In this document: one piece after another, positions 1 to 25,754 of the stretch
Numbering within the stretch: the first letter of the stretch is position 1
Layout: the number at the start of each line of letters is the position of its first letter
Virus record (IMG/VR): IMGVR_UViG_2740892213_000014
Source: a virus
Taxonomy: Duplodnaviria > Heunggongvirae > Uroviricota > Caudoviricetes
Strand: one strand, 5' to 3'
Length of the DNA stretch: 25,754 nt
Notes under the pieces: generated by a model
What the model was told of the DNA's origin: nothing
What the model saw: the letters and a program-made list of their open reading frames with translations, nothing else
The model's database searches: none
Position numbers and translations under genes: made by a program

Positions 1-993
1 CTAATCGATGGACAGTTTATGGACACTTTCAGCCAGCGGATTAAAGTTGATCGCGTCCAGTAAAAAGTCCGGCGAAAAATGAGCGTACGTCATTGTTTGC
101 TGAATCGTTGCGTGCCCCAGGATTCGTTGCAACGTAACAATATTTCCGCCATTCATCATAAAGTGTGTGGCAAATGTATGACGCATGACATGCGTAGCCT
201 GCCCCTTCGGCAAATCCGGTTTCACCTCCTGAAGAATCTCCCGGAACTTCAGATAATCAACCTGATACAATAACCCCGTTCGACGGGTTTTAATCAGAGG
301 CACGACCGAATCCGCCACAGGAACCGAACGGGATTTTCCGTTTTTGGTGTTAAAGAACGTCACCCGGTTGCCAACGATATGCTCTCCACGTAGTTCCGAT
401 GCTTCACTCCATCGGGCACCAGTAGAAAGACACAGAATGGCAACACGACGCGCATCACCCTCCAGTCGCTCAAGAAGCCGTTCAATCTCATCATCAGAAA
501 GAAAGGCCATCTCTGTGTTCTGAACTTTCAGTTTTCGTATACCGCGTACAGGGTTCGCGTTGTGAAAGACCTCAGCTTCAATCAGCACCGTGAACATGGT
601 AGACAGTACGCATAAGTCACGATTAATACTGGACGGCATTAATCCGGCCTGTAATTTCTCTGACCGATATTCAAGCATAAATTTTCGCGTCATCTGACTG
701 GCGCGAGGATCTCCCATTTCACGAACAACCTTCCCTAGCCTAACCCTGTAGCTATCCCCGTAAGCCTGATTACGCCCATCAAGCATCCACCACGCATCAA
801 GCAGCTCTGATAATCGCCGCTGATCAGCTGGCTTAGCCTGCCATGGCTTGTCATGAAAGTTCTGTAACACATACTTCTCAAACTCCTGAGCCTTTGATTT
901 CAGGGCAAAGATTTTTCGAATCCGCTTTCCTTCCGCCCCCTGCGGTCTGACATCGACCTGATAACGTCCGTCTTTGAGTTGCTTAATCGACAT
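1..993 (-). CDS. int: Phage tyrosine integrase (P2-type site-specific recombinase); stop codon at 1-3
   Basis: ORF track 1..1008 translation has tyrosine-recombinase C-terminal signature (…HVMRHTFATHF…LGHATIQQTMTYAH…). Start placed at ATG 993 (MSIKQ…) because the track start at 1008 is TTG, and a GGAGGGG Shine-Dalgarno lies just upstream of 993. Confidence 0.9.
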   Translation of the reverse strand: MSIKQLKDGRYQVDVRPQGAEGKRIRKIFALKSKAQEFEKYVLQNFHDKPWQAKPADQRRLSELLDAWWMLDGRNQAYGDSYRVRLGKVVREMGDPRASQMTRKFMLEYRSEKLQAGLMPSSINRDLCVLSTMFTVLIEAEVFHNANPVRGIRKLKVQNTEMAFLSDDEIERLLERLEGDARRVAILCLSTGARWSEASELRGEHIVGNRVTFFNTKNGKSRSVPVADSVVPLIKTRRTGLLYQVDYLKFREILQEVKPDLPKGQATHVMRHTFATHFMMNGGNIVTLQRILGHATIQQTMTYAHFSPDFLLDAINFNPLAESVHKLSID

Positions 994-1062
994 GATTAGC
1001 CCCTCCAACGGATAAATTAACTAAACACTCCTTGCGATATGTAATTCGCTCAATGTGTAGAG

Positions 1063-1404
1063 TCAGCCAACATTGCGGCCTGATCGGGGTGATTTTTGGG
1101 TAATACCGATTGAAACCTGATCGCCCTCCGACTGAATAGATCCATCAAGAGAGAGAGCCGGAGCAATCTGCCCGGCGACAGGTAGCGTCTTATCTTTTAT
1201 TAGCCACAGCATGTATTTTTCAAAGCGATCGACTTGCAGAACCGCCTCAACGATTTTTGCTCTAGCGTTCTTTTGCCCCGATTCGTAATTCCTTATGGTT
1301 GCCAAAGACAACCCAGTAATATCCGCAAACTGCTTTTGTGTTAACCCTTCCGCCTTACGTATCTGACGTAACTTTTTTGCGTAGTCTATTGACAAGATAA
1401 CCAT
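1063..1404 (-). CDS. C: Immunity repressor, P2 C-like (HTH)
   Basis: Start moved to internal ATG at 1404 (MVILSIDYAKKL…). HTH segment LTQKQFADITGLSLATIRNYESGQ and C-terminal GQIAPAL motif recalled from the P2 C repressor family. Adjacent to int and divergent from the cox-position gene. Confidence 0.75.
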   Translation of the reverse strand: MVILSIDYAKKLRQIRKAEGLTQKQFADITGLSLATIRNYESGQKNARAKIVEAVLQVDRFEKYMLWLIKDKTLPVAGQIAPALSLDGSIQSEGDQVSIGITQKSPRSGRNVG

Positions 1405-1447
1405 TTGAGTATTAACCTCTCGCACAAAGATAACCTTTTGGTTATCT
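1389..1447. promoter_or_regulatory. Immunity switch region: -35-like TTGACA (1389-1394) abutting half-site AGATAACC (1395-1402); perfect 20-bp palindrome AGATAACC-TTTT-GGTTATCT (1428-1447)
   Basis: Read directly from sequence. Three copies of an 8-mer lie between divergent repressor and cox-position genes, consistent with repressor/Cox operator sites in a P2/186-type switch. Confidence 0.45.
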
Positions 1448-1508
1448 TTACAAGCCAAAACAAACCATCACAAGGCGCGACAAGCGCACCAACGCAAGAG
1501 GATAACAA

Positions 1509-2030
1509 ATGCGGGACTTCATTGCCGATAAAGAGTTATCTGACCACCAACCACTTCAGGAAAGTGACGCACTCAGCGGATCCATTGATGCCGCCAACGA
1601 CGACGAGCACGAAGAAAACAAGAAAAAGCGTTCCTACAAAAAAGGAGCGACTTTGCGGCTGGATGGTCCGATCGCCGGGCTTTGCTCTCTGGAAAAAGGC
1701 GCGGCATATATTGGGCTAACAAAATCTGCACTGCGCGTAGCCATTCATCGCGGTCAAATGCCGGGACACAAGACGCGCACAAACCCGGAAGATGAAAACT
1801 CAGACGGAGTATGGTGGTTTAACGCCAAAGAGTGGGACAAGTTGGCTGATGAGCTACCAGAGCACGAGCCCCCAGAATGGCACAACTGGAAAAGTTACTG
1901 GACGTATGACCGCCAGAAAAGGAAGTTCTCTCCAGCTAATAAAGAAGACTGCCAGACCATTAACGGTAAGCGAGTTTATACAGGCAGAAGCTCAAAACTG
2001 GACCAACTCAGAAACAACAGAGGCAACTAA
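1509..2030 (+). CDS. Cox-position protein with excisionase/AlpA-like HTH, 173 aa (unusually long)
   Basis: AGAGGA RBS before ATG 1509. Central segment AAYIGLTKSALRVAIHRGQMPGHK resembles the Xis/AlpA-type HTH. Acidic N-terminal stretch and W-rich C-terminal part have no obvious P2 Cox equivalent. Confidence 0.55.
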   Translation: MRDFIADKELSDHQPLQESDALSGSIDAANDDEHEENKKKRSYKKGATLRLDGPIAGLCSLEKGAAYIGLTKSALRVAIHRGQMPGHKTRTNPEDENSDGVWWFNAKEWDKLADELPEHEPPEWHNWKSYWTYDRQKRKFSPANKEDCQTINGKRVYTGRSSKLDQLRNNRGN

Positions 2031-2034
2031 TCGT

Positions 2035-2457
2035 ATGAAAACAAACACGTCAGATTTCACAATAACTATTTCAAAAAATGACCAAGCATTAATTGATAAC
2101 CTGAAATACCTTGCGGAAAAACATAATAACGGACGAATTGCAATTAATTTACGACACATCACAGGAGTAACAATTGTAACCAGTTACTGGCATCTATATC
2201 TAATCGCTAAATCAGTACTTGAAAACAAAGATTCTGTTGTCAATGGAAGAGATATAGATACTCTTCCTGCACAAATCAAACCGATAGCCTATCAATTGCG
2301 TAATCGTTTTAAAAATGAAGGTGGGATTATATTTGACTTTCCCGCAGCTGTAGCCGTGAGCTTCTCTCGGGAGGATATACTTCACTCATTTCGTTTTGCT
2401 CTATCAGGTGACGAGACATTATGGCAGCTAGAAGATGCCGGGAGCAGCCCGGCATAA
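2035..2457 (+). CDS. Hypothetical protein, 140 aa, AT-rich moron
   Basis: Start moved from track 1792 to ATG 2035 (MKTNTSDF…), just after the stop of the previous gene. Upstream part of the track ORF overlaps the previous gene out of frame. Visibly AT-rich codon usage relative to flanks. Confidence 0.5.
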   Translation: MKTNTSDFTITISKNDQALIDNLKYLAEKHNNGRIAINLRHITGVTIVTSYWHLYLIAKSVLENKDSVVNGRDIDTLPAQIKPIAYQLRNRFKNEGGIIFDFPAAVAVSFSREDILHSFRFALSGDETLWQLEDAGSSPA

Positions 2458-2463
2458 ATCAAA

Positions 2464-2655
2464 TTAAAAATCAACCAGTTGTGTGACAGGTGGGTATTTA
2501 CGCTGAATTTTGTCAGTTACTAACGCCAGTAATATATGAATCTCTGCGTTTAATGCGTCTTTATCACCCGTCGTTTTTACCCTGGGAGGGTTAATGTTAT
2601 CCAGAGCAGCACTAAGTTCACTCAACAAATTAACAACTTTTTTATCTTCTGACAT
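2464..2655 (-). CDS. Hypothetical small protein, 63 aa, convergent with the 140-aa gene
   Basis: ORF track. AAGAGG Shine-Dalgarno on minus strand upstream of ATG 2655. 3' ends of the two genes are 6 nt apart. Confidence 0.45.
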   Translation of the reverse strand: MSEDKKVVNLLSELSAALDNINPPRVKTTGDKDALNAEIHILLALVTDKIQRKYPPVTQLVDF

Positions 2656-2792
2656 GAAAACCTCTTAACAATTTAATTAAACATAAGCCAGGACCTGAAC
2701 CGGCCAGTCCAAGTCCTAGACACACAAAAAAAATACCACAAATCAATACAAGGTGACACGAGTACACCTTACCGAAGGTACAGAGTTTTAAT

Positions 2793-3143
2793 ATGAAACT
2801 ACAGCGCAATTCTTCACAGCAGCGCTTCCGCAACGGTGCGGAACGCCATGCTAACCGTTTCGCTACCAGTGCATCACGTAGCAACTCTCGCTACAGCCTG
2901 AGCGAAACACACGCAACGCCGGATGGCTACCCAGTAAAACAAATTGGTGAACACACTTGGCTGATTGAAAAAGCAGGAATCGTGGTTCACAGATGCCAGC
3001 GCAACCCATTTACCGGAAACCGCATTTTTGCACTGAGCAACGGCGACAATCAGTTCGGGCAGGATTTCACATTGTACGAAGCACTTCGCACAGTTGATCG
3101 TCTGCTTCGCGGACAAAGTTTTATTAAACAGGCTGATTTATAA
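2793..3143 (+). CDS. Hypothetical early protein, 116 aa
   Basis: ORF track; same orientation as early operon; weak RBS. Confidence 0.5.
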   Translation: MKLQRNSSQQRFRNGAERHANRFATSASRSNSRYSLSETHATPDGYPVKQIGEHTWLIEKAGIVVHRCQRNPFTGNRIFALSNGDNQFGQDFTLYEALRTVDRLLRGQSFIKQADL

Positions 3144-3153
3144 CAGGTGCTTT

Positions 3154-3432
3154 ATGACCAAAGAGCATGCACAAGGTGTATTTATTCGTTTTATTGATTT
3201 TCGCGGTGAACTGTTATTACGCGCATCAGCTATTGATGGAGTCGTTCCATCCGAAAAAAATGCAGCTACTTACGTTTATCTGAACGGCACGCGCCTGACC
3301 GTAGAACTTCCGTACCAGACTGTACACGAAATCATTAGCGAAGCGGAAAAAGCACGTAAGACTAATGGCGATGAACCCTATATCGAAATTATTTGTATGG
3401 ATTCAGAAGCAGAAATTCAGAAAGCAGATTAA
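3154..3432 (+). CDS. Hypothetical early protein, 92 aa
   Basis: Start moved to ATG 3154 (MTKEHAQGVF…) with AGGTG RBS at 3144-3148. Confidence 0.55.
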   Translation: MTKEHAQGVFIRFIDFRGELLLRASAIDGVVPSEKNAATYVYLNGTRLTVELPYQTVHEIISEAEKARKTNGDEPYIEIICMDSEAEIQKAD

Positions 3433-3443
3433 AGGGCGTTGCG

Positions 3444-3686
3444 ATGGGCAAAGAATATAAAACTCTCATTAATAAAGCACTTGAGCGTTTTTATTTTCGC
3501 TTAAGTGCATCAGGCGCTCATGCTGAACGTGCAGCCCGTGACTCATTGACCAGGGCAATCCGGAGTCTGTATGACGTGGCTTTTTACGCTGATGATCTGG
3601 ATGCACTTAACGAACTTTCCGAGCTGATCTGTGCCGCAGAATGCGGGGAACATATTGAACCGTATAAGCTGGGGAATATTGCATGA
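3444..3686 (+). CDS. Hypothetical early protein, 80 aa
   Basis: Start moved to ATG 3444 (MGKEYKTL…); AAAGGG upstream. Confidence 0.5.
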   Translation: MGKEYKTLINKALERFYFRLSASGAHAERAARDSLTRAIRSLYDVAFYADDLDALNELSELICAAECGEHIEPYKLGNIA

Positions 3687-3796
3687 GTATATTTATCTCA
3701 TGGCTTGTTCTGATTATTTCGGTGGTCTGCGCCATTGGGATTATGCGAATTATTAATTCAGTGAAAAAGATCGAGCGTTTTTTCTCTGATGAATAA
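3683..3796 (+). CDS. Small hydrophobic ORF, 37 aa (MSIFISWLVLIISVVCAIGIMRIINSVKKIERFFSDE), predicted single transmembrane helix
   Basis: Translated by hand; not in ORF track (below its size cutoff). ATG 3683 overlaps TGA of upstream gene (ATGA coupling). Confidence 0.35.
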   Translation: MSIFISWLVLIISVVCAIGIMRIINSVKKIERFFSDE

Positions 3797-3888
3797 CGAT
3801 ACAAATAAAACATCAAATTAAATAAGAAAACGTGAAAACCATCCGTATTAACGGAGGTATTCGCACACGTAAATAATGGAGATATAAA

Positions 3889-4305
3889 ATGAACGCAAAA
3901 GAAGAAGGCATTATCAACACATTAAAAAAAATATCAGAAGCGGAAGATGAAATGGCTAAAGATGCCGTGAAGCGTAGCCAACATATGGCAGCACTTCACG
4001 CACTGACCATCGCAAAAATCACCGCTGACGCAGCCAAAATTATTGAGGAACAGGGCAAAGAAATCGACACTCTTAAAACACAGTCAACAGTTGCAGCCAT
4101 GAATCCGTCCAGCATTGGACGCCGCATTTACATTCTTGGTTCGGCAATAATGACGCAATACACCATTATTGCCGAACTGCACGGCAAATACCTGATAACG
4201 CCTTACCACACAAAGGAGTCAGAGCTTCTGACAAATCTCCGCCTGATAGAACGCTCTCAAGCTGTATTCATTGATGACGCGCAACGTGCCGTATTTAACG
4301 CATAG
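3889..4305 (+). CDS. Hypothetical early protein, 138 aa
   Basis: ORF track; GGAG RBS at 3876-3879. Confidence 0.55.
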   Translation: MNAKEEGIINTLKKISEAEDEMAKDAVKRSQHMAALHALTIAKITADAAKIIEEQGKEIDTLKTQSTVAAMNPSSIGRRIYILGSAIMTQYTIIAELHGKYLITPYHTKESELLTNLRLIERSQAVFIDDAQRAVFNA

Positions 4306-4328
4306 GGTTACTGGACAAAGGGGGCGCA

Positions 4329-4532
4329 ATGGCAATTAAGCATTTTCCCGTCGTTCGCTTTACCTCCAGAGGGCGCGAATACGAGGTCGACGAACGCCTG
4401 ATTACCACTATCGACAAACATCGTTCGGAAAAGGATGCACACCACATCTACCTCACTGACGGCACTTACTTCTGCGCCACCAACGTGGCGCGGGTGAATC
4501 TTATCCGACAGGTACAGGAGCCACGCAGATGA
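4329..4532 (+). CDS. Hypothetical early protein, 67 aa
   Basis: ORF track; AAGGGGG RBS upstream of ATG 4329. Confidence 0.5.
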   Translation: MAIKHFPVVRFTSRGREYEVDERLITTIDKHRSEKDAHHIYLTDGTYFCATNVARVNLIRQVQEPRR

Positions 4533-4795
4533 CCATTCTGGACTACATCGCTACTCATCCGGGGTGTAGCGGCGGAGAGATCGCCGCAGCACTGAATACT
4601 CCAACCACAGCCATTAATGCTGAGTTACGCCAACTTTGGCGCGGCGGCTTAGTCATCAGAACAAACCGCAGCACAGGTGGTCGCGCTCGCAAAACTGGAG
4701 GCCAGGCTTCTTACCACGTAAACCCGATGCCGTTCGGGTGTAGCAATCCACTTACTCACATGTTTAACCAGCTACTGAAGGAAGCCAGAGCATGA
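4529..4795 (+). CDS. Hypothetical protein, 88 aa, possible winged-helix DNA-binding fold
   Basis: ORF track; start overlaps stop of previous gene (coupled). HTH-like N-terminal segment; fold assignment is inference only. Confidence 0.5.
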   Translation: MTILDYIATHPGCSGGEIAAALNTPTTAINAELRQLWRGGLVIRTNRSTGGRARKTGGQASYHVNPMPFGCSNPLTHMFNQLLKEARA

Positions 4796-5091
4796 GCACC
4801 ATCAACCACCAGAAGCTACGCGAACTGGCATTTGCCCTGCAACGAATGGCAACGCCTCAAAAATTACTGGCATTTCGCGCAATGCTCTCGCCGTCTGCTG
4901 TGCTGGCATTGCTGGATGAGCTGGAGCACGCCAGAACCACGGCTCCTGCCATTCGCCTGACGCTCCATCATGAAATCGCTGATTTCTGCGCGACATTGGA
5001 GGCGCCAGGCGAACCGGAAACGCCGGAAGCAATACAGCAAGAGCTGCTGCAACGCATTGACAAGGTTTTTGATTTTTTTCTGAACCAGTAA
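4792..5091 (+). CDS. Hypothetical early protein, 99 aa
   Basis: ORF track; start overlaps stop of previous gene. Confidence 0.5.
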   Translation: MSTINHQKLRELAFALQRMATPQKLLAFRAMLSPSAVLALLDELEHARTTAPAIRLTLHHEIADFCATLEAPGEPETPEAIQQELLQRIDKVFDFFLNQ

Positions 5092-5213
5092 GAAACCAGA
5101 GCATGCACACACAAAAAAACCGCTTGCCATGCCGCAATCGGTCAGGTTACATTTCCGCTGCACCTCATAAAACGGGTGCCGGGATTCTCAACCCGATACA
5201 GAGCAAAGCGCAT

Positions 5214-5236
5214 AACCGCGCCAGCGGTTTTTTTGT
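5214..5236 (+). terminator. Candidate intrinsic terminator: stem AACCGC/GCGGTT, loop GCCA, then 7-T run
   Basis: Read directly from sequence at 5214-5234; lies in a ~320-bp non-coding gap inside the early operon. Confidence 0.45.
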
Positions 5237-5413
5237 GCGTACTGTATTGCCACGTCTTTTTCGCGTCAGAATTATGGCGGGGCGTACGGGGCCGACTTCG
5301 GTCGGGCCGGATTCTTTGCTCTCCGGTGTTGAGAACCCTGTACGTCTCGCCACCCCGAGATTCTCAACTCTGGATGGTGAGTTATTTCTATCACCGAGCA
5401 AAGAGGCCACACC

Positions 5414-5644
5414 ATGGCAAACCGCAAACAGCACCGCGCTATCGCGGAGCGTCGTCACATCCAGACTGAAATCAACCGCAGACTTTCCCGCGCATTCCGC
5501 GTCGCTAAAATCATGCACATCAATATGCTGCATGAGCGTAGCTGCGAACTTTCAAACCTCTACTCATCCGCTGTTTTCAGCTATCTGGCGGATGATCTGC
5601 GCGAGCTTCAACAGCTCATCCAGCAGCAAAACAAACTCCATTAA
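5414..5644 (+). CDS. Hypothetical early protein, 76 aa
   Basis: ORF track; AAGAGG RBS at 5401-5406. Confidence 0.55.
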   Translation: MANRKQHRAIAERRHIQTEINRRLSRAFRVAKIMHINMLHERSCELSNLYSSAVFSYLADDLRELQQLIQQQNKLH

Positions 5645-5716
5645 TTCCTGTTCCGGGCCTTTCCTGCACCTTGCGGCGGGAGGCCTTCGCACATCTGTAA
5701 CAAGAGGATTGCCGCA

Positions 5717-6082
5717 ATGATTCTCGCCAACGACTTTCTTGAATACCTGCTCAACACAGAGCGTGATCTTGCCGCTCGCGTACGTGATCGTTATGACATG
5801 TATCTGAAATCCCTGCCTGTGCCGCAGCTCGCTGACGGAAAGATTGTTATTGATGGTCGCTACATGATTGACAGCCACGAGGGAAATTACAGGCTTTACC
5901 GCATTGAAGGTGGCACCCCGTCCGTTATTGGCATTTACCAGCGCCCATCCTCTGCAATCGTCGATGTGATTGCCGACAGCATCCGCATCACACATCGCCA
6001 TGCCGACACAGAAGACACCGTGCTGGAAATTCAGCGGCTGGCTGCCGTCTGCCGCGACACCCTGAATGGCATGACGAAGTAA
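5717..6082 (+). CDS. Hypothetical early protein, 121 aa
   Basis: ORF track; AGAGGA RBS upstream; immediately precedes gene A. Confidence 0.55.
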   Translation: MILANDFLEYLLNTERDLAARVRDRYDMYLKSLPVPQLADGKIVIDGRYMIDSHEGNYRLYRIEGGTPSVIGIYQRPSSAIVDVIADSIRITHRHADTEDTVLEIQRLAAVCRDTLNGMTK

Positions 6083-6088
6083 ATCACT

Positions 6089-8911
6089 ATGACGGCAGAG
6101 TACATCAGGGACTGGCAACAACCGCGCCACGCAGTGGGACGTGAAGGAACGGGGATCCCCGTTCCTGAATCCGCGCTTTCCTCCTGGCTGGATGCCTACC
6201 GGGCAGAGAACGAGCGCCGCCAGGAAATGGCTGATGCGGCGTTCTCCGCCACGCCGCTGGGCAACCTGATTAATAAAAGCCTGGATGCACAGGAAAAACA
6301 GGACAAAACCATCACACTGGCAGGAGACGCCAGAAAACAGGTACGCGGTGCGGTGGATGAAGCCATGGCCTCGCTGCGCCTGCTGCCGTCCTATCTGCGC
6401 GATCCGCTTATTCGCCACCTCTCCTTCCTGCGCAAAAAACAGGAAGCCGATCGCCGGAAAGGCAAAAAGAGCTGGCAGGCTGAACGCTACGCGCGCGGAA
6501 CCCTGCGCAAAATATTCGAACGTCTGGACCGCACCGACCACCGCTGGCTGACACCGGGTTATCGCTCCCTTGCCGGACGCGAACGCCTGGATGATTTGCT
6601 TTACCTGCCGCAGCTCAACAAGCACCAGATACAGACGCTGGCCACCATGACGGCGGCGATGTTCAGCAGCACCTTCGAAAAACTCTGCGATGGCTTTGGC
6701 GCGACTGATGGCGAGCTGACCATGGATGTAACGCTGAAGGCGTATCAGATGCTGGCCCGCATGGCGTTACACCTGCACGCCATGCCTCCGCATTATGACG
6801 CACTGACAACAGACAAAGACCGGAGGAACGAACCGGACACGGAGCTGCTGCCGGGCGCAATCCTTCGCCTGACCTGTGCGGAATGGTGGAAACGCAAACT
6901 GTGGCTGTTACGTTGCGAGTGGCGGGAAGAACAACTCCGCGCCGCCTGTCTGGTTTCCAGAAAAACATCGCCCTATCTGAGCCAGGACGCGTTAAGCGAG
7001 TTTCGCGCACAGCGCGAGAAAACACGCGATTTCCTGAAAAGTTTCATGCTGGAAAACGAAGACGGGTTCACGATTGATCTCGAGACGGTGTATTACGCGG
7101 GAGTAAGTAACCCGGTTCACCGTAAGGCAGAAATGATGGCCACCATGAAGGGGCTGGAACTTCTGGCCGAAGCCCGTGGCGACAAAGCGGTGTTTCTGAC
7201 TGTCACCTGCCCGTCAAAATACCACGCCACAACAGAGAACGGTCATCCGAATCCCAAATGGAACGGGGCCACCATGCGCGACTCCAGCGATTACCTGGTT
7301 AACACGTTTTTTGCGGCGGTCCGCAAGAAACTGAACCGCGACGGCCTGCGCTGGTATGGCATCCGCACGGTGGAGCCTCACCATGACGGCACCGTGCACT
7401 GGCATATGATGGTCTTTGCTCATCCGGAAGAAATCGACACCATTGTGTCCCACACCCGCGATATTGCCATTCAGGAAGATCGTCACGAGCTGGGTGATGA
7501 TATTACCCCACGCTTTAAGGCGGAGTACGTCGACGGCTCAAAAGGCACACCGACCAGCTACATCGCCACCTACATCGGGAAAAACCTGGACAGCCGTGCC
7601 GTGGATGGCATCGACCCGAAAACGGGCAAGCCACGCGTTGACCACGAAACCGGAAAATCAATGGCCGAGAGCGTGGAACGCGCCATCGGCTGGGCGCGCC
7701 TTCACCGGGTCCGCCAGTTCCAGTTCTTTGGTATCCCCTCCCGTCAGGTGTGGCGTGAACTGCGCCGCCTTGCCAGCCAGATGGCTCGCAACCCGGAAGG
7801 ACCGCAACGGCTGAAGGATGACGCAATGGACGCGGTTCTTGCTGCCGCTGATGCCGGATGTTTTGCCACCTACATAGAGAAACAGGGCGGCGTACTTGTT
7901 CCACGCAAGGACTACCTGATTCGCACCGCCTACGACCTCGCCGATGAGCTGAACGATTACGGTGAACAGAGCGTACAGATTTACGGGATCTGGTCACCGC
8001 TCATCGGGGAGTCTTCCCGCGTATGCACGCATCCGGACAACTGGAAGCTGGTAAGACGCAAACCGGAAGCGGAAGACAGCGCCCGCGAAAATGGTTTTGA
8101 CCTTCAGGGCGGCCCTGCCGCACCTTGGACTCGTGGCAATAACTGTCCCCGTGTACAGGAAACGGACAACAACGGGACAGAACAGCCGGAAGAACGGCCA
8201 GCACCGTGGCCGCAGCTTCCTGACGGCGTTGACGTGAACGAATGGATGCGCTCACTGAAACGGCACGAACGCCGGGCGCTGATGCGTTCGCTGCGTGACA
8301 AACAGGCAAAAAACAGCAGTGATGAAATGCAGAGCTGGACACAGAGCCGCAAACAGCAGCGGCCTTTGCCTGATAACCACGAATTACTCGCTAAAGAATG
8401 GCGGGAATCTGCCGAATCTCTCGGCCTGCATATCGGTGAACAGCAGATGCAGCACCTGTTACGGGGCGGCAGCCTGTACGTTGACGGCAGCATCATTGCA
8501 CCGCAGGGATTTGAAATTGTACGCAAACCGGATACCCGCCCGGACAGCCGAATCACGCAGCTCTGGCAGCGCCTGAGCCGTAATCACGGCGTAAGCAGCA
8601 CGGAGATCCGCCATAACCCGGTCGCCAGCTATCTGGAACAGCTGGGGGCATCAGACCCCGAAGCCGCCGCACGTCTGGCATCCACACTTCAGCAGGACCA
8701 GAACACCATGAACCCCCCCGTTACCGTGCTTTCTGACATGCTGCGCGCCATCCGCGACGCAGAGCACGCACAGAGAATCAGTGAAACCACTGAACGTGCC
8801 CGCCGCAAAGCAGACCTGCTGCGGGGTGGCCTGACCAGTGGAAACAAAAAACAGACAGAAACGGGATTCACAAATCCCGTAAATGAGCAAAAAACGCGCC
8901 GCGATATATGA
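6089..8911 (+). CDS. A: Rolling-circle replication initiator / replication endonuclease, P2 gpA family, 940 aa
   Basis: HUH-type motif VHWHMMVF and paired catalytic tyrosines in SYIATYIGKN (Y-x3-Y) are typical of gpA/phiX174-A-type initiators. Position between early genes and portal matches P2 synteny. Protein is longer than I recall for P2 A, with a C-terminal extension. Confidence 0.88.
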   Translation: MTAEYIRDWQQPRHAVGREGTGIPVPESALSSWLDAYRAENERRQEMADAAFSATPLGNLINKSLDAQEKQDKTITLAGDARKQVRGAVDEAMASLRLLPSYLRDPLIRHLSFLRKKQEADRRKGKKSWQAERYARGTLRKIFERLDRTDHRWLTPGYRSLAGRERLDDLLYLPQLNKHQIQTLATMTAAMFSSTFEKLCDGFGATDGELTMDVTLKAYQMLARMALHLHAMPPHYDALTTDKDRRNEPDTELLPGAILRLTCAEWWKRKLWLLRCEWREEQLRAACLVSRKTSPYLSQDALSEFRAQREKTRDFLKSFMLENEDGFTIDLETVYYAGVSNPVHRKAEMMATMKGLELLAEARGDKAVFLTVTCPSKYHATTENGHPNPKWNGATMRDSSDYLVNTFFAAVRKKLNRDGLRWYGIRTVEPHHDGTVHWHMMVFAHPEEIDTIVSHTRDIAIQEDRHELGDDITPRFKAEYVDGSKGTPTSYIATYIGKNLDSRAVDGIDPKTGKPRVDHETGKSMAESVERAIGWARLHRVRQFQFFGIPSRQVWRELRRLASQMARNPEGPQRLKDDAMDAVLAAADAGCFATYIEKQGGVLVPRKDYLIRTAYDLADELNDYGEQSVQIYGIWSPLIGESSRVCTHPDNWKLVRRKPEAEDSARENGFDLQGGPAAPWTRGNNCPRVQETDNNGTEQPEERPAPWPQLPDGVDVNEWMRSLKRHERRALMRSLRDKQAKNSSDEMQSWTQSRKQQRPLPDNHELLAKEWRESAESLGLHIGEQQMQHLLRGGSLYVDGSIIAPQGFEIVRKPDTRPDSRITQLWQRLSRNHGVSSTEIRHNPVASYLEQLGASDPEAAARLASTLQQDQNTMNPPVTVLSDMLRAIRDAEHAQRISETTERARRKADLLRGGLTSGNKKQTETGFTNPVNEQKTRRDI

Positions 8912-8956
8912 AGCGCACACAAAACAGGCAAAAACGGGATTTCAGAATCCCGTAAA
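8858..8956. repeat. Two ~26-bp direct repeats, each with a perfect 8-bp-arm palindrome ACGGGATT-N4-AATCCCGT (8861-8880 and 8934-8953); candidate parC-like centromere or operator
   Basis: Read directly from sequence. Repeats bracket the stop codon of A and lie just upstream of the ParM homologue. Confidence 0.35.
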
Positions 8957-8987
8957 CGATTAATTAATCAACATAAGGAAAAGCGAC

Positions 8988-9947
8988 ATGAAAATTTGTA
9001 TCGACGACGGCTCCACCAACATCAAGCTGGCATGGACTGAGAATGGCGAACGCCGCAACGCCATCAGCCCGAACAGCTTCAAGTCGGAATGGTCTGCGCC
9101 GTTCGGTGGCATGCAGCCCGCGAACTACATGCTTGATGGCGTGCGCTATGGTTTTGATCCGGTCAGCGATCGCTTTGTCCAGACGACCGACACGCAATAC
9201 CAGTACAGCGATGTGAATGTAATCGCCATTCATCACGCGCTGGTCAAATCAGGCATCACGCCACAGGAGGTGGATGTGGTTGTCACCCTGCCACTGAGCG
9301 AGTATTTCGACACAAACGCACAGCCGGACATGGCCAACATCAACCGCAAAAAAGCGAACGTTATGCGCCCGGTGGAGTACCAGAACGGCGAAGCATTCAC
9401 TATCCGTAACGTGCGGGTTATGCCTGAATCCATTCCGGCTGGCTTTAAAGCACTGGCTGACATGAGTCCGTTTGAATCCCTGCTGATTGTGGATTTAGGC
9501 GGAACCACGCTGGATGTGGCAAAGGTTCAGGGGCAACTGGCAGGTATCAGCCAGGTGTTTTGCGATCCACACGTAGGCGTCTCCCTGATGGCCGGTGCCG
9601 TGCTGTCGGTGATGGCCGCTAACGGTATGCGTACCAGTCACCACATCGCCAATACCATTATCGAACATCGCCATGATGAAGCCTGGTTGCGCCAACACAT
9701 CCACAATGACGCGCATTACGCCAGCCTGATGGCGGTTATTCGTGAAAAGGAAGAAACACTGAAACAACGCGTGATCCGCGCGCTGGCGGGTTTTTCGGGT
9801 TACGGGCGGGTGATGGTTGTCGGTGGCGGGGCGGAGATTGTGGCACCCGCTATCCGCGAAGCCTGCGGAGTTAATGCGACTTTCATCGCGGACGGGGTGC
9901 CACAGTTTGCTCTGGTTAATGGGCTGTACGCAATGGACAAGGAGTAA
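8988..9947 (+). CDS. parM: Actin-like segregation ATPase, ParM/StbA family, 319 aa
   Basis: Long-range similarity to plasmid R1 ParM as I recall it (N-terminal IDDGSTNIKL, YSDVNV…HHAL, VMPESIPAG, DLGGTTLD, VGGGAE). AAGGAA RBS upstream. Confidence 0.8.
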   Translation: MKICIDDGSTNIKLAWTENGERRNAISPNSFKSEWSAPFGGMQPANYMLDGVRYGFDPVSDRFVQTTDTQYQYSDVNVIAIHHALVKSGITPQEVDVVVTLPLSEYFDTNAQPDMANINRKKANVMRPVEYQNGEAFTIRNVRVMPESIPAGFKALADMSPFESLLIVDLGGTTLDVAKVQGQLAGISQVFCDPHVGVSLMAGAVLSVMAANGMRTSHHIANTIIEHRHDEAWLRQHIHNDAHYASLMAVIREKEETLKQRVIRALAGFSGYGRVMVVGGGAEIVAPAIREACGVNATFIADGVPQFALVNGLYAMDKE

Positions 9948-9951
9948 ACCA

Positions 9952-10266
9952 ATGACGACACCAACCAGACGGATAAGTTTCTATCTGAAGCCAGTCGCCG
10001 TCAATAGTGAACGGGAGGCGTGTAATTACCTCGACAGCCTGCCAGCCTCTGAACGCAGCCGCGCGCAACGCGCGGCCTTTCTGGCCGGGCTGGCACTCAT
10101 AAAACGCGATCCTGCATTTGCCTATTGGTTGGCCGAATGGCCGGAAGAAGGAGCTGCGCCAGCCAAGAATAATATTCAGAGTAAATATGCCAGCACACCT
10201 GCCACCGGAAGCAATCACAGCACTAGCGAGATAAGAAAGAACATTCAGTCATTTTTCCCAGAGTGA
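9952..10266 (+). CDS. parR: ParR/StbB-like centromere-binding adaptor, 104 aa
   Basis: Start moved to ATG 9952 (MTTPTRRISFYLKP…), 5 nt after parM stop, with AAGGAG RBS. Segment DSLPASERSRAQRAAFLAGLAL resembles R1 ParR as recalled. Confidence 0.65.
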   Translation: MTTPTRRISFYLKPVAVNSEREACNYLDSLPASERSRAQRAAFLAGLALIKRDPAFAYWLAEWPEEGAAPAKNNIQSKYASTPATGSNHSTSEIRKNIQSFFPE

Positions 10267-10285
10267 AAACAGGAGAGGAGCATCT

Positions 10286-10747
10286 ATGGCAACTATCCCC
10301 AAAAAATGGTTACAACGCAAAATTGCAGACCTTGAATCGTGTCGTGAAGACATCCCGTTTGGCCTTGATGAAAACGATCACAATATGTTAATCGCACTGA
10401 AAATCGCACTCACATCGCTGGAAGCAGAGGCAGTTATGTTCTGTATATCAGGACAAAATGTAGATTCAGAAGAACATGTATCAACCAGCAAAGCGGTTGT
10501 TGATGCCTGGGTTGAAGAATGGAATCAGGTTGACGGAAGTCCTGGCGAACCACTGTACAAAACTATGCCACTCTACTATCACGCTGCCTTGCCAGCGCCG
10601 GTAGTGCCGGAAGAAGCAACTCCGGAAAACGTAGAAATGCTCTCTGGCTATGTTTCCACATACAAATTAACCGATAGCGAGCGCGATATTGCTGCCGAAA
10701 TATGGAACGCCTGCCGCGCCGCTATGCTTCATGGGAAAGGAGAGTGA
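10286..10747 (+). CDS. Hypothetical acidic protein, 153 aa
   Basis: ORF track; strong RBS AGGAGAGGAG. Composition is strongly acidic; no recognisable motif. Confidence 0.55.
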   Translation: MATIPKKWLQRKIADLESCREDIPFGLDENDHNMLIALKIALTSLEAEAVMFCISGQNVDSEEHVSTSKAVVDAWVEEWNQVDGSPGEPLYKTMPLYYHAALPAPVVPEEATPENVEMLSGYVSTYKLTDSERDIAAEIWNACRAAMLHGKGE

Positions 10748-10748
10748 T

Positions 10749-11012
10749 ATGGCAACTTTAACAAAAAAAGAACGGGCATGGTTGAACGAATTACAGGACG
10801 TTCTTGATCGCTGCCCATCACCGAAAAAAATTGGTTTTTACACCATTGGCGATAAAAGCATTTACCTGTATGACCTGCGCCGCATGGATGAAATCATGGA
10901 GGCTCTTGATAATCGTTCGTCAATGGATTGGTGTGTTGCTGTCCATGATATGAATGCAGGGTTTGATGAAAAGATTTTGTTCCCCTCATCAGTTGAAAGC
11001 ACAGCAGGATAA
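10749..11012 (+). CDS. Hypothetical protein, 87 aa
   Basis: Start moved to ATG 10749 (MATLTKKERAWLNEL…), 2 nt after upstream stop, with AAAGGAGAG RBS. Confidence 0.5.
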   Translation: MATLTKKERAWLNELQDVLDRCPSPKKIGFYTIGDKSIYLYDLRRMDEIMEALDNRSSMDWCVAVHDMNAGFDEKILFPSSVESTAG

Positions 11013-11046
11013 GGACCCAGCCAATATACACAACCTATAAAACACT

Positions 11047-11073
11047 AAAGCGCCTCAGGGGCGCTTTTTGTTT
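11047..11073 (+). terminator. Intrinsic terminator: 8-bp stem AAAGCGCC/GGCGCTTT followed by T-run
   Basis: Read directly from sequence, 35 nt after the last plus-strand accessory gene. Confidence 0.6.
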
Positions 11074-11099
11074 GCACAAAAGTGCACAAATTTGCACAA
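11073..11099. repeat. Three direct repeats of TGCACAA / GCACAA at ~10-bp spacing
   Basis: Read directly: tTGCACAAaagTGCACAAatttGCACAAt, in the presumed cos-proximal non-coding region. Confidence 0.3.
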
Positions 11100-11473
11100 T
11101 TTTTTTGAACGACTTTTTACCCTTCCGGCCCGCATGGCGGCTGGATCCGTCAAGGATCCGTGCGTGCACAAAAAAACGCGCTTTTTCTACGCGCAGGTGA
11201 CGGGGGAACAGCCCGCGTTTCAGGGGGTAAATAGCATTCCCTGAACGATGTCGCAGAGATACAACAGAATGGCTGTATTTCTCACGCTGAGCGTGAAAAA
11301 GACGTGAGGGCTTTTGATTTGATGGGGTGAAAGGTAAGGCCGTCAAAATCGCACTGAGACGGCGAGAACATGCAGTCAACGCGGTGGGATTGCGTAAGAG
11401 TCTGGCTGTCGATGATGGCAATAAGCAGGAAAGCGTCGTGAAATTATCTGATTGATACAGGAGCTGGAGAGTC

Positions 11474-11496
11474 GGGGCATAAATTTTTTATGCCCC
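11474..11496. other. Perfect 23-bp palindrome GGGGCATAAATTTTTTATGCCCC, downstream of portal gene
   Basis: Read directly. 10-bp stem with 3-nt loop and no flanking U-tract; possible terminator for the P-Q operon or a protein-binding site. Confidence 0.35.
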
Positions 11497-11523
11497 GGCG
11501 AAGCAGCAGACAAGCGAAGCGCG

Positions 11524-12570
11524 TCAGGATGTGGGCTGGGTGTCCAGCAGTGCATAAGGGTTAAAGCGGATCACCTCTTCGCCAAGCCAGTCATTGATGT
11601 GCTTCATGGCCTCCATGACGGGCATCAGCTCGTTAATTGCGTAAACCCGCGCGGCCTTCTCCACATCACCAAACGCACTTTTTTCGCCCGGCATCGCCCC
11701 CATCAGTTGCGGCGGAACGCGGTGCGCAGCCAGCACATCATCACGGGATGCCGCCTTAACATTCATGAACTCATCCTTTGCGGTGATCTGCTGGAACGGC
11801 AAAATTTGCACCCCCTCTTTGCCCCCGTTGGGCGCATGGATGAGCACGTTTTTAAACGCACCACCACCACGCGCACCCTGTAGCGTTTCTTTCAGGGAGT
11901 CCATGCTTTCGCGGTTTACCTGCGCTGCACCGATGTAGATGATGCACCCGGCGTGGGATCCATTGTCGTAATACAGTTTTCTGAACATGTCCGCCGAATG
12001 AGACAGGCTGGCCGAGAGTAATGCGCCAAGATATTCCGGCATGCCGTAAATTTCCTGGTTAATGTCAGGATTCATCAGGTGGCACACTTTGCCAGGGCGA
12101 AACTGAAACGCGTCCTTGCCATCCTGCACATACCACCATGATTCAAGATCGCTTCCGCGTCGCATGTATTTCGCCAGGGCGTGCCGTAATTTAAGCGGTT
12201 CGCCGAGCATATTGCTTCGAAGCTCAAGGAATGCGTTACCGAACACAAACCAGTCCAGCGCCAGCGCCGAGAAATCCTGCCGGGAAAGCAGCGGGTGCGG
12301 AATATAGCAGCCGAGCAATACATTGCGCTTAAAGTAAAGCGCAGACTGATGCCAGGACGTTTGCCGGGCAGCTCTTGCCAGACCGTACCAGTCCACCGGG
12401 GTTTCGTACCACCGCCCGTTATCAGCACAGTACATATTGTCCAGCAGGTCATGCCCGGTCAGGCGATAAGGACCATCAAATGTGAATGCACTGAGCGATG
12501 ATTCTTTCCTGAGCGCATCAGCGAGATCAATGCGTGAACTCATGCGCACTTTTTTATTTTTTCTGCTCAT
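11524..12570 (-). CDS. Q: Portal (capsid portal) protein, P2 gpQ family
   Basis: Size (348 aa) and position downstream of terminase large subunit match P2 Q. Start ATG at 12570-12568 overlaps the TGA stop of P (TGATG coupling). Confidence 0.88.
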   Translation of the reverse strand: MSRKNKKVRMSSRIDLADALRKESSLSAFTFDGPYRLTGHDLLDNMYCADNGRWYETPVDWYGLARAARQTSWHQSALYFKRNVLLGCYIPHPLLSRQDFSALALDWFVFGNAFLELRSNMLGEPLKLRHALAKYMRRGSDLESWWYVQDGKDAFQFRPGKVCHLMNPDINQEIYGMPEYLGALLSASLSHSADMFRKLYYDNGSHAGCIIYIGAAQVNRESMDSLKETLQGARGGGAFKNVLIHAPNGGKEGVQILPFQQITAKDEFMNVKAASRDDVLAAHRVPPQLMGAMPGEKSAFGDVEKAARVYAINELMPVMEAMKHINDWLGEEVIRFNPYALLDTQPTS

Positions 12571-14321
12571 CAGAACTCCATAACCGTGAAACGCTCGTTT
12601 TCTCCTTCGCCGCCAATCGGTTCGTTAATGACAGCAAGCATGGTTGCCCACGCAAGGTCGCCGTGGCTGATCCCCCTCGCTCGGTCCGTTTCGTAAGTGA
12701 TAAAGCCGCCCGGTGTTTTCACCTTACGCACGGCGTTAAAGGCCGCGACCAGCTCGCGTTCGGCGCGATCGTATTCCCACCGCCCGGCACGCATTATTTG
12801 CAGCATTTTCAGTACCAGCGACCGTTTTGATGACAGCGTGAAGGTGTACGGAATAGCAGCAGGGAAAAACCGTTTCACTATCTGATAAACAGCCTCCCCG
12901 TTCCCGCCCGTCACATCAATGCCGATGTGTTCCACGTTGTAGCGATACGTGAACTCTTCAATGACTCTGGCCTGTTCTTCAAACTCCAGCCCCTGAACGC
13001 GTCGCGTCTCCACCGTTCGAAAACGGCCACCAGGAACAGCCGGAGGAACCACCACGGACACAGCGCCGCTGTCGCCGTTGCCACTGCTGCCGTTTGCGTC
13101 ATACCCAATCCATACTGGACGATTCCCCATCGGGCGGGGAGCAAAAGGTTTCCAGTCTTTCCAGTCGTCGTATCCGTCAACACCGCAGCCAATCAGGATA
13201 TTCAGGTTAAATGCCGATTCCCCTTCGCGGACAAACTCACACATATAGAGATTGAGGAACTCGTCTTCGGTGTTTTCATCACGAATTTCGTCGATATCGG
13301 TGTGTTTCCAGCCGTGATTGACCACATCTTCCAGCGTGACAATTTGCCGCCATGTCCGGTCAGGGCAGATAAGCCCGTTATGCAGCGTTTTCCAGTCCAC
13401 AGAAAAACGCTGGCGTTTATGCGAGGCCTTTTTCTCGTTCCAGCGGTCGCCGTTCCAGTAGGCGTATGCCTCGTGCGTTTCGGTGGATGGCGTGGAGAAG
13501 TAGGTGCGCCGCAATCCGCTGAGGGTTGCCATAGCGCCAGCCACCTTGCGCAGTTCAGCAAAGCGACTGACCCAGAAAAATTCATCAAAATAAAAATTGC
13601 CCGTATAGGACTGTGCCGACGCAGCAGAAGTGCCGAGAAAATGCAGCTCTGCGCCGTTGGAGAGGATGATTTTATCGCCCCCTTTCAGCTCCACATCAAC
13701 TTCAGCCGCGGCCTTCTGAATAATGCTTTTAAACTGGAACGCCTGACGACGCGACGCAGACAAAAAAATCTGGTTACGCTGGTAAGGTTGCGCCACATCG
13801 TCACGCAGCGCCATCAGCAGTGCTTCCTGTGCAAAATACCAGGTCGCCCCAATCTGTCGGGATTTCAGGATCATCCTGTTACGTATCCCGGCTTCCCTGC
13901 AAAGAGTCAGGGAGTCAAACCAGCCCCGCTGATGCCACTCCAGCCTGCTGATGATTTTTTCCCGCAGTGCAGCAATCTGTTCCGGCGTGAAATGATTTTT
14001 AAGTTTTTTCGCCCGGCCTTTCTTTCCTGTGGCCGTCGCATCTGGCTGGCCATCATGCAGTTTTTTAAGCTGCCGGGTCAGCAGGTCTATTTCCTTGAAG
14101 TCACCACCTGTTTTATTCTGTTTTTCAGTAAGCTGGATGAGGCGCGCATCGATGGACTGCGTGACACGCTGCACGGGTGGCGTTTCATCCCACTGGTCGC
14201 GTTTTTTCCACGCATAAATCGTGTTCGGGTTTATTCCCATCAGACGTGAGATTTCTGCGGGCGGATAACCCTGCCAGTAAAGTTGCCGCGCACGCTGGCG
14301 CACAAAAGCGTCCTGAATCAT
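12570..14321 (-). CDS. P: Terminase ATPase (large) subunit, P2 gpP family, 583 aa
   Basis: ORF track; size and synteny (divergent from O, upstream of Q) match P2 P. GGGGGAG RBS on minus strand upstream of ATG 14321. Confidence 0.9.
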   Translation of the reverse strand: MIQDAFVRQRARQLYWQGYPPAEISRLMGINPNTIYAWKKRDQWDETPPVQRVTQSIDARLIQLTEKQNKTGGDFKEIDLLTRQLKKLHDGQPDATATGKKGRAKKLKNHFTPEQIAALREKIISRLEWHQRGWFDSLTLCREAGIRNRMILKSRQIGATWYFAQEALLMALRDDVAQPYQRNQIFLSASRRQAFQFKSIIQKAAAEVDVELKGGDKIILSNGAELHFLGTSAASAQSYTGNFYFDEFFWVSRFAELRKVAGAMATLSGLRRTYFSTPSTETHEAYAYWNGDRWNEKKASHKRQRFSVDWKTLHNGLICPDRTWRQIVTLEDVVNHGWKHTDIDEIRDENTEDEFLNLYMCEFVREGESAFNLNILIGCGVDGYDDWKDWKPFAPRPMGNRPVWIGYDANGSSGNGDSGAVSVVVPPAVPGGRFRTVETRRVQGLEFEEQARVIEEFTYRYNVEHIGIDVTGGNGEAVYQIVKRFFPAAIPYTFTLSSKRSLVLKMLQIMRAGRWEYDRAERELVAAFNAVRKVKTPGGFITYETDRARGISHGDLAWATMLAVINEPIGGEGENERFTVMEF

Positions 14322-14382
14322 TGCTCCCCCTGAGTAATTACAGGAAGATTACCCGCGCGCGAAACCGTTCTCCTTAACCCCC

Positions 14383-14403
14383 TGTTCTGGCCGTTTTCTT
14401 ACA
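14383..14403. promoter_or_regulatory. Candidate late-promoter dyad TGT-N15-ACA in the divergent P/O intergenic region
   Basis: Read directly. P2 late promoters are reported to carry an Ogr-dependent dyad near -55. Spacing here differs from the TGT-N12-ACA consensus I recall, so this is tentative. Confidence 0.25.
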
Positions 14404-14475
14404 ACAAAAGCCCTTTGTATCAGCCTGTTACGCTTTGCCATCATGACTGAAGAACCAGTCAGAGGGGCAAAAACT

Positions 14476-15312
14476 ATGGCTAATGAAAAAAAGACATCCC
14501 GCAAAAAGTTTCGCGTGGCTGTCTCCGGATCAACTGTTGATGGCCGCGAAATCAGTCCGGTGCATCTGCGTGAAGCCGCCGAGAACTTCAACCCGGATGT
14601 TTACGCCGCCCGCGTGAACGTTGAGCACTATCTCTCGCCATGCCCGTCAAGCGAATTTTCCGCAATGGGCGATGTCACCGCGCTGAGTACGGAAGACATT
14701 ACGGAAGGTCCGCTGGCCGGACGTACTGCGCTGTATGCAGAAATCGAACCGACCGAGCGCATGAAGCAGCTTGTCGCGGACGGCAAGAAAATCTATTCCA
14801 GTATCGAATTGCACCCGCAGTTCTCCGTTAACGGGCGCGCCTATCTGGTCGGGCTGGCGATGACCGACACCCCGGCAAGCCTGGGCACTGAACGCCTGAA
14901 ATTCACGGCACAGCAACGTCAGGCGGTGATGACGTTCAACAGTGTCCAGGGTGAAGCACCGCTTATCTCCGAAGCCATCGAGTCTGAAATCATCGAAATG
15001 GCAGAACAACGCCAGGAAGAAGGCACCCAGTGGTTTAACCGCGTAATGGGGATTATTGGCCGTGGCCGCAAAGCGGATGACGCCAGTTTCTCCCGTATTC
15101 AGGAAGCGGTGGAAGGCGTCGCAACGTCACAGGCCGACATTATCGACCGTTTTAATGCGCTGGAAACCCGCCATCAGCAGGACAGCCAGAAAATCACTTT
15201 ACTGACCACAGAGCTGACAGCACTGAAGGAAAAACTGCGCACGCAGGACGGCGATCCGCAGAACCGGTTCACCGCAACGGGCGCAGCCTCCGATCAACTG
15301 GCTGACTTCTGA
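14476..15312 (+). CDS. O: Capsid scaffolding protein, P2 gpO family
   Basis: Start moved to ATG 14476 (MANEKKTSRKKF…) with AGAGGGG RBS; size and position between P and N. Confidence 0.85.
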   Translation: MANEKKTSRKKFRVAVSGSTVDGREISPVHLREAAENFNPDVYAARVNVEHYLSPCPSSEFSAMGDVTALSTEDITEGPLAGRTALYAEIEPTERMKQLVADGKKIYSSIELHPQFSVNGRAYLVGLAMTDTPASLGTERLKFTAQQRQAVMTFNSVQGEAPLISEAIESEIIEMAEQRQEEGTQWFNRVMGIIGRGRKADDASFSRIQEAVEGVATSQADIIDRFNALETRHQQDSQKITLLTTELTALKEKLRTQDGDPQNRFTATGAASDQLADF

Positions 15313-15335
15313 TAAGACAAAGGAGCAAATTTTTT

Positions 15336-16388
15336 ATGAATCTGGTGATGTCAGATATTACCCGCAACAAGCTGGGTTGCTATATGGCGCAGCAGGCGTC
15401 GCTTAACAATATCCCGGTTTCCGCACTGGTATCGCGATTTACCGTGGAACCCGCGGTGCAGCAACGTTTTGAAAACGCCTCAAAGGAAAGTACCGAATTT
15501 ACGAAAAGAATTAACGTGATCGGCGTGACCGACCAGAAAGGCGAAAAAATCCTCCCGGACACCACCGGGCCAATTGCGCGCACGAATAGCAGTTATGACG
15601 GCATCAAACGCCGTAACCCGAATAACGTGATCGATATGAAGTCTCGTCAGTACCAGTGCGAACAGGTGAACTACGATACCTTTATTTCGTACCCACAGCT
15701 TGATACCTGGGCGGCCCACAGCGATTTTCAGTCCCGTATCAGTACACAGATCGCCCGGCAGGTAGCGCTTGATCGCATCATGATTGGCTTTAACGGCACA
15801 TCCCACGCCTACGAGTCTGATTTTCACACCAACAAGCTGCTTCAGGACGTAAACGTGGGCTGGCTGGAGCACATCAGAACCGATGCCAGCGAGCGCGTAA
15901 TGAATGACGTGACGCTGACCTCCCGCAACATGGACAACACTGTGGCGCACGCGGGTAAGTATGCGAATGCCGATGCTCTGGTACAGGATGCGCGCTCATC
16001 CCTGCTGGATGAATGGCACAAGGAAGCTGACGACCTCGTGGTGATTATGGGGCGCAACCTGTTTAACTCGCTGCGTCTGCCCGTGCTGAACAGCATCAGC
16101 GGCCAGAATCCCAATGCGGAATTACTTGCCGGGCAGCTCATCCTGTCATCGCGCACCATTGGCGGGCTGGGCGTGTTCCTTGCGCCGTTCTTCCCGGATG
16201 CAACGATGCTTATCACCTCGTTCAACAACCTGTCGATTTACTGGCAGAAAGGTTCAATGCGTCGCCTGATGAAAGACGAGCCGGAATACAACCGCATCGC
16301 CACCTACCAGTCCATCAATGACGCTTATGTCGTTGAAGACTATGGCAAGTGCGCGATGATCACTGGCCTGAAGTTCGCCGACAGCTAA
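15336..16388 (+). CDS. N: Major capsid protein, P2 gpN family, 350 aa
   Basis: ORF track; AAGGAG RBS; size and synteny. Confidence 0.88.
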   Translation: MNLVMSDITRNKLGCYMAQQASLNNIPVSALVSRFTVEPAVQQRFENASKESTEFTKRINVIGVTDQKGEKILPDTTGPIARTNSSYDGIKRRNPNNVIDMKSRQYQCEQVNYDTFISYPQLDTWAAHSDFQSRISTQIARQVALDRIMIGFNGTSHAYESDFHTNKLLQDVNVGWLEHIRTDASERVMNDVTLTSRNMDNTVAHAGKYANADALVQDARSSLLDEWHKEADDLVVIMGRNLFNSLRLPVLNSISGQNPNAELLAGQLILSSRTIGGLGVFLAPFFPDATMLITSFNNLSIYWQKGSMRRLMKDEPEYNRIATYQSINDAYVVEDYGKCAMITGLKFADS

Positions 16389-16433
16389 TCAACTCACGGC
16401 GGGCATCATGCCCGCCTGTAACGGAGAGAAAAA

Positions 16434-17234
16434 ATGATTACTCCTGCACAACAACACTGGCAGAACGTGATGGCACAGCGCGCAGGCCGGGCGAATGAAG
16501 GTGTGGACCACGCCGCGCGTACCGCGCATGAAGAGGTGCTGTATCGTCTGCGTCTGGCACAGGCCAGGCTAAAGGGCGTACAGGCCAGAAGCGCGAAAGC
16601 CGCCATCAAAAAAGAGTTGTTGCCGGACTTTTCCGGCTGGATTGAGGGAACGCTGGAGACTGACGGCGGGCAACAGGACGAAGTAATTGCCACGCTGATG
16701 GTGTGGGCGATTGACTGCGGCGATCTTCCGCTGGCGCTGCGTATTGGTGCATATGTGGTCCGTCACAACCTCATCATGCCGGATAACTTTGGCCGTACTG
16801 CTGCCACGGTACTGACCGAAGAAATCTGCAACCCGGTACTGACGCAGGCCGGGACGGATGCCGACGCGGATTTATCCGCCTTTATCGAACCACTGGACAC
16901 ACTTTGGGAAATTGTCGCCAACCAGGACATGCCGGACGAAGTGCGCGCCAAATTATGCAAGGCGTGTGCCTTTGCCCGTCGTGGCCTGACCGATGCAGAC
17001 AACATGGCCTCATCACTGAAGCTGCTGCGCGAAGCGATGCACCTGAACCCGAACGCAGGTGTGAAACGCGAGATTGCAACCCTTTCCCGCGCCCTGAAAA
17101 AAGCCGATTCCGCAGCCGCACCAGAAGACGCCAGCGCACAGCAGACGCAGGACGAAAGCAGCAAAAGTAAAAAGACAACGCAGAAGCCTGCAACACGAAA
17201 AACCACCGCGACGCAGAAAGCAAAGCGCGGTTAA
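16434..17234 (+). CDS. M: Terminase small/endonuclease subunit, P2 gpM family
   Basis: ORF track; ACGGAGAG RBS; position after N; basic low-complexity C-terminal tail. Confidence 0.82.
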   Translation: MITPAQQHWQNVMAQRAGRANEGVDHAARTAHEEVLYRLRLAQARLKGVQARSAKAAIKKELLPDFSGWIEGTLETDGGQQDEVIATLMVWAIDCGDLPLALRIGAYVVRHNLIMPDNFGRTAATVLTEEICNPVLTQAGTDADADLSAFIEPLDTLWEIVANQDMPDEVRAKLCKACAFARRGLTDADNMASSLKLLREAMHLNPNAGVKREIATLSRALKKADSAAAPEDASAQQTQDESSKSKKTTQKPATRKTTATQKAKRG

Positions 17235-17250
17235 CGACTGACCCCGTCAG

Positions 17251-17321
17251 CGGGCGGCGTGCGCGGTGTTCCGGTTTGACTCCGTGACCGTTTACACCGC
17301 GCACCCACCGCCCGATTTTTT
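17251..17321 (+). terminator. Large imperfect hairpin (CGGGCGG…GCGCGGTGT / ACACCGCGC…CCGCCCG) followed by TTTTTT, between M and L
   Basis: Read directly; possible attenuator inside the late operon. Confidence 0.35.
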
Positions 17322-17335
17322 CAGGAGTGAACCCC

Positions 17336-17830
17336 ATGAGTATGGTTGCCAGAACTAACCCCGGCCCCGCAGAGGACGACATCACCGACACCGATGATGG
17401 CGATACCCGTATTTCAGCGGGTGCATTCTGGCCGGATATTGTGCTGCGCGAGCTGCGTCTGGCGGTACGACTGCCGGGCCGCGTGACCACCTCCCGCCTG
17501 CTGCATACCGCCACCGGGGCCATAGCACACGTTACCCGCGAGCTGGAAGCATGGCAGCAGGAACAACAGGCGGCTGGCTATCAGACGCTGGCCGATGTTC
17601 CGGCCCCTGTAATTAACGGAGAAAGCGTCAATCTCTGGCACTGGCGCAATGCTGTTTATACCGCCACACGCGCCCTGATTCTGGAGCGTTACCGCGATGC
17701 GGACACAACGGACAAGGGCGACCGCCGGGCGGACGCACTGGATATACAGACATCGGATTTGTGGCGCGATGTGAGCTGGGCCATCTCTGACATTCTGGGA
17801 CGACCGCGAATGTTTGCGGAGCTGTGCTGA
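17336..17830 (+). CDS. L: Head completion/stabilisation protein, P2 gpL family
   Basis: Start at first ATG 17336, 8 nt after AGGAG; size and synteny. Confidence 0.82.
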   Translation: MSMVARTNPGPAEDDITDTDDGDTRISAGAFWPDIVLRELRLAVRLPGRVTTSRLLHTATGAIAHVTRELEAWQQEQQAAGYQTLADVPAPVINGESVNLWHWRNAVYTATRALILERYRDADTTDKGDRRADALDIQTSDLWRDVSWAISDILGRPRMFAELC

Positions 17831-18030
17831 TGAAAGTGAAGGCACTGGAAGGCGACACCGTGGATTCGCTCTGTTTCCGGTACTACGGCACGACACAGGG
17901 CGTCACCGAAAAGGTGCTGGATGCCAACCCCGGACTCTGTCAGCAGGTATTTCTGGACGCCGGGCAGGAAGTGGAGATGCCGGAGCCGGAGAAGAAGAAA
18001 CGAGAAATGATTCAGTTGTGGGGGGAGTAG
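17830..18030 (+). CDS. X: Tail protein X, P2 gpX family, 66 aa
   Basis: Start ATG 17830 overlaps L stop (TGATG). Sequence MKVKALEGDTVDSLCFRYYG… resembles P2 X as recalled. Confidence 0.75.
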   Translation: MKVKALEGDTVDSLCFRYYGTTQGVTEKVLDANPGLCQQVFLDAGQEVEMPEPEKKKREMIQLWGE

Positions 18031-18032
18031 CA

Positions 18033-18356
18033 GTGAGCACCATTCAAACAGGGATCACAGAGCAGGTTATTGCGTGGCTCTTTGACCACCTGCCAACGGT
18101 GTATGCAGTAGGCGCGGCGGTCAGCATTTCCGCGCTGATGAGTCTTTATGACGGACGAACACTGGTTCAGACCGTAACGGGATCGCTGGCGTGCGGCGTT
18201 CTTGCCATGGCCGTGGCCGGGTCGCTGCGCTTCTTCGGGATCCCTGAGGATGCAGTGACGTTTTTTGGTGCCTCAATCGGTTTTATGGGCGCAGAGAAAG
18301 CACGCGACAAGGTTATTGCAATATTTGATCGCAGGGTGAAGGAGAGGAACGAATGA
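18033..18356 (+). CDS. Y: Holin-like membrane protein, 107 aa (P2 Y position)
   Basis: GTG start at 18033 preceded by GGGGGAG; hydrophobic segments; stop overlaps endolysin start (ATGA). Confidence 0.6.
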   Translation: MSTIQTGITEQVIAWLFDHLPTVYAVGAAVSISALMSLYDGRTLVQTVTGSLACGVLAMAVAGSLRFFGIPEDAVTFFGASIGFMGAEKARDKVIAIFDRRVKERNE

Positions 18357-18745
18357 GCAACACATTTAAATTCAGCAGCCGGAGCGAAAAGAATTTGCAG
18401 GGTGTAAATCCTGATCTGGTGAAAGTGACCCGACGGGCGCTGGAAATCTCGGAAGTGGATTTTGGTATCACCGAAGGATTGCGCAGTCGTTATCGTCAGA
18501 AGCAGCTCGTGACCACAGGCAAGAGCCAGACCATGAACAGTCGCCATCTCACAGGGCATGCCGTGGATGTTGTGGCTTATGTCGGCAACCAGGTGTCATG
18601 GGAATGGCCGCTGTACGAAAAAATCGCAGCAGCATTCAGACAGGCCAGCCAGGAACTGAATATTCCGGTGGAATGGGGCGGCGACTGGAAGACCCTGAAA
18701 GACGGACCGCATTTTCAGTTACCACACGGAGCCTATCCGGCATGA
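18353..18745 (+). CDS. Endolysin, peptidase M15 family (L-alanyl-D-glutamate peptidase type)
   Basis: Motif SRHLTGHAVDV matches the zinc-binding signature of M15 peptidases; sits in the lysis cassette between holin and spanins. Confidence 0.8.
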   Translation: MSNTFKFSSRSEKNLQGVNPDLVKVTRRALEISEVDFGITEGLRSRYRQKQLVTTGKSQTMNSRHLTGHAVDVVAYVGNQVSWEWPLYEKIAAAFRQASQELNIPVEWGGDWKTLKDGPHFQLPHGAYPA

Positions 18746-19137
18746 AGCTCTGGCCCACGCTTGGCGTCGCTTTCCTTCTGATTACATCCATGCGTCTGTC
18801 GTGGTCGCTGGGCCGGGAGAACGCCAGAAACGAAGCGCAGGCCAGCACCCTGAAAAGTACCGTCGACACACTGAATATCATCAGCGCCGGGGTACAGGAT
18901 ATGCAGCAGGTGCTGGCTCAGCTCCGCGCGGAAAATCAGCAACGCAATCAGGACGGAGAGGTAAGACGTGAACAGCTACGCAACGATATTGCAAAAGATG
19001 AATGCGCCCACGCTTTGCCTGACGCTCGTTTTACTGACAGGTTGCGCAGGCACGCAGAACGCGCCAGGGCCAGCGCCGTCAGTCCGGCTTATACCGCAGA
19101 CGCTGACCATGCCGGTAACGCCTCCCCCCTTCCCTGA
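18742..19137 (+). CDS. lysB: i-spanin (Rz / LysB-like), 131 aa
   Basis: Start moved to ATG 18742 (MKLWPTLGVAFLLITSM…), overlapping endolysin stop (ATGA). N-terminal TM helix followed by coiled-coil-like Q/R-rich region. Confidence 0.7.
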   Translation: MKLWPTLGVAFLLITSMRLSWSLGRENARNEAQASTLKSTVDTLNIISAGVQDMQQVLAQLRAENQQRNQDGEVRREQLRNDIAKDECAHALPDARFTDRLRRHAERARASAVSPAYTADADHAGNASPLP

Positions 19138-19279
19138 CCCACCCACATGGGGAAACCTCGGAATATGGGGCGACCGCCTTCTGGATGCACTGGAAACCTG
19201 TAACGCGGATAAACGGGCCATTGCTGAACTGGATAAGAGAATAGCCGAACTGACACACCAGACGGGAGTAACACAATGA
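18998..19279 (+). CDS. lysC: o-spanin (Rz1 / LysC-like) lipoprotein, starts embedded in lysB in a different frame
   Basis: Start moved to ATG 18998 (MNAPTLCLTLVLLTGCAG…); lipobox LLTGC; proline-rich mature part. Confidence 0.65.
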   Translation: MNAPTLCLTLVLLTGCAGTQNAPGPAPSVRLIPQTLTMPVTPPPFPDPPTWGNLGIWGDRLLDALETCNADKRAIAELDKRIAELTHQTGVTQ

Positions 19280-21073
19280 CCAGTAAGAACTTTGCACTGA
19301 TTACAGCCATGACACAGGCTGAACTGACTCAAAAGGTGAATGAACATCTTGCGAAAGGGTGGCATCTTCAGGGGGAGACGCGGGTTGCCTACGAACCCGG
19401 CACCCCGTGGTATCTAATGCAGGCAATGGTGGCCGATGGCACTACAGACATCTCACCTGATTCCCCCCAGCACGGCAGCGTGCCGGAGTGGTATTACGTG
19501 GTGGTACTTGCTGGTCAATCCAATGCCATGTCATATGGTGAGGGAATGCCGCTGCCGGATTCTTACGATGCGCCCCACCCACGCATTAAGCAACTGGCCC
19601 GTCGCAACACAGTGACTCCCGGTGGTAAAGCATGCGCATTTAACGACATCATTCCGGCAGACCACTGCCTGCATGATGTTCAGGATATGAGCGCACTGAA
19701 TCACCCGAATGCAGACCTGAGCAAAGGGCAGTATGGCTGTGTCGGACAGGGCTTGCATATTGCCAAACGCCTGTTGCCTTACATTCCACAGAATGCCGGG
19801 ATTTTACTGGTTCCATGCTGTCGTGGTGGTTCGGCATTCACCCAGGGCGCGGAGGGGACATTCAGCGAGTCCACAGGAGCCAGTCAGGATTCGGCTCGCT
19901 GGGGTGTGGGTAAACCTTTATATCAGGACCTGATTTTGCGCACGAAGGCCGCATTGCAGAAAAACCCAAAAAACATGCTGCTGGCCGTATGCTGGATGCA
20001 GGGCGAATTTGACATGAGCGCCGCTACGTACTCACAGCAACCTCCGCTGTTTACGGCCATGCTGAAACAGTTTCGTGCGGACATTACCGAGTTTAACACG
20101 CAGTGTCATGGAGGCAGAGCGGCAAGTGTGCCATGGATTTGTGGTGACACGACGTATTACTGGAAAAACACCTACGGCACGCAGTACGACACCATTTACG
20201 GGGCGTACAAAAACAGGGAGAGCGACAACGTTTTCTTTGTGCCGTTCCTGACCGATGGTAGTGGCAACAATACCTCCACCAACGCACCAACGGAAGATCC
20301 GGATGCTGCAAGTGAGGGATATTACGGTTCGGCATCCCGAACGAACAAAAACTGGGTATCATCAAATCGCCAGACGCATTTCAGCTCATGGGCGCGTCGT
20401 GGCATTATTCCCGATCGTATGGCAACCGCTATTCTGAACGTAGCCGGTCGCACCTTAGCCTTCATCAGTGGTAAGGCACCGGAAATCAAACCCTCGCCCG
20501 GCGGCGACACGCCATCGGGGCCGTCTGAAGATGCATCCGTACGCACAATCTCCCTGTTGCCGACAGCCGGAGATGCTGCTGCGCAGGGCTGGAGCATTAA
20601 GAATGGCGGAATTCAGTTGTCAGAGGGTGTATTTAAGATCACCAAGCAGAGCAATAAAACCTGGTCCCTGACGCGCCCGGTGGATGACGCAGTCTCCCTG
20701 CTGACACGGGGTGGCAGACTGAGCTGTAAGTTTCGACTGTCAGGCGCACTGACCAACAATCAGTTCGGTCTGGGAATTTATCTGTATACCGATGTAGCGT
20801 TACCTGACGTCGTGGCGATGACCGGGACTGGTAACCCGTTCCTGATGTCGTTCTTCACCCNNNNNNNNNNNNNNNNNNNNNNNNNNNNNNNNNNNNNGCA
20901 GTGCCACGGTTACTCCGAAACTGAATGGAGTGGCTGGCCCGGCATTCCAGGTCATAAAAGACAGTCTGACACTGGGGCTGAATGCGCTGACGTTAACTGA
21001 TATCACTAAAAATGCCGCGTACGGCGTCGATATCGGCAGCCTGGTGCTGGAAATCAATAATCCCGCAGCATAA
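19276..21073 (+). CDS. NanS-p-like sialate O-acetylesterase (N-terminal DUF1737-like segment plus SASA/SGNH esterase domain); interrupted by N-gap, C-terminus re-framed
   Basis: N-terminus MTSKNFALITAMTQAELTQKVNEHLAKGWHLQGE and motif VVLAGQSNAMSYGEG (GQSN esterase block) as recalled for NanS-p of E. coli prophages. ATG 19276 overlaps lysC stop (ATGA). After the gap, frame 3 reads …SATVTPKLNGVAGPAFQVIKDSLTLGLNALTLTDITKNAAYGVDIGSLVLEINNPAA and stops at 21071-21073, just before the RBS of R. Confidence 0.65.
20861..20897. other. Run of 37 N (assembly gap or masked bases) inside the esterase gene
   Basis: Read directly; reading frame across it is undetermined. Confidence 0.99.
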
Positions 21074-21096
21074 GGAAGAGCAGGAGAGCAAAACAG

Positions 21097-21564
21097 ATGC
21101 TTAAGACAAACAGTCTGCGAGAGTCCATGCTTCATGGGTGTCGGTGGTGCCAGGCTAATCCCGAGAAATTCACCATTTTCGTGGAGAGCGGCAACATTGA
21201 AACGACCGGAGAAGCGCCCTCGTTTGTTTACCGCTATCAGATGGTGATGTTTGTCATGGATTACGCCGGAGAGCTGGACGACCTCACGCTGCCGCTGCTG
21301 GCGTGGTTATCCGAAAATCAGCCACAGTTGTTGCTCAATCCGGAGCGTAATCAGGACATCAAATTTTCTGCCGTTATCAATGACGATGACAGCGCCGATC
21401 TCCTGTTTACGCTCCCCCTGCGGGAACGCGTTCGCATCACGCGCAACAGTCAGGGCACACCGCAGGCAGAACACCTGCCGGAGCCAAAACCCCGTCTGCC
21501 TTCTTCCGAAGGCGACTGGTCGCATGTATTCCAGGATGTGACGTGGGGTGAAAGCGATGGATAA
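21097..21564 (+). CDS. R: Tail completion protein, P2 gpR family, 155 aa
   Basis: ORF track; AGGAGAG RBS; size and synteny. Confidence 0.82.
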   Translation: MLKTNSLRESMLHGCRWCQANPEKFTIFVESGNIETTGEAPSFVYRYQMVMFVMDYAGELDDLTLPLLAWLSENQPQLLLNPERNQDIKFSAVINDDDSADLLFTLPLRERVRITRNSQGTPQAEHLPEPKPRLPSSEGDWSHVFQDVTWGESDG

Positions 21565-22192
21565 GGCATTCACCCGCGTGGATGAAACCTTTGAGGCTAT
21601 CCGCGACAGCCTGAATCAGCAGGCCATCAATAACATCGCCAGAAAGCTGGCACAGGATTTACGTCGCGCCCAGCAGGCACGTATCCGGTCACAAAAAGCG
21701 CCGGACGGGACCGAATGGACACCACGCAGACGCCGCGTAACCCGGATACAGGAGCGCATTCGCTTTATCTGGAATAACGAAGCACGCACGCTGAAAAACT
21801 GGCATCACGACACAGGGAAATACGGGCGAACCATTACCGGGTGGGATGAGGATAAAAACAATATCCGCACGTTTTACCGGGATGACATCGACCGTTTTCT
21901 GGAAATACGCACCCGGCGCATCAACCAGGACAGCACAAAGCGCGTCCCCATGTTCGTAAAACTGCGCACCGCCCGCTACCTGAAAGCCCGTGCAGATGCC
22001 TCCGGTGTGACGGTGGGTTACAGCGGCGTGGCCGCACGTATTGCACGCGTTCATCAGTTCGGTGAGCGCGATCAGGTTGCGCCGGGCATTTTCACCGATT
22101 ACCCGGTACGTGAGCTGTTGGGTATCAGCCAGGCAGATGAGCGCCTGATTTATAACACGGTGCTGGGCCGGATTGCGGAGGCTGTACGGTGA
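21557..22192 (+). CDS. S: Tail completion / virion morphogenesis protein, P2 gpS family
   Basis: Start at ATG 21557 overlapping R 3' end by 8 nt; synteny. Confidence 0.75.
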   Translation: MDKAFTRVDETFEAIRDSLNQQAINNIARKLAQDLRRAQQARIRSQKAPDGTEWTPRRRRVTRIQERIRFIWNNEARTLKNWHHDTGKYGRTITGWDEDKNNIRTFYRDDIDRFLEIRTRRINQDSTKRVPMFVKLRTARYLKARADASGVTVGYSGVAARIARVHQFGERDQVAPGIFTDYPVRELLGISQADERLIYNTVLGRIAEAVR

Positions 22193-22770
22193 GCGCAGAA
22201 CTCATGCGACTGCTGAGCAACATCATCCGCACCGGGATCATCTCTGAAGTTGATGAGAAGTCCTGGCGCGTGCGCGTTCGCAGCGGCGAACTGGAAACAG
22301 GCTGGTTGCGCTGGAACACCACGCGCGCGGGAGCCTTCAATGTGTGGCTGCCGCCATCACCAGGCGAACAGGTGGTAATTGCCTGCATTGGCGGCAACCC
22401 GGAAACCGCCATGATAATTGGCAGCCTGTGGAGTGATGCCAGTCCGGCCCCCGGCAAAAGCCTGAAAGAAATCGTGGTCAGCGCGCCGGATGGCGCGGTG
22501 TTCCGCTACGACGCAGACGCTGGCGCACTGAGCGCCAGCGGCATGAAAACAGCCACCCTGCAGGCATCCGTCAGCGTGACACTGGATACGCCCGTCGTGG
22601 AATGCACAAACCTTCTGAGAACGGCGACGCTTGACGTCACAAAAGGGGGAAAGATGAGCGGCAATATCACGCACAGCGGCGGCAATTTCACCTCAAACGG
22701 CATTACCGTGCATACGCATAAGCACGGTGGCGTTAAAGGTGGCAGCGATTCGACAGGAGGCCCGCAGTGA
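22189..22770 (+). CDS. V: Baseplate central spike protein, P2 gpV family
   Basis: GTG start overlapping S stop (GTGA). N-terminus MSAELMRLLSNIIRTGII and C-terminal region HSGGNFTSNGITVHTHKHGG resemble P2 V as recalled. Confidence 0.85.
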   Translation: MSAELMRLLSNIIRTGIISEVDEKSWRVRVRSGELETGWLRWNTTRAGAFNVWLPPSPGEQVVIACIGGNPETAMIIGSLWSDASPAPGKSLKEIVVSAPDGAVFRYDADAGALSASGMKTATLQASVSVTLDTPVVECTNLLRTATLDVTKGGKMSGNITHSGGNFTSNGITVHTHKHGGVKGGSDSTGGPQ

Positions 22771-23117
22771 CAACCCGCTACACAGGAATGAACCCGGACG
22801 GGACGGGAAACCTGAACGATATGGAGCACCTGAAACAGTCAGTCAGGGACATCCTGATCACCCCGCTGGCAAGCCGGGTTATGCGACGGGAATATGGCAG
22901 CCTTGTGCCTGATTTGATTGACGAACCCATGAATAACACCACGCGTCTGCAATGCATGAGTGCTGCCGTGATTGCGCTGACACGATGGGAACCCCGCATT
23001 GCCCTGGACGCCATCGACGTTGTCTGGAAGGCAGGAGGCCGCGCCGGGGTGACGCTGTCGGGCACTGTCATGCAGACCATGCAGAATGTTGAATTAACCA
23101 TCACGCTAAGGGAGTAA
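22767..23117 (+). CDS. W: Baseplate wedge protein, P2 gpW (gp25-like) family
   Basis: GTG start overlapping V stop (GTGA). MTTRYTGMN… and VMRREYGS resemble P2 W as recalled. Confidence 0.85.
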   Translation: MTTRYTGMNPDGTGNLNDMEHLKQSVRDILITPLASRVMRREYGSLVPDLIDEPMNNTTRLQCMSAAVIALTRWEPRIALDAIDVVWKAGGRAGVTLSGTVMQTMQNVELTITLRE

Positions 23118-23120
23118 ATC

Positions 23121-24017
23121 ATGCCCGCCGTTGACCTTTCACAGTTACCGGACCCCGCCATCATCGCGGAGCCTGACTTTGAGGCAATTCTGGCTGACAC
23201 AAAGGCCATGATAATTGCGGCTTATCCCGCCGAACAGCGTGAAGCCGTTTCCGCCGCGCTGGAGCTGGAATCGGAACCCCTTAACGTTATCGCTCAAACC
23301 ATGTCTTTTCGTGAAATGCTGTTACGCCAGCGGGTTAACGAGGGGGCACGCGCCTGCATGTTAAGCCACAGCGCCGGGACAGACCTGGACAACCTCGCGG
23401 GCAATATGAACACAAAGCGCCTGGTTATCACTCCGGCAACGGATACCACCGACGCGGTGATGGAGAGCGACACCTCGCTGAGACTGCGGGCGCAGCGGGC
23501 GTATGACGGCCTGAGTGTTGCTGGCCCGTCAGGTGCATACGAGTATTTTGCACGCAGCGCCAACGGTCTGGTGCGTGATGCGCGGGCCATCAGCCCGTCT
23601 CCGGCCTGTGTGACGGTTTCCATTCTGTCCACTGAAGGCGACGGCACAGCAACGGAGGCGTTGCTTAATACCGTTCGCGCCGTTCTGAATGCAGAGGATA
23701 CCCGCCCGGTGGCCGACCGCCTGACGGTACAGAGCGCCAGCATCGTGACATGGCGGCTGAATGCAAAACTGTACTTTTATCCCGGCCCGGAATCCGAACC
23801 TATTCTGGCCGCGGCAGAATCGTCATTCAGGAAGTGGCTGGCTGAACAGGGGCTTATCGGTCAGGACGTGGCGTTGTCCGCCATTGCTGCCGCACTGCAT
23901 GTGCACGGTGTGCAACGCGTGGAGATAACCGAACCCACACAGAATATGGCCATCAGCGACATACAGGCGGCGCGCTGTGAGTCATTCACCATCAGCGAAG
24001 GTGGGCGCAATGAGTAA
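23121..24017 (+). CDS. J: Baseplate assembly protein, P2 gpJ family, 298 aa
   Basis: ORF track; size and synteny. Confidence 0.88.
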   Translation: MPAVDLSQLPDPAIIAEPDFEAILADTKAMIIAAYPAEQREAVSAALELESEPLNVIAQTMSFREMLLRQRVNEGARACMLSHSAGTDLDNLAGNMNTKRLVITPATDTTDAVMESDTSLRLRAQRAYDGLSVAGPSGAYEYFARSANGLVRDARAISPSPACVTVSILSTEGDGTATEALLNTVRAVLNAEDTRPVADRLTVQSASIVTWRLNAKLYFYPGPESEPILAAAESSFRKWLAEQGLIGQDVALSAIAAALHVHGVQRVEITEPTQNMAISDIQAARCESFTISEGGRNE

Positions 24018-24618
24018 TTCACTGTTACCACCATCAGCCAGCAATTTCATGCGTTGTGCCGAAGCCGTCGGAACACGCATTACAGACATTCCGGTAGACC
24101 TCAACACGCTGTGGTCGCCGGACACCTGCCCGGTGCATCTGCTGCCTTATCTCGCCTGGGCGTTTTCCGTTGACCGCTGGGATCGCAACTGGCCGGAAGA
24201 GACAAAGCGACAGGTGATTCGTGATGCATGGCTGACACACCGACACAAAGGGACCATCAGCGCACTGCGAAGAGCCGTGGAGCCTCTCGGCTACCTGATT
24301 GAAGTAAAGGAGTGGTGGCAACTCAACGAGGAGCCAGGAACATTTCGCATTGTTGTCGGAGTACTTGATCAGGGCATCACCGATGAAATGTATCAGGAAC
24401 TTGAGCGCCTTATTGCGGATGCAAAACCAGTAAGTCGCCATCTGACGGGGCTGGCGATCAGCCTGAGTGTGAACGGAAAGATTTTCGTTGGTACGGGATG
24501 CTATCACGGCGATGCCCTGACGGTTTATCCCTACACCCCGGAGTCTATTATTGTCGAAGGGGATTATTTCCCTGCTCCGGCCATTCATTTAATTGATAAT
24601 CTGAGAGTAAACGCATGA
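24010..24618 (+). CDS. I: Baseplate/tail protein, P2 gpI family
   Basis: Start moved to ATG 24010 (MSNSLLPPSAS…), overlapping J 3' end; synteny. Confidence 0.8.
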   Translation: MSNSLLPPSASNFMRCAEAVGTRITDIPVDLNTLWSPDTCPVHLLPYLAWAFSVDRWDRNWPEETKRQVIRDAWLTHRHKGTISALRRAVEPLGYLIEVKEWWQLNEEPGTFRIVVGVLDQGITDEMYQELERLIADAKPVSRHLTGLAISLSVNGKIFVGTGCYHGDALTVYPYTPESIIVEGDYFPAPAIHLIDNLRVNA

Positions 24619-25754
24619 CAGCGAAATACTACGCCATTCTGACTAATCAGGGCGCGGAACGACTGGCTAACGCGACGATGCTCGGCAGTAAGCTGAATTT
24701 GACGCAAATGGCCGTTGGTGATGCAAATGGTGTGTTACCAACACCAAACCCTGCACAAACAAAACTGATTAACCAGAAACGCATTGCACCGCTGAATCTT
24801 CTGAATGTTGACCCTAACAATCAGAGCCAGATTATTGCGGAGCAAATCATCCCTGAAGACGAGGGAGGATTCTGGATCCGTGAGATTGGTCTTTATGATG
24901 ATAAAGGTGTACTCATTGCGGTGGCAAACTGCCCGGAAACGTACAAACCGCAGTTGCAGGAAGGCAGTGGACGCACCCAGACTATCCGCATGATTCTGGT
25001 TGTCACGAACACCAAAGCCATCACGCTGAAAATCGACCCGTCTGTGGTTCTGGCAACCCGCAAATATGTGGATGATAAAATCTCAAAGCACGAGCAGTCA
25101 CGACGTCACCCGGACGCCTCGCTGACCGCAAAAGGCTTTGTTCAACTCAGTAGCGCCACTAACAGCGATTCTGAAACGCTGGCTGCAACGCCGAAAGCGG
25201 TTAAGGCCGCGTATGACCTTGCTAACGCAAAATATACCGCTCAGGACGCCACGACGGCACGAAAAGGCATTGTCCAGCTCAGTAGCGCCACCAACAGCGA
25301 TTCAGAAACGCTGGCGGCAACACCAAAGGCGGTAAAGGCAGCCTATGACCTTGCTAACGGGAAATATACCGCACAGGACGCCACGACGGCACAAAAAGGA
25401 ATTGTCCAGCTCAGTAGTGCAACCAACAGCACATCTGAAACGCTTGCTGCAACACCGAAAGCAGTGAAAGCAGCTAATGACAATGCGAATGGTCGGGTAC
25501 CTTCTGCCCGTAAGGTGAATGGTAAGGCGCTTTCGGCGGATATAACACTGACGCCGAAAGATATTGGTACGCTTAACTCAACAACAATGTCATTCAGCGG
25601 TGGTGCTGGTTGGTTCAAATTAGCAACGGTAACCATGCCACAGGCGAGTTCTGTTGTTTCAATTACGTTGATTGGTGGCGCTGGATTTAACGTCGGTTCA
25701 CCTCAACAGGCAGGTATATCTGAACTTGTTTTGCGTGCAGGTAATGGTAATCCG
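24615..25754 (+). CDS. H: Tail fibre protein, P2 gpH family; N-terminal 380 codons only, continues past window end
   Basis: Translated by hand (no in-window stop, so absent from ORF track). ATG 24615 overlaps I stop (ATGA). MTAKYYAILTNQGAERLANATMLGSKLNLTQMAVGDANG… matches conserved tail-fibre N-terminal domain as recalled. Confidence 0.88.
   Translation, partial: MTAKYYAILTNQGAERLANATMLGSKLNLTQMAVGDANGVLPTPNPAQTKLINQKRIAPLNLLNVDPNNQSQIIAEQIIPEDEGGFWIREIGLYDDKGVLIAVANCPETYKPQLQEGSGRTQTIRMILVVTNTKAITLKIDPSVVLATRKYVDDKISKHEQSRRHPDASLTAKGFVQLSSATNSDSETLAATPKAVKAAYDLANAKYTAQDATTARKGIVQLSSATNSDSETLAATPKAVKAAYDLANGKYTAQDATTAQKGIVQLSSATNSTSETLAATPKAVKAANDNANGRVPSARKVNGKALSADITLTPKDIGTLNSTTMSFSGGAGWFKLATVTMPQASSVVSITLIGGAGFNVGSPQQAGISELVLRAGNGNP
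25131..25490 (+). repeat. Tandem 132-bp (44-codon) repeats within H, about 2.7 copies (KGxVQLSSATNSxSETLAATPKAVKAAxDLAN…)
   Basis: Read directly; copies are near-identical in protein but differ at many silent positions. Confidence 0.8.

Follow-up and report, generated by a model that had tools for sequence, protein, structure and literature searches.

A predicted two-site repressor operator at the immunity switch of a P2-like E. coli prophage

Does the cluster of three identical 8-nt motifs at the immunity switch of this prophage serve the repressor, the Cox-family protein encoded opposite to it, or both? The stretch of DNA analyzed here in full (25,754 nucleotides, hereafter the window) is a P2-like (Peduoviridae) E. 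coli prophage that carries an integrase, a repressor of the P2 C family and a Cox-family gene. The original prediction took the mixture of direct and inverted copies of the motif, AGATAACC, to indicate binding sites for both regulators. Comparison with related prophages leads us to a different assignment: with a probability of about three in four, the three motifs constitute the operator for the P2-C-family repressor that the prophage itself encodes, arranged as two predicted dimer sites, O1 and O2.

The switch is widespread. Positions 1000-2100 of the window have a counterpart of 100% identity in Escherichia phage vB_EcoM-569R5, and a 301-bp query covering the switch (window 1300-1600) matched 351 of 5426 complete E. 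coli genomes, among them that of the ST131 strain JJ1886, with 258 matches at 99% identity or higher. A literature search for the motif or the phage name found nothing relevant.

The switch region, its motifs and its promoters

The genes that frame the switch are the following.

1 to 1008, minus strand: tyrosine integrase gene (Pfam Int_N and Phage_integrase), the second gene of the leftward (lysogenic) operon
1063 to 1404, minus strand: immunity repressor C, 113 aa, of the P2 C family (PDB 2XCJ/2L49, Pfam HTH_3, PHROG 147)
1509 to 2030, plus strand: Cox-family gene, 173 aa, the first gene of the rightward early operon (Pfam Phage_Cox at residues 58-129, PHROG 23196)

The integrase gene and C read leftward and the Cox-family gene rightward, with a C-cox intergenic region of 104 bp. 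The integrase ORF is listed as 1-1008, and in ON470599, where it is annotated as an integrase, the annotated start is equivalent to window position 993. For C, the ATG at 1404-1402 (minus strand) is also the start annotated in ON470599, under the name GpC, and a Shine-Dalgarno sequence, AGAGG, is located at 1420-1416. C aligned with the P2 C protein of known structure (PDB 2XCJ/2L49) with E = 1.1e-14 over residues 9-89, and tblastn put its identity at about 51% with the C protein of WPhi and 35% with that of P2. The Cox-family gene, preceded by a strong Shine-Dalgarno sequence (AAGAGGA), is annotated by RefSeq in E. coli genomes as 'Cox family DNA-binding protein'. The search of the Cox protein against solved structures produced no sequence match, and the protein encoded after cox (2035-2457) had no family match in the Pfam and PHROG searches.

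Between and within these genes, we delineated the following elements of the switch.

1389 to 1394, plus strand: TTGACA, predicted -35 hexamer of the early promoter Pe, inside C codons 4-5 (assigned from its likeness to P2 and WPhi and from family-wide conservation)
1395 to 1414, plus strand: O1, predicted 20-bp repressor site, AGATAACC-ATTT-GAGTATTA (16/19 identity with O2; the left half covaries with the C helix)
1413 to 1418, plus strand: TAACCT, probable -10 element of Pe, after an 18-nt spacer (TAnnnT occurs at the same spacing in relatives)
1426 to 1449, no strand assigned: O2, predicted repressor site, the interrupted dyad AAAGATAACC-TTTT-GGTTATCTTT, with core half-sites at 1428-1435 (+) and 1440-1447 (-)

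The three copies of AGATAACC are exact (1395-1402 and 1428-1435 on the plus strand, 1440-1447 on the minus strand) and are located where they had been predicted, at what proves to be a P2-type prophage switch, and the evidence below supports their interpretation as operator half-sites. As had also been proposed, TTGACA directly abuts the first copy at the start of the repressor gene, and both are contained in the first five codons of C (ATG GTT ATC TTG TCA); the two direct copies are 33 bp apart, start to start, and the second and third copies surround TTTT. The perfect 20-bp palindrome of the original prediction requires amendment: the arms are perfect in an 8-4-8 arrangement, AGATAACC-TTTT-GGTTATCT, but the central TTTT is not self-complementary, making this an interrupted inverted repeat rather than a contiguous palindrome. 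The arms reach 10 nt, so that the core at 1428-1447 extends to a 10-4-10 dyad.

The direct repeat is also longer than 8 bp. Positions 1394-1412 and 1427-1445 are identical at 16 of 19 positions, at the same 33-bp spacing, and therefore the upstream element, O1, is a degenerate copy of the whole 20-bp dyad and not an isolated half-site. Its left half-site is exact, and the right half agrees with the dyad at 4 of its 8 positions. O1 fills the spacer of Pe, overlapping C codons 1-3, with the left half encoding Met-Val-Ile of C and the last two bases providing the TA of the -10 element. The centers of O1 and O2 are 33 bp apart, about three helical turns, and flank the -10 element; O2 would span approximately +1 to +24 of Pe. 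With only half of the positions matched in its right half, and two mismatches in its left half-site in strain DG342-2, O1 may contribute little.

Other occurrences of the motif were considered and set aside. A fourth exact copy of AGATAACC, at 23923, is about what chance would supply (by a rough estimate, 0.8 exact copies are expected over both strands). A near-copy inside cox, AGTTATCT at 1534-1541, was rejected as a distal operator, and GGATAACA, in the Shine-Dalgarno region of cox at 1500-1507, was rejected as an operator, both being conserved in relatives whatever the specificity of C (the former in all of them).

The interpretation of TTGACA as a -35 element gained support from comparison across the family and from its agreement with the annotated Pe of P2. 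In a set of 83 non-identical C-family switch regions, a TTGACn hexamer followed after 16-19 nt by TAnnnT is found beside the C start in 56, compared to 8 of 1660 shuffles, and the form with an 18-nt spacer is present in 39; the relatives of the window carry TAATCT, TATCCT or TAAAAT at this distance. Given that the same layout recurs in the relatives and family-wide, we infer that Pe occupies 1389-1418 and starts around 1424-1426. TAACCT matches the -10 consensus at 3 of 6 positions and requires the 18-nt spacer, and a consensus promoter scan of 1000-2100 reported no sigma-70 promoter at its threshold.

For the opposing promoter, Pc, reading of the minus strand and a promoter scan yielded weak candidates only, none of them convincing. 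TTGTGA (1473-1468), spaced by 17 nt from TAAAGA (1450-1445), is not conserved in the relatives with TTCACC half-sites described below; TGTGAT (1472-1467), which is near the position of the annotated P2 Pc -10 relative to cox, lacks a properly spaced -35; and TTGTAA (1453-1448), the mirror image of the Pe -35 plus half-site, lacks an acceptable -10. Nevertheless, because the predicted Pe -35 lies inside C, the geometry makes convergent, 'face-to-face' promoters almost unavoidable.

Covariation of the half-sites with the repressor and the competing readings

Where E. coli and Salmonella prophages share this layout but not the recognition helix of C, the half-sites at the same three positions differ as well.

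Helix LSLATIRNYESGQK (window, DG342-2, JNEC-KY172): half-sites AGATAACC
Helix LSLSTIRNYESGQKT (Salmonella, L088): AGATACTC at O1 and AGATACCC at O2, that is, AGATAC(C/T)C, each followed by a degenerate inverted half
Helix VSVGTIGNYESGYK (UTI89, G6/7): TTGACA-TGTTCACC, then CTTCACC-ACAT/ACAG-GGTGAAG, with TTCACC at all three positions
Helix IPVNTQRYYETGRQ (N51): TTGACA-GTGTCGAA, then GTGTCGTA-AT-TTCGACAT, with GTGTCG(A/T)A at all three positions
Helices LSITTVKSYESSQQ and LAVSTVRSYEGVGQT (Salmonella, L089 and L090): GTAGTT-N4-AACTAC types

The cox allele does not follow this pattern. The Cox protein of UTI89 differs from that of the window at 2 of 173 residues, yet the half-sites are TTCACC, and JNEC-KY172 and N51 encode an identical Cox (WP_028985710.1) yet carry AGATAACC and GTGTCGAA half-sites, respectively. 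Since the half-sites change with the C helix, independent of the cox allele, all three motifs very probably belong to C and not to Cox, and the proposal that the mix of orientations marks separate C and Cox sites has to be abandoned. The natural recombinants also delimit the unit of exchange: BLAST matches to UTI89-type prophages start at window position 1450, directly after the dyad, placing a recombination boundary at about 1450 with the candidate Cox boxes immediately to its right. On this comparison, the N-terminal domain of C together with 1389-1449 behaves as a single exchangeable immunity block, and the DNA from 1450 rightward goes with cox.

Within the AGATAACC class, both 10-nt arms of the dyad are invariant, whereas the central 4 nt (TTTT, GTAC or TTTC) and the flanking intergenic DNA vary; in the other specificity classes, both arms change together. 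Invariant arms around a variable center are the pattern expected of an operator bound by a helix-turn-helix dimer that does not contact the central bases. The P22 repressor is a precedent, with an 18-bp operator in which the central four base pairs are not contacted (PMC4267663), and the symmetric P2 C dimer superposes on the N-terminal domain of P22 c2 with the same helix separation (PMC2995052).

The same observations bear on the classical P2 model, under which C would read the two direct copies only (1395-1402 and 1428-1435), a single monomer of each dimer reading sequence, and the inverted arm would not be specifically read. Such a model has been published for P2, P2 Hy dis and WPhi, the operators of which are described as non-palindromic direct repeats (PMC2995052, PMC1904268). 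The 33-bp spacing in the window is close to the 34 bp of WPhi, and the switch regions of P2 and WPhi themselves, subjected to the same inverted-repeat test, contain no significant inverted repeat. However, a model confined to direct copies does not sit well with an inverted arm that is perfectly conserved in its class while the 4-nt center varies, and whose sequence shifts together with that of the direct arms in at least three further specificity classes. Strong dyads at this position are also enriched in the family, with an inverted repeat scoring at least 8 present in 24 of the 83 switch regions versus 2% of shuffles, and the solved P2 C dimer is symmetric (PMC2995052). We therefore consider the direct copies unlikely to be the whole of what C reads here. 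In several of the loci with an inverted repeat, one arm recurs in direct orientation 22-33 bp closer to C. Use of an inverted arm, as predicted for O2, would be experimentally unprecedented in the family.

Another reading, which we regard as improbable, is that the dyad functions mainly in RNA: folded into a hairpin at the 5' end of the Pe transcript, or within the leader of the C transcript, it would influence stability, translation or termination. Folding predictions do give a stable hairpin on each strand (-12.2 kcal/mol on the plus strand and -15.9 kcal/mol on the minus strand; z of about -4.9, with 0 of 200 shuffles as stable), and the differing palindromes of the relatives would also resemble compensatory change. 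Nonetheless, a hairpin leaves unexplained the third copy of the arm, which is located 33 bp away by the -35 element and changes together with the dyad from class to class, as well as the link to the recognition helix of C. If Pe does start at about 1424-1426, the hairpin would be at the very 5' end of the RNA, and an intrinsic terminator at the dyad is ruled out, there being no U-tract and no terminator called. Some of the conservation of the dyad could still be shared with an RNA hairpin role alongside the putative binding of C.

We give slightly less credence still to the possibility that some of the half-sites, such as the inverted arm, form a Cox operator, so that C and Cox share or compete for AGATAACC. 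P2 Cox does bind the same intergenic region, where it represses Pc and, at high concentration, reaches Pe (PMC3936717), and the dyad in the window abuts putative Cox boxes. Apart from the uncoupling of the half-sites from the cox allele in natural recombinants, this possibility conflicts with the known behavior of Cox-type proteins, which bind direct or variably oriented boxes spaced by 10-11 bp and not 8-4-8 dyads (PMC3936717, PMC7498355), and with the existence of a separate array of such boxes, at the switch and again beside int.

1450 to 1484, plus strand: candidate Cox boxes ACAAG, ACAAA, ACAAG and ACAAG, starting at 1450, 1460, 1470 and 1480, in exact 10-bp phase

This phased ACAAR run is the sole one in the window, was reproduced by none of 300 shuffles of the whole window and none of 5000 local ones, and sits in the segment that travels with the cox allele. 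A second phased array (ATAAG, ACAGG, ACAAA, ACAAA) is located at 1962-1995 of an identical phage record (L001), 7-40 bp past the int stop, and shares the 11-mer AAGCCAAAACA with the array at the switch; its position is the one where P2 Cox binds attP according to the annotation of the P2 record. Short boxes one helical turn apart, both at the switch and beside int, are thus present, as is typical of regulators of the Cox/Apl type: the spacing is 10-11 bp for the cox-boxes of P2 (PMC3936717) and one helical turn for Apl sites (PMC7498355). The ACAAR repeats at 1450-1484, rather than the AGATAACC motifs, are likely to be the Cox operator.

With regard to statistics, the AGATAACC cluster is the only instance in the 25.7-kb window of any 8-mer occurring three times within 60 bp on either strand, and a triple cluster of this kind appeared anywhere in 9 of 300 dinucleotide-preserving shuffles of the whole window. 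A perfect inverted repeat with 10-nt arms appeared somewhere in 59 of 300 shuffles and, taken alone, is not rare; the significance of the motifs rests on the triple cluster together with its position and conservation, not on the inverted repeat alone. The least probable reading, which the comparison with relatives effectively rules out, is that the repeats arose by chance or as a functionless by-product of coding or of AT-rich intergenic composition. It could appeal to the frequency of such inverted repeats in shuffled sequence and to the location of the first copy within a coding sequence, but it is at odds with the rarity of triple clusters and with the placement of this one exactly in the 104-bp switch region, where it is conserved and covaries across relatives.

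A model of the switch and its implications

Assignment of the three motifs to C leads to the following model, in which the binding of C, its stoichiometry and cooperativity, the transcription start and the autoregulation are all inferred from sequence. In a lysogen, O1 and O2 would each be occupied by a C dimer, RNA polymerase would be denied access to Pe, and this occlusion would keep cox and the early lytic genes off. The dimers on the two sites would probably cooperate and bend the DNA, as shown for the C proteins of P2 and WPhi. At a high level, C would be expected to damp its own synthesis because the C transcript, reading leftward, must cross both O2 and O1; P2 C limits its own synthesis at high concentration (PMC3448106, Figure 1 legend). 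Cox would have targets of its own, most likely the four ACAAR repeats at 1450-1484. O1 retains a single good half-site, plausibly because it also encodes the first codons of C and the start of the -10 element.

A broader possibility, to which we assign somewhat less than even odds, is that the P2-like C family consists, at its root, of symmetric-dimer, palindrome-binding repressors and that the direct repeats of P2 and WPhi are eroded dimer sites. If this is the case, the prophage would be a natural example in which O2 is still a perfect dyad, while O1 has been degraded by the demands of coding and of the promoter, and the lineage would be a tractable system for studying how the symmetric P2 C dimer reads direct repeats. 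Immunity specificity would then be swapped as one compact unit, composed of the C N-terminal domain and the operator and ending at about window position 1450.

A P2-family repressor with a dyad-symmetric site would reconcile the symmetric structure of the P2 C dimer with its DNA targets, and one perfect and one half-degenerate site would make a clean pair for studies of binding and cooperativity. The natural recombinants mark out the two predicted operator modules, for the repressor and for Cox, with a precision of a few base pairs, which helps in the annotation of the many uncharacterized Peduoviridae switches. Finally, the immunity determinants of this common E. coli lineage would decide the superinfection and induction of related phages, and perhaps of P4-like satellites too.

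Comparison with known switches

Judged from its sequence, the locus is a P2/WPhi-type switch of an uncharacterized immunity class, with a dyad-symmetric O2 that departs from the description of the family. It has the small P2-C-family repressor, the opposed C and Cox operons some 100-115 bp apart, and the Pe -35 at the C start with half-sites flanking the -10 that characterize P2-type switches; in place of direct repeats only, it has a perfect inverted repeat at O2, which is its main variant feature. In P2 and WPhi, the direct half-sites flank the -10 element, and in Hy dis the -35 (PMC1904268). The puzzle that a symmetric C dimer must read two different sequences has been noted for these operators (PMC2995052).

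WPhi (immunity class III) resembles the window in its C-family repressor (identity of about 51%, covering 77% of the query), in the opposed orientation of cox and C, and in a TTGACA next to the C start (CAT-TTGACA). Its 10-bp half-sites, two copies of TATTGGTGAC, flank the Pe -10 at a distance of 34 bp (PMC1904268), compared to 33 bp in the window. Unlike the perfect dyad of O2, however, TATTGGTGAC has no significant inverted partner. The -35 of the window is located 8 bp further into the C gene than that of WPhi, and hence O1 overlaps the first codons of C. The cox gene of WPhi is 273 nt long (about 90 codons), whereas the Cox protein of the window has 173 aa.

P2 shares the gene order, with int and C followed by cox facing C, and the same fold family of C. 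Its annotated Pe -35, TTGACA, overlaps the C start codon, O1 falls within the spacer and O2 directly follows the -10; the Cox boxes of P2, spaced by 10-11 bp, are found at Pc and beside int in attP (PMC3936717). The P2 operator differs in being described as non-palindromic (PMC2995052), and its O1 and O2, GTTTAGAT, are 22 bp apart versus 33 bp in the window. The cox-box consensus of P2 is TTAAA(G/C)NCA, compared to ACAAR here; Pc is annotated in the P2 record, whereas we found no convincing Pc in the window; and the intergenic region of P2 is 114 bp long, versus 104 bp.

The likeness to both P2 and 186 that had been suggested holds for P2, by homology of C and by layout, but not for 186. Switches of the 186 type have a repressor of about 190 aa with an oligomerizing C-terminal domain and a cII establishment gene after apl (PMC3448106), whereas the 113-aa repressor of the window can be aligned with P2 C along almost all of its folded part and is not of the CI type. 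The operators of P22 c2 and 434-type repressors provide a parallel for O2, as dyads bound by a dimer that contacts the outer bases and not the central four or so, comparable to the 8-4-8 arrangement with a variable center. These repressors have an architecture different from that of the small C protein, and their sites are adjacent, whereas the window has no tripartite OR/OL and carries two sites 33 bp apart, one of which is a good dyad.

Karlsson et al. reportedly defined immunity classes I-VII in 2006. PhiECO5, the UTI89 prophage, has been placed in a tentative P2-like immunity class IX, the criterion for membership in a class being C proteins at least 95% identical (PMC3448106). It is of the same lineage as the window and has the same switch layout, an intergenic region of 103 bp compared to 104 bp, and the same right-hand (Cox) half. 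By contrast, the N-terminal domain of C and the operator have been replaced as a block, giving TTCACC half-sites. Because its C protein is 73% identical to that of the window, below the 95% criterion, the window would represent a further immunity class, distinct from that of PhiECO5 and apparently unnamed.

Block exchange at the immunity switch

A recombination boundary, placed at window position ~1449/1450 and within the gene for the immunity repressor C (1063-1404), separates an immunity block from a Cox block. The immunity block comprises the N-terminal domain of C and the operators. Between specificity classes, that is, groups of prophages sharing the C recognition helix and half-sites, the operator is exchanged along with the N-terminal domain, while residues ~84-113 at the C-terminal end of the protein (SLDGS...RNVG) are near-identical.

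Codons 1-3 of C themselves spell a half-site of O1 (window 1395-1404), the degenerate proposed operator at the start of the gene. The N-terminal residues of C vary along with operator specificity, in the following pairings:

C N-terminus MVIL, operator GATAAC
C N-terminus MVNM, operator GTTCAC
C N-terminus MNSTL, operator GTGTCGAA

Strain DG342-2, with half-sites of the window class, has Ser2 in C and an O1 with two mismatches. Among the 83 non-identical C-family switch loci (L002-L087), the spacer of the inferred rightward early promoter, Pe (1389-1418 in the window), is mostly 18 nt (39 loci) and not 17 nt (15 loci), and the -10 element is the reverse complement of the Shine-Dalgarno region of the repressor.

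Two further copies of the half-site lie elsewhere in the window:

1534-1541, minus strand: one-mismatch copy, AGATAACT, inside cox
23923-23930, plus strand: fourth exact copy, AGATAACC, far off in the late region

Neither resembles an operator: the former is kept regardless of C class, and the latter corresponds to about chance expectation.

Candidate Cox boxes

Directly to the right of the dyad, the perfect interrupted inverted repeat, lies a phased array:

1450-1484, plus strand: four ACAAR pentamers in exact 10-bp phase

The identical phage record (L001) has an array akin to this one at 1962-1995, just beyond the stop codon of int, and the two have AAGCCAAAACA in common. Judging from sequence, both are candidate Cox boxes, one at the switch and the other at att.

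Other features and the Cox-family protein

Besides the dyad, two inverted repeats in the window are perfect over arms of 10 nt or more, and the second of them could be a terminator. These and other features are:

6145-6168: perfect inverted repeat, AGGAACGGGGA..., near the start of a 940-aa ORF (6089-8911)
11473-11497: perfect inverted repeat, CGGGGCATAAA..., just past the end of a 348-aa leftward ORF (11524-12570)
20861-20897: 37 consecutive N, bases either masked or unresolved, within the ORF listed at 19276-21000
2464-2655, minus strand: small 63-aa ORF, opposite in strand to the surrounding rightward early genes, which the phage record lists as a CDS of its own

Comparison of the 63-aa ORF with Pfam and PHROG yielded no match, and a family match was likewise not found for the 140-aa ORF 3' of cox (2035-2457). 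The Pfam Phage_Cox match spans residues 58-129 of the Cox-family protein (1509-2030). This protein has an acidic N-terminal segment of ~55 aa that is variable between relatives (e.g., JNEC-KY172) and, at 173 aa, is roughly double the size of WPhi Cox, which is encoded by a 273-nt gene.

Follow-up and report, generated by a model that had tools for sequence, protein, structure and literature searches.

The gene that directly faces the immunity repressor of this prophage encodes a protein of 173 amino acids, which is very probably a full-length, long-form Cox protein of a P2-like Escherichia coli prophage. Cox proteins serve both as excision directionality factor and as repressor on the lytic side of the genetic switch. 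The protein is long because a predicted disordered N-terminal tail and a basic C-terminal tail surround a Cox core. Comparison of related loci indicates that, within a clade of Enterobacterales prophages that share the same gene order, Cox is normally built in this long way. An earlier note on this DNA had remarked that the gene is about twice the expected size, and we find the same: 173 amino acids versus 91 for P2 Cox, a ratio of 1.9 (PMC3936717; the annotated P2 record gives the same length for P2 Cox).

The long cox gene occupies the P2 position between repressor and early operon

The window (the whole stretch of 25,754 nucleotides that was analyzed) comprises the left two-thirds of a P2-like prophage (Peduoviridae, P88/Xuanwuvirus-like). 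Over positions 1000–2500, it has 99.9% identity with two Escherichia phages, vB_EcoM-569R5 and vB_EcoM-705R2, and with an ST131 prophage record. The window begins at the stop codon of the integrase gene (int, positions 1–1008, minus strand), a tyrosine recombinase with Pfam Int_N and Phage_integrase matches. The next gene encodes the 113-residue immunity repressor C (positions 1063–1404, minus strand; Pfam HTH_3 and PHROG 147), whose counterpart in ON470623 carries an immunity repressor annotation. Divergent from C across a gap of about 105 bp is cox (positions 1509–2030, plus strand), an open reading frame matched by Pfam PF10743 and PHROG 23196 and the first gene of the early (lytic) operon. 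This is the P2 order int–C–cox. The related loci used for comparison were retrieved by exact-protein match, and the layout of the three genes is identical in nine of them and in P2. In the relatives with long Cox proteins, int, a C gene of ∼113 codons, a spacer of ∼105 bp, and cox follow one another; Salmonella, Serratia, and Yersinia share this order with E. coli. The cox region is present in 324 of 5426 complete E. coli genomes, chromosomal in every case and including ST131 strains and UTI89, and RefSeq/NCBI names the product “Cox family DNA-binding protein” (WP_001204238).

Long Cox proteins form an established family

We found 64 homologue matches, mostly of 173–192 amino acids, in Escherichia, Shigella, Salmonella, Yersinia, and Serratia. 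PHROG 23196 is itself a full-length family of 174 positions; the match to it takes in three features described below, namely the motif at the N-terminal tip, the basic patch, and the tail KEDC...RKSKLEQ. Across the Cox family, lengths of 91 (P2), 100, 112, 118, 126–129, 141 (P88), 161, 167, 180, and 173–192 amino acids occur. A profile search returned 351 Cox-family members, many of them of 119–192 amino acids, and the best 120 of the 351 were all at least 119 amino acids long. The 173-residue protein lies outside the small size of ∼80–91 amino acids (P2, W-phi, and HP1), and size is not a defining property of PF10743.

According to Nilsson, Cardoso-Palacios, and Haggard-Ljungquist (2011; PMC3448106), Cox/Apl proteins fall into four groups, of which Cox group 2 has larger proteins than the P2 group, with only six conserved residues in common; the prophage set of that study includes PhiECO5 of UTI89. 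PhiECO5 carries the same cox gene (173 amino acids, 98.8% nucleotide identity), and from its size we infer that PhiECO5 Cox belongs to group 2. The earlier note would count its reading as refuted if homologues of equal length proved typical of a known Cox/Apl subfamily, and the 173–192-residue homologues, PHROG 23196, and the larger group 2 are evidence that they are. Since prophages of E. coli, Salmonella, and Yersinia commonly carry the long form, with annotations already in place, we conclude that it is an ordinary protein rather than a new fusion.

The central part of the protein is predicted to be a complete Cox unit

Pfam PF10743 (Phage_Cox) matched residues 58–129 with 31.2 bits, above the gathering cut-off of 27.5, and the match spans profile positions 11–86 of 87. 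PHROG 23196 matched residues 1–173 over profile positions 1–173 of 174 (E 1.3e-116). We made two AlphaFold models, the better one from 56 sequences across the wider Cox family. This model places a strand at residues 58–60, helices at 61–68 and 72–81, a strand at 86–89, a long loop, a strand at 101–105, and helices at 106–119 and 122–130, with a core pLDDT of 71–87. The order of predicted elements in residues 58–130 is that of the P2 Cox crystal structure, β1-α1-T-α2-β2-L-β3-α3-α4 (PMC3936717). When the PDB was searched with Foldseek, P2 Cox (4LHF) came first (78 of 79 residues, target-normalized TM-score 0.68, rmsd 3.4, probability 1.00), and it was likewise the top match for the earlier AlphaFold model. 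Other excisionases ranked below it, namely the Klebsiella putative excisionase 2KVV, Pukovnik Xis, and RdfS, all with E >0.05. The link to 4LHF came through the fold search, as a direct sequence search of the PDB gave a chance match to NDUFA12 alone (E 3.4).

In the family alignment, residues 56–133 correspond to residues 9–91 of P2 Cox, the PPEWHxW segment is invariant family-wide, and both α3 and α4 are predicted. From the AlphaFold2 model, the Foldseek match, and the dN/dS values given below, we conclude that residues 56–133 (codons at positions 1674–1907, plus strand) are, as modeled, a complete Cox unit consisting of a winged helix-turn-helix and two C-terminal helices. In P2 Cox, the α3/α4 half drives filament formation (PMC3936717). 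The earlier note had placed an excisionase-like helix-turn-helix in the middle of a gene at the Cox/Apl position and had called for a domain search and structure prediction. Both were run, and the Phage_Cox match above cut-off, the P2 Cox-like fold with 4LHF as its nearest structure, and the gene order bear it out. The note had also described the C-terminal part as W/Y-rich; the aromatic residues are indeed present, but the part in question is mostly the normal Cox half, with 10 of the 14 W, Y, and F residues inside 56–133, and the stretch …WWFNAKEW…PPEWHNWKSYW… is largely the ordinary Cox oligomerization half.

Both extensions are conserved and evolve as coding sequence

The N-terminal extension (∼55 amino acids) opens with the conserved motif MRDFIADKELSD (codons 1–12, positions 1509–1544, plus strand), which is also conserved at synonymous sites. 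Its consensus is M(R/Q)xxIADKELSD, and M1, A6, L10, and S11 are invariant among 49 aligned homologues. An acidic, variable linker follows (codons 13–36, positions 1545–1616, plus strand), which is predicted to be disordered and carries in-frame indels among homologues. After it, the alignment shows a basic patch, NKKKRSYKKG, and then LRLDGP as the lead-in to strand β1 (codons 37–55, positions 1617–1673, plus strand), where K45, G53, and P54 are invariant and L49, R50, and D52 are at least 90% conserved in the 49 homologues. The acidic stretch ...DDEHEENKKKR... that the note had pointed out is thus present, residues 1–36 having a net charge of −10 and residues 37–48 one of +6. Residues 1–45 have a pLDDT <50 and are predicted to be disordered. 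The codon block 13–44, which overlaps the acidic linker, has a dN/dS of 0.24–0.66, and codons 37–55 have a dN/dS of 0.10–0.29.

The true C-terminal extension, DRQKRKF...KEDC..I.GKRVY..RKSKLEQ (codons 134–173, positions 1908–2027, plus strand), is basic rather than aromatic, with a net charge of +7. Among the 49 homologues, R135, F140, K145, and R160 are invariant, and E146, D147, C148, G153, R155, Y157, L164, and E165 are at least 90% conserved. The AlphaFold2 model gives this region a low-confidence β-hairpin (131–142) and helix (163–171), with a pLDDT of 50–66 for residues 131–173.

Translation of the whole frame can be judged from the start site and from the substitution pattern. A Shine–Dalgarno sequence, AAGAGGA (positions 1496–1502, plus strand), lies 6 nt 5′ of the ATG at 1509. 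The sequence GAGGATAACAA-ATG is kept in nine of ten compared relatives, one of them only 35% identical in protein, and the tenth (locus L012) has GGAGAATACCAG-ATG, that is, a Shine–Dalgarno sequence and ATG of other sequence. The conserved L of LRxDGP falls at codon 40–66 among the relatives, and the frame is uninterrupted across these linkers. By the Nei–Gojobori method, dN/dS is 0.18–0.49 for the N-terminal extension (1–55), 0.05–0.10 for the core (56–133), and 0.14–0.29 for the C-terminal extension (134–173), with synonymous changes in excess of nonsynonymous ones (Fisher p 7e-6 to 0.04). Because the Shine–Dalgarno sequence and ATG are conserved, the indels are in frame, dN/dS in the extensions is below 1, and TTG49 (discussed next) is not conserved, we conclude from these comparisons that the 173-residue product from ATG 1509 is genuine and that purifying selection acts on the two extensions as translated sequence. 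The extra regions at both ends that the note had reported are therefore real.

Up to codon 90, the frame has just three possible start codons, ATG1, TTG49, and ATG84, and we consider it highly unlikely that the annotated start is wrong and that the product begins at TTG49 (positions 1653–1655, plus strand), giving 125 amino acids, or that long and short forms are both made. This codon does have a strong AAGGAG (positions 1641–1646) 6 nt 5′ of it, the Pfam Cox profile, if extended to its position 1, would reach to about residue 48, and one gene caller chose TTG49 on a truncated copy (P0065). However, only this copy of the gene could start there: the UTI89 gene, although 98.8% identical, has TTA as codon 49, and the equivalents in other relatives are TTA, CTG, GTT, or ATC, so that TTG49 behind AAGGAG was rejected as a conserved start. 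The AAGGAG is merely part of the Lys-Lys-Gly-Ala codons of the conserved basic patch, codons 1–48 contain a conserved motif and show the substitution and indel pattern of coding sequence, and ATG 1509 has its conserved Shine–Dalgarno sequence. We also judge it unlikely that the extra 5′ coding sequence is kept mainly as regulatory DNA or RNA (the lysogenic promoter, an operator, or a hairpin that sequesters the Shine–Dalgarno sequence), with a peptide of little function. Relatives with different immunity are almost identical in the block that runs from about −60 to +36, and codons 1–12 have no synonymous differences from loci L007, L011, and L014, although the synonymous sites of the core are saturated in those comparisons. 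Instead of protein function, a DNA or RNA element could lie behind this pattern, or it may simply mark a recombination block. The distant homologues L008 and L013 have altered DNA yet keep a peptide like I-A-[DE]-[EK]-x-[LS]-S-[DN]; since they keep a similar peptide with different codons, a protein-level role of the tip is also likely. Moreover, regulatory DNA would account for only 12 of the ∼55 extra codons; the others evolve as coding sequence. A hairpin, GGAUAAC/GUUAUCU, is predicted around the AUG as the minimum-free-energy fold, but we rejected it as a sequestering element, as shuffling does not weaken the fold appreciably (z = −0.99; of 200 shuffled sequences, 34 fold equally well or better).

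The earlier note had further suggested a fused or multifunctional switch protein. A true fusion, in which Cox acquired one or two independent functional modules from elsewhere (an antirepressor, say, or an adaptor that binds Int, or another DNA-binding domain), might be thought to fit the well-conserved C-terminal tail with its many invariant residues, the small β-hairpin and helix weakly predicted there, and the short conserved motif at the N-terminal tip. Neither extension matched any other family when Pfam was searched at E up to 1 and PHROG, NCBIfam, and PADLOC at E up to 0.1. The matches that passed were Phage_Cox and PHROG 23196, the full-length family of the same long Cox, while the sub-threshold NCBIfam matches and one weak PADLOC match all lie within residues 57–118. 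Among 1.84 billion representative proteins searched with a profile, the extensions were joined to nothing else; their segments occurred only in the long-form Cox family or in fragments and frameshifted copies of the same gene, which argues against fusion with a foreign domain. The N-terminal part is, in addition, predicted to be disordered, and the graded lengths of the tails in related Cox proteins fit elaboration of tails better than capture of a domain. We therefore regard a fusion as very improbable, and the note's word “fused” is not supported for extensions that have no other family or protein context in a family graded from 91 to 192 amino acids. “Multifunctional” is correct insofar as it already applies to ordinary Cox (PMC3936717), but nothing about it is specific to the 173-residue protein.

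Candidate Cox-binding arrays lie at the switch and near the attachment site

Between C and cox, copies of the immunity operator AAGATAACC (span 1394–1448, plus strand; direct at 1394–1402 and 1427–1435, inverted at 1440–1448) flank the −10 region of the early promoter Pe, whose −35 element, TTGACA (positions 1389–1394), overlaps the start of C. The layout matches that of P2 Pe/O1/O2, and the operator sequence is different in every relative with a different repressor. We placed Pe by eye from the TTGACA and by analogy with P2; a consensus promoter scan of the intergenic region returned no sigma-70-like site and thus found neither Pe nor the lysogenic promoter Pc. We considered AGTTATCT, in codons 8–12 of cox, as a fourth repressor operator on account of its resemblance to AAGATAACC, and rejected it, as it is invariant where the operators of the relatives differ completely.

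Four ACAA(G/A) boxes in exact 10-bp phase (positions 1450–1483, plus strand) lie between Pe and the cox start and form a candidate Cox-binding array. The four-box array is unique in the 25.7-kb window, and 0 of 100 shuffles matched it, even with one mismatch allowed. The boxes are conserved in relatives with different immunity, while the operators vary. Comparison with UTI89 shows a swap of the immunity cassette at ∼1175–1449, comprising the N-terminal half of C and the operators, and the right boundary of the swap falls exactly at the first ACAA box, which indicates that it is cox, rather than C, that the boxes accompany. Loci L008 and L012 have weak ACAA arrays or none, and an Arsenophonus relative (36% identity) has a two-box ACAA-n6-ACAA. 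Upstream of P88-type and 118-residue Cox genes the ACAA array is absent, and other repeats are found there. An ACAA triple at 11076–11099 of the window was set aside, as it is really a TGCACAA repeat beside a ParM-like module and is probably unrelated to Cox.

At the far end of int, P′-arm-type Int sites, ATGGACAGTTT and ATGGACACTTT, form a repeat inside the 3′ end of the gene (positions 8–29, plus strand). These two TGGACA repeats, 11 bp apart, have the core, spacing, and position of the annotated P2 P′ arm. The ends of the UTI89 prophage have a 20-bp core in common, AAAGCGCCCGCAGGCGCTTT. About 45–85 bp from the att core and directly before the int stop codon are repeats of the form ...ATAAG...ACAGG...ACAAA...ACAAA... 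in ∼10-bp phase. These candidate att Cox boxes, just left of window position 1 (locus L001, 1453–1493), were picked out by sequence match and comprise two perfect and about three degenerate ACAA in L001 and relatives. The Cox site mapped in P2 (annotated P2 record) occupies the same interval, from the att core to the P′ arm. An 11-nt match between the att and switch regions, AAGCCAAAACA, is about chance-level in 2 kb, and we do not count it as evidence.

Discussion

The long-form protein and P2 Cox are encoded by the first early gene, divergent from C and near int. They also share the fold and topology (predicted for the long form) and a conserved W-rich segment near the C-terminus of the core. 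The long form has candidate multicopy arrays at the switch and between att core and P′ arm, where such arrays are mapped for P2. They differ in sequence, with ∼21–31% identity, in the ∼55 N-terminal and ∼40 C-terminal extra residues of the long form, and in their boxes: TTAAAG/CNCA for P2 Cox, ACAA(G/A) in strict 10-bp phase for the candidates of the long form. The PhiECO5 prophage of UTI89 has an essentially identical cox gene but a different immunity cassette (the C N-terminal half and the operators). P88-type Cox (141 amino acids) and Cox proteins of intermediate length (118–152 amino acids) belong to the same family, occupy the same position, and are likewise extended, by an acidic/basic stretch at the N-terminus and a short basic tail; they are, however, only 22–30% identical to the long form, lack the MRDFIADKELSD tip and the KEDC...GKRVY...RKSKLEQ tail, and have other repeat motifs 5′ of cox.

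More distant proteins of the same kind are 186 Apl and λ Xis, small winged helix-turn-helix recombination directionality factors whose att sites are direct repeats spaced by one helical turn, a spacing described as typical for the sites of such factors (PMC7498355). The same source also has 186 Apl binding between the switch promoters. λ Xis has an unstructured tail as well (PMC3936717). Unlike the long-form extensions, however, the tails of these proteins are C-terminal and short, and the proteins have no detectable sequence relationship to long-form Cox. The disordered acidic tails of Hfq and SSB are loose precedents for the acidic tail.

By analogy with P2 Cox and 186 Apl, we propose that Cox would be made from the early promoter that overlaps the start of the repressor gene and would oligomerize on the four phased ACAA boxes at 1450–1483, behavior typical of recombination directionality factors (PMC7498355; PMC3936717). 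The oligomer on the boxes would shut off the lysogenic promoter and limit the synthesis of Cox itself. On the similar phased array that extends from the att core to the P′ arm of Int, the protein would likewise bind, bend the DNA, and direct excision. More speculatively, the basic patch and the basic tail may add nonspecific contacts to the DNA backbone, and the acidic tail with its conserved tip may tune DNA binding (by autoinhibition or DNA mimicry) or recruit a partner such as Int. A bolder version, to which we give a small chance, is that the extensions add a level of regulation not present in P2 Cox. The acidic tail and its 12-residue tip could, for example, mimic DNA within the molecule or serve as a peptide on which Int, the C repressor, or a host factor docks, gating the assembly of filaments on the ACAA boxes, and the same 36 nt could double as a cis-regulatory DNA or RNA element. 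If this were true, one sequence would be under dual constraint as protein and as nucleic acid.

For a full-length long-form Cox, the reading that we prefer, the consequences are as follows. The 173-residue annotation is correct, and trimming it to an internal start is unwarranted. No new kind of system is revealed; what is new is incremental, namely the ACAA boxes as candidate sites and the way the extensions are built, which are modest, testable additions. The rule that Cox has ∼90 amino acids holds for the P2 type and not for the whole family. The prophage family that carries the long cox gene is frequent in ExPEC lineages (ST131 and UTI89), and its phased boxes and defined extensions offer a ready design for truncation and footprinting work on how excision is coupled to the lysis–lysogeny switch.

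Exchange of the immunity region and possible constraint at the start of cox

When the prophage is compared with the UTI89 locus (L015), the C-terminal third of the immunity repressor gene C, together with all sequence rightwards from position 1450, is about 99% identical; the stretch between (window 1175–1449), which holds the operators and the DNA-binding N-terminal portion of C, is unrelated. The comparison shows that the immunity cassette (window 1175–1449) has been exchanged. Of a separate nature is the arrangement at L013, a more distant homologue locus, where four consecutive small HTH_3 repressor-like genes lie between int and cox (L013 1495–2896) in place of a single one.

Within cox itself, codons 1–12 (window 1509–1544) carry zero synonymous changes across three relatives that have diverged elsewhere, which suggests either an overlapping constraint at the nucleic-acid level or a recombination block.

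A likely variable slot downstream of cox

An AT-rich insert occupies window 1950–2700 (GC 36–42%, versus about 50% in cox) and contains a 140-aa ORF on the plus strand (2035–2457) and a 63-aa ORF on the minus strand (2464–2655), neither of which has a match in Pfam, PHROG, NCBIfam or PADLOC. The related phage P88 lacks this insert and carries a DUF4761 gene directly 3′ of cox. Because the slot holds different unknown genes in each relative compared, the region just 3′ of cox appears to be a cargo (moron) slot of variable content.

The att core

In this prophage family a 20-bp hairpin, AAAGCGCCCGCAGGCGCTTT, forms the att core; each end of the prophage carries a copy, between serS and dmsA. It lies at 650–669 in L015, is also found in L016, and in locus L001 (1390–1409) falls just left of window position 1. 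This hairpin probably supplies the serS terminator.

Replication protein and partition-like genes

The replication protein gpA (window 6089–8911) is 940 aa long, with its Phage_GPA domain limited to residues 179–503. Domain search gave no strong match to its large N- and C-terminal parts; the single further match was sub-threshold and fell within the GPA region.

Also within the integrated P2-like prophage are genes for a ParM/StbA-like actin ATPase (8988–9947) and a Plasmid_stab_B protein (9817–10266). In the region 11049–11105, three copies of a TGCACAA repeat at 10-bp phase (11076–11099) lie directly past a terminator-like hairpin; an additional copy occurs close to 11166. The ATPase and the Plasmid_stab_B protein may belong to a partition module in which the TGCACAA copies are the centromere-like repeat.

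Follow-up and report, generated by a model that had tools for sequence, protein, structure and literature searches.

A convergent two-gene cassette downstream of cox in P2-like prophages of Escherichia coli: a possible exclusion factor and its early antagonist

In a P2-like prophage of Escherichia coli, we identified an AT-rich cassette of two genes, ORF140 and ORF63, that lies directly 3' of cox. (By "the window" we mean the whole stretch of viral DNA that we analyzed, which is 25,754 nucleotides long.) The pair belongs to a small, conserved, and recurring family, and is not a sporadic one-off insert. We tentatively propose that ORF63 is a small protein that is expressed in the lysogen and that ORF140 is its antagonist early in lytic growth, with exclusion of other phages and self-immunity as their most likely roles. 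This antagonistic pair is our best guess, and we draw it from architecture and distribution only.

The cassette occupies a variable site. Its left anchor is cox (1509..2030, plus strand, 173 aa; Phage_Cox, phrog_23196), which is the first gene in the early operon, and its right anchor is a DUF4761 gene (2793..3143, plus strand), where the conserved early genes restart. Using blastn against EC361, P88, and P88_4B11 (L006, L001, and L003), we placed the borders of the exchangeable segment at 2031..2775 (745 bp). Homology with EC361 ends at the cox stop codon (2030) and picks up again at 2776; across the three relatives, homology on the right side restarts at 2776-2786. In P88, which does not have the cassette, the gap between cox and the DUF4761 gene is just 37 bp. 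EC361 has another gene between the same borders, even though its cox DNA is 95.6% identical, its integrase is identical, and its repressor is identical to that of the UTI89 prophage, which carries the pair. The pair is also absent from P88_4B11 and S1-CAM-02-A. These exact junctions agree with a preliminary description of this sequence, which had raised the possibility that the pair is an indel, and we consider it largely shown that accessory genes are exchanged as a cassette (2031-2775) at a variable cox/early-gene site of P2-like (P88-type, Xuanwuvirus) prophages.

The composition of the cassette also sets it apart. The GC content of 2031-2775 is 38.3%, versus a mean of 53.3% (sd 4.9) for the window, or about 3 standard deviations lower, and the segment ranks in the lowest 0.3% of the window's 745-bp stretches. 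ORF140 (38.3%), ORF63 (37.5%), and the spacer between ORF63 and the DUF4761 gene (38.7%) can be compared to cox (50.0%) and the DUF4761 gene (49.3%), so the pair is indeed more AT-rich than the flanking early genes, as had been noticed before. At third codon positions, GC is 29% for ORF140 and 31% for ORF63, versus 54% for cox and 47% for the DUF4761 gene. Both precise presence or absence among close phages and a composition unlike that of the flanking phage genes are expected of morons.

ORF140 (2035-2457, plus strand, 140 aa) has its ATG at 2035, which is 4 nt past the cox stop codon, and ends with a TAA at 2455-2457. ORF63 (2464..2655, minus strand, 63 aa) has its ATG at 2655 and its stop codon at 2464-2466. 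The two genes converge, and 6 nt (2458-2463) separate their 3' ends, as previously described. The spacer from ORF63 to the ATG of the DUF4761 gene (2793) is 137 bp; the cassette takes up the larger part of it, as far as 2775. Both are real genes, because they have homologs at 21-45% amino acid identity and because dN/dS is 0.14-0.7 across both genes (0.14-0.6 for ORF63), which indicates purifying selection.

Each protein is small and soluble, with an acidic to neutral pI (5-6.8) and no transmembrane segment. Their maximum KD19 values are 0.68 and 1.12, and ORF63, which is acidic, is not hydrophobic. ORF63 contains the conserved motifs MxxDxK..LL..AL and KYP, and AF2 (run on the single sequence) gives a generic two-helix hairpin. 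ORF140 belongs to an uncharacterized family whose N- and C-terminal parts are conserved. In its AF2 model (pLDDT 61), an alpha-beta-beta-alpha unit occurs twice, and the match of the two halves to each other by hhalign (P = 6e-4, probability 29%) is only suggestive of an internal duplication. The invariant polar residues of ORF140 seem to resemble helix N-cap boxes and not an active site. Across the family, ORF140-like genes change faster than ORF63-like genes.

ORF63 appears to lie within an autonomous leftward unit of the moron type, which would comprise an extended -10 element, a stabilizing 5' stem-loop, a strong Shine-Dalgarno sequence, the gene itself, and a terminator-like hairpin. The predicted extended -10 element (TGGTATTTT, 2730..2738, minus strand) does not have a good -35 element. 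In three classes of spacer that are not homologous to one another, TGnTAnnnT lies 66-74 nt upstream of the ATG, with a probability by chance of 0.014-0.074 per class. A T8 tract begins inside the element (an A-run at 2726-2733 on the plus strand), and the length of this tract differs between alleles. The predicted 5' stem-loop of the ORF63 mRNA (2688..2719, minus strand) folds stably in the leftward RNA only (-20.5 kcal/mol with z = -3.46 for the minus-strand RNA, versus -7.8 kcal/mol with z = -0.89 for the plus-strand RNA), and spacers of unrelated sequence have a hairpin at this position. The putative Shine-Dalgarno sequence AAGAGG (2661..2666, minus strand) was read from the sequence, 5 nt upstream of the ATG. 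Finally, a terminator-like hairpin (2435..2455, minus strand; -13.7 kcal/mol, z = -2.85) begins 8 nt past the ORF63 stop codon, within the last codons of ORF140; it has an 8-bp stem that is followed by CUUCUAGCU, and its U tract is weak. A hairpin is found at the equivalent place in 5 diverged lineages, and L014, L016, L018, and L037 have a canonical terminator. The leftward unit (motif, 5' hairpin, Shine-Dalgarno sequence, and terminator) thus holds its position while its sequence diverges. This predicted anatomy suits the earlier view of the minus-strand gene as moron-like; ORF140 has neither a promoter nor a terminator of its own.

The spacer had been described as a promoter-like region ahead of the early genes. 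It does contain conserved promoter-like signals, but these face left, towards ORF63, and do not restart the early genes. We found no rightward promoter or terminator between cox and the DUF4761 gene. We rejected the spacer as a restart promoter for DUF4761, as there is no plus-strand promoter and as 37 bp suffice in P88, and we rejected its hairpin as a rightward terminator or attenuator, as it is weak in the plus-strand RNA and has no U tract. ORF140 is predicted to be read within the early operon. Since it has no promoter of its own that we could find and lies 4 nt after cox, ORF140 is expected only when the early promoter Pe fires, that is, upon infection or induction. Control of the ORF63 promoter by the repressor was rejected because the cassette contains zero copies of the operator repeat AAGATAACC. 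From these sequence signals, ORF63 should be expressed from the repressed prophage.

Searches of Pfam, PHROGs, PADLOC, and NCBIfam with both proteins, with 15 members of the ORF140 family, and with cargo proteins from related loci gave only sub-threshold noise. These noise-level matches were to DUF1408 (E = 0.021) and to PHROGs of unknown function, which were weak (E = 0.039 for the window's protein and E = 5e-8 for the best family member). No PHROG match was to a core early protein. Profiles of PDB sequences gave no relative of either protein, and structure comparison gave no fold match for either one (for ORF63, Foldseek against PDB returned nothing). Neither protein has a helix-turn-helix or other DNA-binding signal, or a catalytic family signal. 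No defense profile in PADLOC-DB 2.0 is matched by the pair, PADLOC matches of cargo proteins at related loci were non-significant, and there are no Rfam families in 2031-2792. In the literature on the RefSeq protein accessions and the phage names, we found nothing functional.

Homologs at the post-cox position, mostly as the convergent pair, are present in diverse P2-like prophages of Salmonella and E. coli. We define the family by an ORF140-like gene directly after cox and then a convergent gene of 60-63 aa, with 3' ends that abut or overlap; the small gene also has both motifs of ORF63, the leftward TGnTAnnnT, and the 5' hairpin. Besides the window, eight loci have the convergent pair right after cox and all of these traits (L009, L013, L014, L016, L018, L030, L037, and L040). 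The int, C, and cox genes and the att sites differ among the pair-carrying prophages, which argues against a sporadic acquisition. The pair is found in 272 of 5,426 complete E. coli genomes (about 5%), and this type of cox in 311. It is also present in three deposited genome records of E. coli phages; the carriers include UTI89 and one phage record with an ST131 host. Phages vB_EcoM-569R5 and 705R2 have the pair. Our scan of metagenomes found the E. coli allele only, and there is no relative of ORF140 or ORF63 among the GTDB species representatives.

The histories of the two genes are linked to some extent. When the lineages are compared pair by pair, the identities of both proteins give the same groups (Pearson r = 0.82). 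Between L018 and L037, the small genes are identical and the large genes are only about 52% identical, so recombination has occurred between the two genes. In L011, the ORF63-like gene and the spacer have been cleanly deleted (276 bp are missing relative to L016) and the ORF140-like gene is intact. L039 also has an ORF140-like gene and no ORF63-like gene. In the about 9 lineages whose neighborhoods we inspected, we saw no ORF63-like gene without an ORF140-like neighbor; 17 near-identical loci of the E. coli type (≥97% identical to ORF63, from the IMG/VR and metagenome scans) are outside of this count. ORF140-like domains also occur in fusions with different C-terminal domains, and there the leftward partner is another protein, of 103 or 168 aa.

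If the proposed antagonism is correct, then ORF63 would be made from the repressed prophage via its extended -10 promoter, which has no repressor operator, and it would be a small inhibitor that blocks P2-like phages at some point in their lytic growth. This would give superinfection exclusion against kin. ORF140, as the first protein made after Cox, would neutralize ORF63, and this would let the resident phage, or an incoming phage with a cognate gene, still grow. The two proteins would act by binding, and not by catalysis, as a cognate antagonistic pair, and L011 and L039 would carry an orphan counter-measure. An antagonistic pair is consistent with the exact-border indel among near-identical immunity regions and the shift in composition; with recurrence after cox in differing prophages, the matched identity groups, and purifying selection; with orphans of the ORF140-like type only; with the conserved position of a leftward unit in a cassette that has no AAGATAACC copy and no rightward promoter or terminator; and with two small, soluble, acidic to neutral proteins that have no catalytic family signal. 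Against it, the coupling is looser than strict co-evolution predicts (as seen in L018 and L037, and in the faster evolution of the ORF140-like genes), ORF140-like domains occur with other C-terminal domains and other leftward partners, and no known exclusion or defense protein resembles ORF140 or ORF63. The asymmetry that gives the antagonism its direction comes from a small sample (2 clear orphans versus 0). More speculatively still, the pair may be a previously unrecognized module of phage-phage conflict, in which a lysogen-expressed protein of about 60 aa excludes P2-like competitors, and possibly satellites, and an early neutralizer exempts the phage itself. Such modules would have diversified and been swapped at a dedicated post-cox site via the conserved elements of the spacer.

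The architecture and the evidence for pairing would fit the reverse direction as well. Early phage proteins that harm or take over the host are known, such as dhr and fil of 186 and kil of lambda. ORF140 might be a non-essential early protein of this kind, with ORF63 as a constitutive antidote that guards lysogens against leaky expression from Pe and against the ORF140 of superinfecting kin. An inducible effector with a convergent, constitutive immunity gene is the geometry of the pore-forming colicins, and a small, helical, acidic protein such as ORF63 suits an inhibitor or antidote. The finding of one ORF63-like allele with diverged ORF140-like alleles would make sense if the antidote contacts the N- and C-terminal parts, which are conserved, and a phage could afford to lose ORF63 if ORF140 appears only in cells that are doomed anyway. 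We nevertheless think that this direction is rather unlikely: ORF140 has no toxin-like fold, motif, or family match, its invariant polar residues do not look like an active site, and orphan immunity (an ORF63-like gene alone), which is usually common, was not seen. It is likewise doubtful that the genes are independent and linked only by adjacency, with ORF63 as a lysogenic-conversion or defense moron that acts on the host or on unrelated phages and ORF140 as a non-essential early protein, for example an anti-defense protein. Recombination does separate the two genes, ORF140-like genes do occur without an ORF63-like gene or with other partners, and the integrase-primase interval of P2-like phages is reported to hold about 8% of their defense systems (bioRxiv 10.64898/2026.02.27.708500). 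But the two families stay neighbors across at least 9 diverged lineages whose flanks differ, in those lineages the 3' ends abut or overlap and the small gene's terminator is embedded in the large gene, and the small gene was never seen elsewhere.

We consider it quite improbable that the cassette is a regulatory module for the lysis-lysogeny decision, either through a leftward promoter that opposes Pe (by interference or antisense RNA) or through factors of the CII or CIII type of 186 or lambda. The location does invite this idea, as the cassette begins just past cox, at the place of cII and the leftward pE in 186, and about 1.2 kb separate the convergent promoter from Pe. Because the window's terminator is weak, a part of the antisense transcripts may continue into ORF140 and cox. 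However, the lineage of L014, L016, L018, and L037 has a canonical terminator right after the small gene, so a long antisense RNA is not conserved. The cassette is also dispensable, as EC361 (with an identical integrase and a repressor identical to UTI89's) and P88 do without the pair, and there is no DNA-binding signal in either of these acidic to neutral proteins. For similar reasons (dispensability with the same immunity region, no helix-turn-helix signal, and pI 5-6.8), we rejected a 186 CII-type establishment activator; we likewise rejected ORF140 as a counterpart of gene B in P2 or cII in 186, given a dispensable cassette and a protein with neither a helix-turn-helix signal nor homology. 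A core early P2-like gene (cox, B, A, or the small early ORFs) was rejected as well, given that the pair is AT-rich, is absent from relatives, and has no such homology; a universally conserved or core early pair had been named as the outcome that would overturn the idea of an acquired insert. Least probable of all, and by our estimate very unlikely, is that the pair belongs to a known toxin-antitoxin family or to a catalogued anti-phage defense system. This reading has the two-gene layout and the preliminary suggestion of a toxin/antitoxin-like or defense pair in its favor, but PADLOC, Pfam, NCBIfam, and PHROG functions gave no match for the pair or for the 15 family members, there is no sequence relative or structural match in PDB, no toxin or antitoxin fold was recognized, and ORF63 is not hydrophobic. 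A type II toxin-antitoxin system was rejected in that the genes face each other across 6 nt instead of forming a co-directional, co-transcribed operon, and match no known toxin superfamily or DNA-binding antitoxin (HTH, RHH, AbrB, or Phd). A type I system was rejected in that both partners are conserved soluble proteins and no Rfam family is present, and catalogued defense was rejected for want of a matching profile in PADLOC-DB 2.0.

Whichever reading is correct, the cox/early-gene junction of P2-like prophages is a further site of accessory exchange, beside the old/tin, Z/fun, and tail-CI hotspots. The pair defines a small, unannotated family of two proteins with a predicted split between lysogenic and lytic expression, and is therefore a clean candidate for exclusion with self-immunity or for an effector-immunity pair. 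Hundreds of clinical E. coli genomes carry it, as do deposited phage records. If the module does mediate phage-phage conflict, then about 5% of complete E. coli genomes, UTI89 among them, would carry a protein-level system of exclusion and anti-exclusion, as would ST131 (the host of a deposited phage record). Even if the pair is inert or incidental, the predicted promoter in the spacer serves an antisense gene, and early transcription apparently must read through an opposing transcription unit.

Among known systems, the cassette can be compared to the morons, a concept that reportedly goes back to a definition from HK97 and lambda by Juhala, Hendrix and colleagues in 2000. The lysogenic-conversion genes old, tin, and Z/fun of P2 are examples. 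Like phage morons, the cassette is absent from near-identical relatives and has a deviant, low GC content, and ORF63 is a single gene, bracketed by its own predicted promoter and terminator, amid genes of a phage operon. Unlike the P2 morons, it lies outside of the characterized P2 hotspots (old/tin between gpA and the portal gene, Z/fun, and tail-to-CI). ORF63 is also antisense to the operon, and its predicted terminator is inside its partner, which is itself an operon gene. Neither ORF140 nor ORF63 is related in sequence to old, tin, or fun. In phage 186, the equivalent map position after Cox/Apl is that of the establishment module of cII and the leftward pE. Our cassette also lies directly downstream of the Cox/Apl gene and its leftward promoter would oppose the early rightward transcript, but ORF140 has no helix-turn-helix or similarity to CII, the module is dispensable under the same immunity region, and the leftward unit, which codes for a separate protein, ends early.

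In the operons of pore-forming colicins (A, E1, Ia, and K), the immunity gene is on the opposite strand, and the immunity proteins are membrane-bound. As in those operons, a gene that would be inducible is followed by a small convergent gene that would have a constitutive promoter of its own and is the presumed antagonist. The analogy is one of geometry only, as ORF63 is soluble, ORF140 lacks both a colicin domain and a route of export, and no lysis gene is present. Type I toxin-antitoxin systems, such as bsrG/SR4 and txpA/RatA of Bacillus prophage-like elements, also have convergent transcripts with overlapping 3' ends. The cassette resembles these in having convergent prophage units whose 3' ends abut or overlap, with possible mutual antisense effects, but it encodes two conserved proteins and no small hydrophobic peptide, and a terminator keeps the overlap short in some of the lineages. 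Prophage defense with self-immunity is known from sieB-esc of P22 and lambda, where sieB also yields esc as an internal product, and from BstA-aba of the Salmonella phage BTP1, where aba is a DNA element. The cassette is not homologous to either of them; its self-exempting partner would be a separate early protein. The logic that we propose is the same: a prophage factor that would block the phage's own lytic growth, next to an element that would exempt it.

The window opens with the immunity end of a P2-like prophage: an integrase (1-1008, minus strand), an HTH repressor (1063-1458, minus strand), and a 173-aa Cox-family protein (1509-2030, plus strand). ORF140 (140 aa; 2035-2457, plus strand) starts 4 nt past cox, and ORF63 (63 aa; 2464-2655, minus strand) faces it, with 6 nt between the two stop codons. 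A 137-bp spacer separates ORF63 from a DUF4761 gene (2793-3143, plus strand), which is followed by an unnamed 92-aa gene and then DUF4754. The preliminary description had this convergent arrangement right, and also the AT-richness of the pair relative to the flanking early genes. GC content is 38.3% in ORF140, 37.5% in ORF63, and 38.7% in the spacer, versus 50.0% in cox and 49.3% in the DUF4761 gene; GC3 is 29-31% in the pair versus 47-54% in the flanks. In a windowed calculation, 2031-2775 (38.3% GC) was the lowest 745-bp stretch in the 25.7-kb window (mean 53.3%, sd 4.9; 0.3% of windows were as low).

This block is a cassette with sharp borders at a variable site, the cox-DUF4761 junction, as relatives with other cargo at the same place make clear. 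E. coli EC361 has an identical integrase protein, the repressor of the pair-carrying UTI89 prophage, and a cox gene that shares 95.6% DNA identity with the window's. The homology of EC361 to the window breaks off at 2030 (the cox stop codon) and restarts at 2776, 17 nt short of the DUF4761 ATG; inside these borders EC361 carries 318 bp encoding a 68-aa membrane protein. In phage P88 (Xuanwuvirus, Peduoviridae), whose kinship to the window begins only at position 2786 and runs rightwards, DUF4761 comes 37 bp after cox. So the pair is an indel, a question that the preliminary description had raised. The site holds one 64-aa gene in S1-CAM-02-A, three small genes in P88_4B11, and three genes, one of them leftward, in E. 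coli OkiPb01677 (locus L008). The L008 cargo (3032-4267) encodes a distant ORF140-like protein of 131 aa (with a TTTYSELH motif), a 172-aa protein, and a leftward 107-aa protein whose gene has its own TGGTATTCT motif; we found no family assignment for these three proteins. Of 5426 complete E. coli genomes, 272 have the pair, almost all of them at ≥99% identity, and 311 have this cox type. Three deposited E. coli phage genome records (vB_EcoM-569R5, vB_EcoM-705R2, and the ST131-derived "Entero_P88") share 97% DNA identity with the window over 5.2 kb, and dmsA adjoins the prophage in E. coli chromosomes.

Two other variable places lie further right. A 448-bp block at 3870-4317, with a 138-aa gene of unknown function (3889-4305; phrog_9338) that is preceded by a 33% GC stretch (3687-3888), is present in EC361 and missing from P88 and P88_4B11. 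At 5109/5110, P88 has an extra ~1.09 kb (P88 3890-4978) that the window lacks, encoding the gp11 membrane protein and the gp12 "lipoprotein/serine protease."

A word-indexed search of 5.8 billion proteins returned only near-identical E. coli copies of ORF140 and ORF63. Distant relatives of ORF140 came from an exhaustive HMMER scan of 1.84 billion representatives, and a profile search from these identified a small Salmonella family of 131-147 aa plus two longer fusions. Every relative that could be placed lies directly downstream of cox in a P2-like prophage, and these prophages differ in integrase, repressor, Cox type, and integration site. In nine lineages (the window and comparison loci L009, L013, L014, L016, L018, L030, L037, and L040), a convergent gene of 60-63 aa comes after the ORF140-like gene, and its product is 25-42% identical to ORF63; invariant residues include D4, K6, L10-L11, A17-L18, and K53-Y54-P55. 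In the Salmonella loci the large and small reading frames overlap by 4 nt. The pair is thus a recurrent module at the post-cox site and not a one-off acquisition.

Pairwise identities of the large and the small proteins put the loci in the same groups (Pearson r = 0.82), and dN/dS ranges from 0.17 to 0.7 in the large gene and from 0.14 to 0.6 in the small gene. Together with the homologues, this establishes that ORF140 and ORF63 are real genes and that purifying selection acts on both. The small genes of L018 and L037 are identical and their large genes just ~52% identical, a sign that recombination has occurred between the small and the large gene. In L011, the small gene and its spacer have been lost exactly (276 bp relative to L016) and the large gene is kept; L039 has the same layout. 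Among the loci whose neighbours we listed, each ORF63-like gene had an ORF140-like neighbour; IMG/VR and metagenome scans gave 17 further ORF63 loci of the near-identical E. coli type, which lie outside that count. The pairing is short of absolute.

The Salmonella prophages show further rearrangements. In L009, cox is separated from the ORF140-like gene by two conserved hydrophobic mini-ORFs (58 aa and ~37 aa, each with a single TM-like segment; 4672-4848 and 4876-4989), which have equivalents in L011, L012, L014, L016, and L018. The second stops right at the ORF140-like Shine-Dalgarno sequence; the window has neither. Domain shuffling and tandem modules are seen at L013 4245-5937, L012 5001-6237, L009 5766-6804, and L018 4461-5339: L013 has two successive convergent modules (147 + 62 aa, then 225 + 103 aa), and ORF140-like domains are fused to varied C-terminal domains (P0016, P0019). 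The "IRVISSFIPA..." C-terminal domain and a leftward 103-aa partner occur together in L009 and L013, which suggests a cognate domain-partner pair.

Based on predicted signals, ORF63 appears to be an autonomous leftward transcription unit of ~290 nt with the anatomy of a moron. On the minus strand, the spacer has an extended -10 motif (TGGTATTTT, 2738-2730) without a good -35, a T tract (2726-2733), a 14-bp stem-loop (2719-2688), and AAGAGG as Shine-Dalgarno sequence (2666-2661) upstream of the ATG at 2655. In leftward RNA the stem-loop has a folding energy of -20.5 kcal/mol (z = -3.46), versus -7.8 (z = -0.89) in rightward RNA; it is strand-specific because four G-U pairs turn into A-C mismatches in the rightward RNA. 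At other loci, the spacers right of the leftward genes belong to sequence classes that cannot be aligned to the window's spacer, and each class has TGnTAnnnT 66-74 nt upstream of the ATG, a strong hairpin within ~10 nt, and then a Shine-Dalgarno sequence. The chance of TGnTAnnnT at that position is 0.014-0.074 per class, with a position window that was picked after seeing the data. In every lineage another hairpin starts 8-35 nt past the small gene's stop, within the last ORF140-like codons. The L014, L016, L018, and L037 lineage has a canonical intrinsic terminator here (a 10-11-bp stem plus UUUUUCUUU); the window's is weaker, with an 8-bp GC-rich stem (2455-2435) and then CUUCUAGCU.

ORF63 would probably be constitutive in the lysogen. 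ORF140, which starts 4 nt after cox, reads from the sequence as part of the early transcript from Pe, and early transcription would have to cross the opposing ORF63 unit to reach the remaining early genes. We detected no rightward promoter or terminator between cox and DUF4761; the promoter-like signals of the spacer face left, and the moron anatomy is that of ORF63. Around a TTGACA at 1389, AAGATAACC is found directly repeated at 1394 and 1427 and inverted at 1440-1449. We take these copies as the probable C-repressor operators of the Pe/Pc switch, and there are zero copies inside the cassette.

The A8 run on the plus strand (2726-2733; T8 for ORF63) begins inside the predicted -10 and runs toward the 5' hairpin. 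Other cassette alleles have A6 or A7, which could be phase-like promoter tuning or homopolymer sequencing noise. In the Salmonella loci, copies of a conserved spacer element (~100-150 nt) recur, both inside one locus and from locus to locus, right of leftward genes of 62, 103, 108, and 168 aa (L009 5620-5745 and 6825-6950, L012 6240-6400, L013 5940-6100, L016 7010-7160, L030 ~3850-3990). Besides the leftward TGnTAnnnT and the 5' hairpin, it contains another conserved part in which a CCGGG...CCCGG hairpin precedes T's on the plus strand, and it could be a shared promoter/terminator block and a recombination linker for cassette swapping. Elsewhere in the window, Rfam isrK (5160-5234, plus strand; 62.8 bits) and C4 antisense RNA (5270-5357, plus strand; 78.5 bits) match above the gathering score, just upstream of a 76-aa "derepression protein" gene (5414-5644). 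This looks like P1 immI-like RNA control of an antirepressor within a P2-like prophage; Salmonella L009 has the same RNA pair (8808-8996).

Neither ORF63, ORF140, nor 15 members of the ORF140 family matched Pfam, NCBIfam, PADLOC, or a PHROG of known function, and profile searches against PDB sequences were empty. The preliminary description had suggested a toxin/antitoxin-like or defence pair. We tested for membership in classical toxin-antitoxin and known defence families and found none, so this is most improbable. Modelling of the ORF140 family alignment with AF2 reached low confidence (pLDDT 61, pTM 0.54) and shows an alpha-beta-beta-alpha unit twice; the two halves align as profiles in the expected register, weakly (P = 6e-4). 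ORF63 is a predicted two-helix hairpin, and we found no structural neighbour for its model. Both proteins are soluble and acidic to neutral (pI 4.6-6.8) with no TM segment, which argues against DNA-binding regulators and membrane toxins and would fit proteins that act by binding other proteins.

We consider it established, or nearly so, that the cassette is exchangeable and AT-rich, that it holds two real genes with opposite transcriptional logic, and that their association recurs in diverged prophages. We infer that the two products antagonise each other. In the version that we favor, ORF63 from the lysogen would inhibit some step in the lytic growth of P2-like phages, and ORF140, made right after Cox, would neutralise it; we view this as possible rather than probable. 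In its favor, the neutraliser's gene would be the first after cox, the predicted ORF63 promoter lacks repressor operators, the module is not needed for the immunity switch, and in the inspected loci lone ORF140-like genes survive but lone ORF63-like genes do not. Loss of an antidote would cripple the phage and loss of an effector would not. In the mirror image, ORF140 would be an early effector directed at the host and ORF63 its constitutive immunity protein in the style of colicins; this fits the architecture equally well and perhaps better explains one ORF63 allele serving diverged ORF140 alleles, and we rate it as unlikely. Two neighbouring genes with independent functions would also be an unlikely account. 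The reading of the pair as a phage-phage conflict module is, on balance, less likely than not. A regulatory role in the switch is very unlikely, as the cassette is dispensable and its RNA ends early in some lineages.

In P2-like phages, the hotspots characterised so far are old/tin, which lies between gpA and portal, Z/fun, and tail-to-CI/int (bioRxiv 10.1101/2024.10.15.618418). The integrase-primase interval is reported to account for ~8% of P2 defence systems in a 2026 preprint that does not describe this module (bioRxiv 10.64898/2026.02.27.708500). Our literature searches found no paper on the pair's proteins. The category that fits best is the phage moron, or an accessory cassette at a hotspot: a conserved post-cox convergent pair that includes an apparently autonomous antisense moron, with its predicted terminator embedded in its early-operon partner. 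The family is new and unannotated, and the kind of feature to which it belongs is known. Pore-forming colicin operons resemble the pair in geometry only, and sieB/esc and BstA/aba resemble it in the logic that we propose; these are likenesses and not memberships.

Follow-up and report, generated by a model that had tools for sequence, protein, structure and literature searches.

The 37-codon open reading frame (ORF) that follows the DUF4754 gene in the window, the 25,754-nucleotide stretch of viral DNA analysed here, is, judged from its sequence conservation, a genuine conserved coding gene under purifying selection. The best-supported reading is that it encodes an inner-membrane microprotein, predicted to lie N-out/C-in and to be co-translated with DUF4754 (Table 1). 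As a kind of feature it is an ordinary one, a phage single-pass microprotein of a known class. Small phage membrane proteins form a recognised, poorly charted class, and this peptide is both well supported and very common. Defining it would annotate thousands of genes now called "hypothetical", and could shed light on early manipulation of the host envelope by P2-family phages.

Table 1. Positions in the window of the small ORF, its neighbouring elements and other features discussed in the text.
Feature	Position	Strand	Basis or remark
140-aa ORF within the cox–DUF4761 insert	2035..2457	+	side observation
63-aa ORF within the cox–DUF4761 insert	2464..2655	-	side observation
14-bp inverted repeat near the cox–DUF4761 insert	2688..2719		
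DUF4754 gene, 80 aa, acidic, small helical protein	3444..3686	+	Pfam PF15946, E=2.8e-54
Purine-rich SD-like motif, GCUGGGGA, in the last DUF4754 codons	3668..3675	+	anti-SD duplex
37-aa microprotein CDS (P88 gp07 family), stop included	3683..3796	+	ORF reading, conservation; ATG at 3683, TAA ends at 3796; product MSIFISWLVLIISVVCAIGIMRIINSVKKIERFFSDE
ATGA start/stop overlap with the DUF4754 gene	3683..3686	+	predicted termination-reinitiation junction
Transmembrane (TM) segment codons, residues 3-21 (IFISWLVLIISVVCAIGIM)	3689..3745	+	hydrophobicity, AF2 helix
Juxtamembrane/amphipathic tail codons, residues 22-37 (RIINSVKKIERFFSDE)	3746..3793	+	predicted cytoplasmic
A5 run, frameshift site	3764..3768	+	alleles with the tail replaced from about residue 29
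T6 run, frameshift site	3778..3783	+	45-aa alleles, tail ...IERFSLVNNDTNKTSN
Conserved hairpin in the spacer after the cassette	3832..3864	+	core stem 3842-3846 / 3851-3855
IsrK Hfq-binding RNA	5160..5234	+	Rfam, 62.8 bits
Terminator-like hairpin and T-run	5214..5229	+	inside ORF 5103..5720
C4 antisense RNA	5270..5357	+	Rfam, 78.5 bits

The window is recognisable as a P88-like prophage (Xuanwuvirus, Peduoviridae, P2 family). When the 1.4 kb around the small ORF was searched against phage and genome records, it matched 14 phage records, P88 among them, and 1399 E. coli genome records at ≥80% identity. An integrase and a repressor gene lie on the minus strand, followed by cox, DUF4761, a gene for 92 aa, DUF4754 and the small ORF; beyond it come several small genes and then replication endonuclease A. 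This int / C repressor / cox ... A order is syntenic with P2 and 186 and agrees with a preliminary description of the window, which had placed the ORF behind an early gene. From the synteny we infer that the small ORF sits in the early lytic operon. Around it we found no plus-strand terminator and no promoter above the chance level (6 promoter-like sites, compared to 6.5 expected from shuffled sequences), and it would be transcribed from the early (Pe-type) promoter together with cox...A.

Direct reading of the letters bore out the extent of the ORF, 3683..3796, and its overlap with the upstream stop, both of which had been claimed beforehand. The TGA of DUF4754 occupies 3684-3686, giving a 4-nt overlap (gcATGAgt) that was kept in every lineage despite differing flanking codons. 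The SD-like motif just upstream is predicted to form an anti-SD duplex of -5.5 kcal/mol at the small ORF, compared to a background mean of -2.3. It recurred in 10/10 lineages (-5.5 to -8.3 kcal/mol, 9-13 nt upstream of the start), and the DUF4754 codons that bear it encode different amino acids across these lineages. Experiments in E. coli show that 4-nt overlaps generally give termination-reinitiation coupling, mostly with the help of an intragenic SD (PMC6728339). Here both the overlapping stop and start and the intragenic SD are present and conserved, and the layout described earlier as translationally coupled therefore stands as a prediction. Ribosomes finishing DUF4754 would translate the peptide by SD-assisted termination-reinitiation. 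Coupling of the ATGA type is by itself ordinary in an operon that has several such junctions (the others are at 4529, 4792 and 5717).

As a 37-codon open frame alone is not beyond chance, we tested its conservation. In relatives that share the flanking genes, which the preliminary description had singled out for this check, the ORF was kept throughout: it was intact, with its ATGA junction, in 101/101 usable loci. The encoded length was 37 aa in 79 loci and 41 aa in 15, and the remaining 7 carried a 45-aa frameshift allele. Eighty IMG/VR loci encode a DUF4754 identical to that of the window, and five other loci bring this close set to 85. The ORF was intact with ATGA in all 85, which together held 29 peptide variants with conservative substitutions (V/I/A, L/F, R/K/Q). 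The pN/pS ratio was 0.21 in the frame of the ORF and about 1-1.5 in the other frames, bar the antisense frame that shares third positions. Nucleotide diversity over codons 1-33 was 0.028/0.021/0.078 at the first, second and third codon positions; the adjacent downstream spacer had a diversity of 0.19 and no periodicity. Across lineages, dN/dS was 0.19-0.34 where dS was unsaturated.

The same arrangement was found at greater depth, in a distant set made up of the genomic contexts of a 41-aa subfamily (see below) and twelve more divergent IMG/VR loci. At every one of these loci the peptide came directly after DUF4754, and the two genes overlapped by ATGA. Between distant lineages DUF4754 was 31-40% identical to that of the window, and the peptide 49-76%. 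Phage 503458 (NC_049341.1; a match at 51% identity) was left out as a low-quality record. Several frameshifts disrupt its DUF4754 and peptide genes as well as its replication gene (split into several CDS), which suggests sequence-quality problems.

These data bear on two readings in which the peptide itself would be beside the point. The first holds that translation matters and not its product, or that the ORF arose by chance. Ribosomes would be carried past the DUF4754 stop, and this would, for instance, avert Rho-dependent polarity or make the mRNA more stable as far as the hairpin downstream. By chance alone an open frame of this length would not be rare, the operon has several ATGA junctions, and frameshifts are tolerated in the tail and the last four codons (see below), all of which such a reading would accommodate. 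It does not, however, account for the low dN/dS, for TM and tail residues that are invariant where synonymous sites are saturated, for the conservative substitutions, for a length held at 37-41 codons in 94/101 loci or for the conserved SD-like motif, and we regard it as highly improbable. The second attributes the conserved signal to an antisense ORF or to a structured or regulatory RNA or DNA element, and we find it hardly credible. A 69-codon antisense ORF (3607..3816, minus strand) is indeed open in the window, the in-register antisense frame has a pN/pS of 0.25, and there is a promoter-like match on the minus strand (3767..3740). But an in-frame stop interrupts the antisense ORF in the majority of the listed close relatives, its low pN/pS is to be expected as the echo of a frame that shares third positions, and opposite the NTN-rich TM codons such a frame is open by default. 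The frequency of sites like the minus-strand promoter match was no higher than in shuffles, and Rfam gave no match at the small-ORF locus.

The preliminary description had called the ORF unannotated. This proved wrong, as it is already carried by the P88, vB_EcoM-569R5 and PGAP records. P88 gp07 (YP_009113050.1, "membrane protein") is the same gene, 89% identical and in the same position after DUF4754 with the same 4-nt overlap. In vB_EcoM-569R5 the ORF is annotated as a "putative membrane protein", and PGAP lists it as a "hypothetical protein" (WP_000021666.1 and relatives) in 24 of 25 E. coli genomes chosen to cover the range of identities. Two phage RefSeq records, NC_049344.1 (520873) and NC_049341.1 (503458), omit it. 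The further claim that such peptides are routinely missed by size cutoffs did not hold for this gene in RefSeq/GenBank, where it is annotated. In 12 of the 14 phage records that matched, the member of the P88 gp07 family was 84-92% identical to the window's peptide; the frameshifted 503458 accounts for the remaining two. The window's peptide shows both full-length identity to this family and the ATGA position after DUF4754. The small ORF is thus already annotated, yet without a curated family: it is an uncharacterised member of the uncurated P88 gp07 family.

The peptide is widespread within a narrow host range. The exact peptide of the window was found on at least 1000 contigs in public collections, and clusters with UniRef A0A4T9T1D6, a "Prophage membrane protein". 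DNA of the small ORF was found in 1387 of 5426 complete E. coli genomes, up to three times per genome. The family is limited to Escherichia-type hosts, apart from occasional Shigella, Salmonella and Citrobacter-phage records. When 1.84 billion representative proteins were searched exhaustively with an HMM, only 17 matched, all from one narrow family (E down to 7.6e-21), and the divergent 41-aa subfamily came to light. Searches of the peptide against Pfam, PHROGs, NCBIfam, PADLOC and PDB sequences gave sub-threshold hydrophobic noise only. The sole Pfam match, DUF2975, was rejected as a generic hydrophobic match (13.2 bits, E=0.084, compared to a gathering threshold of 27 bits). The PADLOC defence models matched neither the peptide nor DUF4754, DUF4761 or their neighbours. 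A literature search found no mention of DUF4754, of the peptide sequence or of the accessions, and the small gene is not discussed in the P88 paper.

A scan of genome contigs yielded two loci only, one of them on a contig labelled Vagococcus. This contig (NZ_JBQPOM010000071.1, Vagococcus sp. WN89Y, 226 kb), attributed to a Gram-positive genus, carries an E. coli-type P88-like early region, in which DUF4754 shows 98% identity and the peptide corresponds to a common E. coli allele. The locus is probably the result of assembly contamination or mislabelling.

What kind of protein does the ORF encode? The hydrophobic segment is 19 residues long (-3.35 kcal/mol on the additive Hessa scale, mean Kyte-Doolittle value 2.81), and AlphaFold2 (AF2) modelled residues 2-35 as a single continuous helix (pLDDT 88). 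The single transmembrane helix suggested beforehand is therefore upheld by both predictions: the model has one bilayer-spanning hydrophobic helix, as expected for a single-pass inner-membrane microprotein. Only two residues precede the TM segment, leaving essentially no extracytoplasmic part. The tail has a hydrophobic moment of 0.81, compared to 0.38 in shuffles (p=0.017). It had been described as basic, which is right for the residues near the membrane (R22, K28, K29 and R32) but overstated for the tail as a whole, which is weakly basic (4 K/R and 3 D/E, net charge about +1; the pI of the peptide is 8.0). Members of the 41-aa subfamily have an additional basic C-terminal end (RRK, RHK or HHK). 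Because basic residues adjoin the membrane after the TM segment, the positive-inside rule predicts an N-out/C-in orientation. Insertion would be post-translational, since the C-terminal tail of a 37-residue protein is so short that the ribosome would already have released it.

Conservation along the peptide was uneven. Over 40 unique peptides M1, S6, W7, L10, G19, I23 and I24 were invariant, and I11, A17, K28, I30 and E31 nearly so; I23 and I24 were invariant, and K28, I30 and E31 nearly invariant, in the 41-aa subfamily too. As both the TM segment and the tail contain such residues, the sequence itself is constrained, beyond hydrophobicity. The small residues S2, S6, S13 and A17 suggest a stripe along one side of the TM helix, but with G19 counted in the pattern was not significant (p=0.085), and we rejected it. 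In the tail, the motif K-x-I-E-x-[FL]-F was conserved across subfamilies, and the last four residues of the peptide were variable. Frameshift alleles arise at two homopolymer runs. Those at the A5 run comprise variants P0013-P0015 and P0020, and the 45-aa alleles at the T6 run, found in 7/101 loci, comprise clusters P0001-P0012. Such tail-replacing frameshifts, in about 7% of loci, mean either that the extreme tail is dispensable or that these prophage copies are decaying.

The peptide lay directly 3' of DUF4754 in 101/101 loci, and was never seen apart from it. The 92-aa gene upstream of DUF4754 may be present or absent, and the genes downstream vary. This comparison shows DUF4754 and the peptide as a two-gene cassette, inherited as one inseparable unit while both of its flanks are exchanged. 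The DUF4754 protein (pI 5.3) was modelled by AF2 with a pLDDT of 88.8 and helices at residues 4-48 and 52-66. A Foldseek search of the PDB with this fold gave E>1 for every match, and the matched structures were designed proteins or helical bundles of a generic kind. We also considered DUF4754-peptide fusions, but the DUF4754 entries of 103-128 aa, mostly from raw-read assemblies, proved to be frameshift read-throughs into wrong frames, and no genuine fusion protein was found among the long database entries.

Because strict co-occurrence persists down to 31-40% DUF4754 identity, we propose, tentatively, as the likeliest of the readings considered but somewhat short of an even chance, that the peptide serves DUF4754 as its partner in the membrane. 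The conserved tail motif implies a sequence-specific cytoplasmic contact. The TM helix would anchor the peptide in the inner membrane, where its conserved cytoplasmic tail would dock the small, acidic, helical DUF4754 protein. The outcome would be a membrane-tethered accessory early module that, in the course of lytic development, acts on some membrane-associated process of the phage or its host. Enterobacterial microproteins are often predicted to bind the products of neighbouring genes (PMC11188072). Several points count against such a partnership: the long database entries include no genuine fusion, strict linkage could stem from the absence of intergenic DNA for recombination, the tail is replaced by frameshift in about 7% of loci, the modelled fold of DUF4754 gives no functional clue, and the stripe of small residues on the TM helix was not significant.

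KdpF, CydX, AcrZ and MgtS are small inner-membrane regulators of E. coli that bind to larger proteins, in many cases the products of adjacent genes. The peptide is like them in size (about 30-50 aa), in its single TM helix and in its short cytoplasmic tail. It is also like them in that it would be expected to act via protein-protein contact, with the product of the neighbouring gene as the likely partner. It differs in that its neighbour, DUF4754, is soluble and not a membrane complex, and in that its gene belongs to phages and occurs only in P88-like prophages of the Escherichia type.

An alternative, along the lines of the preliminary description, is that the peptide is a stand-alone host-directed membrane effector, which acts on an inner-membrane target or on the bilayer. 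It might block division, transport, proteolysis or the entry of superinfecting DNA, or depolarise the membrane, and its coupling to DUF4754 would only set its expression level. The TM invariants S6, W7, L10 and G19 are as expected of a specific helix-helix contact, and at depth the peptide is better conserved than DUF4754, which is consistent with a conserved host target. Nevertheless, we consider this alternative somewhat unlikely, as the peptide is not similar to any known toxin, division inhibitor or defence protein, and as it never occurs without DUF4754.

Effectors of other phages speak partly for this alternative and partly against it. At an analogous early-operon position, phage 186 has fil and dhr, which according to the record annotation block cell division and inhibit host replication, respectively. 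Like the small ORF, these are small early-operon genes of a P2-family phage; they are non-essential and overlap each other. However, Fil (75 aa) and Dhr (66 aa) have no TM segment, nor does P2 Orf78, and fil and dhr are sited after cII and not in the DUF4761/DUF4754 module. On the plus strand of the P2 and 186 early regions we found no TM-type small ORF as a positional analogue. A likeness to the C-terminus of Fil (IIRIVHFVIK versus IMRIIHSVKK) was rejected: the best local alignment covers 10 residues and was not significant against shuffles (p=0.03-0.05 for the consensus, 0.21-0.29 for the window allele).

Small membrane proteins that inhibit division are known in bacteria, as the SidA-type proteins show. 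They also exist in phages as single-TM proteins, for example gp56 of the Bacillus phage SP01 (bioRxiv 10.1101/2020.02.06.938217). This small single-pass protein contacts host membrane proteins, and to that extent offers a parallel. But gp56 has 79 aa, is predicted to be N-in/C-out and needs its extracellular C-terminal part, whereas our peptide has no periplasmic part and has a conserved, predicted cytoplasmic tail instead; the two show no sequence relationship.

It is distinctly unlikely, in our estimate, that the cassette as a whole is a two-component membrane-tethered module for host takeover (or anti-defence). The peptide would in that case recruit DUF4754 to an essential inner-membrane machine, inhibiting or re-programming it early; candidate targets are the divisome, FtsH/HflKC and the insertion/secretion apparatus. 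If true, the cassette would be among the commonest uncharacterised phage effectors in E. coli, and would offer a handle on a new membrane target.

Two further identities were considered and rejected. Type I toxins (Hok, Ldr, TisB, Ibs, ShoB) are likewise small and hydrophobic, have a single TM helix and carry charged residues behind it. However, the peptide gene is part of an operon, its ATG overlaps the stop of the gene before it, promoter-like sites are no commoner than chance predicts, Rfam gave no antisense RNA at the locus, the antisense ORF is not conserved and there is no sequence similarity. A holin was rejected on position, the small ORF lying between cox and replication gene A, about 13 kb from the late region.

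Downstream of the cassette, the spacer contains a conserved hairpin with an MFE of -15.8 kcal/mol (z=-2.67). In the alignment 97% of cells pair, and one pair covaries from C-G to U-A. The hairpin lies within a conserved block of about 45 nt that is kept even in divergent lineages. It has no U-tract on the plus strand (a weak one on the minus strand was flagged as terminator-like), and its right arm contains GGAGG. The mosaic junction with the variable downstream genes falls just after it, near 3870. Possibly, the hairpin is a 3' boundary element of the cassette.

Some further features of the window and of related operons stood out. In P88, cox and DUF4761 adjoin directly; the window carries an insert between them, with two ORFs (140 and 63 aa) for which Pfam and PADLOC searches gave no match. 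Just 3' of replication gene A, at 8988..9947 on the plus strand, is a gene for a ParM/StbA actin-like plasmid-segregation protein (Pfam StbA_N 2.7e-82, ParM_N 1.6e-67), which is unusual cargo in an integrating P2-family prophage. Some P88-like early operons have, further downstream, a second membrane-associated gene pair, in which the gene for a small membrane protein precedes that for a protein of the Band_7/SPFH family, and here too start and stop overlap (7135..7965 in locus L090 and 3884..4914 in L001, which is P88). P88 annotates its Band_7/SPFH-family protein as "lipoprotein / serine protease", and the window does not have this pair. Finally, ORF 5103..5720 is an "ash family protein" in RefSeq, with a sub-threshold match to Pfam Phage_ASH (18.7 compared to 26 bits). 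Given the IsrK and C4 RNAs detected there, the 5' part of this "ash" CDS may in fact consist of genes for non-coding RNAs from an immunity module of the P1/P7/P4 type.

Follow-up and report, generated by a model that had tools for sequence, protein, structure and literature searches.

The immunity region of phage P4 is laid out in the order PLE - seqA - CI RNA/seqB - seqC - kil/eta - epsilon - orf151 - cnr - alpha. Its eta ORF reportedly starts upstream of PLE, and the translation of eta is said, in the work of Forti et al. 1999, to prevent timm termination of the PLL transcripts. The immI loci of P1 and P7, with the order a1 b1 - c4 - a2 b2 - icd - ant, are the founding members of the Rfam family RF01695. 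In these phages, the a′ and b′ parts of c4 reportedly pair with a2 and b2 at the ribosome-binding site of the first ORF (Citron & Schuster 1990; Biere et al. 1992). The same P1/P7 studies are said to describe upstream duplicate targets, a c4 RNA co-transcribed with its target, an anti-repressor as the output, and a and b boxes that define heteroimmunity. Coliphage 186 has Tum, an anti-repressor under LexA-controlled transcription, which makes a P2-family phage inducible despite a non-cleavable repressor. The IsrK and C4 RNAs are structural homologues of P4 seqA and CI (PMC3632133; PMC4825925), and IsrK of the Salmonella prophage Gifsy-1 controls anti-repressor translation and prophage induction (PMC4825925).

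The window (the whole 25.7-kb stretch of DNA that was analysed) is a P88-like (Xuanwuvirus, P2-family) prophage. Its early operon contains an island of hairpins and repeats, which is very probably an IsrK-C4 antisense-RNA immunity cassette (Table 1). Of 5426 complete E. coli genomes, 1285 (about a quarter) have the cassette; the O157:H7 lineage is among them, and O157:H7 strains have an island identical to this one. In RefSeq, the island is left blank in some records and carries a doubtful "ash family protein" in others. A scan for tRNA and tmRNA gave no match. A literature search found no paper tying C4 or IsrK to P2-like phages, and neither the EHEC Hfq CLIP paper nor its supplementary files mention the locus.

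Table 1. Features of the island and its neighbourhood (positions in the window)
Feature	Position	Strand	Remarks
205-aa through-ORF ("Ash" frame)	5103-5720	+	spans the IsrK promoter, IsrK, C4, the boxes and the epsilon-like gene (out of frame)
A-run and hairpin	5107-5141		overlaps the -35 hexamer
Promoter-like site	5124-5153	+	-35 TTGCCA 5124-5129; 18-nt spacer; -10 TACATT 5148-5153
IsrK-like small RNA	5160-5234	+	Rfam RF01394; counterpart of the P4 seqA leader and Rfam c4-a1b1 (RF03163)
Intrinsic terminator of IsrK	5214-5234	+	stem 5214-5219/5224-5229; loop GCCA; T-run 5228-5234 (terminator scan)
C4-type antisense RNA	5270-5357	+	88 nt; Rfam RF01695; counterpart of P4 CI RNA
Target box b2	5361-5368	+	TTCTCAAC; complementary to b′; extended arm to 5374
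Target box a2	5396-5406	+	GAGCAAAGA plus G-U pair at 5405; overlaps the Shine-Dalgarno AAGAGG (5401-5406) of the epsilon-like gene
Epsilon-like anti-repressor gene ("derepression protein")	5414-5644	+	76 aa; predicted direct target of C4 RNA
orf121	5717-6082	+	function not assigned; downstream of the epsilon-like gene
Replication gene A	6089-8911	+	Pfam Phage_GPA 438 bits; PHROG 91 "nicking at origin"

The C4 family matches the island with 78.5 bits against a gathering score of 45, over model positions 1-87 of 87 (E = 4.5e-14). The outer stem (5275-5291/5336-5352) encloses a UUCG hairpin (CCGAC-UUCG-GUCGG, 5292-5305) and hairpin 2 (5306-5327). The loop segment a′ (5312-5321) lies in hairpin 2, and b′ (5328-5335) is the single-stranded junction. 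The original prediction had picked out the UUCG hairpin, which is present, and had missed that it belongs to an 88-nt C4-type RNA. The minimum free energy (MFE) fold (-47.6 kcal/mol) does not differ from the consensus. Among 13 P88-like loci, the scaffold hardly changes, and a′ and b′ are hypervariable. In the MFE structure of the unprocessed RNA (5160-5430), a′/b′ pair in cis with b2/a2, burying the Shine-Dalgarno. Folding had been proposed as a check of the island, and the IsrK-like RNA (z = -3.1), C4 (z = -4.9), and the whole transcript 5160-5430 (z = -4.5) all fold better than chance.

The C4 match is adjoined on its 5′ side, also on the + strand, by an isrK match (62.8 bits, gathering score 50; whole model, positions 1-77 of 77). 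The IsrK-like RNA has three hairpins, the last of which is the intrinsic terminator, and its MFE fold is the consensus structure. Box b1 (5185-5192) is in the loop of the IsrK hairpin 2, and box a1 (5200-5208) is in a single-stranded linker. The terminator hairpin is retained, with different sequences, in P4 and other modules. It had been seen at first as a terminator-like hairpin with a 7-T run (5214-5236) that might end a short plus-strand RNA. Both hairpin and T-run were found there, and such an RNA is predicted by the isrK match together with the conserved promoter-like -35 and -10 hexamers (start around 5160). The consensus scan places the start about 6 nt past the -10 hexamer, which is the isrK 5′ end according to Rfam. 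Both hexamers are invariant in the 13 P88-like loci, even where the left flank differs, and the P4 and lambdoid modules have -35 and -10 hexamers at the equivalent position upstream of isrK. Judged by its place in the sequence, the candidate promoter is the positional analogue of P4 PLE. Another promoter-like site (TTGCCA 5247 / AATTAT 5275) was not counted because its -35 hexamer varies among the homologues.

An A-run followed by a hairpin precedes and overlaps the candidate promoter. At 5107-5127, the 3′ half of the IsrK terminator, T-run included, recurs as an inverted 21-nt copy (repeat I1, 90% complementary). Read on the minus strand, this element is a terminator-like hairpin followed by T7 (-11.4 kcal/mol), with a z score of only -0.9. 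It is conserved in P88-like loci; at locus L064, the A-run is kept and the hairpin is different. No counterpart was found upstream of isrK in the P4 or lambdoid modules.

The octamer TTCTCAAC occurs exactly three times in the window: at 5185-5192 and 5361-5368 (+) and at 5328-5335 (-). For the whole window, 0.69 copies are expected, and three were obtained in 4 of 100 shuffles; three copies within 184 nt should be far less likely than three per window. The original prediction had placed all three in the island, as they are, with the first copy one base too far to the right (5186-5193). It had overlooked a second set that covers the Shine-Dalgarno, GAGCAAAG, with direct copies at 5201-5208 and 5396-5403 (+) and an inverted copy at 5314-5321. 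Each direct-repeat family has its complement in one single-stranded part of C4. In terms of a C4 system, the TTCTCAAC copies are "b" boxes, where b′ pairs with b1 in IsrK and b2 downstream, and the GAGCAAAG copies are "a" boxes, where the C4 loop a′ pairs with a1 and a2. The inverted repeat of b2 and b′ (I2, 14 nt, 86% complementary) gives a duplex energy of -17.0 kcal/mol, and that of a2 and a′ (I5, 9 nt, 100% complementary) gives -18.0 kcal/mol. Additional GAGCAAAG copies at 1680, 7414, and 19719 were taken as chance because no b box accompanies them. A window-wide duplex scan for additional C4 targets was not specific.

Do the boxes change together? Covariation across homologous prophages had also been proposed as a check, and the boxes co-vary in the 13 P88-like loci. 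For C4 with a2/b2, 95% of cells are paired versus 40-49% in slid controls, and for C4 with a1/b1, 90% versus 28-55%; since the loci are related and mosaic, these cell counts overstate the number of independent events. Double changes were found in 9 of 17 pairs for a2/b2, where none of 500 shuffles reached the score, and in 10 of 20 pairs for a1/b1. Compensatory double changes occur in 4 of the 8 b2-b′ pairs and in 5 of the 9 a2-a′ pairs, the latter with 98% of cells paired. The trait was then assessed in 54 distinct C4 loci from viral contigs, counting cognate complements of at least 7 nt. They were found for b1 in 96%, b2 in 93%, a2 in 83%, and a1 in 67% of the loci, compared with 7-10% for non-cognate pairings. 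The b′ complement lies at +2 to +7 past the C4 end in 93% of these loci. Three further genomes have new box alleles, again matched. A profile search of genome contigs with the epsilon-like protein gave 3 loci only, which add alleles and little breadth. The a and b boxes, which differ between otherwise near-identical phages, would be the immunity specificity determinants. No a/b allele common to P88-like and P4-like or lambdoid C4 RNAs was found in the sample.

The first gene past C4 in most loci encodes an anti-repressor, a kil/icd-like product, or an epsilon-like protein. Here it is a 76-aa protein named "derepression protein" in P88 and RefSeq. It matches Pfam PF25738 Derepression with 29.5 bits, barely over the cut-off of 27, and P4 epsilon itself scores 170 bits. 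The similarity to P4 epsilon was also found by BLASTP (29% identity, E = 1e-8) and hhalign (probability 93%, E = 2.4e-7). The protein is shorter than P4 epsilon (95 aa), whose last approximately 30 C-terminal residues are unmatched. Its frame has a pN/pS of 0.42 with an excess of third-position changes. The prophage encodes a P2-type C repressor, which is 36% identical to P2 C (E = 2e-23). NCBIfam Icd-like matches the P4 ORF and no ORF of the window, and orf121 does not resemble P4 orf151. Between 5360 and 5680, the sequence is rich in C and poor in G (GC skew -0.17 to -0.27), a composition compatible with Rho loading. Matches to the LexA motif CTGT-N8-ACAG are at chance level in number and none is near the island, so LexA control of the switch was rejected. 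A TACTGTAT half-site at 5243-5250 is not conserved and was ruled out as LexA evidence.

From these data, from consensus scans, and from analogy with P1, P4, and Gifsy-1, the following scheme can be drawn. The promoter would drive a transcript that stops mostly at the IsrK terminator, yielding an IsrK-like RNA of about 75 nt. The remaining transcripts would pass the terminator into C4, which may be excised from the longer RNA by RNase P at the 5′ end and by trimming at the 3′ end. The exposed a′ and b′ would then pair with a2 (5396-5405) and b2. Since a2 covers the Shine-Dalgarno, this pairing would block the translation of the epsilon-like gene. The untranslated C-rich message would probably permit Rho-dependent termination, which would leave orf121 and A silent from the IsrK promoter; their expression from it would need read-through. 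Control of downstream genes including A, as originally supposed, fits the C4/CI mechanism and the box co-variation, except that the direct target is the epsilon-like gene and the effect on A would be indirect, via polarity. The epsilon-like protein, by the same analogy, would act on the P2-type C repressor of the prophage. Since IsrK bears identical b1 and a1 boxes, these decoys could compete for C4 or act as a second target, tuning the switch. The sign of the IsrK effect at this locus is uncertain because the published roles conflict: P4 needs the element to establish immunity, whereas Gifsy-1 IsrK activates (PMC4825925 for Gifsy-1).

Other explanations of the island were considered. The 8-mers had been suggested as a protein-binding site, and TTCTCAAC and GAGCAAAG could be operator-like DNA sites for a regulatory protein such as the product of the adjacent MarR-like gene. 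The repeats are indeed short, clustered, and near a promoter-like site, and a winged-helix gene lies just upstream (4529-4795). However, in each set two copies are direct and one is inverted, and the inverted one falls exactly on an unpaired part of a structured RNA. The copies vary jointly as antiparallel Watson-Crick partners with G-U pairs tolerated, which is a signature of RNA-RNA pairing, and the same geometry is found in modules without a MarR-like neighbour (P4, lambdoid phages, and others). The operator explanation is thus barely credible. It is extremely unlikely, too, that the cassette is a non-functional remnant, even though many such prophages are defective, e.g., Sp13 in O157 Sakai (PMC2669165). 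The scaffold is nearly invariant and many alleles show a coordinate replacement of the six boxes, indicating continuing selection for pairing, and the inducible, plaque-forming P88 has the cassette (PMC5285337). A different view is that the island is plain coding sequence, the N-terminal half of a 205-aa "Ash family" protein, in which the hairpins and repeats are incidental. The original prediction saw no convincing ORF, yet this one covers the gap, and in many E. coli genomes its PGAP label is "ash family protein". The frame stays open in 16 of the 17 P88-like loci; by chance it would be open with a probability of approximately 0.055 over the island and 0.049 over the epsilon overlap (jointly, roughly 0.055 x 0.049). 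Its stop codon overlaps the ATG of the next gene (ATGA, 5717-5720). On the other hand, its similarity to Pfam Phage_ASH (PF10554) is weak (18.7 bits, under the cut-off of 26), there is no NCBIfam match, and other RefSeq records leave the island unannotated. Its pN/pS is 1.0-1.3 in every sub-region, against the 0.42 and third-position excess of the overlapping epsilon-like frame, and the variation is limited to the boxes, which co-vary as RNA pairs. In P4, a 197-aa ORF over seqA-CI-kil has a full Phage_ASH match (82.4 bits, residues 20-144), which overlies the isrK/seqA and C4/CI matches. Thus, the family looks like a translated RNA-conserved region, and both PMC4825925 and PMC3632133 cite the P4 immunity factor encoded there as an RNA. 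The ORF is truncated in E. albertii (locus L127). Through-frames at C4 are open on the sense strand in 44 of 60 loci and also often on the opposite strand (27 of 60); composition thus explains part of the openness, and selection on through-ORFs is not proven. The ORF shows no protein-level constraint and is probably not a conventional gene, and the coding explanation is very unlikely. The minus-strand CDS annotated in P88 is probably spurious because in all homologues each minus frame is interrupted by 2-7 stops within the island.

Since the 205-aa ORF spans the island and its openness is improbable by chance, translation through the RNAs may modify the picture. It is conceivable, with a likelihood approaching but not reaching an even one, that the ORF is translated in an eta-like manner, the act of translation and not the product being what matters. 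This is compatible with the IsrK-C4 explanation and adds to it. Ribosomes on early Pe transcripts would traverse IsrK, C4, and the target boxes, and would suppress the IsrK terminator, the folding and pairing of C4, and Rho loading. Lytic transcripts would then be insensitive to immunity and reach orf121 and A via translational coupling. The frame begins before the IsrK promoter, 21 nt ahead of the -35 hexamer and 12 nt past the preceding stop codon, ends in ATGA with the next gene, and stays open over many box alleles at a pN/pS of about 1. The P4 197-codon ORF covers seqA-CI, reads the RNAs in the frame that is used here, and ends as kil, and the lambdoid through-frames are in frame with the anti-repressor gene. 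Against this stand the weak Shine-Dalgarno before the ATG at 5103, the truncation in one locus, a different end in three, and the high opposite-strand control. Translation of the frame is putative.

The IsrK-C4 cassette remains the preferred explanation, and its meaning can be discussed in a tentative way. It is possible, though rather doubtful, that P88/Sp13-type phages acquired the full P4/P1-style RNA layer, gating an epsilon-type anti-repressor and, by polarity, A, together with two-tier and eta-like consequences. If so, immunity would have two tiers, the C repressor and the C4 RNA with many a/b specificity alleles, and this could explain the mitomycin induction of Sp13 and P88 despite their non-cleavable P2-type repressors. 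The unconstrained 205-aa frame would act like P4 eta, with translation of the Pe transcript overriding the RNA block in lytic growth. Cross-talk between helpers and satellites via a/b alleles or epsilon proteins would be possible because helpers and P4-like satellites would use the same RNA logic and anti-repressor family. Sp13, a P2-like O157 prophage, has an epsilon-like gene and is mitomycin-inducible though its repressor is without a peptidase motif (PMC2669165). An IsrK-C4 switch before the epsilon-like gene offers a testable route to this puzzle of induction of a prophage with a non-cleavable repressor. There are also two annotation problems: PF10554 "Ash" seems to be a translated RNA region and not epsilon, and surveys of P4-like satellites used PF10554 as the epsilon marker (PMC8628076).

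How does the island compare with the known systems? Like the P4 immunity region, it has both Rfam families in the same order and strand upstream of epsilon, a known or putative promoter directly before the IsrK/seqA element, and the antisense RNA between two target copies. In both, a long through-ORF runs over the RNAs in the same frame, and an epsilon-family gene is followed by a replication gene. Unlike P4, the island is without a Kil/Icd-like ORF between C4 and epsilon, the epsilon-like gene being first and the predicted direct target. The 205-aa through-ORF is out of frame with this first gene. The replication gene is a P2-type nickase A, not the alpha primase, and the cassette is carried by a complete P2-family phage that has a C/Cox switch of its own, not by a satellite. 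In sequence, the RNA scaffold resembles that of the lambdoid/Stx phages more than that of P4. The geometry of a′/b′ against a2/b2, with a1/b1 upstream, is that reported for P1/P7, while the anti-repressor is epsilon-type and not Ant, icd is lacking, and the cassette lies inside an early replication operon. Tum of coliphage 186 is a functional analogue and differs in that no LexA box lies near the island, where control would be by antisense RNA. The isrK-C4-antirepressor modules of Stx and lambdoid phages share approximately 71% nucleotide identity over isrK-C4, a nearly identical C4 scaffold, and equal box offsets, whereas their first gene encodes a 181-187-aa Ant-type anti-repressor in frame with the through-ORF and their a/b alleles are different.

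The IsrK - orf45/STnc1160 - AnrP system of Gifsy-1 resembles the predicted working of the island in having IsrK with its own promoter and leaky terminator, a translationally silent read-through RNA in which the middle of IsrK pairs with the downstream region, a processed stable RNA (STnc1160) downstream, and a prophage-inducing anti-repressor as the output (PMC4825925). It differs in that Gifsy-1 is a lambdoid prophage whose anti-repressor, of another family, is reached via a 45-codon upstream ORF, and in that its authors gave the downstream RNA no C4 label (PMC4825925). The activating role of IsrK was shown in Gifsy-1 and would apply to the island by analogy. In summary, the device equals P4 seqA-CI-seqC and P1/P7 immI a1b1-c4-a2b2, and its mechanism is a known one, not a new one.

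The gap at 5103-5413 in the early operon, hereafter the island, holds a real cassette of regulatory RNAs that looks functional. An Rfam scan of the whole 25.7-kb window at curated thresholds gave exactly two matches, isrK and the C4 antisense RNA, which lie side by side on the plus strand and cover their full models. The minimum-energy folds of the two stretches are the consensus structures of the families (z = -3.1 for isrK and -4.9 for C4). The original prediction of a small RNA and of control over downstream genes was largely right. Its terminator (stem 5214-5219/5224-5229, T-run 5228-5234) is present and is the third hairpin of IsrK, while its CCGAC-UUCG-GUCGG hairpin, found at 5292-5305, is hairpin 1 of C4. 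Both hexamers of a promoter-like site 5′ of isrK are invariant across 13 related loci, and P4 and lambdoid modules have -35/-10 hexamers at the equivalent position. At 5107-5141, the 3′ half and T-run of the IsrK terminator recur as an inverted 21-nt copy, which on the minus strand reads as a terminator-like hairpin with T7 behind it and shares bases with the -35 hexamer. This copy is kept in P88-like loci and is not present in P4 and lambdoid modules. The cassette family was already known in 1990, and Rfam detects it with high scores, so the island belongs to an already known kind of RNA switch.

Coordinates of the main features in the window
Feature	Position	Strand	Remarks
Integrase	1-1008	minus	start of the P2-family prophage gene order
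Promoter-like site	-35 TTGCCA 5124-5129; -10 TACATT 5148-5153	+	predicted start is the IsrK 5′ end
isrK (RF01394)	5160-5234	+	62.8 bits, threshold 50
C4 antisense RNA (RF01695)	5270-5357	+	78.5 bits, threshold 45
Epsilon-like ORF	5414-5644	+	76 aa; Pfam Derepression family, 29.5 bits, threshold 27
Replication gene A	6089-8911	+	last gene of the rightward early operon

The repeats of the island are RNA pairing boxes. The original prediction listed TTCTCAAC three times; the three copies exist and are the only ones in the window (5185-5192 plus, 5328-5335 minus, 5361-5368 plus), the first lying one base away from where it had been placed. It had missed a second set, ACmGAGCAAAG, which has direct copies at 5198-5208 and 5393-5403 and an inverted one at 5313-5322. 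The C4 fold leaves two segments unpaired, the loop of hairpin 2 (5312-5321) and a junction (5328-5335). The junction, b′, is the inverted TTCTCAAC copy; it is complementary to b1, which sits in the hairpin-2 loop of IsrK, and to b2, which lies four bases 3′ of the C4 end. The loop, a′, is the inverted GAGCAAAG copy, and its complements are a1 in a single-stranded linker of IsrK and a2 at 5396-5405, which overlaps the Shine-Dalgarno sequence AAGAGG (5401-5406) located 7 nt 5′ of the ATG at 5414.

These boxes co-vary. A search of viral contigs with the conserved core of C4 gave 54 distinct RNAs of the C4 type, each with complete flanking sequence; their scaffold is conserved, while the a′ loop and the b′ junction are hypervariable. 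An exact complement of at least 7 nt, at fixed offsets, was found at the cognate locus in 96% of cases for b1, 93% for b2, 83% for a2, and 67% for a1, against 8%, 7%, 9%, and 10%, respectively, in non-cognate pairings. In 13 P88-like loci, the island is nearly invariant outside the six boxes, which change jointly. Between C4 and a2/b2, 95% of cells are paired (40-49% in controls slid by 1-3 columns), 9 of 17 pairs have changes on both sides, and no shuffle reached the observed score; between C4 and a1/b1, the figures are 90% (28-55% when slid) and 10 of 20. The sequences are related, so these cell counts overstate the independent events, and the distinct alleles number at least eight. Further new alleles, matched in all boxes, came from E. 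albertii, from Salmonella, and from a contig that is probably mislabelled; these three genomes show the a and b alleles reassorting, and the contig, L129, has the b allele of the window without its a allele. L129 is titled Vagococcus sp. WN89Y, a Gram-positive label, and carries a P88-like enterobacterial prophage module whose epsilon-like protein is 84% identical; it is probably contamination or a mislabelled assembly. A lambdoid viral contig (L026) has two complete isrK-C4 modules in tandem (4574-4762 and 5233-5421) with differing a/b alleles.

The window is a P2-family prophage: the integrase is followed by a P2-type C repressor, a Cox-like gene, and the rightward early operon, and gene A by ParM-like partition genes, then portal and terminase. 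The partition genes, a ParM/StbA-like actin-type ATPase gene (8988-9947) directly 3′ of gene A and an adjoining one for a Plasmid_stab_B-like protein (within 9817-10266), form a plasmid-type segregation module (8988-10266), also annotated in P88. The 556 bases around the island match Escherichia phage P88 and other Xuanwuvirus genomes at 88-89% identity, and 1285 of 5426 complete E. coli genomes contain them. In 499 of the 5426, many O157:H7 strains among them, the 46-nt core of C4 has exactly the allele of the window, and O157:H7 islands carry a C4 allele identical to that of the window. In O157:H7 strain 86-24, it lies at 3300-3850 of the compared record (L126), inside a P2-like prophage, presumably Sp13/CP-933T.

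The gene behind the Shine-Dalgarno sequence encodes a homologue of P4 epsilon, the archetype of the Derepression family (170 bits), with 29% identity (E = 1e-8); a profile of ten homologues aligned to P4 epsilon at 93% probability. It is under purifying selection (pN/pS = 0.42). P4 epsilon acts by inactivating the C repressor of P2 (cited in PMC8628076 and PMC2669165). The C repressor of the window (1063-1458, minus) is 36% identical to P2 C and only 38% to P88 C (1170-1451 of the P88 record), although the island and epsilon-like gene share about 89% DNA identity with P88. The a/b boxes differ as well. Close relatives thus diverge both in their repressor immunity and in their RNA immunity. In the 54 loci, the first gene 3′ of C4 mostly encodes an Ant-type anti-repressor, a Kil/Icd-like peptide (first in P4-like elements), or an epsilon-like protein (first in P88-like phages), so the theme of C4 gating an anti-repressor holds for the window.

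By analogy with P1, P4, and Gifsy-1, transcripts from the IsrK promoter would mostly end at the terminator, and read-through would yield C4, which, processed or in cis, may stop translation of the epsilon-like gene. In the minimum-energy fold of the unprocessed 5160-5430 transcript, a′/b′ pair in cis with b2/a2 and the Shine-Dalgarno sequence is buried. Left untranslated, this C-rich message (GC skew -0.17 to -0.27 across 5360-5680) may then undergo Rho termination before orf121 and A. IsrK, with identical boxes, would compete for C4, and the epsilon-like protein would then inactivate C. In Gifsy-1, IsrK competition activates anti-repressor translation and induces the prophage (PMC4825925). 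P88 was recovered following mitomycin C treatment (PMC5285337), and Sp13, an O157 P2-like prophage with an epsilon-like gene, is mitomycin-inducible though its repressor is non-cleavable, which was reported as unexplained (PMC2669165); inactivation of C by the epsilon-like protein fits both reports. No LexA box was found near the island.

Is the island also translated? The original prediction saw no convincing ORF in it, overlooking a 205-aa ORF (5103-5720) that spans it. RefSeq calls this ORF an "ash family protein" in some genomes, while in others only a "derepression protein" is annotated; some leave the island blank, and none of the RefSeq records compared has an ncRNA annotation there. 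The frame has pN/pS of 1.0-1.3 in every part, so its product is not constrained, and its Pfam Ash score falls short of the threshold. Of 17 P88-like loci, 16 keep the frame open (probability by chance about 0.055 across the island and 0.049 where it overlaps the epsilon-like gene), to be read with the caveat that frames through C4 are open in 27/60 cases on the opposite strand and 44/60 on the sense strand. Its start lies 5′ of the predicted IsrK promoter, and its stop codon shares bases with the ATG that follows. An ORF of 197 codons in P4 has the same register and ends as kil; Forti et al. (1999) reportedly described it as eta, whose translation on PLL transcripts is said to block termination at timm. 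On the open frame, its start 5′ of the promoter, and the eta parallel, I tentatively propose, at somewhat less than even confidence, that the through-frame is an Eta-like device letting transcripts from the upstream early promoter Pe bypass the RNA block. As a further caveat, the frame is truncated in one locus, an E. albertii record (L127, ~3360-3560), whose epsilon-like protein is 100% identical to that of the window; the frame breaks off inside that gene, being open only to +197, which makes the record a natural test case for the importance of the long frame. In P4, residues 20-144 of the 197-aa ORF match the Ash profile, and this stretch overlies the seqA and CI RNA matches. PF10554, the "Ash protein family", matches the translated isrK/seqA-C4/CI RNA region (P4 ORF 8168-8761, minus, 82 bits) and not P4 epsilon, a member of PF25738; P4-like satellites have been surveyed with PF10554 as the "epsilon" marker (PMC8628076).

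The boxes are arranged (a1 b1 / a′ b′ / a2 b2) as in the c4 system of P1/P7 and as in seqA / seqB / seqC of P4. IsrK has already been equated with seqA and C4 with CI RNA, and the term "IsrK-C4 immunity system" is in print (PMC3632133; PMC4825925). Canonical P2 lacks such RNAs in its early region. What may deserve attention is the cassette in P2-family helper phages, immediately 5′ of an epsilon-type anti-repressor, as well as the range of specificity alleles, the Eta-like frame, and the annotation problems exposed. The 5160-5430 fold resembles "structure A", the silent form of the isrK locus in Gifsy-1 (PMC4825925). On the left-operon strand of P4, isrK (8692-8615) and C4 (8507-8420) matches precede kil, epsilon, orf151, cnr, and alpha. 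The window carries a P4-type cassette; in contrast to P4, it has no Kil/Icd ORF, its replication gene is the P2 nickase A, and its RNA scaffold is closer in sequence to the Stx/lambdoid type.

Follow-up and report, generated by a model that had tools for sequence, protein, structure and literature searches.

The stretch of DNA analyzed here (the window) comprises the 25,754 nt of IMG/VR record IMGVR_UViG_2740892213_000014, and all coordinates refer to its full length. The window is a P88-like prophage (Xuanwuvirus, Peduoviridae; P2 family). Pfam matches to its flanking genes agree with a preliminary description of this DNA, which had recognized a P2-like, integrase-bearing phage with gpA, Q, and integrase around the locus; Cox and C repressor genes are also present in the phage. 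In P2, gpA is the rolling-circle replication initiator and belongs to a repressed early operon. The locus is organized as follows.

1-1008, minus strand: integrase, flank of the locus
6089-8911, plus strand: gene A, encoding gpA, the rolling-circle replication initiator of 940 aa (Pfam Phage_GPA, E = 2.1e-131); stop codon at 8909-8911
8844-8886: direct repeat copy 1, 43 nt, distal candidate ParR site, with palindrome 1 (ACGGGATTCACAAATCCCGT) at 8861-8880
8917-8959: direct repeat copy 2, 43 nt, proximal candidate ParR site, with palindrome 2 (ACGGGATTTCAGAATCCCGT) at 8934-8953
8960-8987, plus strand: parM leader, with the AT-rich element TTAATTAATCAA and Shine-Dalgarno sequence AAGGA (8976-8980)
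8988-9947, plus strand: parM, actin-like ATPase of 319 aa (Pfam StbA_N and ParM C-terminal domain)
9952-10266, plus strand: parR, ribbon-helix-helix-type adaptor of 104 aa (Pfam Plasmid_stab_B)
10286-11067, plus strand: variable cargo region outside the par module, with two ORFs and a terminator-like hairpin
10286-10747 and 10689/10749-11012, plus strand: the cargo ORFs after parR, assigned to PHROGs of unknown function
11047-11067: bidirectional terminator-like hairpin
11524-12570, minus strand: portal gene Q (Pfam Phage_portal), far border of the A-Q interval
12570-14321, minus strand: terminase, from the Pfam profile search of the window

Together, the Pfam StbA_N (E = 2.7e-82) and ParM C-terminal domain (E = 1.6e-67) matches cover the full length of the parM product. 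Structures of plasmid R1 ParM also match (1mwk, E = 8e-93, residues 2-316), with ~50% identity across 315 residues, confirming the ParM homolog that had been proposed. The general ALP_N model matches weakly (E = 1.4e-5; 25.8 bits, under the cut-off of 26.3). Across 10 phage ParMs, the residues D6-D7-G8-S9-T10, P146-E147-S148, D169-L-G-G-T-T174, and G279-G-G-A282 are invariant, and these nucleotide-binding and hydrolysis motifs (DDGST, PES, DLGGTT, and GGGA) align with those of R1. Phage ParMs cluster apart from plasmid ParMs, as lineages of their own. ParM is under strong purifying selection: among distinct IMG/VR segments, parM diversity at codon positions 1, 2, and 3 is 0.007, 0.005, and 0.053, placing non-synonymous-position diversity ~10-fold below that of third positions, and an intact 319-aa ParM and an intact parR occur in all 77 of 77 segments. 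Truncated ParM variants (P0006, P0009, and P0017) count hundreds of database members and are frequent in certain lineages, which indicates that a resident prophage can do without the module.

The product of the second gene scores 88 bits with Pfam Plasmid_stab_B (cut-off, 25; E = 3.8e-25), and a profile built from ParR and its relatives aligns end to end with pB171 ParR (2jd3, E = 2.5e-15), which bears out the earlier assignment of a ParR-like gene. The preliminary description had made its reading depend on profile searches for ParM and ParR similarity, and both families were matched decisively. It had also described tight linkage of the two genes with a gap of 5 nt; the linkage is as described, and the gap measures 4 nt (9948-9951), with the parR Shine-Dalgarno sequence AGGAG (9940-9944) abutting the parM stop codon. 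The ParR N-terminus (MTTPTRRISFYLKP) is nearly invariant: 4 of the 48 variants depart from it, by one or two substitutions. A hypervariable linker follows, and then a conserved C-terminal NI[QR]xxFP tail. Phage, ICE, and plasmid ParRs alike have a conserved N-[AI]-x-x-x-F motif at the C-terminus, mostly with a basic residue before it, downstream of a hypervariable linker. The predicted architecture is the canonical three-part build of a conserved N-terminal DNA-binding region, a variable linker, and a conserved C-terminal tail. In R1, the ParR tail binds ParM (PMC3794156).

Upstream of parM lie the two 43-nt direct repeats, 81% identical at a spacing of 73, each with a perfect 20-bp palindrome of the form ACGGGATT-N4-AATCCCGT, just as first described. 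Repeat 1 falls inside the 3' end of gene A (its last 68 nt), while repeat 2 ends 34 nt before the parM ATG. No further palindrome copy was found elsewhere in the window, even with three mismatches allowed, and two or more matches appeared in 0 of 100 shuffles. Natural variants give the consensus RCGGGAYT-N4-AATCCYGT, in which the 4-nt spacer varies freely. The window and loci L003, L005, L006, and L008 carry a double GGG-N10-CCC site with copies 72-73 bp apart, 50-56 nt before the parM ATG; this double site occurs once per locus in the E. coli, Plesiomonas, and Hafnia prophages and in 0-1.3% of shuffles. The element ATTAATCAA and a Shine-Dalgarno sequence are likewise kept upstream of parM in all three genera. 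Within E. coli prophages, palindrome-arm diversity is 0.03-0.07 against a synonymous value of 0.053, so the arms show no conservation beyond that of synonymous sites. Judged by their sequence, the two palindromes are a conserved cis element of the parMR cassette, and they are the predicted binding sites of ParR.

The preliminary description had placed the cassette among the variable cargo of the A-Q slot, a view not borne out by comparison across genera. The order gpA, parM, parR, variable cargo, Q holds in prophages of E. coli, Hafnia, Plesiomonas, Serratia, and Enterobacter, with ParM identities of 54-62% across those P2-like prophages of other genera; the survey of related prophages that had been proposed therefore did recover the same cassette, but in a kept position while the neighboring cargo turns over. 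Among E. coli genomes, the 3' half of P88-type gpA is found in 1,432 and parMR in 1,303, sets of near-equal size. One or two other genes lie between gpA and parM in Hafnia and Enterobacter, and gpA ranges from 785 to 940 aa among parMR-bearing lineages, with a C-terminus that is also not conserved. The segment after parR differs among P88-like phages and is common to lambdoid phages too, and neither Pfam nor PADLOC returned matches for its ORFs. We conclude that parMR is a lineage-fixed module beside gpA rather than shuffled cargo and that the variable slot begins after parR.

The cassette occurs in 1,303 of 5,426 complete E. coli genomes (about one in four), including O157:H7, O104:H4, and ST131 strains. 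As many as three copies coexist in a genome, and 1,441 of 1,443 copies are chromosomal. A single complete P88-like genome, of 34.5 kb, has a database entry as a circular "plasmid" (pZ1323PEC0009-2); the circle joins the integrase gene to the gene from the opposite end of the prophage, the arrangement expected after excision. The presence of the cassette in P2-like phages is already known, being annotated in RefSeq and PHROGs and published. Rousset et al. 2022 (PMC9122126), who defined the gpA-gpQ region of E. coli P2-like phages as a defense hotspot, list StbA and Plasmid_stab_B in their hotspot table for about a quarter of these phages, label the pair a "putative plasmid partitioning system," and suggest plasmid maintenance. 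No functional study or experiment on the P88-type parMR was found in the searchable literature. What the present analysis adds is the fixed position beside gpA, the purifying selection on ParM, the start of the variable slot after parR, and the minimal cis site.

Taken together, we consider it probable on balance that parMR is a true DNA-positioning module of type II (ParM/ParR), which P88-like phages and their P2-family relatives carry as a fixture of the replication region and which acts on circular genomes during transient extrachromosomal phases. ParR dimers would bind the two GGG-N10-CCC palindromes, which are spaced by seven helical turns shortly before parM, and the C-terminal tails of ParR would capture the ends of ATP-driven ParM filaments; circular phage genomes could then be moved or pulled apart by the filaments. 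The prophage is integrated in nearly every case, so the module most likely works in transient extrachromosomal phases alone; it may be active after infection before integration and above all after induction, when gene A would meanwhile drive replication of monomeric circles. What the sequences show is homology, conserved motifs, synteny, purifying selection, and a conserved cis site; ParR binding, filament formation, expression timing, and biological role are inferred. Co-transcription of parMR with the early operon after induction is suggested. No terminator-like site was found on the plus strand between gene A and parM, which favors this reading; against it, no consensus sigma-70 promoter was found near the candidate sites. 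A more specific version, which we advance tentatively, is that parMR is a dedicated part of the machinery with which a large P2-family branch replicates in its lytic and establishment phases, and is not a plasmid-maintenance device. Filaments may then spread, separate, or deliver the monomeric circles made by gpA, possibly stimulating this HUH nuclease, from a minimal two-palindrome centromere that would be unable to form the classical ParR ring of ten iterons.

Of the three roles first offered for the cassette, stable plasmid maintenance fits the data least well. It would mean that the phage is passed on stably as a low-copy plasmid, in place of integration or in addition to it. This is the canonical role of ParMRC and the explicit suggestion of Rousset et al. 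2022 (PMC9122126), and both the circular record and the 48%-identical StbA of phage-plasmid D6 speak for it. Nevertheless, we find it unlikely: nearly every copy lies in a chromosome, genes for integrase, Cox, and the C repressor are present, and the sole recognizable replication initiator is gpA, neither P88 nor the circular 34.5-kb record having an annotated plasmid-type replicon. That record itself could be DNA excised by spontaneous induction.

The location next to or near gpA across genera, with the distal candidate ParR site within the 3' end of gene A in E. coli and Plesiomonas, would also suit a helper of replication, in which ParM and ParR contact gpA and stimulate or localize origin nicking, segregation not being the main function. 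R1 ParM and ParR bind and stimulate the TraI relaxase (PMC4949242), and a two-site "centromere" is a poor fit with a full segregation ring. We regard this role as improbable, given that the argument is one of analogy, that other genes separate gpA from parM in Hafnia and Enterobacter, and that gpA length and C-terminus vary among parMR lineages.

There is similarly little likelihood that the cassette is host-directed or defensive cargo (a moron for exclusion or incompatibility) or a decaying remnant without current function. Location in a published defense hotspot (PMC9122126) and the frequency of truncated ParM alleles in some lineages point that way, whereas PADLOC has no match for ParM or ParR, selection has kept both genes intact, their position is conserved while adjacent cargo turns over, and multiple copies coexist per genome. 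Partition incompatibility with plasmids is unlikely because even the closest plasmid ParMs share no more than 53% identity and their iterons differ. Lastly, it is very improbable that the palindromes are hairpins unrelated to ParR, whether as terminators on the minus strand or as signals in single-stranded DNA. In favor, both E. coli palindromes have a folding energy of -8 kcal/mol (z about -4.6), and on the minus strand each precedes a T-rich run and was flagged as terminator-like. However, no minus-strand gene reads into them, and Plesiomonas and Hafnia retain the GGG-N10-CCC cores and 72-73-bp spacing despite lost hairpin potential (-1.9 to -3.2 kcal/mol, not significant) and T or A runs that are not conserved.

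Should parMR organize phage DNA while the phage replicates or establishes itself, a family of phages that is very common in enterobacteria would join the viruses whose replication is assisted by a cytoskeleton, and it would do so in a genetically tractable system, P88 being both inducible and engineerable. The two-palindrome site is also relevant to the question of how small a number of adaptor dimers can capture a ParM filament. The replication-machinery reading, if true, would provide a Gram-negative, R1-type counterpart of the AlpAC system in about a quarter of E. coli genomes and a minimal centromere from nature on which to study the smallest number of ParR dimers able to hold a ParM filament. 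For annotation, "plasmid segregation protein" is here no sign of a plasmid. Programs that call proviruses apparently cut the prophage off at a cassette gene bearing that name. Surveys of the P2 defense hotspot should count cargo from after parR.

Several known systems can be compared with the cassette. It is the same object as that tabulated by Rousset et al. 2022 (PMC9122126), there one of many hotspot contents and here a conserved gpA-adjacent module. Known anti-phage defense systems of the gpA-gpQ hotspot were rejected as a match, PADLOC recognizing neither ParM, ParR, nor the three downstream ORFs. Phage-plasmids (P1/D6, N15, and SSU5 types) carry a plasmid replicon and a partition system and have no integration module. 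The P1-like D6 shares a phage-borne ParM/StbA homolog with the window phage, which differs in having integrase, Cox, and C genes and in being found integrated.

Closer in components are the ParMRC systems of plasmids R1/NR1 and pB171 (parA / stbAB). The likeness covers ParM with its nucleotide-binding motifs, the Pfam family and end-to-end alignment of ParR, the order of cis site, parM, and parR with tightly coupled genes, and, for R1, repeats flanking a central region just upstream of parM. The phage ParR is shorter, at 104 aa, and lacks ~20 residues that its relatives have after the helical core, and the cassette resides in an integrating phage (>99% chromosomal) rather than on a low-copy extrachromosomal replicon. 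The cis sites differ most: R1 parC has ten direct 11-bp iterons, arranged 2x5 and flanking the promoter (PMC2241845), which build the ParR ring that holds the filament (PMC3794156), and L012, an integrated-plasmid relative, carries some nine TATCTC iterons phased at 11 bp, compared with two 20-bp palindromes 73 bp apart in the P88-type site. Of the centromere-adaptor-motor layout first proposed, motor, adaptor, and conserved upstream repeats therefore stand, but a plasmid-type centromere of arrayed 11-bp iterons does not, and because two palindromes face the ten iterons of the R1 ring, the sites might be an operator only.

For function, the best precedent is AlpAC of the Corynebacterium glutamicum prophage CGP3 (Donovan et al. 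2015, PMC4446434). This actin-like system is induced early, connects the circular phage DNA with filaments once induction has occurred, and is required for the phage DNA to replicate efficiently. Both systems pair a prophage actin-like ATPase with a co-transcribed DNA-binding adaptor whose site (alpS for AlpA) lies upstream of the operon. AlpAC operates in a Gram-positive host and another phage type, whereas the P88-type system is known here from sequence, and AlpC belongs to a different actin-like family; the sub-threshold ALP_N score and the strong ParM match argue for placing the phage protein in the ParM family.

The preliminary description placed a ParM homolog and a closely linked ParR-like gene, preceded by two direct repeats, between gene A (the rolling-circle replication initiator gpA) and the portal gene Q. 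Family searches with both proteins returned clear ParM and ParR matches, within the following layout.

Features of the P2-family prophage around parMR
1-1008, minus strand, integrase
6089-8911, plus strand, gene A (Pfam Phage_GPA, E 2e-131; stop codon 8909-8911)
8844-8886, direct repeat 1, 43 nt, within the 3' end of gene A
8917-8959, direct repeat 2, 43 nt, 81% identical to repeat 1, spacing 73
8988-9947, plus strand, parM, 319 aa (StbA_N, E 2.7e-82; ParM C-terminal domain, E 1.6e-67)
9952-10266, plus strand, parR, 104 aa (Pfam Plasmid_stab_B, 88 bits, cut-off 25)
11524-12570, minus strand, portal Q, border of the A-Q interval
12570-14321, minus strand, terminase, beside portal Q

Both ParM Pfam domains are matched end to end by the 8988-9947 reading frame, and the solved structures of R1 ParM align to residues 2-316 of its product (E 8e-93, ~50% identity). 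A profile of the window ParR and six relatives matched the pB171 ParR structure 2jd3 from end to end (E 2.5e-15). There is good support for identifying the two reading frames as a working ParM/ParR pair, and at the level of gene identity the original finding is real and was interpreted correctly; the gap between the genes, first given as 5 nt, is 4 nt.

Both the observation and its first interpretation have been annotated before and are already in print, with the same speculation. Escherichia phage P88 and other Xuanwuvirus (Peduoviridae) phages match the region at 94-99% identity, and existing annotation names P88 gp17 "plasmid segregation protein ParM" and gp18 "partition protein." The NCBI pipeline already names parM and parR, and the PHROGs "partition protein" families phrog_691 and phrog_2515 cover their products. 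The gpA-gpQ locus of P2-like phages was surveyed by Rousset et al. 2022, whose supplementary table gives StbA plus Plasmid_stab_B arrangements (PMC9122126). The literature searched held no functional study of P88-type parMR; a Citrobacter rodentium prophage paper only lists the pair, as a "fitness" gene. Segment 8840-10266 is present at at least 90% identity in 1303 of 5426 complete E. coli genomes, where a "replication endonuclease" gene adjoins parMR in all matches listed. A genome-collection scan with ParM returned only 3 near-identical loci, and nothing but E. coli-type loci came from IMG/VR when a Hafnia-first alignment was used to look for more diverged phage relatives. A ParM 97% identical to that of the window lies on a 226-kb contig assigned to the Gram-positive "Vagococcus sp. 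WN89Y" (NZ_JBQPOM010000071.1), probably through enterobacterial contamination or misbinning. Four IMG/VR provirus contigs (L033, L037, L044, and L112) terminate precisely where gene A does, at its stop codon (window 8911), a pattern suggesting that provirus boundary calling splits the prophage at parM, with a plasmid-like or host-like score of ParM as a possible cause. If so, P88-like prophages in viral databases would be truncated.

The preliminary description placed parMR in an A-Q slot reported to carry variable cargo in related prophages, a setting that comparison with relatives qualifies. Among P88-like phages, similarity spans gene A, the repeats, parM, and the 5' half of parR and then stops; 10286-11500 varies from phage to phage, with parts common to lambdoid phages. 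The 3' half of P88-type gene A occurs in 1432 genomes versus 1303 for parMR, and these near-equal numbers, which are totals rather than genome-by-genome matches, indicate that the two are tightly linked. The order gpA, parM, parR, variable genes, portal Q, and terminase is common to the relatives' contigs. Surveying the A-Q slot of related P2-like prophages, as had been proposed, recovered the cassette in the same order in Hafnia and Plesiomonas (62% ParM identity each), Serratia (59%), and Enterobacter ludwigii (54%), these intermediate-identity relatives having come from a protein search. What follows parR is different in each case: small ORFs plus ogr, an unknown 226-aa protein, HicAB, or a KAP NTPase. 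We therefore regard parMR as a fixed module rather than shuffled cargo, with the true variable slot beginning after parR; since the order is kept across genera at 54-62% identity, its association with P2-family phages is old. Relatives at ~50% ParM identity lie elsewhere, in an integrative conjugative element (ICE) and in an integrated plasmid, and the nearest true plasmid ParMs reach at most 53% identity. In a neighbor-joining tree, phage ParMs split into an Escherichia/Plesiomonas/Hafnia group and a Serratia/Enterobacter group, which both lie close to the midpoint root and apart from plasmid ParMs, including R1. A single supported phage ParM clade was not obtained in this tree, where a chimeric protein (P0011) disturbed the test.

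Within the variable slot, the plus-strand ORF 10286-10747 encodes 153 aa matching PHROGs 5117 and 660, both of unknown function. Lambdoid and Stx-converting phages carry segments, annotated as Ea22/Ead-like, that match this ORF and its neighbor (to 11012) at 94-99% identity, indicating that P2 hotspot cargo is exchanged with unrelated phage families. At 11047-11067, between the cargo ORFs and the stretch upstream of Q that houses cos in P2-type phages, a 9-bp GC-rich hairpin with T runs on each strand resembles a bidirectional terminator. No family match was obtained for the minus-strand ORF 11035-11421 (128 aa), which might not be a genuine gene.

Protein variation was analyzed in 77 distinct 1.8-kb IMG/VR segments, picked by ParM similarity and not by palindrome. 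ParM (319 aa) and ParR (103-104 aa, with the 4-nt gap to parM) are intact in all 77. Nucleotide diversity of parM at codon positions 1, 2, and 3 is 0.007, 0.005, and 0.053, and parM is under strong purifying selection; the ATP-binding and hydrolysis motifs are invariant even among diverged phage ParMs. In ParR, the N-terminal strand MTTPTRRISFYLKP hardly varies: 4 of 48 distinct variants differ from it, by one or two substitutions each. The linker, at about residues 65-90, is hypervariable and of low complexity, and the C-terminal tail NI[QR]xxFP[EKDQ] is kept across variants. An N-[AI]-x-x-x-F motif also ends the ICE, plasmid, and pB171 ParRs, and the last 17 residues of R1 ParR are its ParM-binding part (PMC3794156). 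The segments encode 48 distinct ParR proteins, while their ParMs are ~95-99% identical to that of the window, and two ParR helix-region alleles, of LPASERSRA and LTPEARKSG type, are found (window 10100-10230, codons about 50-93; L133-L262). Some widely sequenced prophage lineages contain a decayed module. Truncated ParMs of 261, 229, and 188 aa (P0006, P0009, and P0017) have 414, 649, and 555 members in the database, a part of them on megabase contigs, so parMR can decay in resident prophages; in one IMG/VR locus (L125), parM is deleted after about 20 codons.

Upstream of parM, each 43-nt repeat contains a perfect ACGGGATT-N4-AATCCCGT palindrome, as first described. With three mismatches allowed, the 25.7-kb window holds no further copy, and no shuffle of it yielded two matches. 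Among IMG/VR viral contigs, the exact palindrome occurs at 120 loci, ~110 adjoining a P88-type parM and the remainder being contig ends or five unrelated chance matches. The consensus drawn from natural variants is RCGGGAYT-N4-AATCCYGT, whose spacer varies freely. Conservation of the arms within the E. coli prophage population was not demonstrable, their diversity (0.03-0.07) equaling that of synonymous sites (0.053). Comparative rather than population data do prove constraint: a GGG-N10-CCC pair, 72-73 bp start to start, occurs exactly once per locus in the window, E. albertii, Salmonella, Plesiomonas, and Hafnia, its proximal site always starting 50-56 nt before the parM ATG, and such a pair appears in 0-1.3% of shuffled-locus trials. 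The sites belong to the par cassette, because they stay where the preceding gene changes, from the tail of gene A (E. coli, Plesiomonas) to a 167-aa ORF (Hafnia). The Serratia/Enterobacter clade has in the same place a 20-nt inverted repeat with ~27 nt between its arms, the outcome expected if ParR specificity diverged.

We also considered the palindromes as hairpins or terminators. Those of E. coli have strong hairpin potential (-8 kcal/mol, z about -4.6) and minus-strand T runs that give them a terminator look. The Plesiomonas and Hafnia sites lack this folding and the T runs are not kept, while the symmetric cores and their spacing are, and the hairpin reading was rejected. The sequence pattern favors duplex DNA as what a symmetric protein would recognize here. 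No covariation between ParR alleles and site variants was found: both helix alleles occur with identical sites, as the near-invariant N-terminal strand would lead one to expect.

No sigma-70 consensus promoter was detected between or next to the palindromes, and by-eye candidates (TTCAGA-N17-ATTAAT and TGAGCA-N15-TATATG) were discarded as weak and not conserved. Since no plus-strand terminator-like site lies between gene A and parM either, we infer that parMR is co-transcribed with the early (replication) operon, possibly with modulation by ParR. No Rfam family matched at the par site; the only Rfam matches in the window, at 5160-5357, are isrK (5160-5234, plus strand, 62.8 bits) and C4 antisense RNA (5270-5357, plus strand, 78.5 bits), both meeting the gathering score and lying within or overlapping an Ash-family ORF (5103-5720) of the early region. 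They constitute a P1/P7-type sRNA-based regulatory element in a P2-like prophage.

A quarter of E. coli genomes thus retain such a motor of actin type within an integrating phage. Since P2-family phages replicate as monomeric circles, we favor a role for ParM/ParR on circular phage DNA in transient extrachromosomal phases, in which the pair would work on these circles after induction or infection. A functional precedent is AlpAC of prophage CGP3, an early-induced system that ties circular phage DNA to actin-like filaments and is required for efficient replication (PMC4446434). More speculatively, ParM and ParR might directly help the HUH nuclease gpA, by analogy with the stimulation of the relaxase TraI by R1 ParM/ParR (PMC4949242). 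Stable plasmid maintenance, raised in the preliminary description, fits poorly as the main role: 1441 of the 1443 places of segment 8840-10266 in complete E. coli genomes are chromosomal (>99% of copies), the phage is fully equipped for integration and immunity, and rolling-circle gpA is its only recognizable replication initiator. In its favor, one circular, non-mobilizable 34.5-kb "plasmid" from an E. coli cat isolate (pZ1323PEC0009-2; NZ_CP148288.1, 1-34461) is an entire P88-like genome, circularized with the integrase gene joined to the DNA methyltransferase gene of the opposite prophage end. That circles occur is clear from this record, whose DNA may have been excised on spontaneous induction or may represent a rare episomal state. 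The joined int/methylase (attP) junction was found at 0 places in complete E. coli genomes, a count uninformative on episomes because records opening at the junction are invisible to it. A defense or incompatibility role is unlikely, as neither protein has a PADLOC match, plasmid relatives are too diverged and carry other iterons, and up to three parMR copies coexist in one E. coli genome.

Action on phage circles, if true as a lytic-phase positioning role, would add interest to the finding, as would a minimal centromere. The cassette was first presented as a complete centromere-adaptor-motor layout; ParM, ParR, and conserved upstream sites fit this layout, but the site itself is unlike the R1 iteron array. 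In the 159-bp R1 parC, direct 11-bp iterons, five per set, form two sets around a promoter core of 39 bp (PMC2241845), and ten ParR dimers make a ring that holds the filament end (PMC3794156). The phage site resembles parC in placing repeats around a central region upstream of parM, but has two palindromes seven helical turns apart in place of ten iterons and cannot build a ten-dimer ring. Two palindromes may suffice as a centromere or may serve mainly as an operator. Classical TATCTC-type iteron arrays lie upstream of parM in the integrated plasmid (L012, 6806-6982; about nine iterons in 11-bp phase around TATAAT) and in the ICE (L011, 6860-6950), and setting these arrays against the two-palindrome phage site could help trace how a centromere was reduced.

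Follow-up and report, generated by a model that had tools for sequence, protein, structure and literature searches.

A mosaic two-gene accessory cassette behind parMR in the gpA-gpQ slot of a P88-like prophage

The window, by which we mean the whole 25,754-nucleotide stretch of DNA that was analysed (IMG/VR record IMGVR_UViG_2740892213_000014, Caudoviricetes), carries two small genes, here called ORF1 and ORF2, behind a parMR partition pair in a P88-like (P2-family) prophage. The features of the locus, in positions of the window, are as follows.

6089-8911: gpA, a backbone gene bounding the variable slot
8988-9947, plus strand: parM, actin-like plasmid segregation ATPase (Pfam StbA_N, 2.7e-82; ParM C-terminal domain, 1.6e-67; phrog_691 partition protein)
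9952-10266, plus strand: parR/StbB-like partition adaptor (Pfam PF10784, Plasmid_stab_B, 3.8e-25)
10286-10747, plus strand: ORF1, 153 aa
10401-11015, plus strand: mobile DNA block comprising the 3' four-fifths of ORF1 and the whole of ORF2, 98.7% identical to lambdoid phage vB_EcoS-689R5 (megablast and local blastn)
10737-10751, plus strand: portable junction AAGGAGAGTGATATG, read from the sequence (...KGE, stop, 1-nt spacer, ORF2 start), which holds the ORF2 ribosome-binding site
10749-11012, plus strand: ORF2, 87 aa, a small alpha/beta protein of the ST64T Orf-87/PHROG 1714 family
11047-11073, plus strand: intrinsic bidirectional terminator (hairpin 11047-11067 plus a T-run; 9-bp stem with 5 GC pairs), closing the parM-parR-ORF1-ORF2 block
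11524-12570, minus strand: portal gene Q, a backbone gene bounding the variable slot

The gene parM is the first of four genes on the same strand (parM-parR-ORF1-ORF2). The interval between gpA and gpQ in which they lie is a known P2 hotspot (PMC9122126), and Pfam confirms both ParM and ParR; the sequence-only reading had likewise placed the two genes behind parMR and in an A-Q variable slot. Type II (ParMRC) partition is represented by the flanking ParM and ParR/StbB adaptor; ORF1 and ORF2 themselves are not members of the ParMRC family. Each of the two has hundreds of homologues of conserved length, and both are real genes. The strong ribosome-binding sites ascribed to them were located: the Shine-Dalgarno sequence of ORF1, AGGAGAGGAG, lies 5 nt ahead of the ATG at 10286, and that of ORF2, AAGGAGA, lies at 10737-10743 ahead of the ATG at 10749, so that ORF2 would be translated from a site within the final codons of ORF1. 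The gap between the genes, given previously as 2 nt, is a single nucleotide (T10748).

The clean terminator described earlier at 11047-11073 was recovered by the terminator scan. A simple promoter and terminator scan covering 8700-11700 detected no plus-strand sigma-70-like site or terminator upstream of the ORF1 start, the stretch from the 3' end of gpA to parM included. Therefore, ORF1 and ORF2 are most likely cotranscribed with parMR in a message ending at the terminator, and the four genes are probably transcribed by read-through from the early operon. A ParR-regulated promoter, for instance in the repeat region at 8844-8959, could escape a promoter scan of this simple kind, in which case expression in the lysogen would be possible.

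Several features set the two genes apart from the prophage backbone. Their GC contents are 0.47 (ORF1) and 0.42 (ORF2) versus 0.53 to 0.58 for the backbone. Similarity to P88-like backbones breaks at ~10097 to 10140, inside parR, and returns at ~11059, inside the terminator; the 3' third of parR, starting at about 10098-10140, is already divergent from P88-like relatives. GC content and breakpoints support the view that ORF1 and ORF2 reached the A-Q variable slot as cargo by horizontal transfer. The block shared with the lambdoid phage has a plasmid counterpart, as the ORF1 core and an identical (100%) ORF2 protein are found on IncI2 plasmids. In neither the lambdoid phage nor the IncI2 plasmids is parMR present beside the cassette, which leaves the suggested tie of the pair to a partition module unsupported. 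The cargo of the slot differs in P88, PhiR44_2, and strain GMM076. The exact arrangement described here occurs in 62 of 5,426 E. coli genomes. One strain has an insertion sequence (IS) between ORF2 and the terminator.

By its alignments, ORF1 is a three-module mosaic belonging to the EaA/Ead/Ea22 protein world, in which a leader of EaA-like type is followed by a core that ead/Ea22-like proteins also have and by a WNACRAAML tail.

10286-10435, plus strand: module 1, aa 1-50, EaA-type leader, a predicted helical hairpin ending in the junction motif ...IALTSLEAEAV
10436-10612, plus strand: module 2, aa 51-109, core (MFCISGQNVDSEEHV...LYYHAALPAPVVPEE), common to ead/Ea22-like (PF13935) proteins and Stx-phage exo-xis genes
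10613-10747, plus strand: module 3, aa 110-153 plus stop, tail (ATPENVEMLSGYV...IWNACRAAMLHGKGE, then the stop), which precedes DUF551 in other proteins

The earlier statement that neither protein matches anything does not hold for either: ORF2 matches phrog_1714, and ORF1 matches phrog_5117, phrog_660, and phrog_60 (PHROGs without assigned function) as well as 444 proteins that include ead/Ea22-like and DUF551 proteins. Many of these 444 homologues align to part of the query, with breakpoints near aa 27 to 51 and at aa 109. In tblastn searches the leader (aa 1-47/71) matches P22-family EaA/Eaa1, N15 gp44/45, and HK140. The N-termini of the DUF550-containing EaA/Eaa1 proteins and of N15 gp44/45 are 42 to 62% identical to it, the ...ALASLEAE motif included, but the likeness is confined to the leader, and ORF1 lacks the DUF550 body. 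Literature searches returned no function for EaA, and to our knowledge none has been assigned. The same leader is joined to a different core in homologue P0105. The core follows a PF13935 domain at 97 to 98% identity in two homologues: P0009 shares 98% identity in its C-terminal part with aa 42-153 of ORF1, and P0061 shares 97% with aa 42-109. It is also present in a 149-aa open reading frame of Stx2 phage Stx2_716, a separate gene downstream of an ea22-like gene in the exo-xis region. The tail precedes DUF551 (PF04448) in P0008 and is attached to other cores in P0100, P0115, and P0051.

Across these many combinations the modules stay intact and in frame. The junction motifs also recur as DNA repeats in neighbouring genes, 10413-10443 matching L001 5726-5756 and 10703-10734 matching L003 681-712. 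The AlphaFold2 (AF2) model of ORF1 has a pLDDT of 54 and consists of isolated helices (6-22 and 29-46 in the leader) and a disordered Pro-rich linker with no compact fold; it is too poor to serve as a fold-search query. Such extreme mosaicism, the repeated junction sequences, and the low-confidence model would suit a cassette that has no selected function here, with ORF1 merely left over when ea-type genes recombined illegitimately or over short homologies, in hitch-hiking DNA, and the rarity of the arrangement and the IS found in one strain point the same way. We nevertheless consider this quite unlikely in view of the integrity of the ORF1 modules, the strong ribosome-binding sites on both genes, and the conservation of ORF2, which is full length over wide taxa, has residues that never vary, and is predicted to fold with confidence.

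Among the known systems closest to ORF1 are the Ea22 proteins of lambda and Stx phages (PF13935/IPR025153). Like these, it is a mosaic, moderately acidic, early accessory protein with a ...KGE stop junction; its core and tail are carried by PF13935 proteins, and their native context is the exo-xis or early-left region. Unlike them, it does not have the N-terminal segment and coiled coil that define the family, and it sits behind parMR in a P2-like hotspot. Searches with hmmscan gave no Pfam-A family for ORF1 at E values up to 1, PF13935 included, and BLASTP against full-length lambda Ea22 gave only 2- to 3-residue matches (E of at least 24). An identification of ORF1 as Ea22 proper was rejected because PF13935 is absent; what ORF1 shares with members of the family are the variable C-terminal modules. 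Equation of the ORF1 core with the "63-aa segment" of Stx Ea22 variants (PMC10834534) was not confirmed either, the core of Stx2_716 lying in its separate 149-aa open reading frame. For lambda and P27 Ea22, a pro-lysogenic phenotype and tetrameric assembly have been described (PMC10834534). Among Ea22-type proteins at large, the pro-lysogenic effect is the one phenotype established by experiment, and it is not of a counter-defence kind (PMC10834534, PMC7093339).

ORF1, possibly together with ORF2, could then act as an Ea22-like modulator of the lysis-lysogeny decision, biasing it towards lysogeny or damping induction through a host partner and leaving host immunity untouched. The occurrence of its core and tail in proteins annotated as ead/Ea22-like and of its core beside an ea22-like gene in the Stx exo-xis region is in keeping with this, as is its charge density of -9.2 per 100 aa, near that of lambda Ea22 (-7.7); the C-terminal parts of lambda and Stx Ea22, reported to be pro-lysogenic proteins, are themselves acidic, variable, and mosaic (PMC10834534). 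We rate such a role as a minority possibility, since the C-terminal domain of lambda Ea22 alone fails to give the phenotype (PMC10834534), and ORF1 has neither PF13935 nor a significant match to lambda Ea22 and finds only chance matches in the PDB. Furthermore, IncI2 conjugative plasmids carry the ORF1 core and ORF2, lytic Chi-like phages carry ORF2, and neither kind of element decides between lysis and lysogeny.

The 153-aa product had been called strongly acidic, with a composition like that of DNA-mimic antirestriction proteins. No other product of the window is as acidic (pI 4.56, 17% D+E, net charge -14), but its acidity is moderate, and the resemblance to DNA mimics is not borne out. T7 Ocr has 29% D+E and a net charge of -23.9 per 100 aa, a charge density 2.6-fold that of ORF1, and the acidity of ORF1 is distributed over all three of its separately shuffled modules. 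Like Ocr and ArdA, ORF1 is acidic and likely to be expressed early; unlike them, it gives no confident compact model, lacks the very dense carboxylates on a rigid, DNA-shaped body, and has no homology to Ocr, ArdA, or solved mimics. Against all PDB sequences, only chance matches to unrelated proteins were found (E of at least 0.18), both with the single sequence (phmmer) and with the family alignment (hmmsearch). Although early expression of the region around ORF1 is probable, an Ocr/ArdA-type function for it, with ORF2 as its partner, seems to us extremely improbable.

ORF2 is a stand-alone, well-folded member of the ST64T Orf-87/PHROG 1714 family, which has no Pfam entry. It matches phrog_1714 over its full length (1-87/87, E = 9.6e-51) and is 58.6% identical to Salmonella phage ST64T Orf-87, a protein of equal length with shared motifs; nothing structural distinguishes the two, while the elements (P22-like versus P2-like) and the neighbours differ. 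Alignments of the family, whose members are ~85 aa long, define the motifs CPSP...GFYTxGD...YD...FPxxVxSTAG, all of which are present in ORF2. When 1.84 billion representatives were searched with a family profile, 202 clusters at 50% identity were recovered, and full-length conservation with invariant residues (among them C22, D35, Y41/D42, and the C-terminal STAG) extends over Enterobacterales, Vibrio, Aeromonas, and Alphaproteobacteria. Neither this search nor a second, iterated one with 55 diverse members found a partner domain fused to ORF2 homologues, the matches being stand-alone "hypothetical proteins" of ~85 aa; a few longer matches lack a Pfam domain, and some of them are read-through or mis-started fusions. 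The AF2 model of ORF2, confident at a pLDDT of 91, has no counterpart among solved folds, and ORF2 and its family profile found only chance matches among PDB sequences. Pfam, NCBIfam, and PADLOC returned nothing for ORF1 or ORF2, PHROGs without assigned function being the only family profiles to match, and literature searches with WP_000201248, WP_000224227, phrog_1714, and Orf-87 found no paper. In lambda, the gene for Ea8.5 follows ea22, and Ea8.5, like ORF2, is a small acidic protein directly downstream of an Ea22-type gene. ORF2 is not Ea8.5, as it shares neither its homeodomain/zinc-finger hybrid fold nor its sequence.

Homologues of ORF2 are found in diverse elements. In the early-left operon of P22-like phages the gene lies between abc2/eae and eaa/xis/int, and in a Brucella prophage it adjoins int. 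Lytic Chi-like phages (Chivirus) carry it, as gp43 in one of them, within a small-gene cluster taken to be early; it is also found in large phages of 120 to 141 kb and in Vibrio, Yersinia, and Aeromonas phages, and in Vibrio and Aeromonas elements homologues stand in long same-strand arrays of small genes. An IncY P1-like phage-plasmid has it beside ead/Ea22-like genes. Two plasmids of IncI2, a group that carries mcr-1, have the ORF1 core together with the identical ORF2 (pHN1122-1; a Klebsiella pneumoniae plasmid); in both, the genes come after an operon that contains TraL and is divergent from nikA/mobC-relaxase. Judging by gene order and by analogy with the leader operon of RP4 and with nikAB of R64, the IncI2 cassette would lie on the leading side of oriT and be transcribed away from it.

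Anti-defence genes are reported to cluster in plasmid leading regions, with transcription directed away from oriT (PMC11541004), a setting that the IncI2 cassette would share. In the same study, MOBP2 elements showed no anti-defence enrichment (PMC11541004), a result that would weigh against such a role if IncI2 plasmids belong to that subtype, and neither ORF1 nor ORF2 appears in its supplements by accession or motif. A search by title or abstract found no paper addressing the IncI2 leading region. The spread of the ORF2 family fits an entry-phase, host-directed role, possibly in counter-defence. The earlier proposal of an anti-defence candidate gains contextual support from this spread in early and leading regions, and none from the acidity.

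The two genes had also been read as a coupled pair. However, other genes precede ORF2 in Raoultella, Klebsiella, Edwardsiella, Leclercia, Erwinia, and Pectobacterium, and its upstream neighbours in E. coli include XF1762, DUF4014, DUF551, and ead/Ea22-like genes. Unrelated genes upstream of ORF2 homologues end in ...IKGE-stop or ...GKGE-stop, and the C-terminus of lambda Ea22 is likewise IRIKGE. The stop/start "coupling" is thus a portable ...KGE-stop-ATG junction that recurs behind unrelated genes. In Stx phages the ORF1 core is present without ORF2, and ORF2 mostly occurs without the ORF1 core. By these neighbourhoods ORF1 and ORF2 are independent genes and no conserved pair; toxin-antitoxin and defence-pair readings were rejected because the linkage is not conserved.

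The gpA-gpQ slot shared by ORF1 and ORF2 is nonetheless a documented anti-phage hotspot of P2-like phages, with old and tin among its cargo (PMC9122126) and retrons and PARIS-like systems as further examples. Together with the position of two small, tightly spaced genes right behind a partition operon, this could suggest a prophage defence or superinfection exclusion system or a toxin-antitoxin addiction module aiding parMR-based maintenance. Unlike known hotspot cargo and leading-region anti-defence islands, the genes have no counterpart in PADLOC-DB v2, which gave no family at E values up to 1 for ORF1, ORF2, ParM, or ParR. Neither ORF1 nor ORF2 contains a Pfam or NCBIfam toxin-antitoxin domain, both products are acidic, and no promoter-like site of the pair's own was found. 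The ORF2 family is present in lytic phages, Chi-like ones among them, and temperate phages have it in early operons that are expected to be repressed in lysogens. We consider defence cargo, one of the two options raised earlier, or an addiction module very unlikely.

A phage-host interaction role for ORF1 and ORF2 is plausible. With a confidence that stands about midway, we favour a cassette brought in by recombination, whose two entry-phase accessory genes are independent of each other and which occupies the sub-slot following parMR within the gpA-gpQ hotspot of this P88-like prophage. The gene pool consists of the early-left (ea/exo-xis) operons of lambdoid and P22-like phages, P1-like phage-plasmids, and the inferred IncI2 leading region. 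Under the mechanism that forms part of this favoured reading, each protein would act alone, soon after the DNA of the element enters the cell or is derepressed, by binding a host protein. ORF1 may modulate host physiology in an Ea22-like manner that favours survival or establishment. The target of ORF2 would most likely be a host nuclease or immunity component, making it a counter-defence protein. The two would be neither DNA mimics nor, together, a two-component defence or toxin-antitoxin system. More tentatively, and with less confidence than in the cassette itself, it is tempting to see in the ORF2 family a new counter-defence or host-takeover family, used right after entry by lytic and temperate phages, phage-plasmids, and IncI2 plasmids, with the invariant C-terminal ...S-T-A-G-COOH and the CPSP/GFYTxGD motifs as its interaction or active site.

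Overall, the locus is an ordinary mosaic accessory cassette, and ORF2 is a modest lead. Two "hypothetical proteins" can be re-labelled as widely travelled accessory genes of phages and plasmids, and P88-like prophages fill their variable slot behind parMR from a pool of shuffled genes that also supplies the lambdoid ea/exo-xis region, P1-like phage-plasmids, and the part of IncI2 plasmids next to oriT. ORF2 is a useful lead as a member of an unannotated family that is present where foreign DNA is first expressed. If it neutralises no host barrier, the locus is ordinary mosaic cargo; if it does neutralise one, it would be an establishment factor shared by phages and plasmids.

The window represents a prophage of the P2 family, P88/Xuanwuvirus type; in and around its gpA-gpQ interval it has the following features:

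6089-8911, gpA-like replication endonuclease
8988-9947, parM
9952-10266, parR
10286-10747, ORF1 (153 aa)
10749-11012, ORF2 (87 aa)
11047-11073, terminator
11524-12570, minus strand, portal Q

This interval is a diversity hotspot of P2-like phages, about one-fourth of which carry a putative partition system there (Rousset et al., PMC9122126). The sequence-only reading had placed ORF1, ORF2, their RBSs, and the terminator correctly, while the 2-nt gap that it gave between the two genes is really 1 nt (TGA at 10745-10747, T at 10748, ATG at 10749). A scan of 8700-11700 found neither a plus-strand sigma-70-like site nor a plus-strand terminator 5′ of the ORF1 start; therefore, parM, parR, ORF1, and ORF2 probably form a single transcription unit, with read-through from gpA also possible.

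Other features of the prophage were noted. The gpA-like protein (6089-8911) is 940 aa long, clearly longer than P2 gpA (~761 aa). Within the early region, overlapping a mechanical ORF at 5103-5720, Rfam matches at gathering level were obtained for isrK (5160-5234, plus strand; 62.8 bits) and for the P1/P7-type immunity RNA, C4 antisense RNA (5270-5357, plus strand; 78.5 bits). A 43-nt direct repeat, each copy with a 20-nt hairpin core (ACGGGATT-N4-AATCCCGT), occurs in the gpA 3′ end (8844-8886) and between gpA and parM (8917-8959), with 73 nt between starts; they may serve either as parC/ParR-binding sites or as terminators on the minus strand. Directly 3′ of the terminator, TGCACAA occurs three times at 10- to 11-nt spacing (11073-11100), with a fourth copy 90 nt further (11165-11174). 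These repeats, which may be a protein-binding array, belong to the conserved P88-like backbone beside the presumed cos region.

ORF1 and ORF2 are foreign, exchangeable cargo. Their GC contents are 0.47 and 0.42, versus 0.53 to 0.58 in backbone genes. In a megablast search with 8900-11500, P88, PhiR44_2, 520873, and relatives match at 93 to 98% identity in the flanks only, and by local blastn the P88-like similarity stops within the 3′ part of parR (10097-10140) and restarts within the terminator (11059-11073). The same slot holds a ClpX-zinc-finger-like gene and a hypothetical gene in P88, a lone ead/Ea22-like gene in strain GMM076, and four genes in PhiR44_2, a series that ends with an XF1762-family gene and ORF2. 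The window's exact arrangement is found in 62 of 5426 complete E. coli genomes. Window 10401-11015 recurs at 98.7% identity in the lambdoid phage vB_EcoS-689R5 as a block annotated “Ea22 protein” plus hypothetical protein, situated in a small-gene array between replication genes and the Q antiterminator. In E. coli KFu014 (locus L016, 4444-5652), whose prophage is otherwise near-identical (98 to 99.7% over compared segments), an inserted IS4-like ISVsa5 separates ORF2 from the terminator; 9 bases (window 11027-11035) align on both of its sides, which suggests a 9-bp target duplication.

No match to ORF1 was found in Pfam, NCBIfam, PADLOC, or PDB. The impression that it resembles nothing recognized did not survive database searching, in which ORF1 matched phrog_5117, phrog_660, phrog_60, and 444 proteins. 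Mapped onto ORF1, these matches define three independently shuffled modules:

aa 1-50, leader, ending ...IALTSLEAEAV
aa 51-109, core, MFCISGQ...PAPVVPEE
aa 110-153, tail, ...IWNACRAAMLHGKGE

The leader is 42 to 62% identical to the N termini of P22-family EaA/Eaa1, N15 gp44/45, and HK140 proteins and is joined to a different core in the homologue P0105. The core follows a PF13935 (Ead_Ea22) domain in P0009 and P0061 (97 to 98% identity), and in Stx2 phage Stx2_716 it lies in a separate 149-aa ORF of the exo-xis region, adjoining an ea22-like gene. The tail is joined to other cores in P0100, P0115, and P0051 and precedes a DUF551 domain in P0008. The DNA encoding the junctions (10413-10443 and 10703-10734) recurs in neighboring genes and is thus a likely substrate for module shuffling. 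The nearest named relatives of ORF1 are Ea22 and EaA, through shared modules only, and ORF1 lacks PF13935, the defining signature of the Ead/Ea22 family. Its AF2 model is poor (pLDDT 54) and consists of a helical hairpin (6-46), a helix (62-80), then unstructured Pro-rich sequence, and finally the C-terminal helix (130-149).

ORF1 had been called strongly acidic; its acidity is only moderate (pI 4.56, 17% D+E, net −9.2 per 100 aa), alongside −7.7 for lambda Ea22 and −8.6 for lambda Ea8.5, in contrast to T7 Ocr with 29% D+E and −23.9. DNA mimicry, the reading that strong acidity would invite, is extremely improbable. Ea22 proteins are described as mosaic, with variable, predominantly acidic C-terminal parts and DUF551 in one variant, and as having a pro-lysogenic phenotype of unknown mechanism (PMC10834534). 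The kind of protein encoded by ORF1 fits this description, and its role is probably that of Ea22-type proteins in general, which would mean promoting survival of the host or establishment.

ORF1 and ORF2 are not a unit. The gene 5′ of ORF2 differs in each of the six non-E. coli genomes recovered, being a gpA-like replication protein gene in Pectobacterium; the E. coli neighbors include XF1762, DUF4014, DUF551, and ead/Ea22-like genes. Conversely, Stx phages have the ORF1 core without ORF2. In several unrelated genes upstream of ORF2, the last residues are ...IKGE or ...GKGE, and the stop codon is followed by ATG; lambda Ea22, too, has such a C terminus (IRIKGE). The translational coupling that had been noted is therefore a portable junction carrying ORF2's own RBS and does not speak for a partnership. 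That the genes form a defence or toxin-antitoxin module is very unlikely. There is a looser association, in that ORF2 tends toward arrays also holding EaA/Ea22-type mosaic genes. The (I/G)KGE-stop ending with an immediately following ATG is also seen in many unrelated early genes, including lambda ea22. This junction, AAAGGAGAGTGATATG (window 10737-10751; compared loci L002, 5040-5070, and L008/L009, upstream of 6001), serves as RBS and module boundary in one and looks like a linker through which ea-type gene arrays recombine.

ORF2 is a full member of phrog_1714, which covers its entire length (E = 9.6e-51); the nearest named relative is Orf-87 of Salmonella phage ST64T, the source of the family's first label. 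At 50% identity, the family falls into about 200 clusters, and nearly all of its members are stand-alone proteins of 80 to 90 aa; they are from Enterobacterales, Vibrio, Aeromonas, Brucella/Falsochrobactrum, and Paracoccus. Among the members examined, none has a functional name, and none has a Pfam domain that could be assigned to its ORF2 portion. Conserved are LTKKExAW, RCPSPKKIGFYTIGD, LYDLR, FPSxVESTAG, and a nearly invariant C-terminal glycine. FPSxVESTAG (aa 78-87, window 10980-11009), the extreme C terminus, is itself nearly invariant in the family, whose proteins almost always stop precisely at the glycine. This is unusual in a small globular protein and hints that the C terminus has a function. 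The predicted fold is confident and an orphan.

Homologues of ORF2 were found in 81 phage records. P22-like phages have them in the early-left operon, flanked by abc2/eae and eaa/xis/int, and lambdoid and P2-like phages carry them as well. In the lytic Chivirus phages (about 59 kb), the homologue lies in a same-strand cluster, taken to be early, of small and nucleotide-metabolism genes; others are found in 120- to 141-kb phages and in Vibrio, Yersinia, and Aeromonas phages. For the two genes of the window, a role in lysis-lysogeny only is unlikely, and the absence of any selected function is somewhat less likely still. Distant members fit in with these contexts: one adjoins int in a Brucella prophage early operon, and others lie in long same-strand small-gene arrays of Vibrio and Aeromonas elements. 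Short gut-MAG contigs labeled Segatella copri and Collinsella sp., from unrelated phyla (L003, L004, L011), carry ORF2 and E. coli-type ea neighbors of it at 100% identity and are almost certainly mis-binned Enterobacteriaceae phage/plasmid contigs.

A further 142 records are plasmids. In IncY P1-like phage-plasmids, the homologue adjoins ead/Ea22-like and DUF551 genes. In conjugative IncI2 plasmids, an ORF1-core gene precedes the gene for a protein identical to ORF2 (WP_000224227.1), and the two come immediately after an operon of three genes; this operon includes a ParA-like TraL and diverges from nikA/mobC-relaxase. Analogy with the RP4 leader operon and with nikAB of R64 suggests that the pair lies on the oriT side that is first to enter the recipient. 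Leading regions of this kind are reported to show an enrichment of anti-defence genes that are transcribed away from oriT (Samuel et al., PMC11541004). The ea-type array extends further along the IncI2 plasmid: in pHN1122-1, a 177-aa ORF 3′ of ORF2 (L017, 6283-6816) starts MGKESDM..., the same junction, and the next, 106-aa ORF (6813-7133) has an EaA-type leader on yet another body and is followed by hicAB. What the ORF2 contexts have in common is DNA expressed first in a new cell.

We infer that the two proteins would each act on their own, at an early stage, through host proteins that they bind. For ORF2, we tentatively favor the class of function from which lytic and temperate phages and conjugative plasmids would most probably all profit, namely neutralization of a host barrier (a nuclease or immune system, for example). 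The sequence-only reading holds largely as an observation and, on grounds other than its own, partly as an interpretation (anti-defence or defence cargo). Both genes are new copies of cataloged, uncharacterized families, with nothing categorically new. The moderate interest lies in the breadth of the ORF2 family, its “first-expressed” placement, and its confident orphan predicted fold; it is conceivable, if doubtful, that ORF2 represents a new counter-defence family common to phages and plasmids.

Follow-up and report, generated by a model that had tools for sequence, protein, structure and literature searches.

The DNA analysed here, called the window below, is a 25,754-nt stretch of viral sequence that corresponds to a P88-like prophage (Xuanwuvirus, Peduoviridae). 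It matches P88 and other Xuanwuvirus genomes at 93-97%, and its segment 11040-11330 (291 nt compared) is 100% identical to the chromosome of Escherichia coli MS8345. Replication gene A is followed by genes for ParM, a ParR-like protein and two hypothetical proteins, then by a non-coding gap, the portal gene, the large terminase gene and, further on, the small terminase gene (Table 1). With this gene order, the gap occupies the position that cos has in P2-family phages. The preliminary description of this DNA had expected cos between the A-Q accessory locus and Q, and our reading agrees with it: we too take the interval from the cargo to portal gene Q for the cos region. The succession of variable cargo, cos and portal 3' end is the same in the 113 of 119 related phage loci that extend far enough to contain the portal gene, and also in P2 and 186.

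Table 1. Genes and sequence features at and around the non-coding gap (window coordinates)
Feature	Position	Strand	Remarks
Replication gene A	6089-8911		
Cargo region	8988-11012		ParM, ParR-like protein, two hypothetical genes
ParM	8988-9947		
Plasmid_stab_B protein (ParR-like)	9952-10266		
Intrinsic terminator	11047-11071	+	9-bp stem and 3-nt loop, then TTTTTGTTT; terminator scan, -16.3 kcal/mol, z = -3.8
Three distal TGCACAA repeats	11073-11079, 11083-11089, 11093-11099	+	Proposed distal terminase recognition sites
T7 run, then GA	11100-11108	+	Conserved along with the repeats
Spacer	11109-11164	+	Constant length, variable sequence
Proximal TGCACAA (11165-11171) and A-run	11165-11176	+	-31 from the putative cut
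GCGCGCA	11189-11195	+	Conserved bases immediately before the 19-mer; GCGGGCG in P2, GTGGGCA in 186
19-mer GGTGACGGGGGAACAGCCC, putative cosN	11196-11214	+	Proposed equivalent of the P2 19-nt 5' cohesive end GGCGAGGCGGGGAAAGCAC
Right flank of cos, GCGTTTCAGGGGGTAAAT	11215-11238	+	Conserved within the lineage; also kept by the satellite-like element
Hairpin	11473-11497	-	11-bp arms (11473-11483, 11487-11497), TTT loop; 26 nt after the portal stop codon
Portal protein (gpQ homologue)	11524-12570	-	PF04860, E = 4e-18; annotated as portal in P88 and MS8345
Large terminase (gpP homologue)	12570-14321	-	PF03237, PF17289, PF06056; N-terminal helix-turn-helix domain
Small terminase (gpM homologue)	16434-17234	+	PF05944, E = 1e-36

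The left edge of the conserved DNA is sharp. The intrinsic terminator upstream of the repeats closes the cargo operon and is part of the cargo, outside the conserved module; phage 186 has an annotated terminator, t95b, at the equivalent position. Left of 11072 the homology among relatives disappears, and all DNA left of 11073 is exchangeable cargo, which in the P88-like prophage is a ParMR module. Homology among viral contigs begins abruptly at 11072-11073, with the first repeat, and among the matches listed for complete E. coli genomes most start at query base 34, that is, window 11073. A promoter scan made no prediction in the repeat region. A permissive Rfam search of 10500-12000 gave sub-threshold matches only (gyrA RNA, 22 bits against a cut-off of 45; SprD, 17 against 100), which we dismissed as chance. 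We also set aside a small ORF at 11327-11455: it belongs to the P88 RefSeq annotation, is not called in MS8345 and has no Pfam match, and its variable sites, distributed as 21, 17 and 14 over the three codon positions, have no third-position excess and no coding signature.

The module that starts at this edge consists of three TGCACAA repeats, a spacer of fixed length, a fourth TGCACAA with an A-run, GCGCGCA, the 19-mer and its right flank. The three distal repeats, reported correctly in the preliminary description, are spaced by exactly 10 bp; the fourth copy, which had been missed, starts exactly 72 nt after the third. TGCACAA is of ordinary frequency over the whole window (9 occurrences, 6.9 expected), and it is the phased triple TGCACAA-N3-TGCACAA-N3-TGCACAA that is rare, with 0.01 expected per shuffled window when up to three mismatches are allowed.

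The records of P2, P4 and 186 open at the mapped cohesive ends, so that positions can be counted from the top-strand cut once the ends are joined. Counted in this way, the distal TGCAT repeats lie at -123, -111 and -101 in P2 and at -124, -111 and -101 in both P4 and 186, with the proximal repeat at -29 in all three; the corresponding positions in the window, counted from 11196, are -123, -113 and -103, with the proximal repeat as in Table 1. The distance from the third distal repeat to the proximal one is 72 nt in the window, P2, P4, 186, the Klebsiella phage 3LV2017 and ArsFIN13, an Arsenophonus phage-like plasmid. P2 and P4 have in common a 55-bp cos core, attributed in PMC5694545 to Ziermann and Calendar 1990, and we find that their near-identical stretch begins exactly at the proximal TGCAT of both. 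The proximal TGCACAA and A-run of the window correspond to TGCATTAAAA, the first bases of this core, and 11165-11221 aligns to the P2 core with small gaps. Its blocks, a proximal TGCAYWAAAA, a GC-rich linker and a G-rich 19-mer, also occur in phiT5282H, 3LV2017, KpE16 and ArsFIN13. Alignment with the cos regions of related phages had been proposed beforehand as a check, and it finds the TGCACAA repeats conserved and in register with P2, 186 and P4.

Conservation was followed through viral contigs and complete E. coli genomes. An exact scan of viral contigs with an 18-mer taken from the 19-mer returned at least 120 loci, one of which (L116) was rejected as a chance match in unrelated GC-rich DNA. 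The portal gene lies 199-936 nt to the right of the 18-mer in 113 of the remaining 119 phage loci, and the other six end before the portal; there is no P4-like satellite among these 120 contigs. The 72-nt offset is kept in 110 of 113 loci, over 66 distinct spacer sequences. In a diverged set of 33 distinct sequences, from phages whose portal is less than 80% identical, three blocks reach a conservation of 95% or more: the distal triple together with the T-run, the proximal repeat together with its A-run, and CGCGCA with the 19-mer, this last being fixed by the search: the contigs were chosen by an exact match to part of the 19-mer, the conservation of which is thus not independent evidence. 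The region is carried by 1139 of 5426 complete E. coli genomes.

The 19-mer itself lies in register with the mapped ends of P2, 186 and P4. Without gaps, GGTGACGGGGGAACAGCCC and the P2 end GGCGAGGCGGGGAAAGCAC are identical at 13 of 19 positions, which proves nothing on its own since sites elsewhere in the window score 14-15/19; the assignment of the 19-mer rests on position and layout, not on similarity. The preliminary description had not found the P2 and 186 cohesive ends. Their absence holds for P2, whose end has no match within three mismatches anywhere in the window; for the 186 end, GGCGTGGCGGGGAAAGCAT, the best match is 15/19. A diverged counterpart of the P2 end is present at 11196-11214, inside the very interval that had been delimited. 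Intermediate forms are the presumed 19-mer of 3LV2017 and the published, mapped cohesive end of phiRSA1, GGTGAGGCGGGGTCCAAC (PMC5694545), which starts with GGTGA, as does the 19-mer of the window. A literature search for GGTGACGGGGGAACAGCCC retrieved no paper containing the sequence.

Taken together, we read 11073 to about 11238, some 166 bp, as the packaging and cleavage site (cos) of a P88-like, P2-family prophage, with a probability of roughly 78%. The P88-type cos is a sequence variant on the plan of the P2, 186 and P4 sites, in the same register, and not the different type of cos that had been suggested at first; it is an ordinary, previously unmapped example of a known element and reveals no new kind of system. 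The layout of the module, its conservation and its independence from the cargo are direct observations. So is its presence in a second, smaller kind of element, which we describe now.

This satellite-like element (ETEC1747-type), of about 10 kb, contains one of the weaker E. coli matches and is integrated beside the host gene hpt; elements of this type are present in 55 complete E. coli genomes. It encodes an Icd-like protein, a Toprim primase, an integrase, an Ogr/Delta zinc-finger protein, a homologue of the P2-family major capsid protein and a toxin-antitoxin pair, and it has no portal, terminase or tail genes. The only DNA common to this element and about 400 P88-like prophages is a segment of 167 bp, window 11073-11238. 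Within it, the distal repeats of the element are identical to those of the window, the proximal repeat and GCGCGCA are present, and the 19-mer agrees at 18 of 19 positions; the homology continues for about 24 nt further rightward and stops at about 11238, the end of the right flank; its spacer is different, and both the tandem GGATCCGT of the window spacer and the hairpin downstream of the portal gene are missing. The situation recalls that of P2 and P4, for which cos is described as the sole homologous region in PMC9122126; in our comparison, P4 has a spacer unlike that of P2, with the TGCAT repeats retained at an unchanged distance. The P88-like phage is the presumed helper of the satellite-like element. 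Because the repeat variant and its geometry are shared within each of these two pairs of helper type and satellite type, the repeats would be part of the packaging signal, and we regard the pairs as the strongest argument for this assignment. The preliminary description had suggested that the TGCACAA repeats might be terminase sites, and they are best read as a component of that signal.

The repeats could have been kept for a reason other than the terminase, as sites for a DNA-bending or regulatory protein of host or phage or as a homology anchor for the exchange of cargo, the terminase needing only the core of about 55 bp. The homology boundary falls exactly at the first repeat, adjoining a known hotspot of gene exchange (PMC9122126), and the literature, as far as it is accessible, mentions only the 55-bp core (PMC9122126, PMC5694545). 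We consider this explanation unlikely. P4 and the ETEC1747-type element each keep the repeat type of the presumed helper at the same distance while the spacers differ, and the fixed phasing of 72 nt suggests a single protein-DNA assembly that includes the cut site. An anchor for cargo exchange, moreover, would not explain the presence of repeats in the satellites, since the satellite hotspot lies on the other side of cos, as judged from the layout of the element and from PMC9122126.

A second alternative concerns the ends, which could lie elsewhere, for instance near 11118, the 19-mer at 11196-11214 being conserved for another reason. The linear record of P88_4B11 does open near 11118, between the T-run and the spacer, and, taken alone, the resemblance between the 19-mer and the P2 end carries no significance. 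When P88_4B11 is joined end to end, however, it is colinear with the prophage, with no bases missing or duplicated, as would be the case if a circular sequence had been opened anywhere along its length. The record gives no indication of mapped ends and its opening appears arbitrary; a candidate source paper, in which P88_4B11 does not figure, used tagmentation libraries and de novo assembly with no mapping of ends. No public phage record or viral contig was found to open exactly at 11196, and the viral contigs, mostly prophage predictions, end 5 nt before the 19-mer or at least 16 nt after it, never at the 19-mer. The layout puts the 19-mer exactly at the cut position of P2, 186 and P4, and this block is the most conserved one across lineages and is present in the satellite-like element as well. 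Ends located elsewhere therefore seem very improbable to us, and we keep 11196-11214 as the putative cut region, with cut positions uncertain by a few nucleotides.

Downstream of the portal gene, what had been described as a perfect 23-bp palindrome, GGGGCATAAATTTTTTATGCCCC, does occur at 11474-11496, but its reverse complement differs in the centre. The hairpin at 11473-11497 folds far better than shuffled sequences (z = -3.5 on the minus strand, -4.7 on the plus strand); the terminator scan made no call there, and no T-run follows on either strand. The terminators tQ of P2 and tW of 186 are annotated at the equivalent position, and hairpins occur at this post-portal position in nearly all lineages, with unrelated sequences and in some cases a U-run. 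We read the hairpin as a probable terminator or 3'-end hairpin of the late terminase-portal (P-Q) operon, its efficiency as an intrinsic terminator being uncertain because no U-run follows. The palindrome had been proposed as a cos-type binding site, and a terminase site or a cos-termination site within the packaging signal would suit a perfect and very stable 11-bp inverted repeat that is no textbook intrinsic terminator and is well conserved within the Xuanwuvirus lineage. Such a role is nevertheless highly improbable: the hairpin is missing from the satellite-like element, which must use the same terminase for packaging; an insertion of about 620 bp takes its place in one sub-lineage; lineages with an identical 19-mer have unrelated hairpins, some with U-runs; and the equivalent position in P2 and 186 is that of annotated terminators.

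The spacer, within the module, was also said to hold a tandem GGATCCGT at about 11143-11166. Two copies are indeed present, at 11143-11150 and 11154-11161, with starts 11 bp apart; they form two BamHI sites, each with a Dam GATC. The tandem is restricted to the Xuanwuvirus lineage, and the satellite-like element lacks it despite having the module in common with the window. Elsewhere its place is taken by one GGATCGG or by no such sequence, and the tandem is a lineage-specific filling of the spacer. Two further structures were tried and abandoned. A conserved spacer hairpin was inconsistent, being absent in P2 and L036, and the best inverted repeat of the window spacer is made of the two BamHI sites; a hairpin just before the 19-mer folds no better than shuffled sequences (z = -0.5) and is not conserved across lineages. 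IHF sites had been suggested too, and a lambda-type site was sought between the repeats: 11040-11260 contains no match to the consensus WATCAANNNNTTR within one mismatch.

The last alternative, already raised in the preliminary description as ParR-type sites, is that the repeats form a parC-type centromere for the upstream cargo genes, ParM and the Plasmid_stab_B protein lying 0.8-2 kb upstream and iterated sites in 10-bp phase being typical of centromeres; we regard it as hardly tenable. The left flank was long enough to judge in 83 loci, 47 with ParM and 36 without, and the register of the repeats does not differ between the two groups (all four copies in 29 of the 36). It also holds in phiT5282H, 3LV2017, P2, 186 and P4, all devoid of ParMR here. 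In the window, moreover, the repeats lie beyond the operon terminator and two unrelated genes, and they are part of the block that remains attached to the portal gene when the cargo is exchanged.

If 11073-11238 is cos, a mechanism can be proposed. The terminase would bind the three TGCACAA repeats phased by 10 bp at 11073-11099, through its small subunit (the gpM homologue) or through the N-terminal helix-turn-helix of its large subunit (the gpP homologue), and would also bind the fourth copy at 11165. The offset of 72 nt from the third to the fourth copy, about seven helical turns, would bring both sets of sites onto one face of the helix, an arrangement that may position the nuclease over the 19-mer; staggered nicks at 11196-11214 would then generate 19-nt 5' cohesive ends. 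We infer the exact cut positions, the overhang length and the repeat-binding protein. The gpP homologue is a candidate for binding the repeats and also for the nuclease that would cut cos; the gpM homologue is a candidate for the binding.

The terminase sequences offer some hints. The small terminase of the window has 52-58% identity to its counterparts in other phages whose repeats are of the TGCACAA type, against 33-35% for P2 and 186, and the helix-turn-helix sequence of the large terminase (PF06056) splits by repeat type as well, a co-variation that is confounded by phylogeny. As both subunits group with the repeat type, this comparison is uninformative as to which of gpM and gpP binds. 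In phage 3LV2017, a 19-mer that starts like that of P2 occurs alongside repeats of the TGCACAA type and terminase domains resembling those of the window, which hints that the repeats, rather than the 19-mer, may go with the DNA-binding domains of the terminase. It is conceivable, though we hold it only tentatively, that TGCA-type repeats at a fixed 72 nt constitute a specificity code of P2-family packaging and that the element of about 10 kb represents an undescribed satellite family with a P88-type cos. If so, the variant of the repeat, TGCAT or TGCACAA, would be fitted to the domain with which the terminase binds DNA, and would thereby determine the satellites that a given helper can package.

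A cos at this position would be located for a type of prophage that roughly one in five complete E. coli genomes carries, allowing these phage genomes to be oriented correctly, and would give the exact boundary of the adjoining cargo and defence hotspot. The module of about 166 bp could be used for cosmids or transducing particles dependent on P88-type helpers. More generally, the comparison bears on the way in which a P2-family terminase recognises its cos and on what pairs a satellite with its helper.

Among known systems, the parC sites of ParMR systems of the plasmid R1 type resemble the repeats in that both are short, recur in helical phase and lie close to genes for ParM and a ParR-like protein, but the repeats of the window are independent of ParMR and tied to cos and the portal gene. 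The cos of lambda consists of cosN together with cosB, which contains the small-terminase sites R3, R2 and R1 and the IHF site I1. The window would be alike in outline, with phased repeats on one side of the nicking site and a distance that implies bent or wrapped DNA; it differs in having no sequence relationship with lambda cos and no IHF consensus, and its repeats and terminase genes lie on opposite sides of the cut. P2-type terminases, in contrast to that of lambda, are reported to use circular monomers.

The closest relatives are the cos sites of P2, 186 and P4; a functional site of the P2/P4 type is reportedly about 125 bp long. They differ from the window in having TGCAT repeats spaced by 12-14 and 10 bp instead of TGCACAA at a strict 10 bp, in a proximal repeat that precedes the 19-mer by 29 instead of 31 nt and, for P2, in six positions of the 19-mer; their ends are mapped, whereas those of the P88 type are deduced from sequence. 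The plan is otherwise the same: a site between variable cargo downstream of gene A and the portal stop codon, a distal set of three repeats of the TGCA type, roughly 100-125 nt ahead of the cut, a proximal TGCAYWAAAA that follows the third of them at 72 nt, a GC-rich linker leading to a G-rich 19-mer that starts with GG(C/T)GA, and a terminator-like hairpin after the portal gene. The likeness extends to the satellites: the P88-like phage and the satellite-like element mirror the P2/P4 pair, in which the satellite has only the cos module in common with the helper-type phage.

The cos module is the only part common to the P88-like phages and an integrated element of Escherichia coli ETEC1747, which adjoins hpt. 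Of 5426 complete E. coli genomes, 55 carry this element. The genes of this element encode an Icd-like protein, a Toprim primase, an integrase, an Ogr/Delta zinc-finger protein, a 236-aa hypothetical protein and a PemK/MazF pair, together with a homologue of the P2-family major capsid protein (PF05125, E = 2e-72). As portal, terminase and tail genes are absent from among them, the element looks like a satellite, one that carries its own capsid protein homologue.

A second candidate reader of the repeats in the module is the helix-turn-helix domain of the large terminase, since phages with TGCACAA-type repeats and those with TGCAT-type repeats have different sequences in this domain. The module also contains the start of the linear RefSeq record of Xuanwuvirus P88_4B11, which falls with the T-run on one side and the spacer on the other, about 78 nt to the left of the inferred cut. 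The choice of this opening point appears arbitrary and could lead comparisons between genomes astray.

Features in and around the cos module, in the partition locus and in the ETEC1747 element (window positions unless a compared locus, L number, or an accession is given)
Feature	Position	Strand	Remarks
ParM actin-like ATPase and Plasmid_stab_B (ParR-like) protein	8988-10266	+	Cargo slot, gene A to cos
Start of NC_049391.1	L002 1 and L004 1501		Equivalent to 11118
Imperfect inverted repeat, GTATTTCTCACGCT / AGCGTGAAAAAGAC	11275-11303		Between cos and small ORF
42-codon ORF	11327-11455	+	Hypothetical protein in P88 RefSeq record
Direct repeat GCGAAGC x2	11498-11504 and 11514-11520		Between hairpin and portal stop codon
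Helix-turn-helix domain, N-terminal in large terminase	First ~63 codons of 12570-14321	-	PF06056, with HTH_23
Region with ~620-bp insertion	L003 3057-3738		Phage PhiR44_2; cos to portal stop codon
Integrated element, ~10 kb	L139 1-9640; NZ_CP122722.1 4283902-4296067		E. coli ETEC1747; reverse complement

On the portal side of cos, a sub-lineage comprising PhiR44_2, the loci L021, L028 and L030, and others carries an insertion that takes the place of the hairpin downstream of the portal gene and brings the distance from cos to the portal stop codon to 936 nt, versus 313 otherwise. The insertion, whose 174-aa ORF had no match in a Pfam search, marks a second, small cargo slot. The 42-codon ORF of the window is probably not a gene: its variable sites number 21, 17 and 14 by codon position and thus give no coding signature, a Pfam search returned no match, and it is unannotated in MS8345. 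The neighbouring inverted repeat has 14-nt arms that are 86% complementary, and its conservation is only moderate. The two GCGAAGC copies lie 16 nt apart; in one relative (L033), a sequence change beside the hairpin extends the stem to about 21 bp.

On the gene A side of cos, the cargo slot holds the ParM and ParR-like genes in 47 of 83 related loci. The pair is a partition module of the plasmid type, residing within an integrating P2-like prophage.

Follow-up and report, generated by a model that had tools for sequence, protein, structure and literature searches.

A NanS-p-type sialate O-acetylesterase homologue at the junction of the lysis and tail genes in P2-like prophages of Escherichia coli

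The window analysed here, a stretch of 25,754 nt from a virus of the Caudoviricetes (IMG/VR record IMGVR_UViG_2740892213_000014), belongs to a P88-like prophage (Xuanwuvirus, P2-like) of E. coli and contains a gene homologous to the NanS-p family of sialate O-acetylesterases (Table 1). The gene, which starts with an ATG at 19276-19278, is preceded by genes for an M15 endolysin and the LysB and LysC spanins and followed by the tail-completion genes gpR and gpS, a setting rightly read in the initial annotation as a P2-like late operon. ST131-type E. coli carries a P2-type prophage with the esterase gene likewise between lysis and tail genes.

Table 1. Features of the esterase locus, in window coordinates
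Feature	Position	Strand	Evidence or remark
lysB, i-spanin, DUF2570	18742..19137	+	phrog_214 Rz-like spanin, E 1.7e-39; RefSeq at identical EC958 locus
lysC, Rz1-like o-spanin lipoprotein	19019..19279	+	Pfam LysC, E 1.6e-13; RefSeq lysC in EC958
Coupling signals: GGGAG Shine-Dalgarno (19264-19268), then ATGA	19264..19279	+	sequence
NanS-p-family sialate O-acetylesterase homologue, whole gene	19276..21073	+	split by N run in window
DUF1737 domain, aa 4-53, P2-like clade	19285..19434	+	PF08410, 29 bits; AlphaFold2; clade analysis
Ser/Pro-rich linker 1 (DGTTDISPDSPQHG)	19438..19479	+	low pLDDT after residue 55
NanS-like SGNH/SASA esterase domain, aa 69-388	19480..20439	+	match to 3PT5, E 1.7e-125 (phmmer)
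GQSNA block, aa 80-84 (Ser82)	19513-19527	+	motif position
RGGSAF block, aa 183-188	19822-19839	+	motif position
MQGEFD block, aa 241-246	19996-20013	+	motif position
RQTHFS block, aa 365-370 (His368)	20368-20385	+	motif position
Pro/Ser-rich linker 2 (…GKAPEIKPSPGGDTPSGPSE…)	20446..20562	+	alignment of family members
C-terminal lectin-like jelly-roll domain, DUF6645, contains N run	20563..21061	+	6YP6, E 1.7e-29
Run of 37 N	20861-20897		stands for 117 nt (39 codons); alignment with EC958
gpR tail-completion gene	21097..21564	+	Pfam P2_Phage_GpR, E 1.4e-38; own GGAG

Because the run of N shifts the reading frame, the ORF read from the window stops at 21000, which is not the true end, and leaves the last 57 codons in another frame. 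Closed genomes, otherwise identical to the window here, have an intact ORF of 1878 nt encoding 625 amino acids (WP_000202148.1 in EC958, where the protein differs at one residue), and the matched region measures 2781 nt in them versus 2701 nt in the query. The TAA stop of the intact ORF corresponds to 21071-21073, so that the end of the gene had been placed correctly at 21073 by the initial annotation. Read at face value, the early stop and the out-of-frame codons would make the break between 20861 and 21000 the mark of a decaying pseudogene, a disrupted and non-functional remnant; this reading was ruled out, its probability being negligible, since the break is the N run, the closed genomes supply 117 nt and an intact frame, and the exact protein is present on at least 999 contigs. 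The window protein also matches the PHROG family phrog_143 (E 1.7e-279).

On the full protein, PF08410 (DUF1737), PF03629 (SASA) and PF20350 (the C-domain, E 2.1e-19) all exceed the Pfam cut-offs, and on the window protein the DUF1737 match, at 29 bits, clears the cut-off of 24, SASA extends over residues 75-271 (E 1.3e-11), and DUF6645 is found as well. Judged by these domains, the gene product is a three-domain sialate O-acetylesterase homologue of the NanS-p type, as had been proposed from its DUF1737-like N-terminus and GQSN block, and its C-domain is homologous to that of the NanS-p protein of phage phi24B. All four catalytic blocks (Table 1) are intact by comparison with those of 3PT5, as defined in PMC10792757.

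The N-terminal domain (residues 1-68) is predicted by AlphaFold2 to adopt a beta-alpha-beta-beta fold (strands at 4-11, 30-40 and 43-54, helix at 14-26; core pLDDT about 93), with a clade-specific motif, EPGTPWY (19393-19413), in the hairpin between the second and third strands. One helix and three antiparallel strands agree with the description of gp84 of phi24B (preprint 10.64898/2026.04.10.717836), and the small predicted fold fits the capsid-binding domain described there. A Foldseek search with the model gave no significant structural relative, the best being dodecin (E 0.12), and a sequence search found no solved DUF1737 structure. Similarity to lambdoid alleles breaks at linker 1, the DNA being similar from about 19482 onwards. 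The linkers contain the sequences DISPDSP and KPSPGG, and the Ser-Pro processing motif proposed for such proteins is only loosely defined (10.64898/2026.04.10.717836). No hydrophobic leader is apparent at the N-terminus, which is occupied by the predicted folded domain; lacking a signal peptide, the protein would need lysis for its release.

The esterase ATG overlaps the TGA of lysC (19277-19279) in an ATGA at 19276-19279, confirming the earlier observation that the gene is joined to the end of the lysis cassette; judging by these start signals, it is translationally coupled to lysC inside the late operon. The longest ORF for lysC starts at 18968, and alignment of the junction with P88 indicates that its last 20 or so codons are unlike those of esterase-less P88 phages. 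A spacer of 23 nt separates the esterase stop from gpR. Between 17300 and 22300, two promoter-like and six terminator-like sites were detected, versus 2.8 and 4.2 expected from shuffled sequence, none of them suitably placed on the + strand, and the gpP-gpO intergenic region has no clean P2-type TGT-N12-ACA late-promoter element. The gene had been described as a moron, which holds in that it is optional (absent from P88 and most sequenced relatives); having neither a promoter nor a terminator to itself, it falls outside the strict definition of a moron. A scan of the accessory ORFs of the window for defence systems yielded no PADLOC match.

Comparison of the lysC-gpR junction across P2-like prophages, which the initial annotation had recommended, confirmed that the gene is variably present. 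Among 5426 closed E. coli genomes there are approximately 373 filled and 688 empty junctions, a junction being counted as filled when 80% or more of the lysC-gene-gpR query was matched, and 80 gpR loci from IMG/VR include 16 filled (every one with a P2-clade N-terminus) and 50 empty. The gene is missing from P88 and its relatives, P88 running straight from lysC to gpR, and in 50,697 phage records it occurs only three times, each in a truncated P88-like record. The esterase gene is therefore optional and outside the conserved P2 structural set. Its carriers include ST131 and other gut and extraintestinal pathogenic (ExPEC) lineages. Two hybrid loci (L045 and L054), with a lambdoid left flank and gpR on the right, were considered as inter-prophage recombinants and rejected, the joint being found in no closed genome; they are probably chimeric assemblies. 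As a repeated gene, it also accounts for the assembly breaks and chimeric contigs that recur among draft genomes of E. coli.

Three diverged P2-like lineages (with 57-76% identity in gpR and, for the two lineages compared, 62-63% in the capsid protein) hold a DUF1737-esterase gene at the same lysC-gpR junction, each with a P2-specific clade of DUF1737, so that the gene is not a single convergent insertion. One of them, lineage B, gave no megablast match among phage records, and its capsid protein reaches no more than 63% identity with those of Xuanwuvirus. The premise of an equivalent position in lambdoid prophages also proved mistaken: the initial annotation placed lambdoid nanS-p downstream of the lysis genes, but in the three lambdoid phages compared (Stx1, Stx2 and 434) it precedes them, between Q/stx and the holin gene S, whereas the gene described here lies between lysC and gpR.

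Sequence comparisons indicate that the protein is a mosaic of a P2-clade DUF1737 "anchor" and an exchanged esterase-plus-lectin "cargo". Identity in DUF1737 is 57-96% among members of the P2 clade versus 19-41% between this clade and lambdoid versions, and between lineages A and B the value for this domain (57-66%) is in line with that of the capsid protein (62-63%). Members of lineage B have capsid proteins that are 98% identical but esterases that are only 63-66% and C-domains that are only 30-42% identical. Conversely, P2-anchored and lambdoid-anchored proteins have common cargo at 93-100% identity, the same cargo is found in Mu-like prophages behind an unrelated N-domain of about 110 amino acids, and in a relative, P0175, encoded beside a tail-fibre assembly gene, the domain in front of this cargo is a tail-fibre N-terminal one (PF08400, E 1e-49). 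Exchange of the cargo with lambdoid and Mu-like prophages has been recent and has happened more than once. DUF1737 clades track phage type and their divergence parallels that of the capsid protein, a pattern that homology-limited recombination could also give. Phage 434, of genus Alegriavirus, and an Stx2 phage of the Traversvirus type have the same lambdoid type of DUF1737; if the capsids of these two phages differ, the matching of anchor to capsid is not strict.

Searches for DUF1737 outside this setting returned little. No relatives of the N-domain were found in contigs representing one genome per species, five DUF1737 sequences, once aligned, proved too diverse for use as a query, and an exhaustive HMMER search with the 68-aa N-domain produced only 11 matches, mainly fragments or frameshifted copies. 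Two standalone DUF1737-like proteins (P0015 and P0016) had no viral contigs, the context of P0015 being uninformative, and a third (P0017) is encoded among early rather than structural genes. The standalone proteins lend no support to a general structural role of DUF1737 and are mild evidence against it.

The closest known relatives are the NanS-p proteins of lambdoid prophages (933Wp42/Z1466; vb_24B_21, which is gp84, of phi24B), which have the same order of DUF1737, SASA esterase and lectin-like C-domain and are likewise encoded without a signal peptide in the late region, adjoining the lysis cassette. In the esterase and C-domains, identity is 84-87% to NanS-p of phage 434 and Stx1 phages, up to 93-97% to other lambdoid-anchored alleles, and 67% and 36%, respectively, to the Stx2a-phage type. 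The differences lie in the carrier, which is here a prophage of a P2-like myovirus; in the coupling of the gene, the lambdoid one being free-standing; and in the separate DUF1737 clade, with its hairpin motif EPGxP[WF]YLMQA. The chromosomal NanS of E. coli (YjhS, PDB 3PT5) is the periplasmic 9-O-acetyl-Neu5Ac esterase of the sialoregulon. Its catalytic domain aligns end to end with that of the phage protein, at about 58% identity and with the active-site blocks kept, but the phage-encoded protein has no signal peptide. Phage nanS-p genes are significantly longer than nanS and contain regions absent from it (PMC8065619); here the extra regions are the DUF1737 and lectin domains.

Three functional readings deserve attention, of which one has slightly better than even odds: that the gene as a whole is an optional late gene of P2-like prophages encoding a three-domain NanS-p-family enzyme anchored to the virion by DUF1737. 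The view of it as a host-fitness gene, favoured in the initial annotation, is now rivalled by this one. In its pure form that view holds that a soluble esterase from the lysing fraction of lysogens turns mucin Neu5,9Ac2 into Neu5Ac for sibling cells, the location near the lysis genes only ensuring release and DUF1737 having no virion role. NanS-p proteins of EHEC prophages are active and permit growth on Neu5,9Ac2 (PMC8065619; PMC10462455), the absence of a signal peptide makes release dependent on lysis, the 688 closed genomes with an empty junction mark the gene as dispensable for the phage, and ST131 and other gut and ExPEC lineages are among its carriers. A fitness role for lysogens alone is nevertheless rather unlikely: it leaves unexplained why a P2-specific DUF1737 is kept at one junction in three lineages despite turnover of the cargo, and why relatives have a tail-fibre N-terminus; the gene, having no promoter or terminator of its own, is not a strict moron; and gp84 is found in virions (10.64898/2026.04.10.717836). 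It is improbable that the enzyme is instead aimed at the bacterial surface, stripping O-acetyl groups from O-antigen or capsule (for example, O-acetylated polysialic acid) and so aiding adsorption or release of progeny. This was raised for NanS-p in PMC8065619, and the tail-fibre-fused P0175 would place an enzyme where receptor-modifying enzymes sit, but the aligned core of the esterase has about 58% identity with NanS (phmmer E 1.7e-125), the family acts on free and mucin-bound sialic acids (PMC8065619), and the N-terminus here is DUF1737 rather than a tail module.

The tracking of the phage backbone by DUF1737, the exchange of the cargo and the tail-fibre N-terminus of one relative, together with the cryo-EM preprint on phi24B, appear to favour the virion-anchored enzyme. 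In phi24B, the DUF1737 of gp84 is reported to form a hexamer in the central pore of the hexon, with the esterase cleaved off and gp84 present in virions (10.64898/2026.04.10.717836). The proposed capsid-anchor role is drawn from this single preprint, which concerns a T=9 podovirus of a group unrelated to the P2-like phages, and the P2-type head is a different lattice; that the N-domain stays in place while cargo is swapped might be due to no more than the confinement of homologous recombination to similar DNA. P2-family capsids can accept decoration at the hexon centre, as by P4 Psu on P2-type gpN hexamers. The gene described here is dispensable, like those for hexon-centre decoration proteins (the gp84 N-domain, P4 Psu, T4 Hoc).

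The known organisation of P2 late operons suggests that the enzyme would be expressed only when the prophage enters lytic growth, alongside lysis and virion proteins. By analogy with phi24B gp84, its DUF1737 would oligomerise on the hexons of the P2-type capsid, so that phage particles, once released, would for a time at least expose a lectin and a sialate O-acetylesterase, after the logic of the haemagglutinin-esterases of influenza C virus and coronaviruses. Such particles might bind reversibly to the O-acetylated sialoglycans in gut mucus, while free enzyme, or enzyme cleaved from the particle at a later stage, would de-acetylate Neu5,9Ac2, with surviving lysogens consuming the product. NanS-p proteins are known to de-acetylate Neu5,9Ac2 and mucin glycans and to support growth (review PMC8065619). 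The sole reported test of what is very probably the gene studied here, overexpression of EC958_1029, gave no motility phenotype (PMC5425062).

A broader proposal, conceivable but on balance doubtful, is that DUF1737 is an interchangeable capsid-anchor module, and that P2-like, lambdoid, Mu-like and tail-fibre-fused versions each display a shared, rapidly exchanged esterase-plus-lectin cassette through their own virion anchor. NanS-p would then be above all a virion protein, and less a fitness factor of lysogens. A virion-displayed SGNH sialate O-acetylesterase is combined with a lectin domain in the haemagglutinin-esterases of influenza C virus, toroviruses and betacoronaviruses. The likeness is one of analogy only, in mode of action, and whereas that module is entry machinery, the sugar target here would be host mucus and not the phage receptor. 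If the broader proposal is true, gut coliphages would own a phage counterpart of the viral haemagglutinin-esterase, attaching reversibly to O-acetylated sialomucins.

NanS-p esterases have so far been viewed as metabolic helpers given to EHEC by Shiga-toxin prophages. The same enzyme cassette is now found in P2-like prophages of many E. coli, the pandemic ExPEC clone ST131 among them, fixed at one late-operon junction, joined to a P2-specific N-terminal domain, and traded between unrelated phage types at near-identity. Two roles, one as a decoration of the virion, attaching to mucus and editing it, the other as a public good for lysogens, thereby become testable against each other in an easily induced, well-understood phage system, with P88-like phages that have or lack the gene offering a natural contrast.

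By gene content the window holds a P2-like prophage, in which plus-strand genes for scaffold, capsid protein, gpM, gpL, gpX, holin, M15 endolysin, LysB and LysC are followed by the esterase gene and then by gpR, gpS, gpV, gpW and baseplate genes. In DNA, the region and a prophage found in E. coli ST131 strains, for example EC958, are 100% identical, and both flanks of the esterase gene share ~96% identity with phage P88 and further members of Xuanwuvirus. A ParM/StbA-type gene, an unusual cargo for an integrated P2-like prophage, lies directly 3' of gpA in the variable region preceding the portal gene. Near the integrase/cox end, positions 2000-4300 have a low GC content (0.38-0.44, versus ~0.55 elsewhere) and also include ORFs without a family match; no ORF of this stretch matched a PADLOC defence model.

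Features of the prophage and of related loci (window coordinates unless a locus is named)
Feature	Position	Strand	Remark
Integrase	1-1008	-	
Cox-like protein	after integrase		
DUF4761 protein	2793-3143		within low-GC stretch
gpA replication protein	6089-8911		
ParM/StbA-type actin-like plasmid segregation protein	8988-9947	+	PF06406, E 2.7e-82; PF21523, E 1.6e-67
Portal and terminase	11.5-14.3 kb	-	
P2-family capsid protein	15336-16388	+	
Esterase gene	19276-21073	+	between lysC and gpR
Mu-type esterase gene	L042: 8001-10070		loci L039, L042-L044
P0175 (tail-fibre N-terminus) gene	L040 and L041: 1015-3768		two metagenome assemblies
P0017, standalone DUF1737-like protein	L132: 6098-6286		62 aa; 46-49% identical to the window's N-domain

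The esterase ORF of the window seemingly ends at 21000, with its last 57 codons in a second frame, because a run of 37 N (20861-20897) stands in place of 117 nt present in closed genomes. There the gene is an unbroken 1878-nt ORF of 625 codons (RefSeq WP_000202148.1, named only 'DUF6645 domain-containing protein'), and so the extent proposed in the initial annotation is correct. Its reading of a DUF1737-like N-terminus and a GQSN esterase block was borne out: Pfam assigns DUF1737 to aa 4-53, SASA to aa 75-271 and DUF6645 to aa 476-586. Among solved structures, NanS/YjhS (3PT5) corresponds to aa 69-388 (E 1.7e-125) and the NanS-p C-terminal domain (6YP6) to aa 430-622 (E 1.7e-29); the protein also matches phrog_143, of unknown function (E 1.7e-279), and an NCBIfam search gave no match. 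The four active-site blocks of 3PT5, GQSNA, RGGSAF, MQGEFD and R-x-S-H-F-S (PMC10792757), are all present, the last as RQTHFS. This is a real gene, and by architecture and active site its product clearly belongs to the NanS-p family.

In P88, lysC leads directly into gpR, the lysC stop overlapping the gpR start. Similarity to P88 ends within the terminal ~20 lysC codons and is regained at gpR, and the lysC ends differ with versus without the esterase gene (window 19220-19279 versus 2900-2990 of the P88 locus); therefore the extra segment carries its own lysC 3' end, and hence the C-terminus of the o-spanin, as well as the 23-nt spacer with GGAG that separates the esterase gene from gpR. The start codon overlaps the lysC stop as ATGA (19276-19279), with GGGAG 7 nt upstream, which upholds the proposed coupling to lysC. 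As for the designation as a moron, the gene is optional, being absent from P88, but an own promoter and terminator were not found: in a consensus scan, promoter-like and terminator-like sites did not exceed those of shuffled sequence and none was suitably placed. The esterase gene is optional yet wired into the late operon, not an autonomous cassette, so that 'moron' does not fit it in the strict sense. The statement that lambdoid nanS-p genes sit downstream of the lysis genes was wrong: Stx1 phages, Stx2 phages and phage 434 have the homologue between Q/stx and the holin, a position likewise reported in PMC10462455. What the lambdoid genes share with this one is late transcription adjoining the lysis cassette.

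Comparison of this junction among P2-like prophages found the gene present in some and absent from others. Of 80 IMG/VR loci retrieved via gpR as an unbiased sample, 50 have an empty junction, 16 a filled one and two a hybrid; contig ends cut the other 12 at the esterase gene or upstream of it. At least 80% of the lysC-esterase-gpR segment is present in 373 of 5426 closed E. coli genomes, and the uninterrupted P88-type junction in 688. Only three of 50,697 phage records have the gene; each is P88-like and is truncated within it. Breaks inside the esterase gene also occur in many draft assemblies and in three GenBank 'phage' records (H1-H3); their likely cause is the presence of several near-identical nanS-p paralogues per genome. 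In the hybrid contigs (L045 and L054, positions 1-4500), the left part is of lambdoid type (late region and DUF1737), the 3' half of the gene equals the P2-like allele, and gpR follows. They were rejected as real recombinants between prophages and look like repeat-induced chimeric assemblies, because the joint occurs in no closed E. coli genome. EC958_1029, which is 82.7% identical to the lambdoid-prophage gene EC958_1546 and did not affect motility when overexpressed (Kakkanat et al. 2017, PMC5425062), is very probably the gene studied here, judging from locus number and identity.

DNA similarity to lambdoid alleles starts only at ~19482, just past DUF1737: compared with the phage 434 and Stx1-phage alleles, DUF1737 is 28-35% identical, the esterase 84-85% and the C-domain 86-87%. 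Between lambdoid alleles, by contrast, DUF1737 identity stays at 60-86% even where cargo-domain identity is only 35-71%. A search of IMG/VR with the N-domain of the window found 33 loci, all from E. coli; every one inspected is P2-like, and the esterase gene lies between lysC and gpR in each. These loci fall into two backbones, A (P88-like) and B (an unnamed lineage), with capsid proteins 62-63% identical between A and B and 98% within B; a third lineage (L131) has the same arrangement, its gpR being 57% identical to A and 76% to B. The DUF1737 domains of A and B are 57-66% identical, in line with capsid divergence, and all P2-like versions have the hairpin motif EPGxP[WF]YLMQ. Among B prophages, by contrast, esterase identity is only 63-66% and C-domain identity 30-42%. 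Loci L032-L038 and L131 add two P2-like lineages of E. coli prophages that appear to be without a sequenced phage representative; the one tested has a capsid protein only ~62% identical to those of Xuanwuvirus and no megablast match in the 50,697 phage records.

The N-termini of 123 full-length family members comprise 87 lambdoid DUF1737, 32 P2-clade, three Mu-type and one tail-fibre domain, and cargo clusters cross these classes. The nearest lambdoid-anchored cargo is 93% (esterase) and 97% (C-domain) identical to this P2-clade allele, 98% and 100% to the P2-clade L029 type, 99-100% and 98% to the P2-clade L034 type, and 95% and 100% to the Mu-type protein P0113. Mu-type proteins have an unrelated N-domain of ~110 aa, without a Pfam match, before the esterase and lectin cargo; in Mu-like prophages their genes lie 3' of a Gin-like invertase gene, and DUF1378 and DUF826 genes come next, an order also seen in Stx phages. 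P0175 (917 aa) has the PF08400 prophage tail-fibre N-terminal domain (E ~1e-49) and a coiled coil, then SASA esterase, DUF6645 and a C-terminal extension, and its gene, at a prophage end, adjoins a tail-fibre assembly gene; P0175 is therefore predicted to be a tail-fibre-borne version of the enzyme. The standalone protein P0017, without a precomputed Pfam hit, is encoded among small early genes that cluster close to recT, and not within a structural module.

Tail fibres combine a virion anchor with an exchangeable working end. A backbone-bound N-module, swapped cargo and other N-modules, among them a tail-fibre attachment domain, conform to this pattern, which favours a virion-anchored enzyme. 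Persistence of the N-domain could also result simply from the inability of homologous recombination to cross DNA without similarity; further caveats are that one lambdoid DUF1737 type occurs in both phage 434 (genus Alegriavirus) and a Traversvirus-type Stx2 phage, and that the P0017 gene lies among early genes. Bearing on virion anchoring, a 2026 preprint (10.64898/2026.04.10.717836) describes the NanS-p protein gp84 of phi24B as an abundant virion protein, the DUF1737 of which forms a hexamer that plugs the central hexon pore via a loop tyrosine, and the esterase of which is removed by cleavage after release. An AlphaFold2 model of aa 1-68 (core pLDDT ~93; strand 4-11, helix 14-26, strands 30-40 and 43-54) has the topology described for gp84 and locates the P2-specific motif at the beta2-beta3 hairpin; for DUF1737, no solved structure and no significant fold match was found.

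The initial functional reading was right in that this is an optional, lysC-coupled esterase, and incomplete as to function. The sequence identifies the product as a sialate O-acetylesterase homologue and shows its gene to be embedded in the late operon; we favour a late-expressed, virion-anchored form with a lectin domain, for which late-only expression is suggested by P2 operon organization and capsid binding by DUF1737 may be expected by analogy. Its phage context and anchor clade are new within the NanS-p family, and a literature search found no paper treating a P2-like context for this gene. Released P2-like particles would bind and edit O-acetylated sialomucins, and free or cleaved enzyme may also feed lysogens, as shown for NanS-p of EHEC (PMC8065619).
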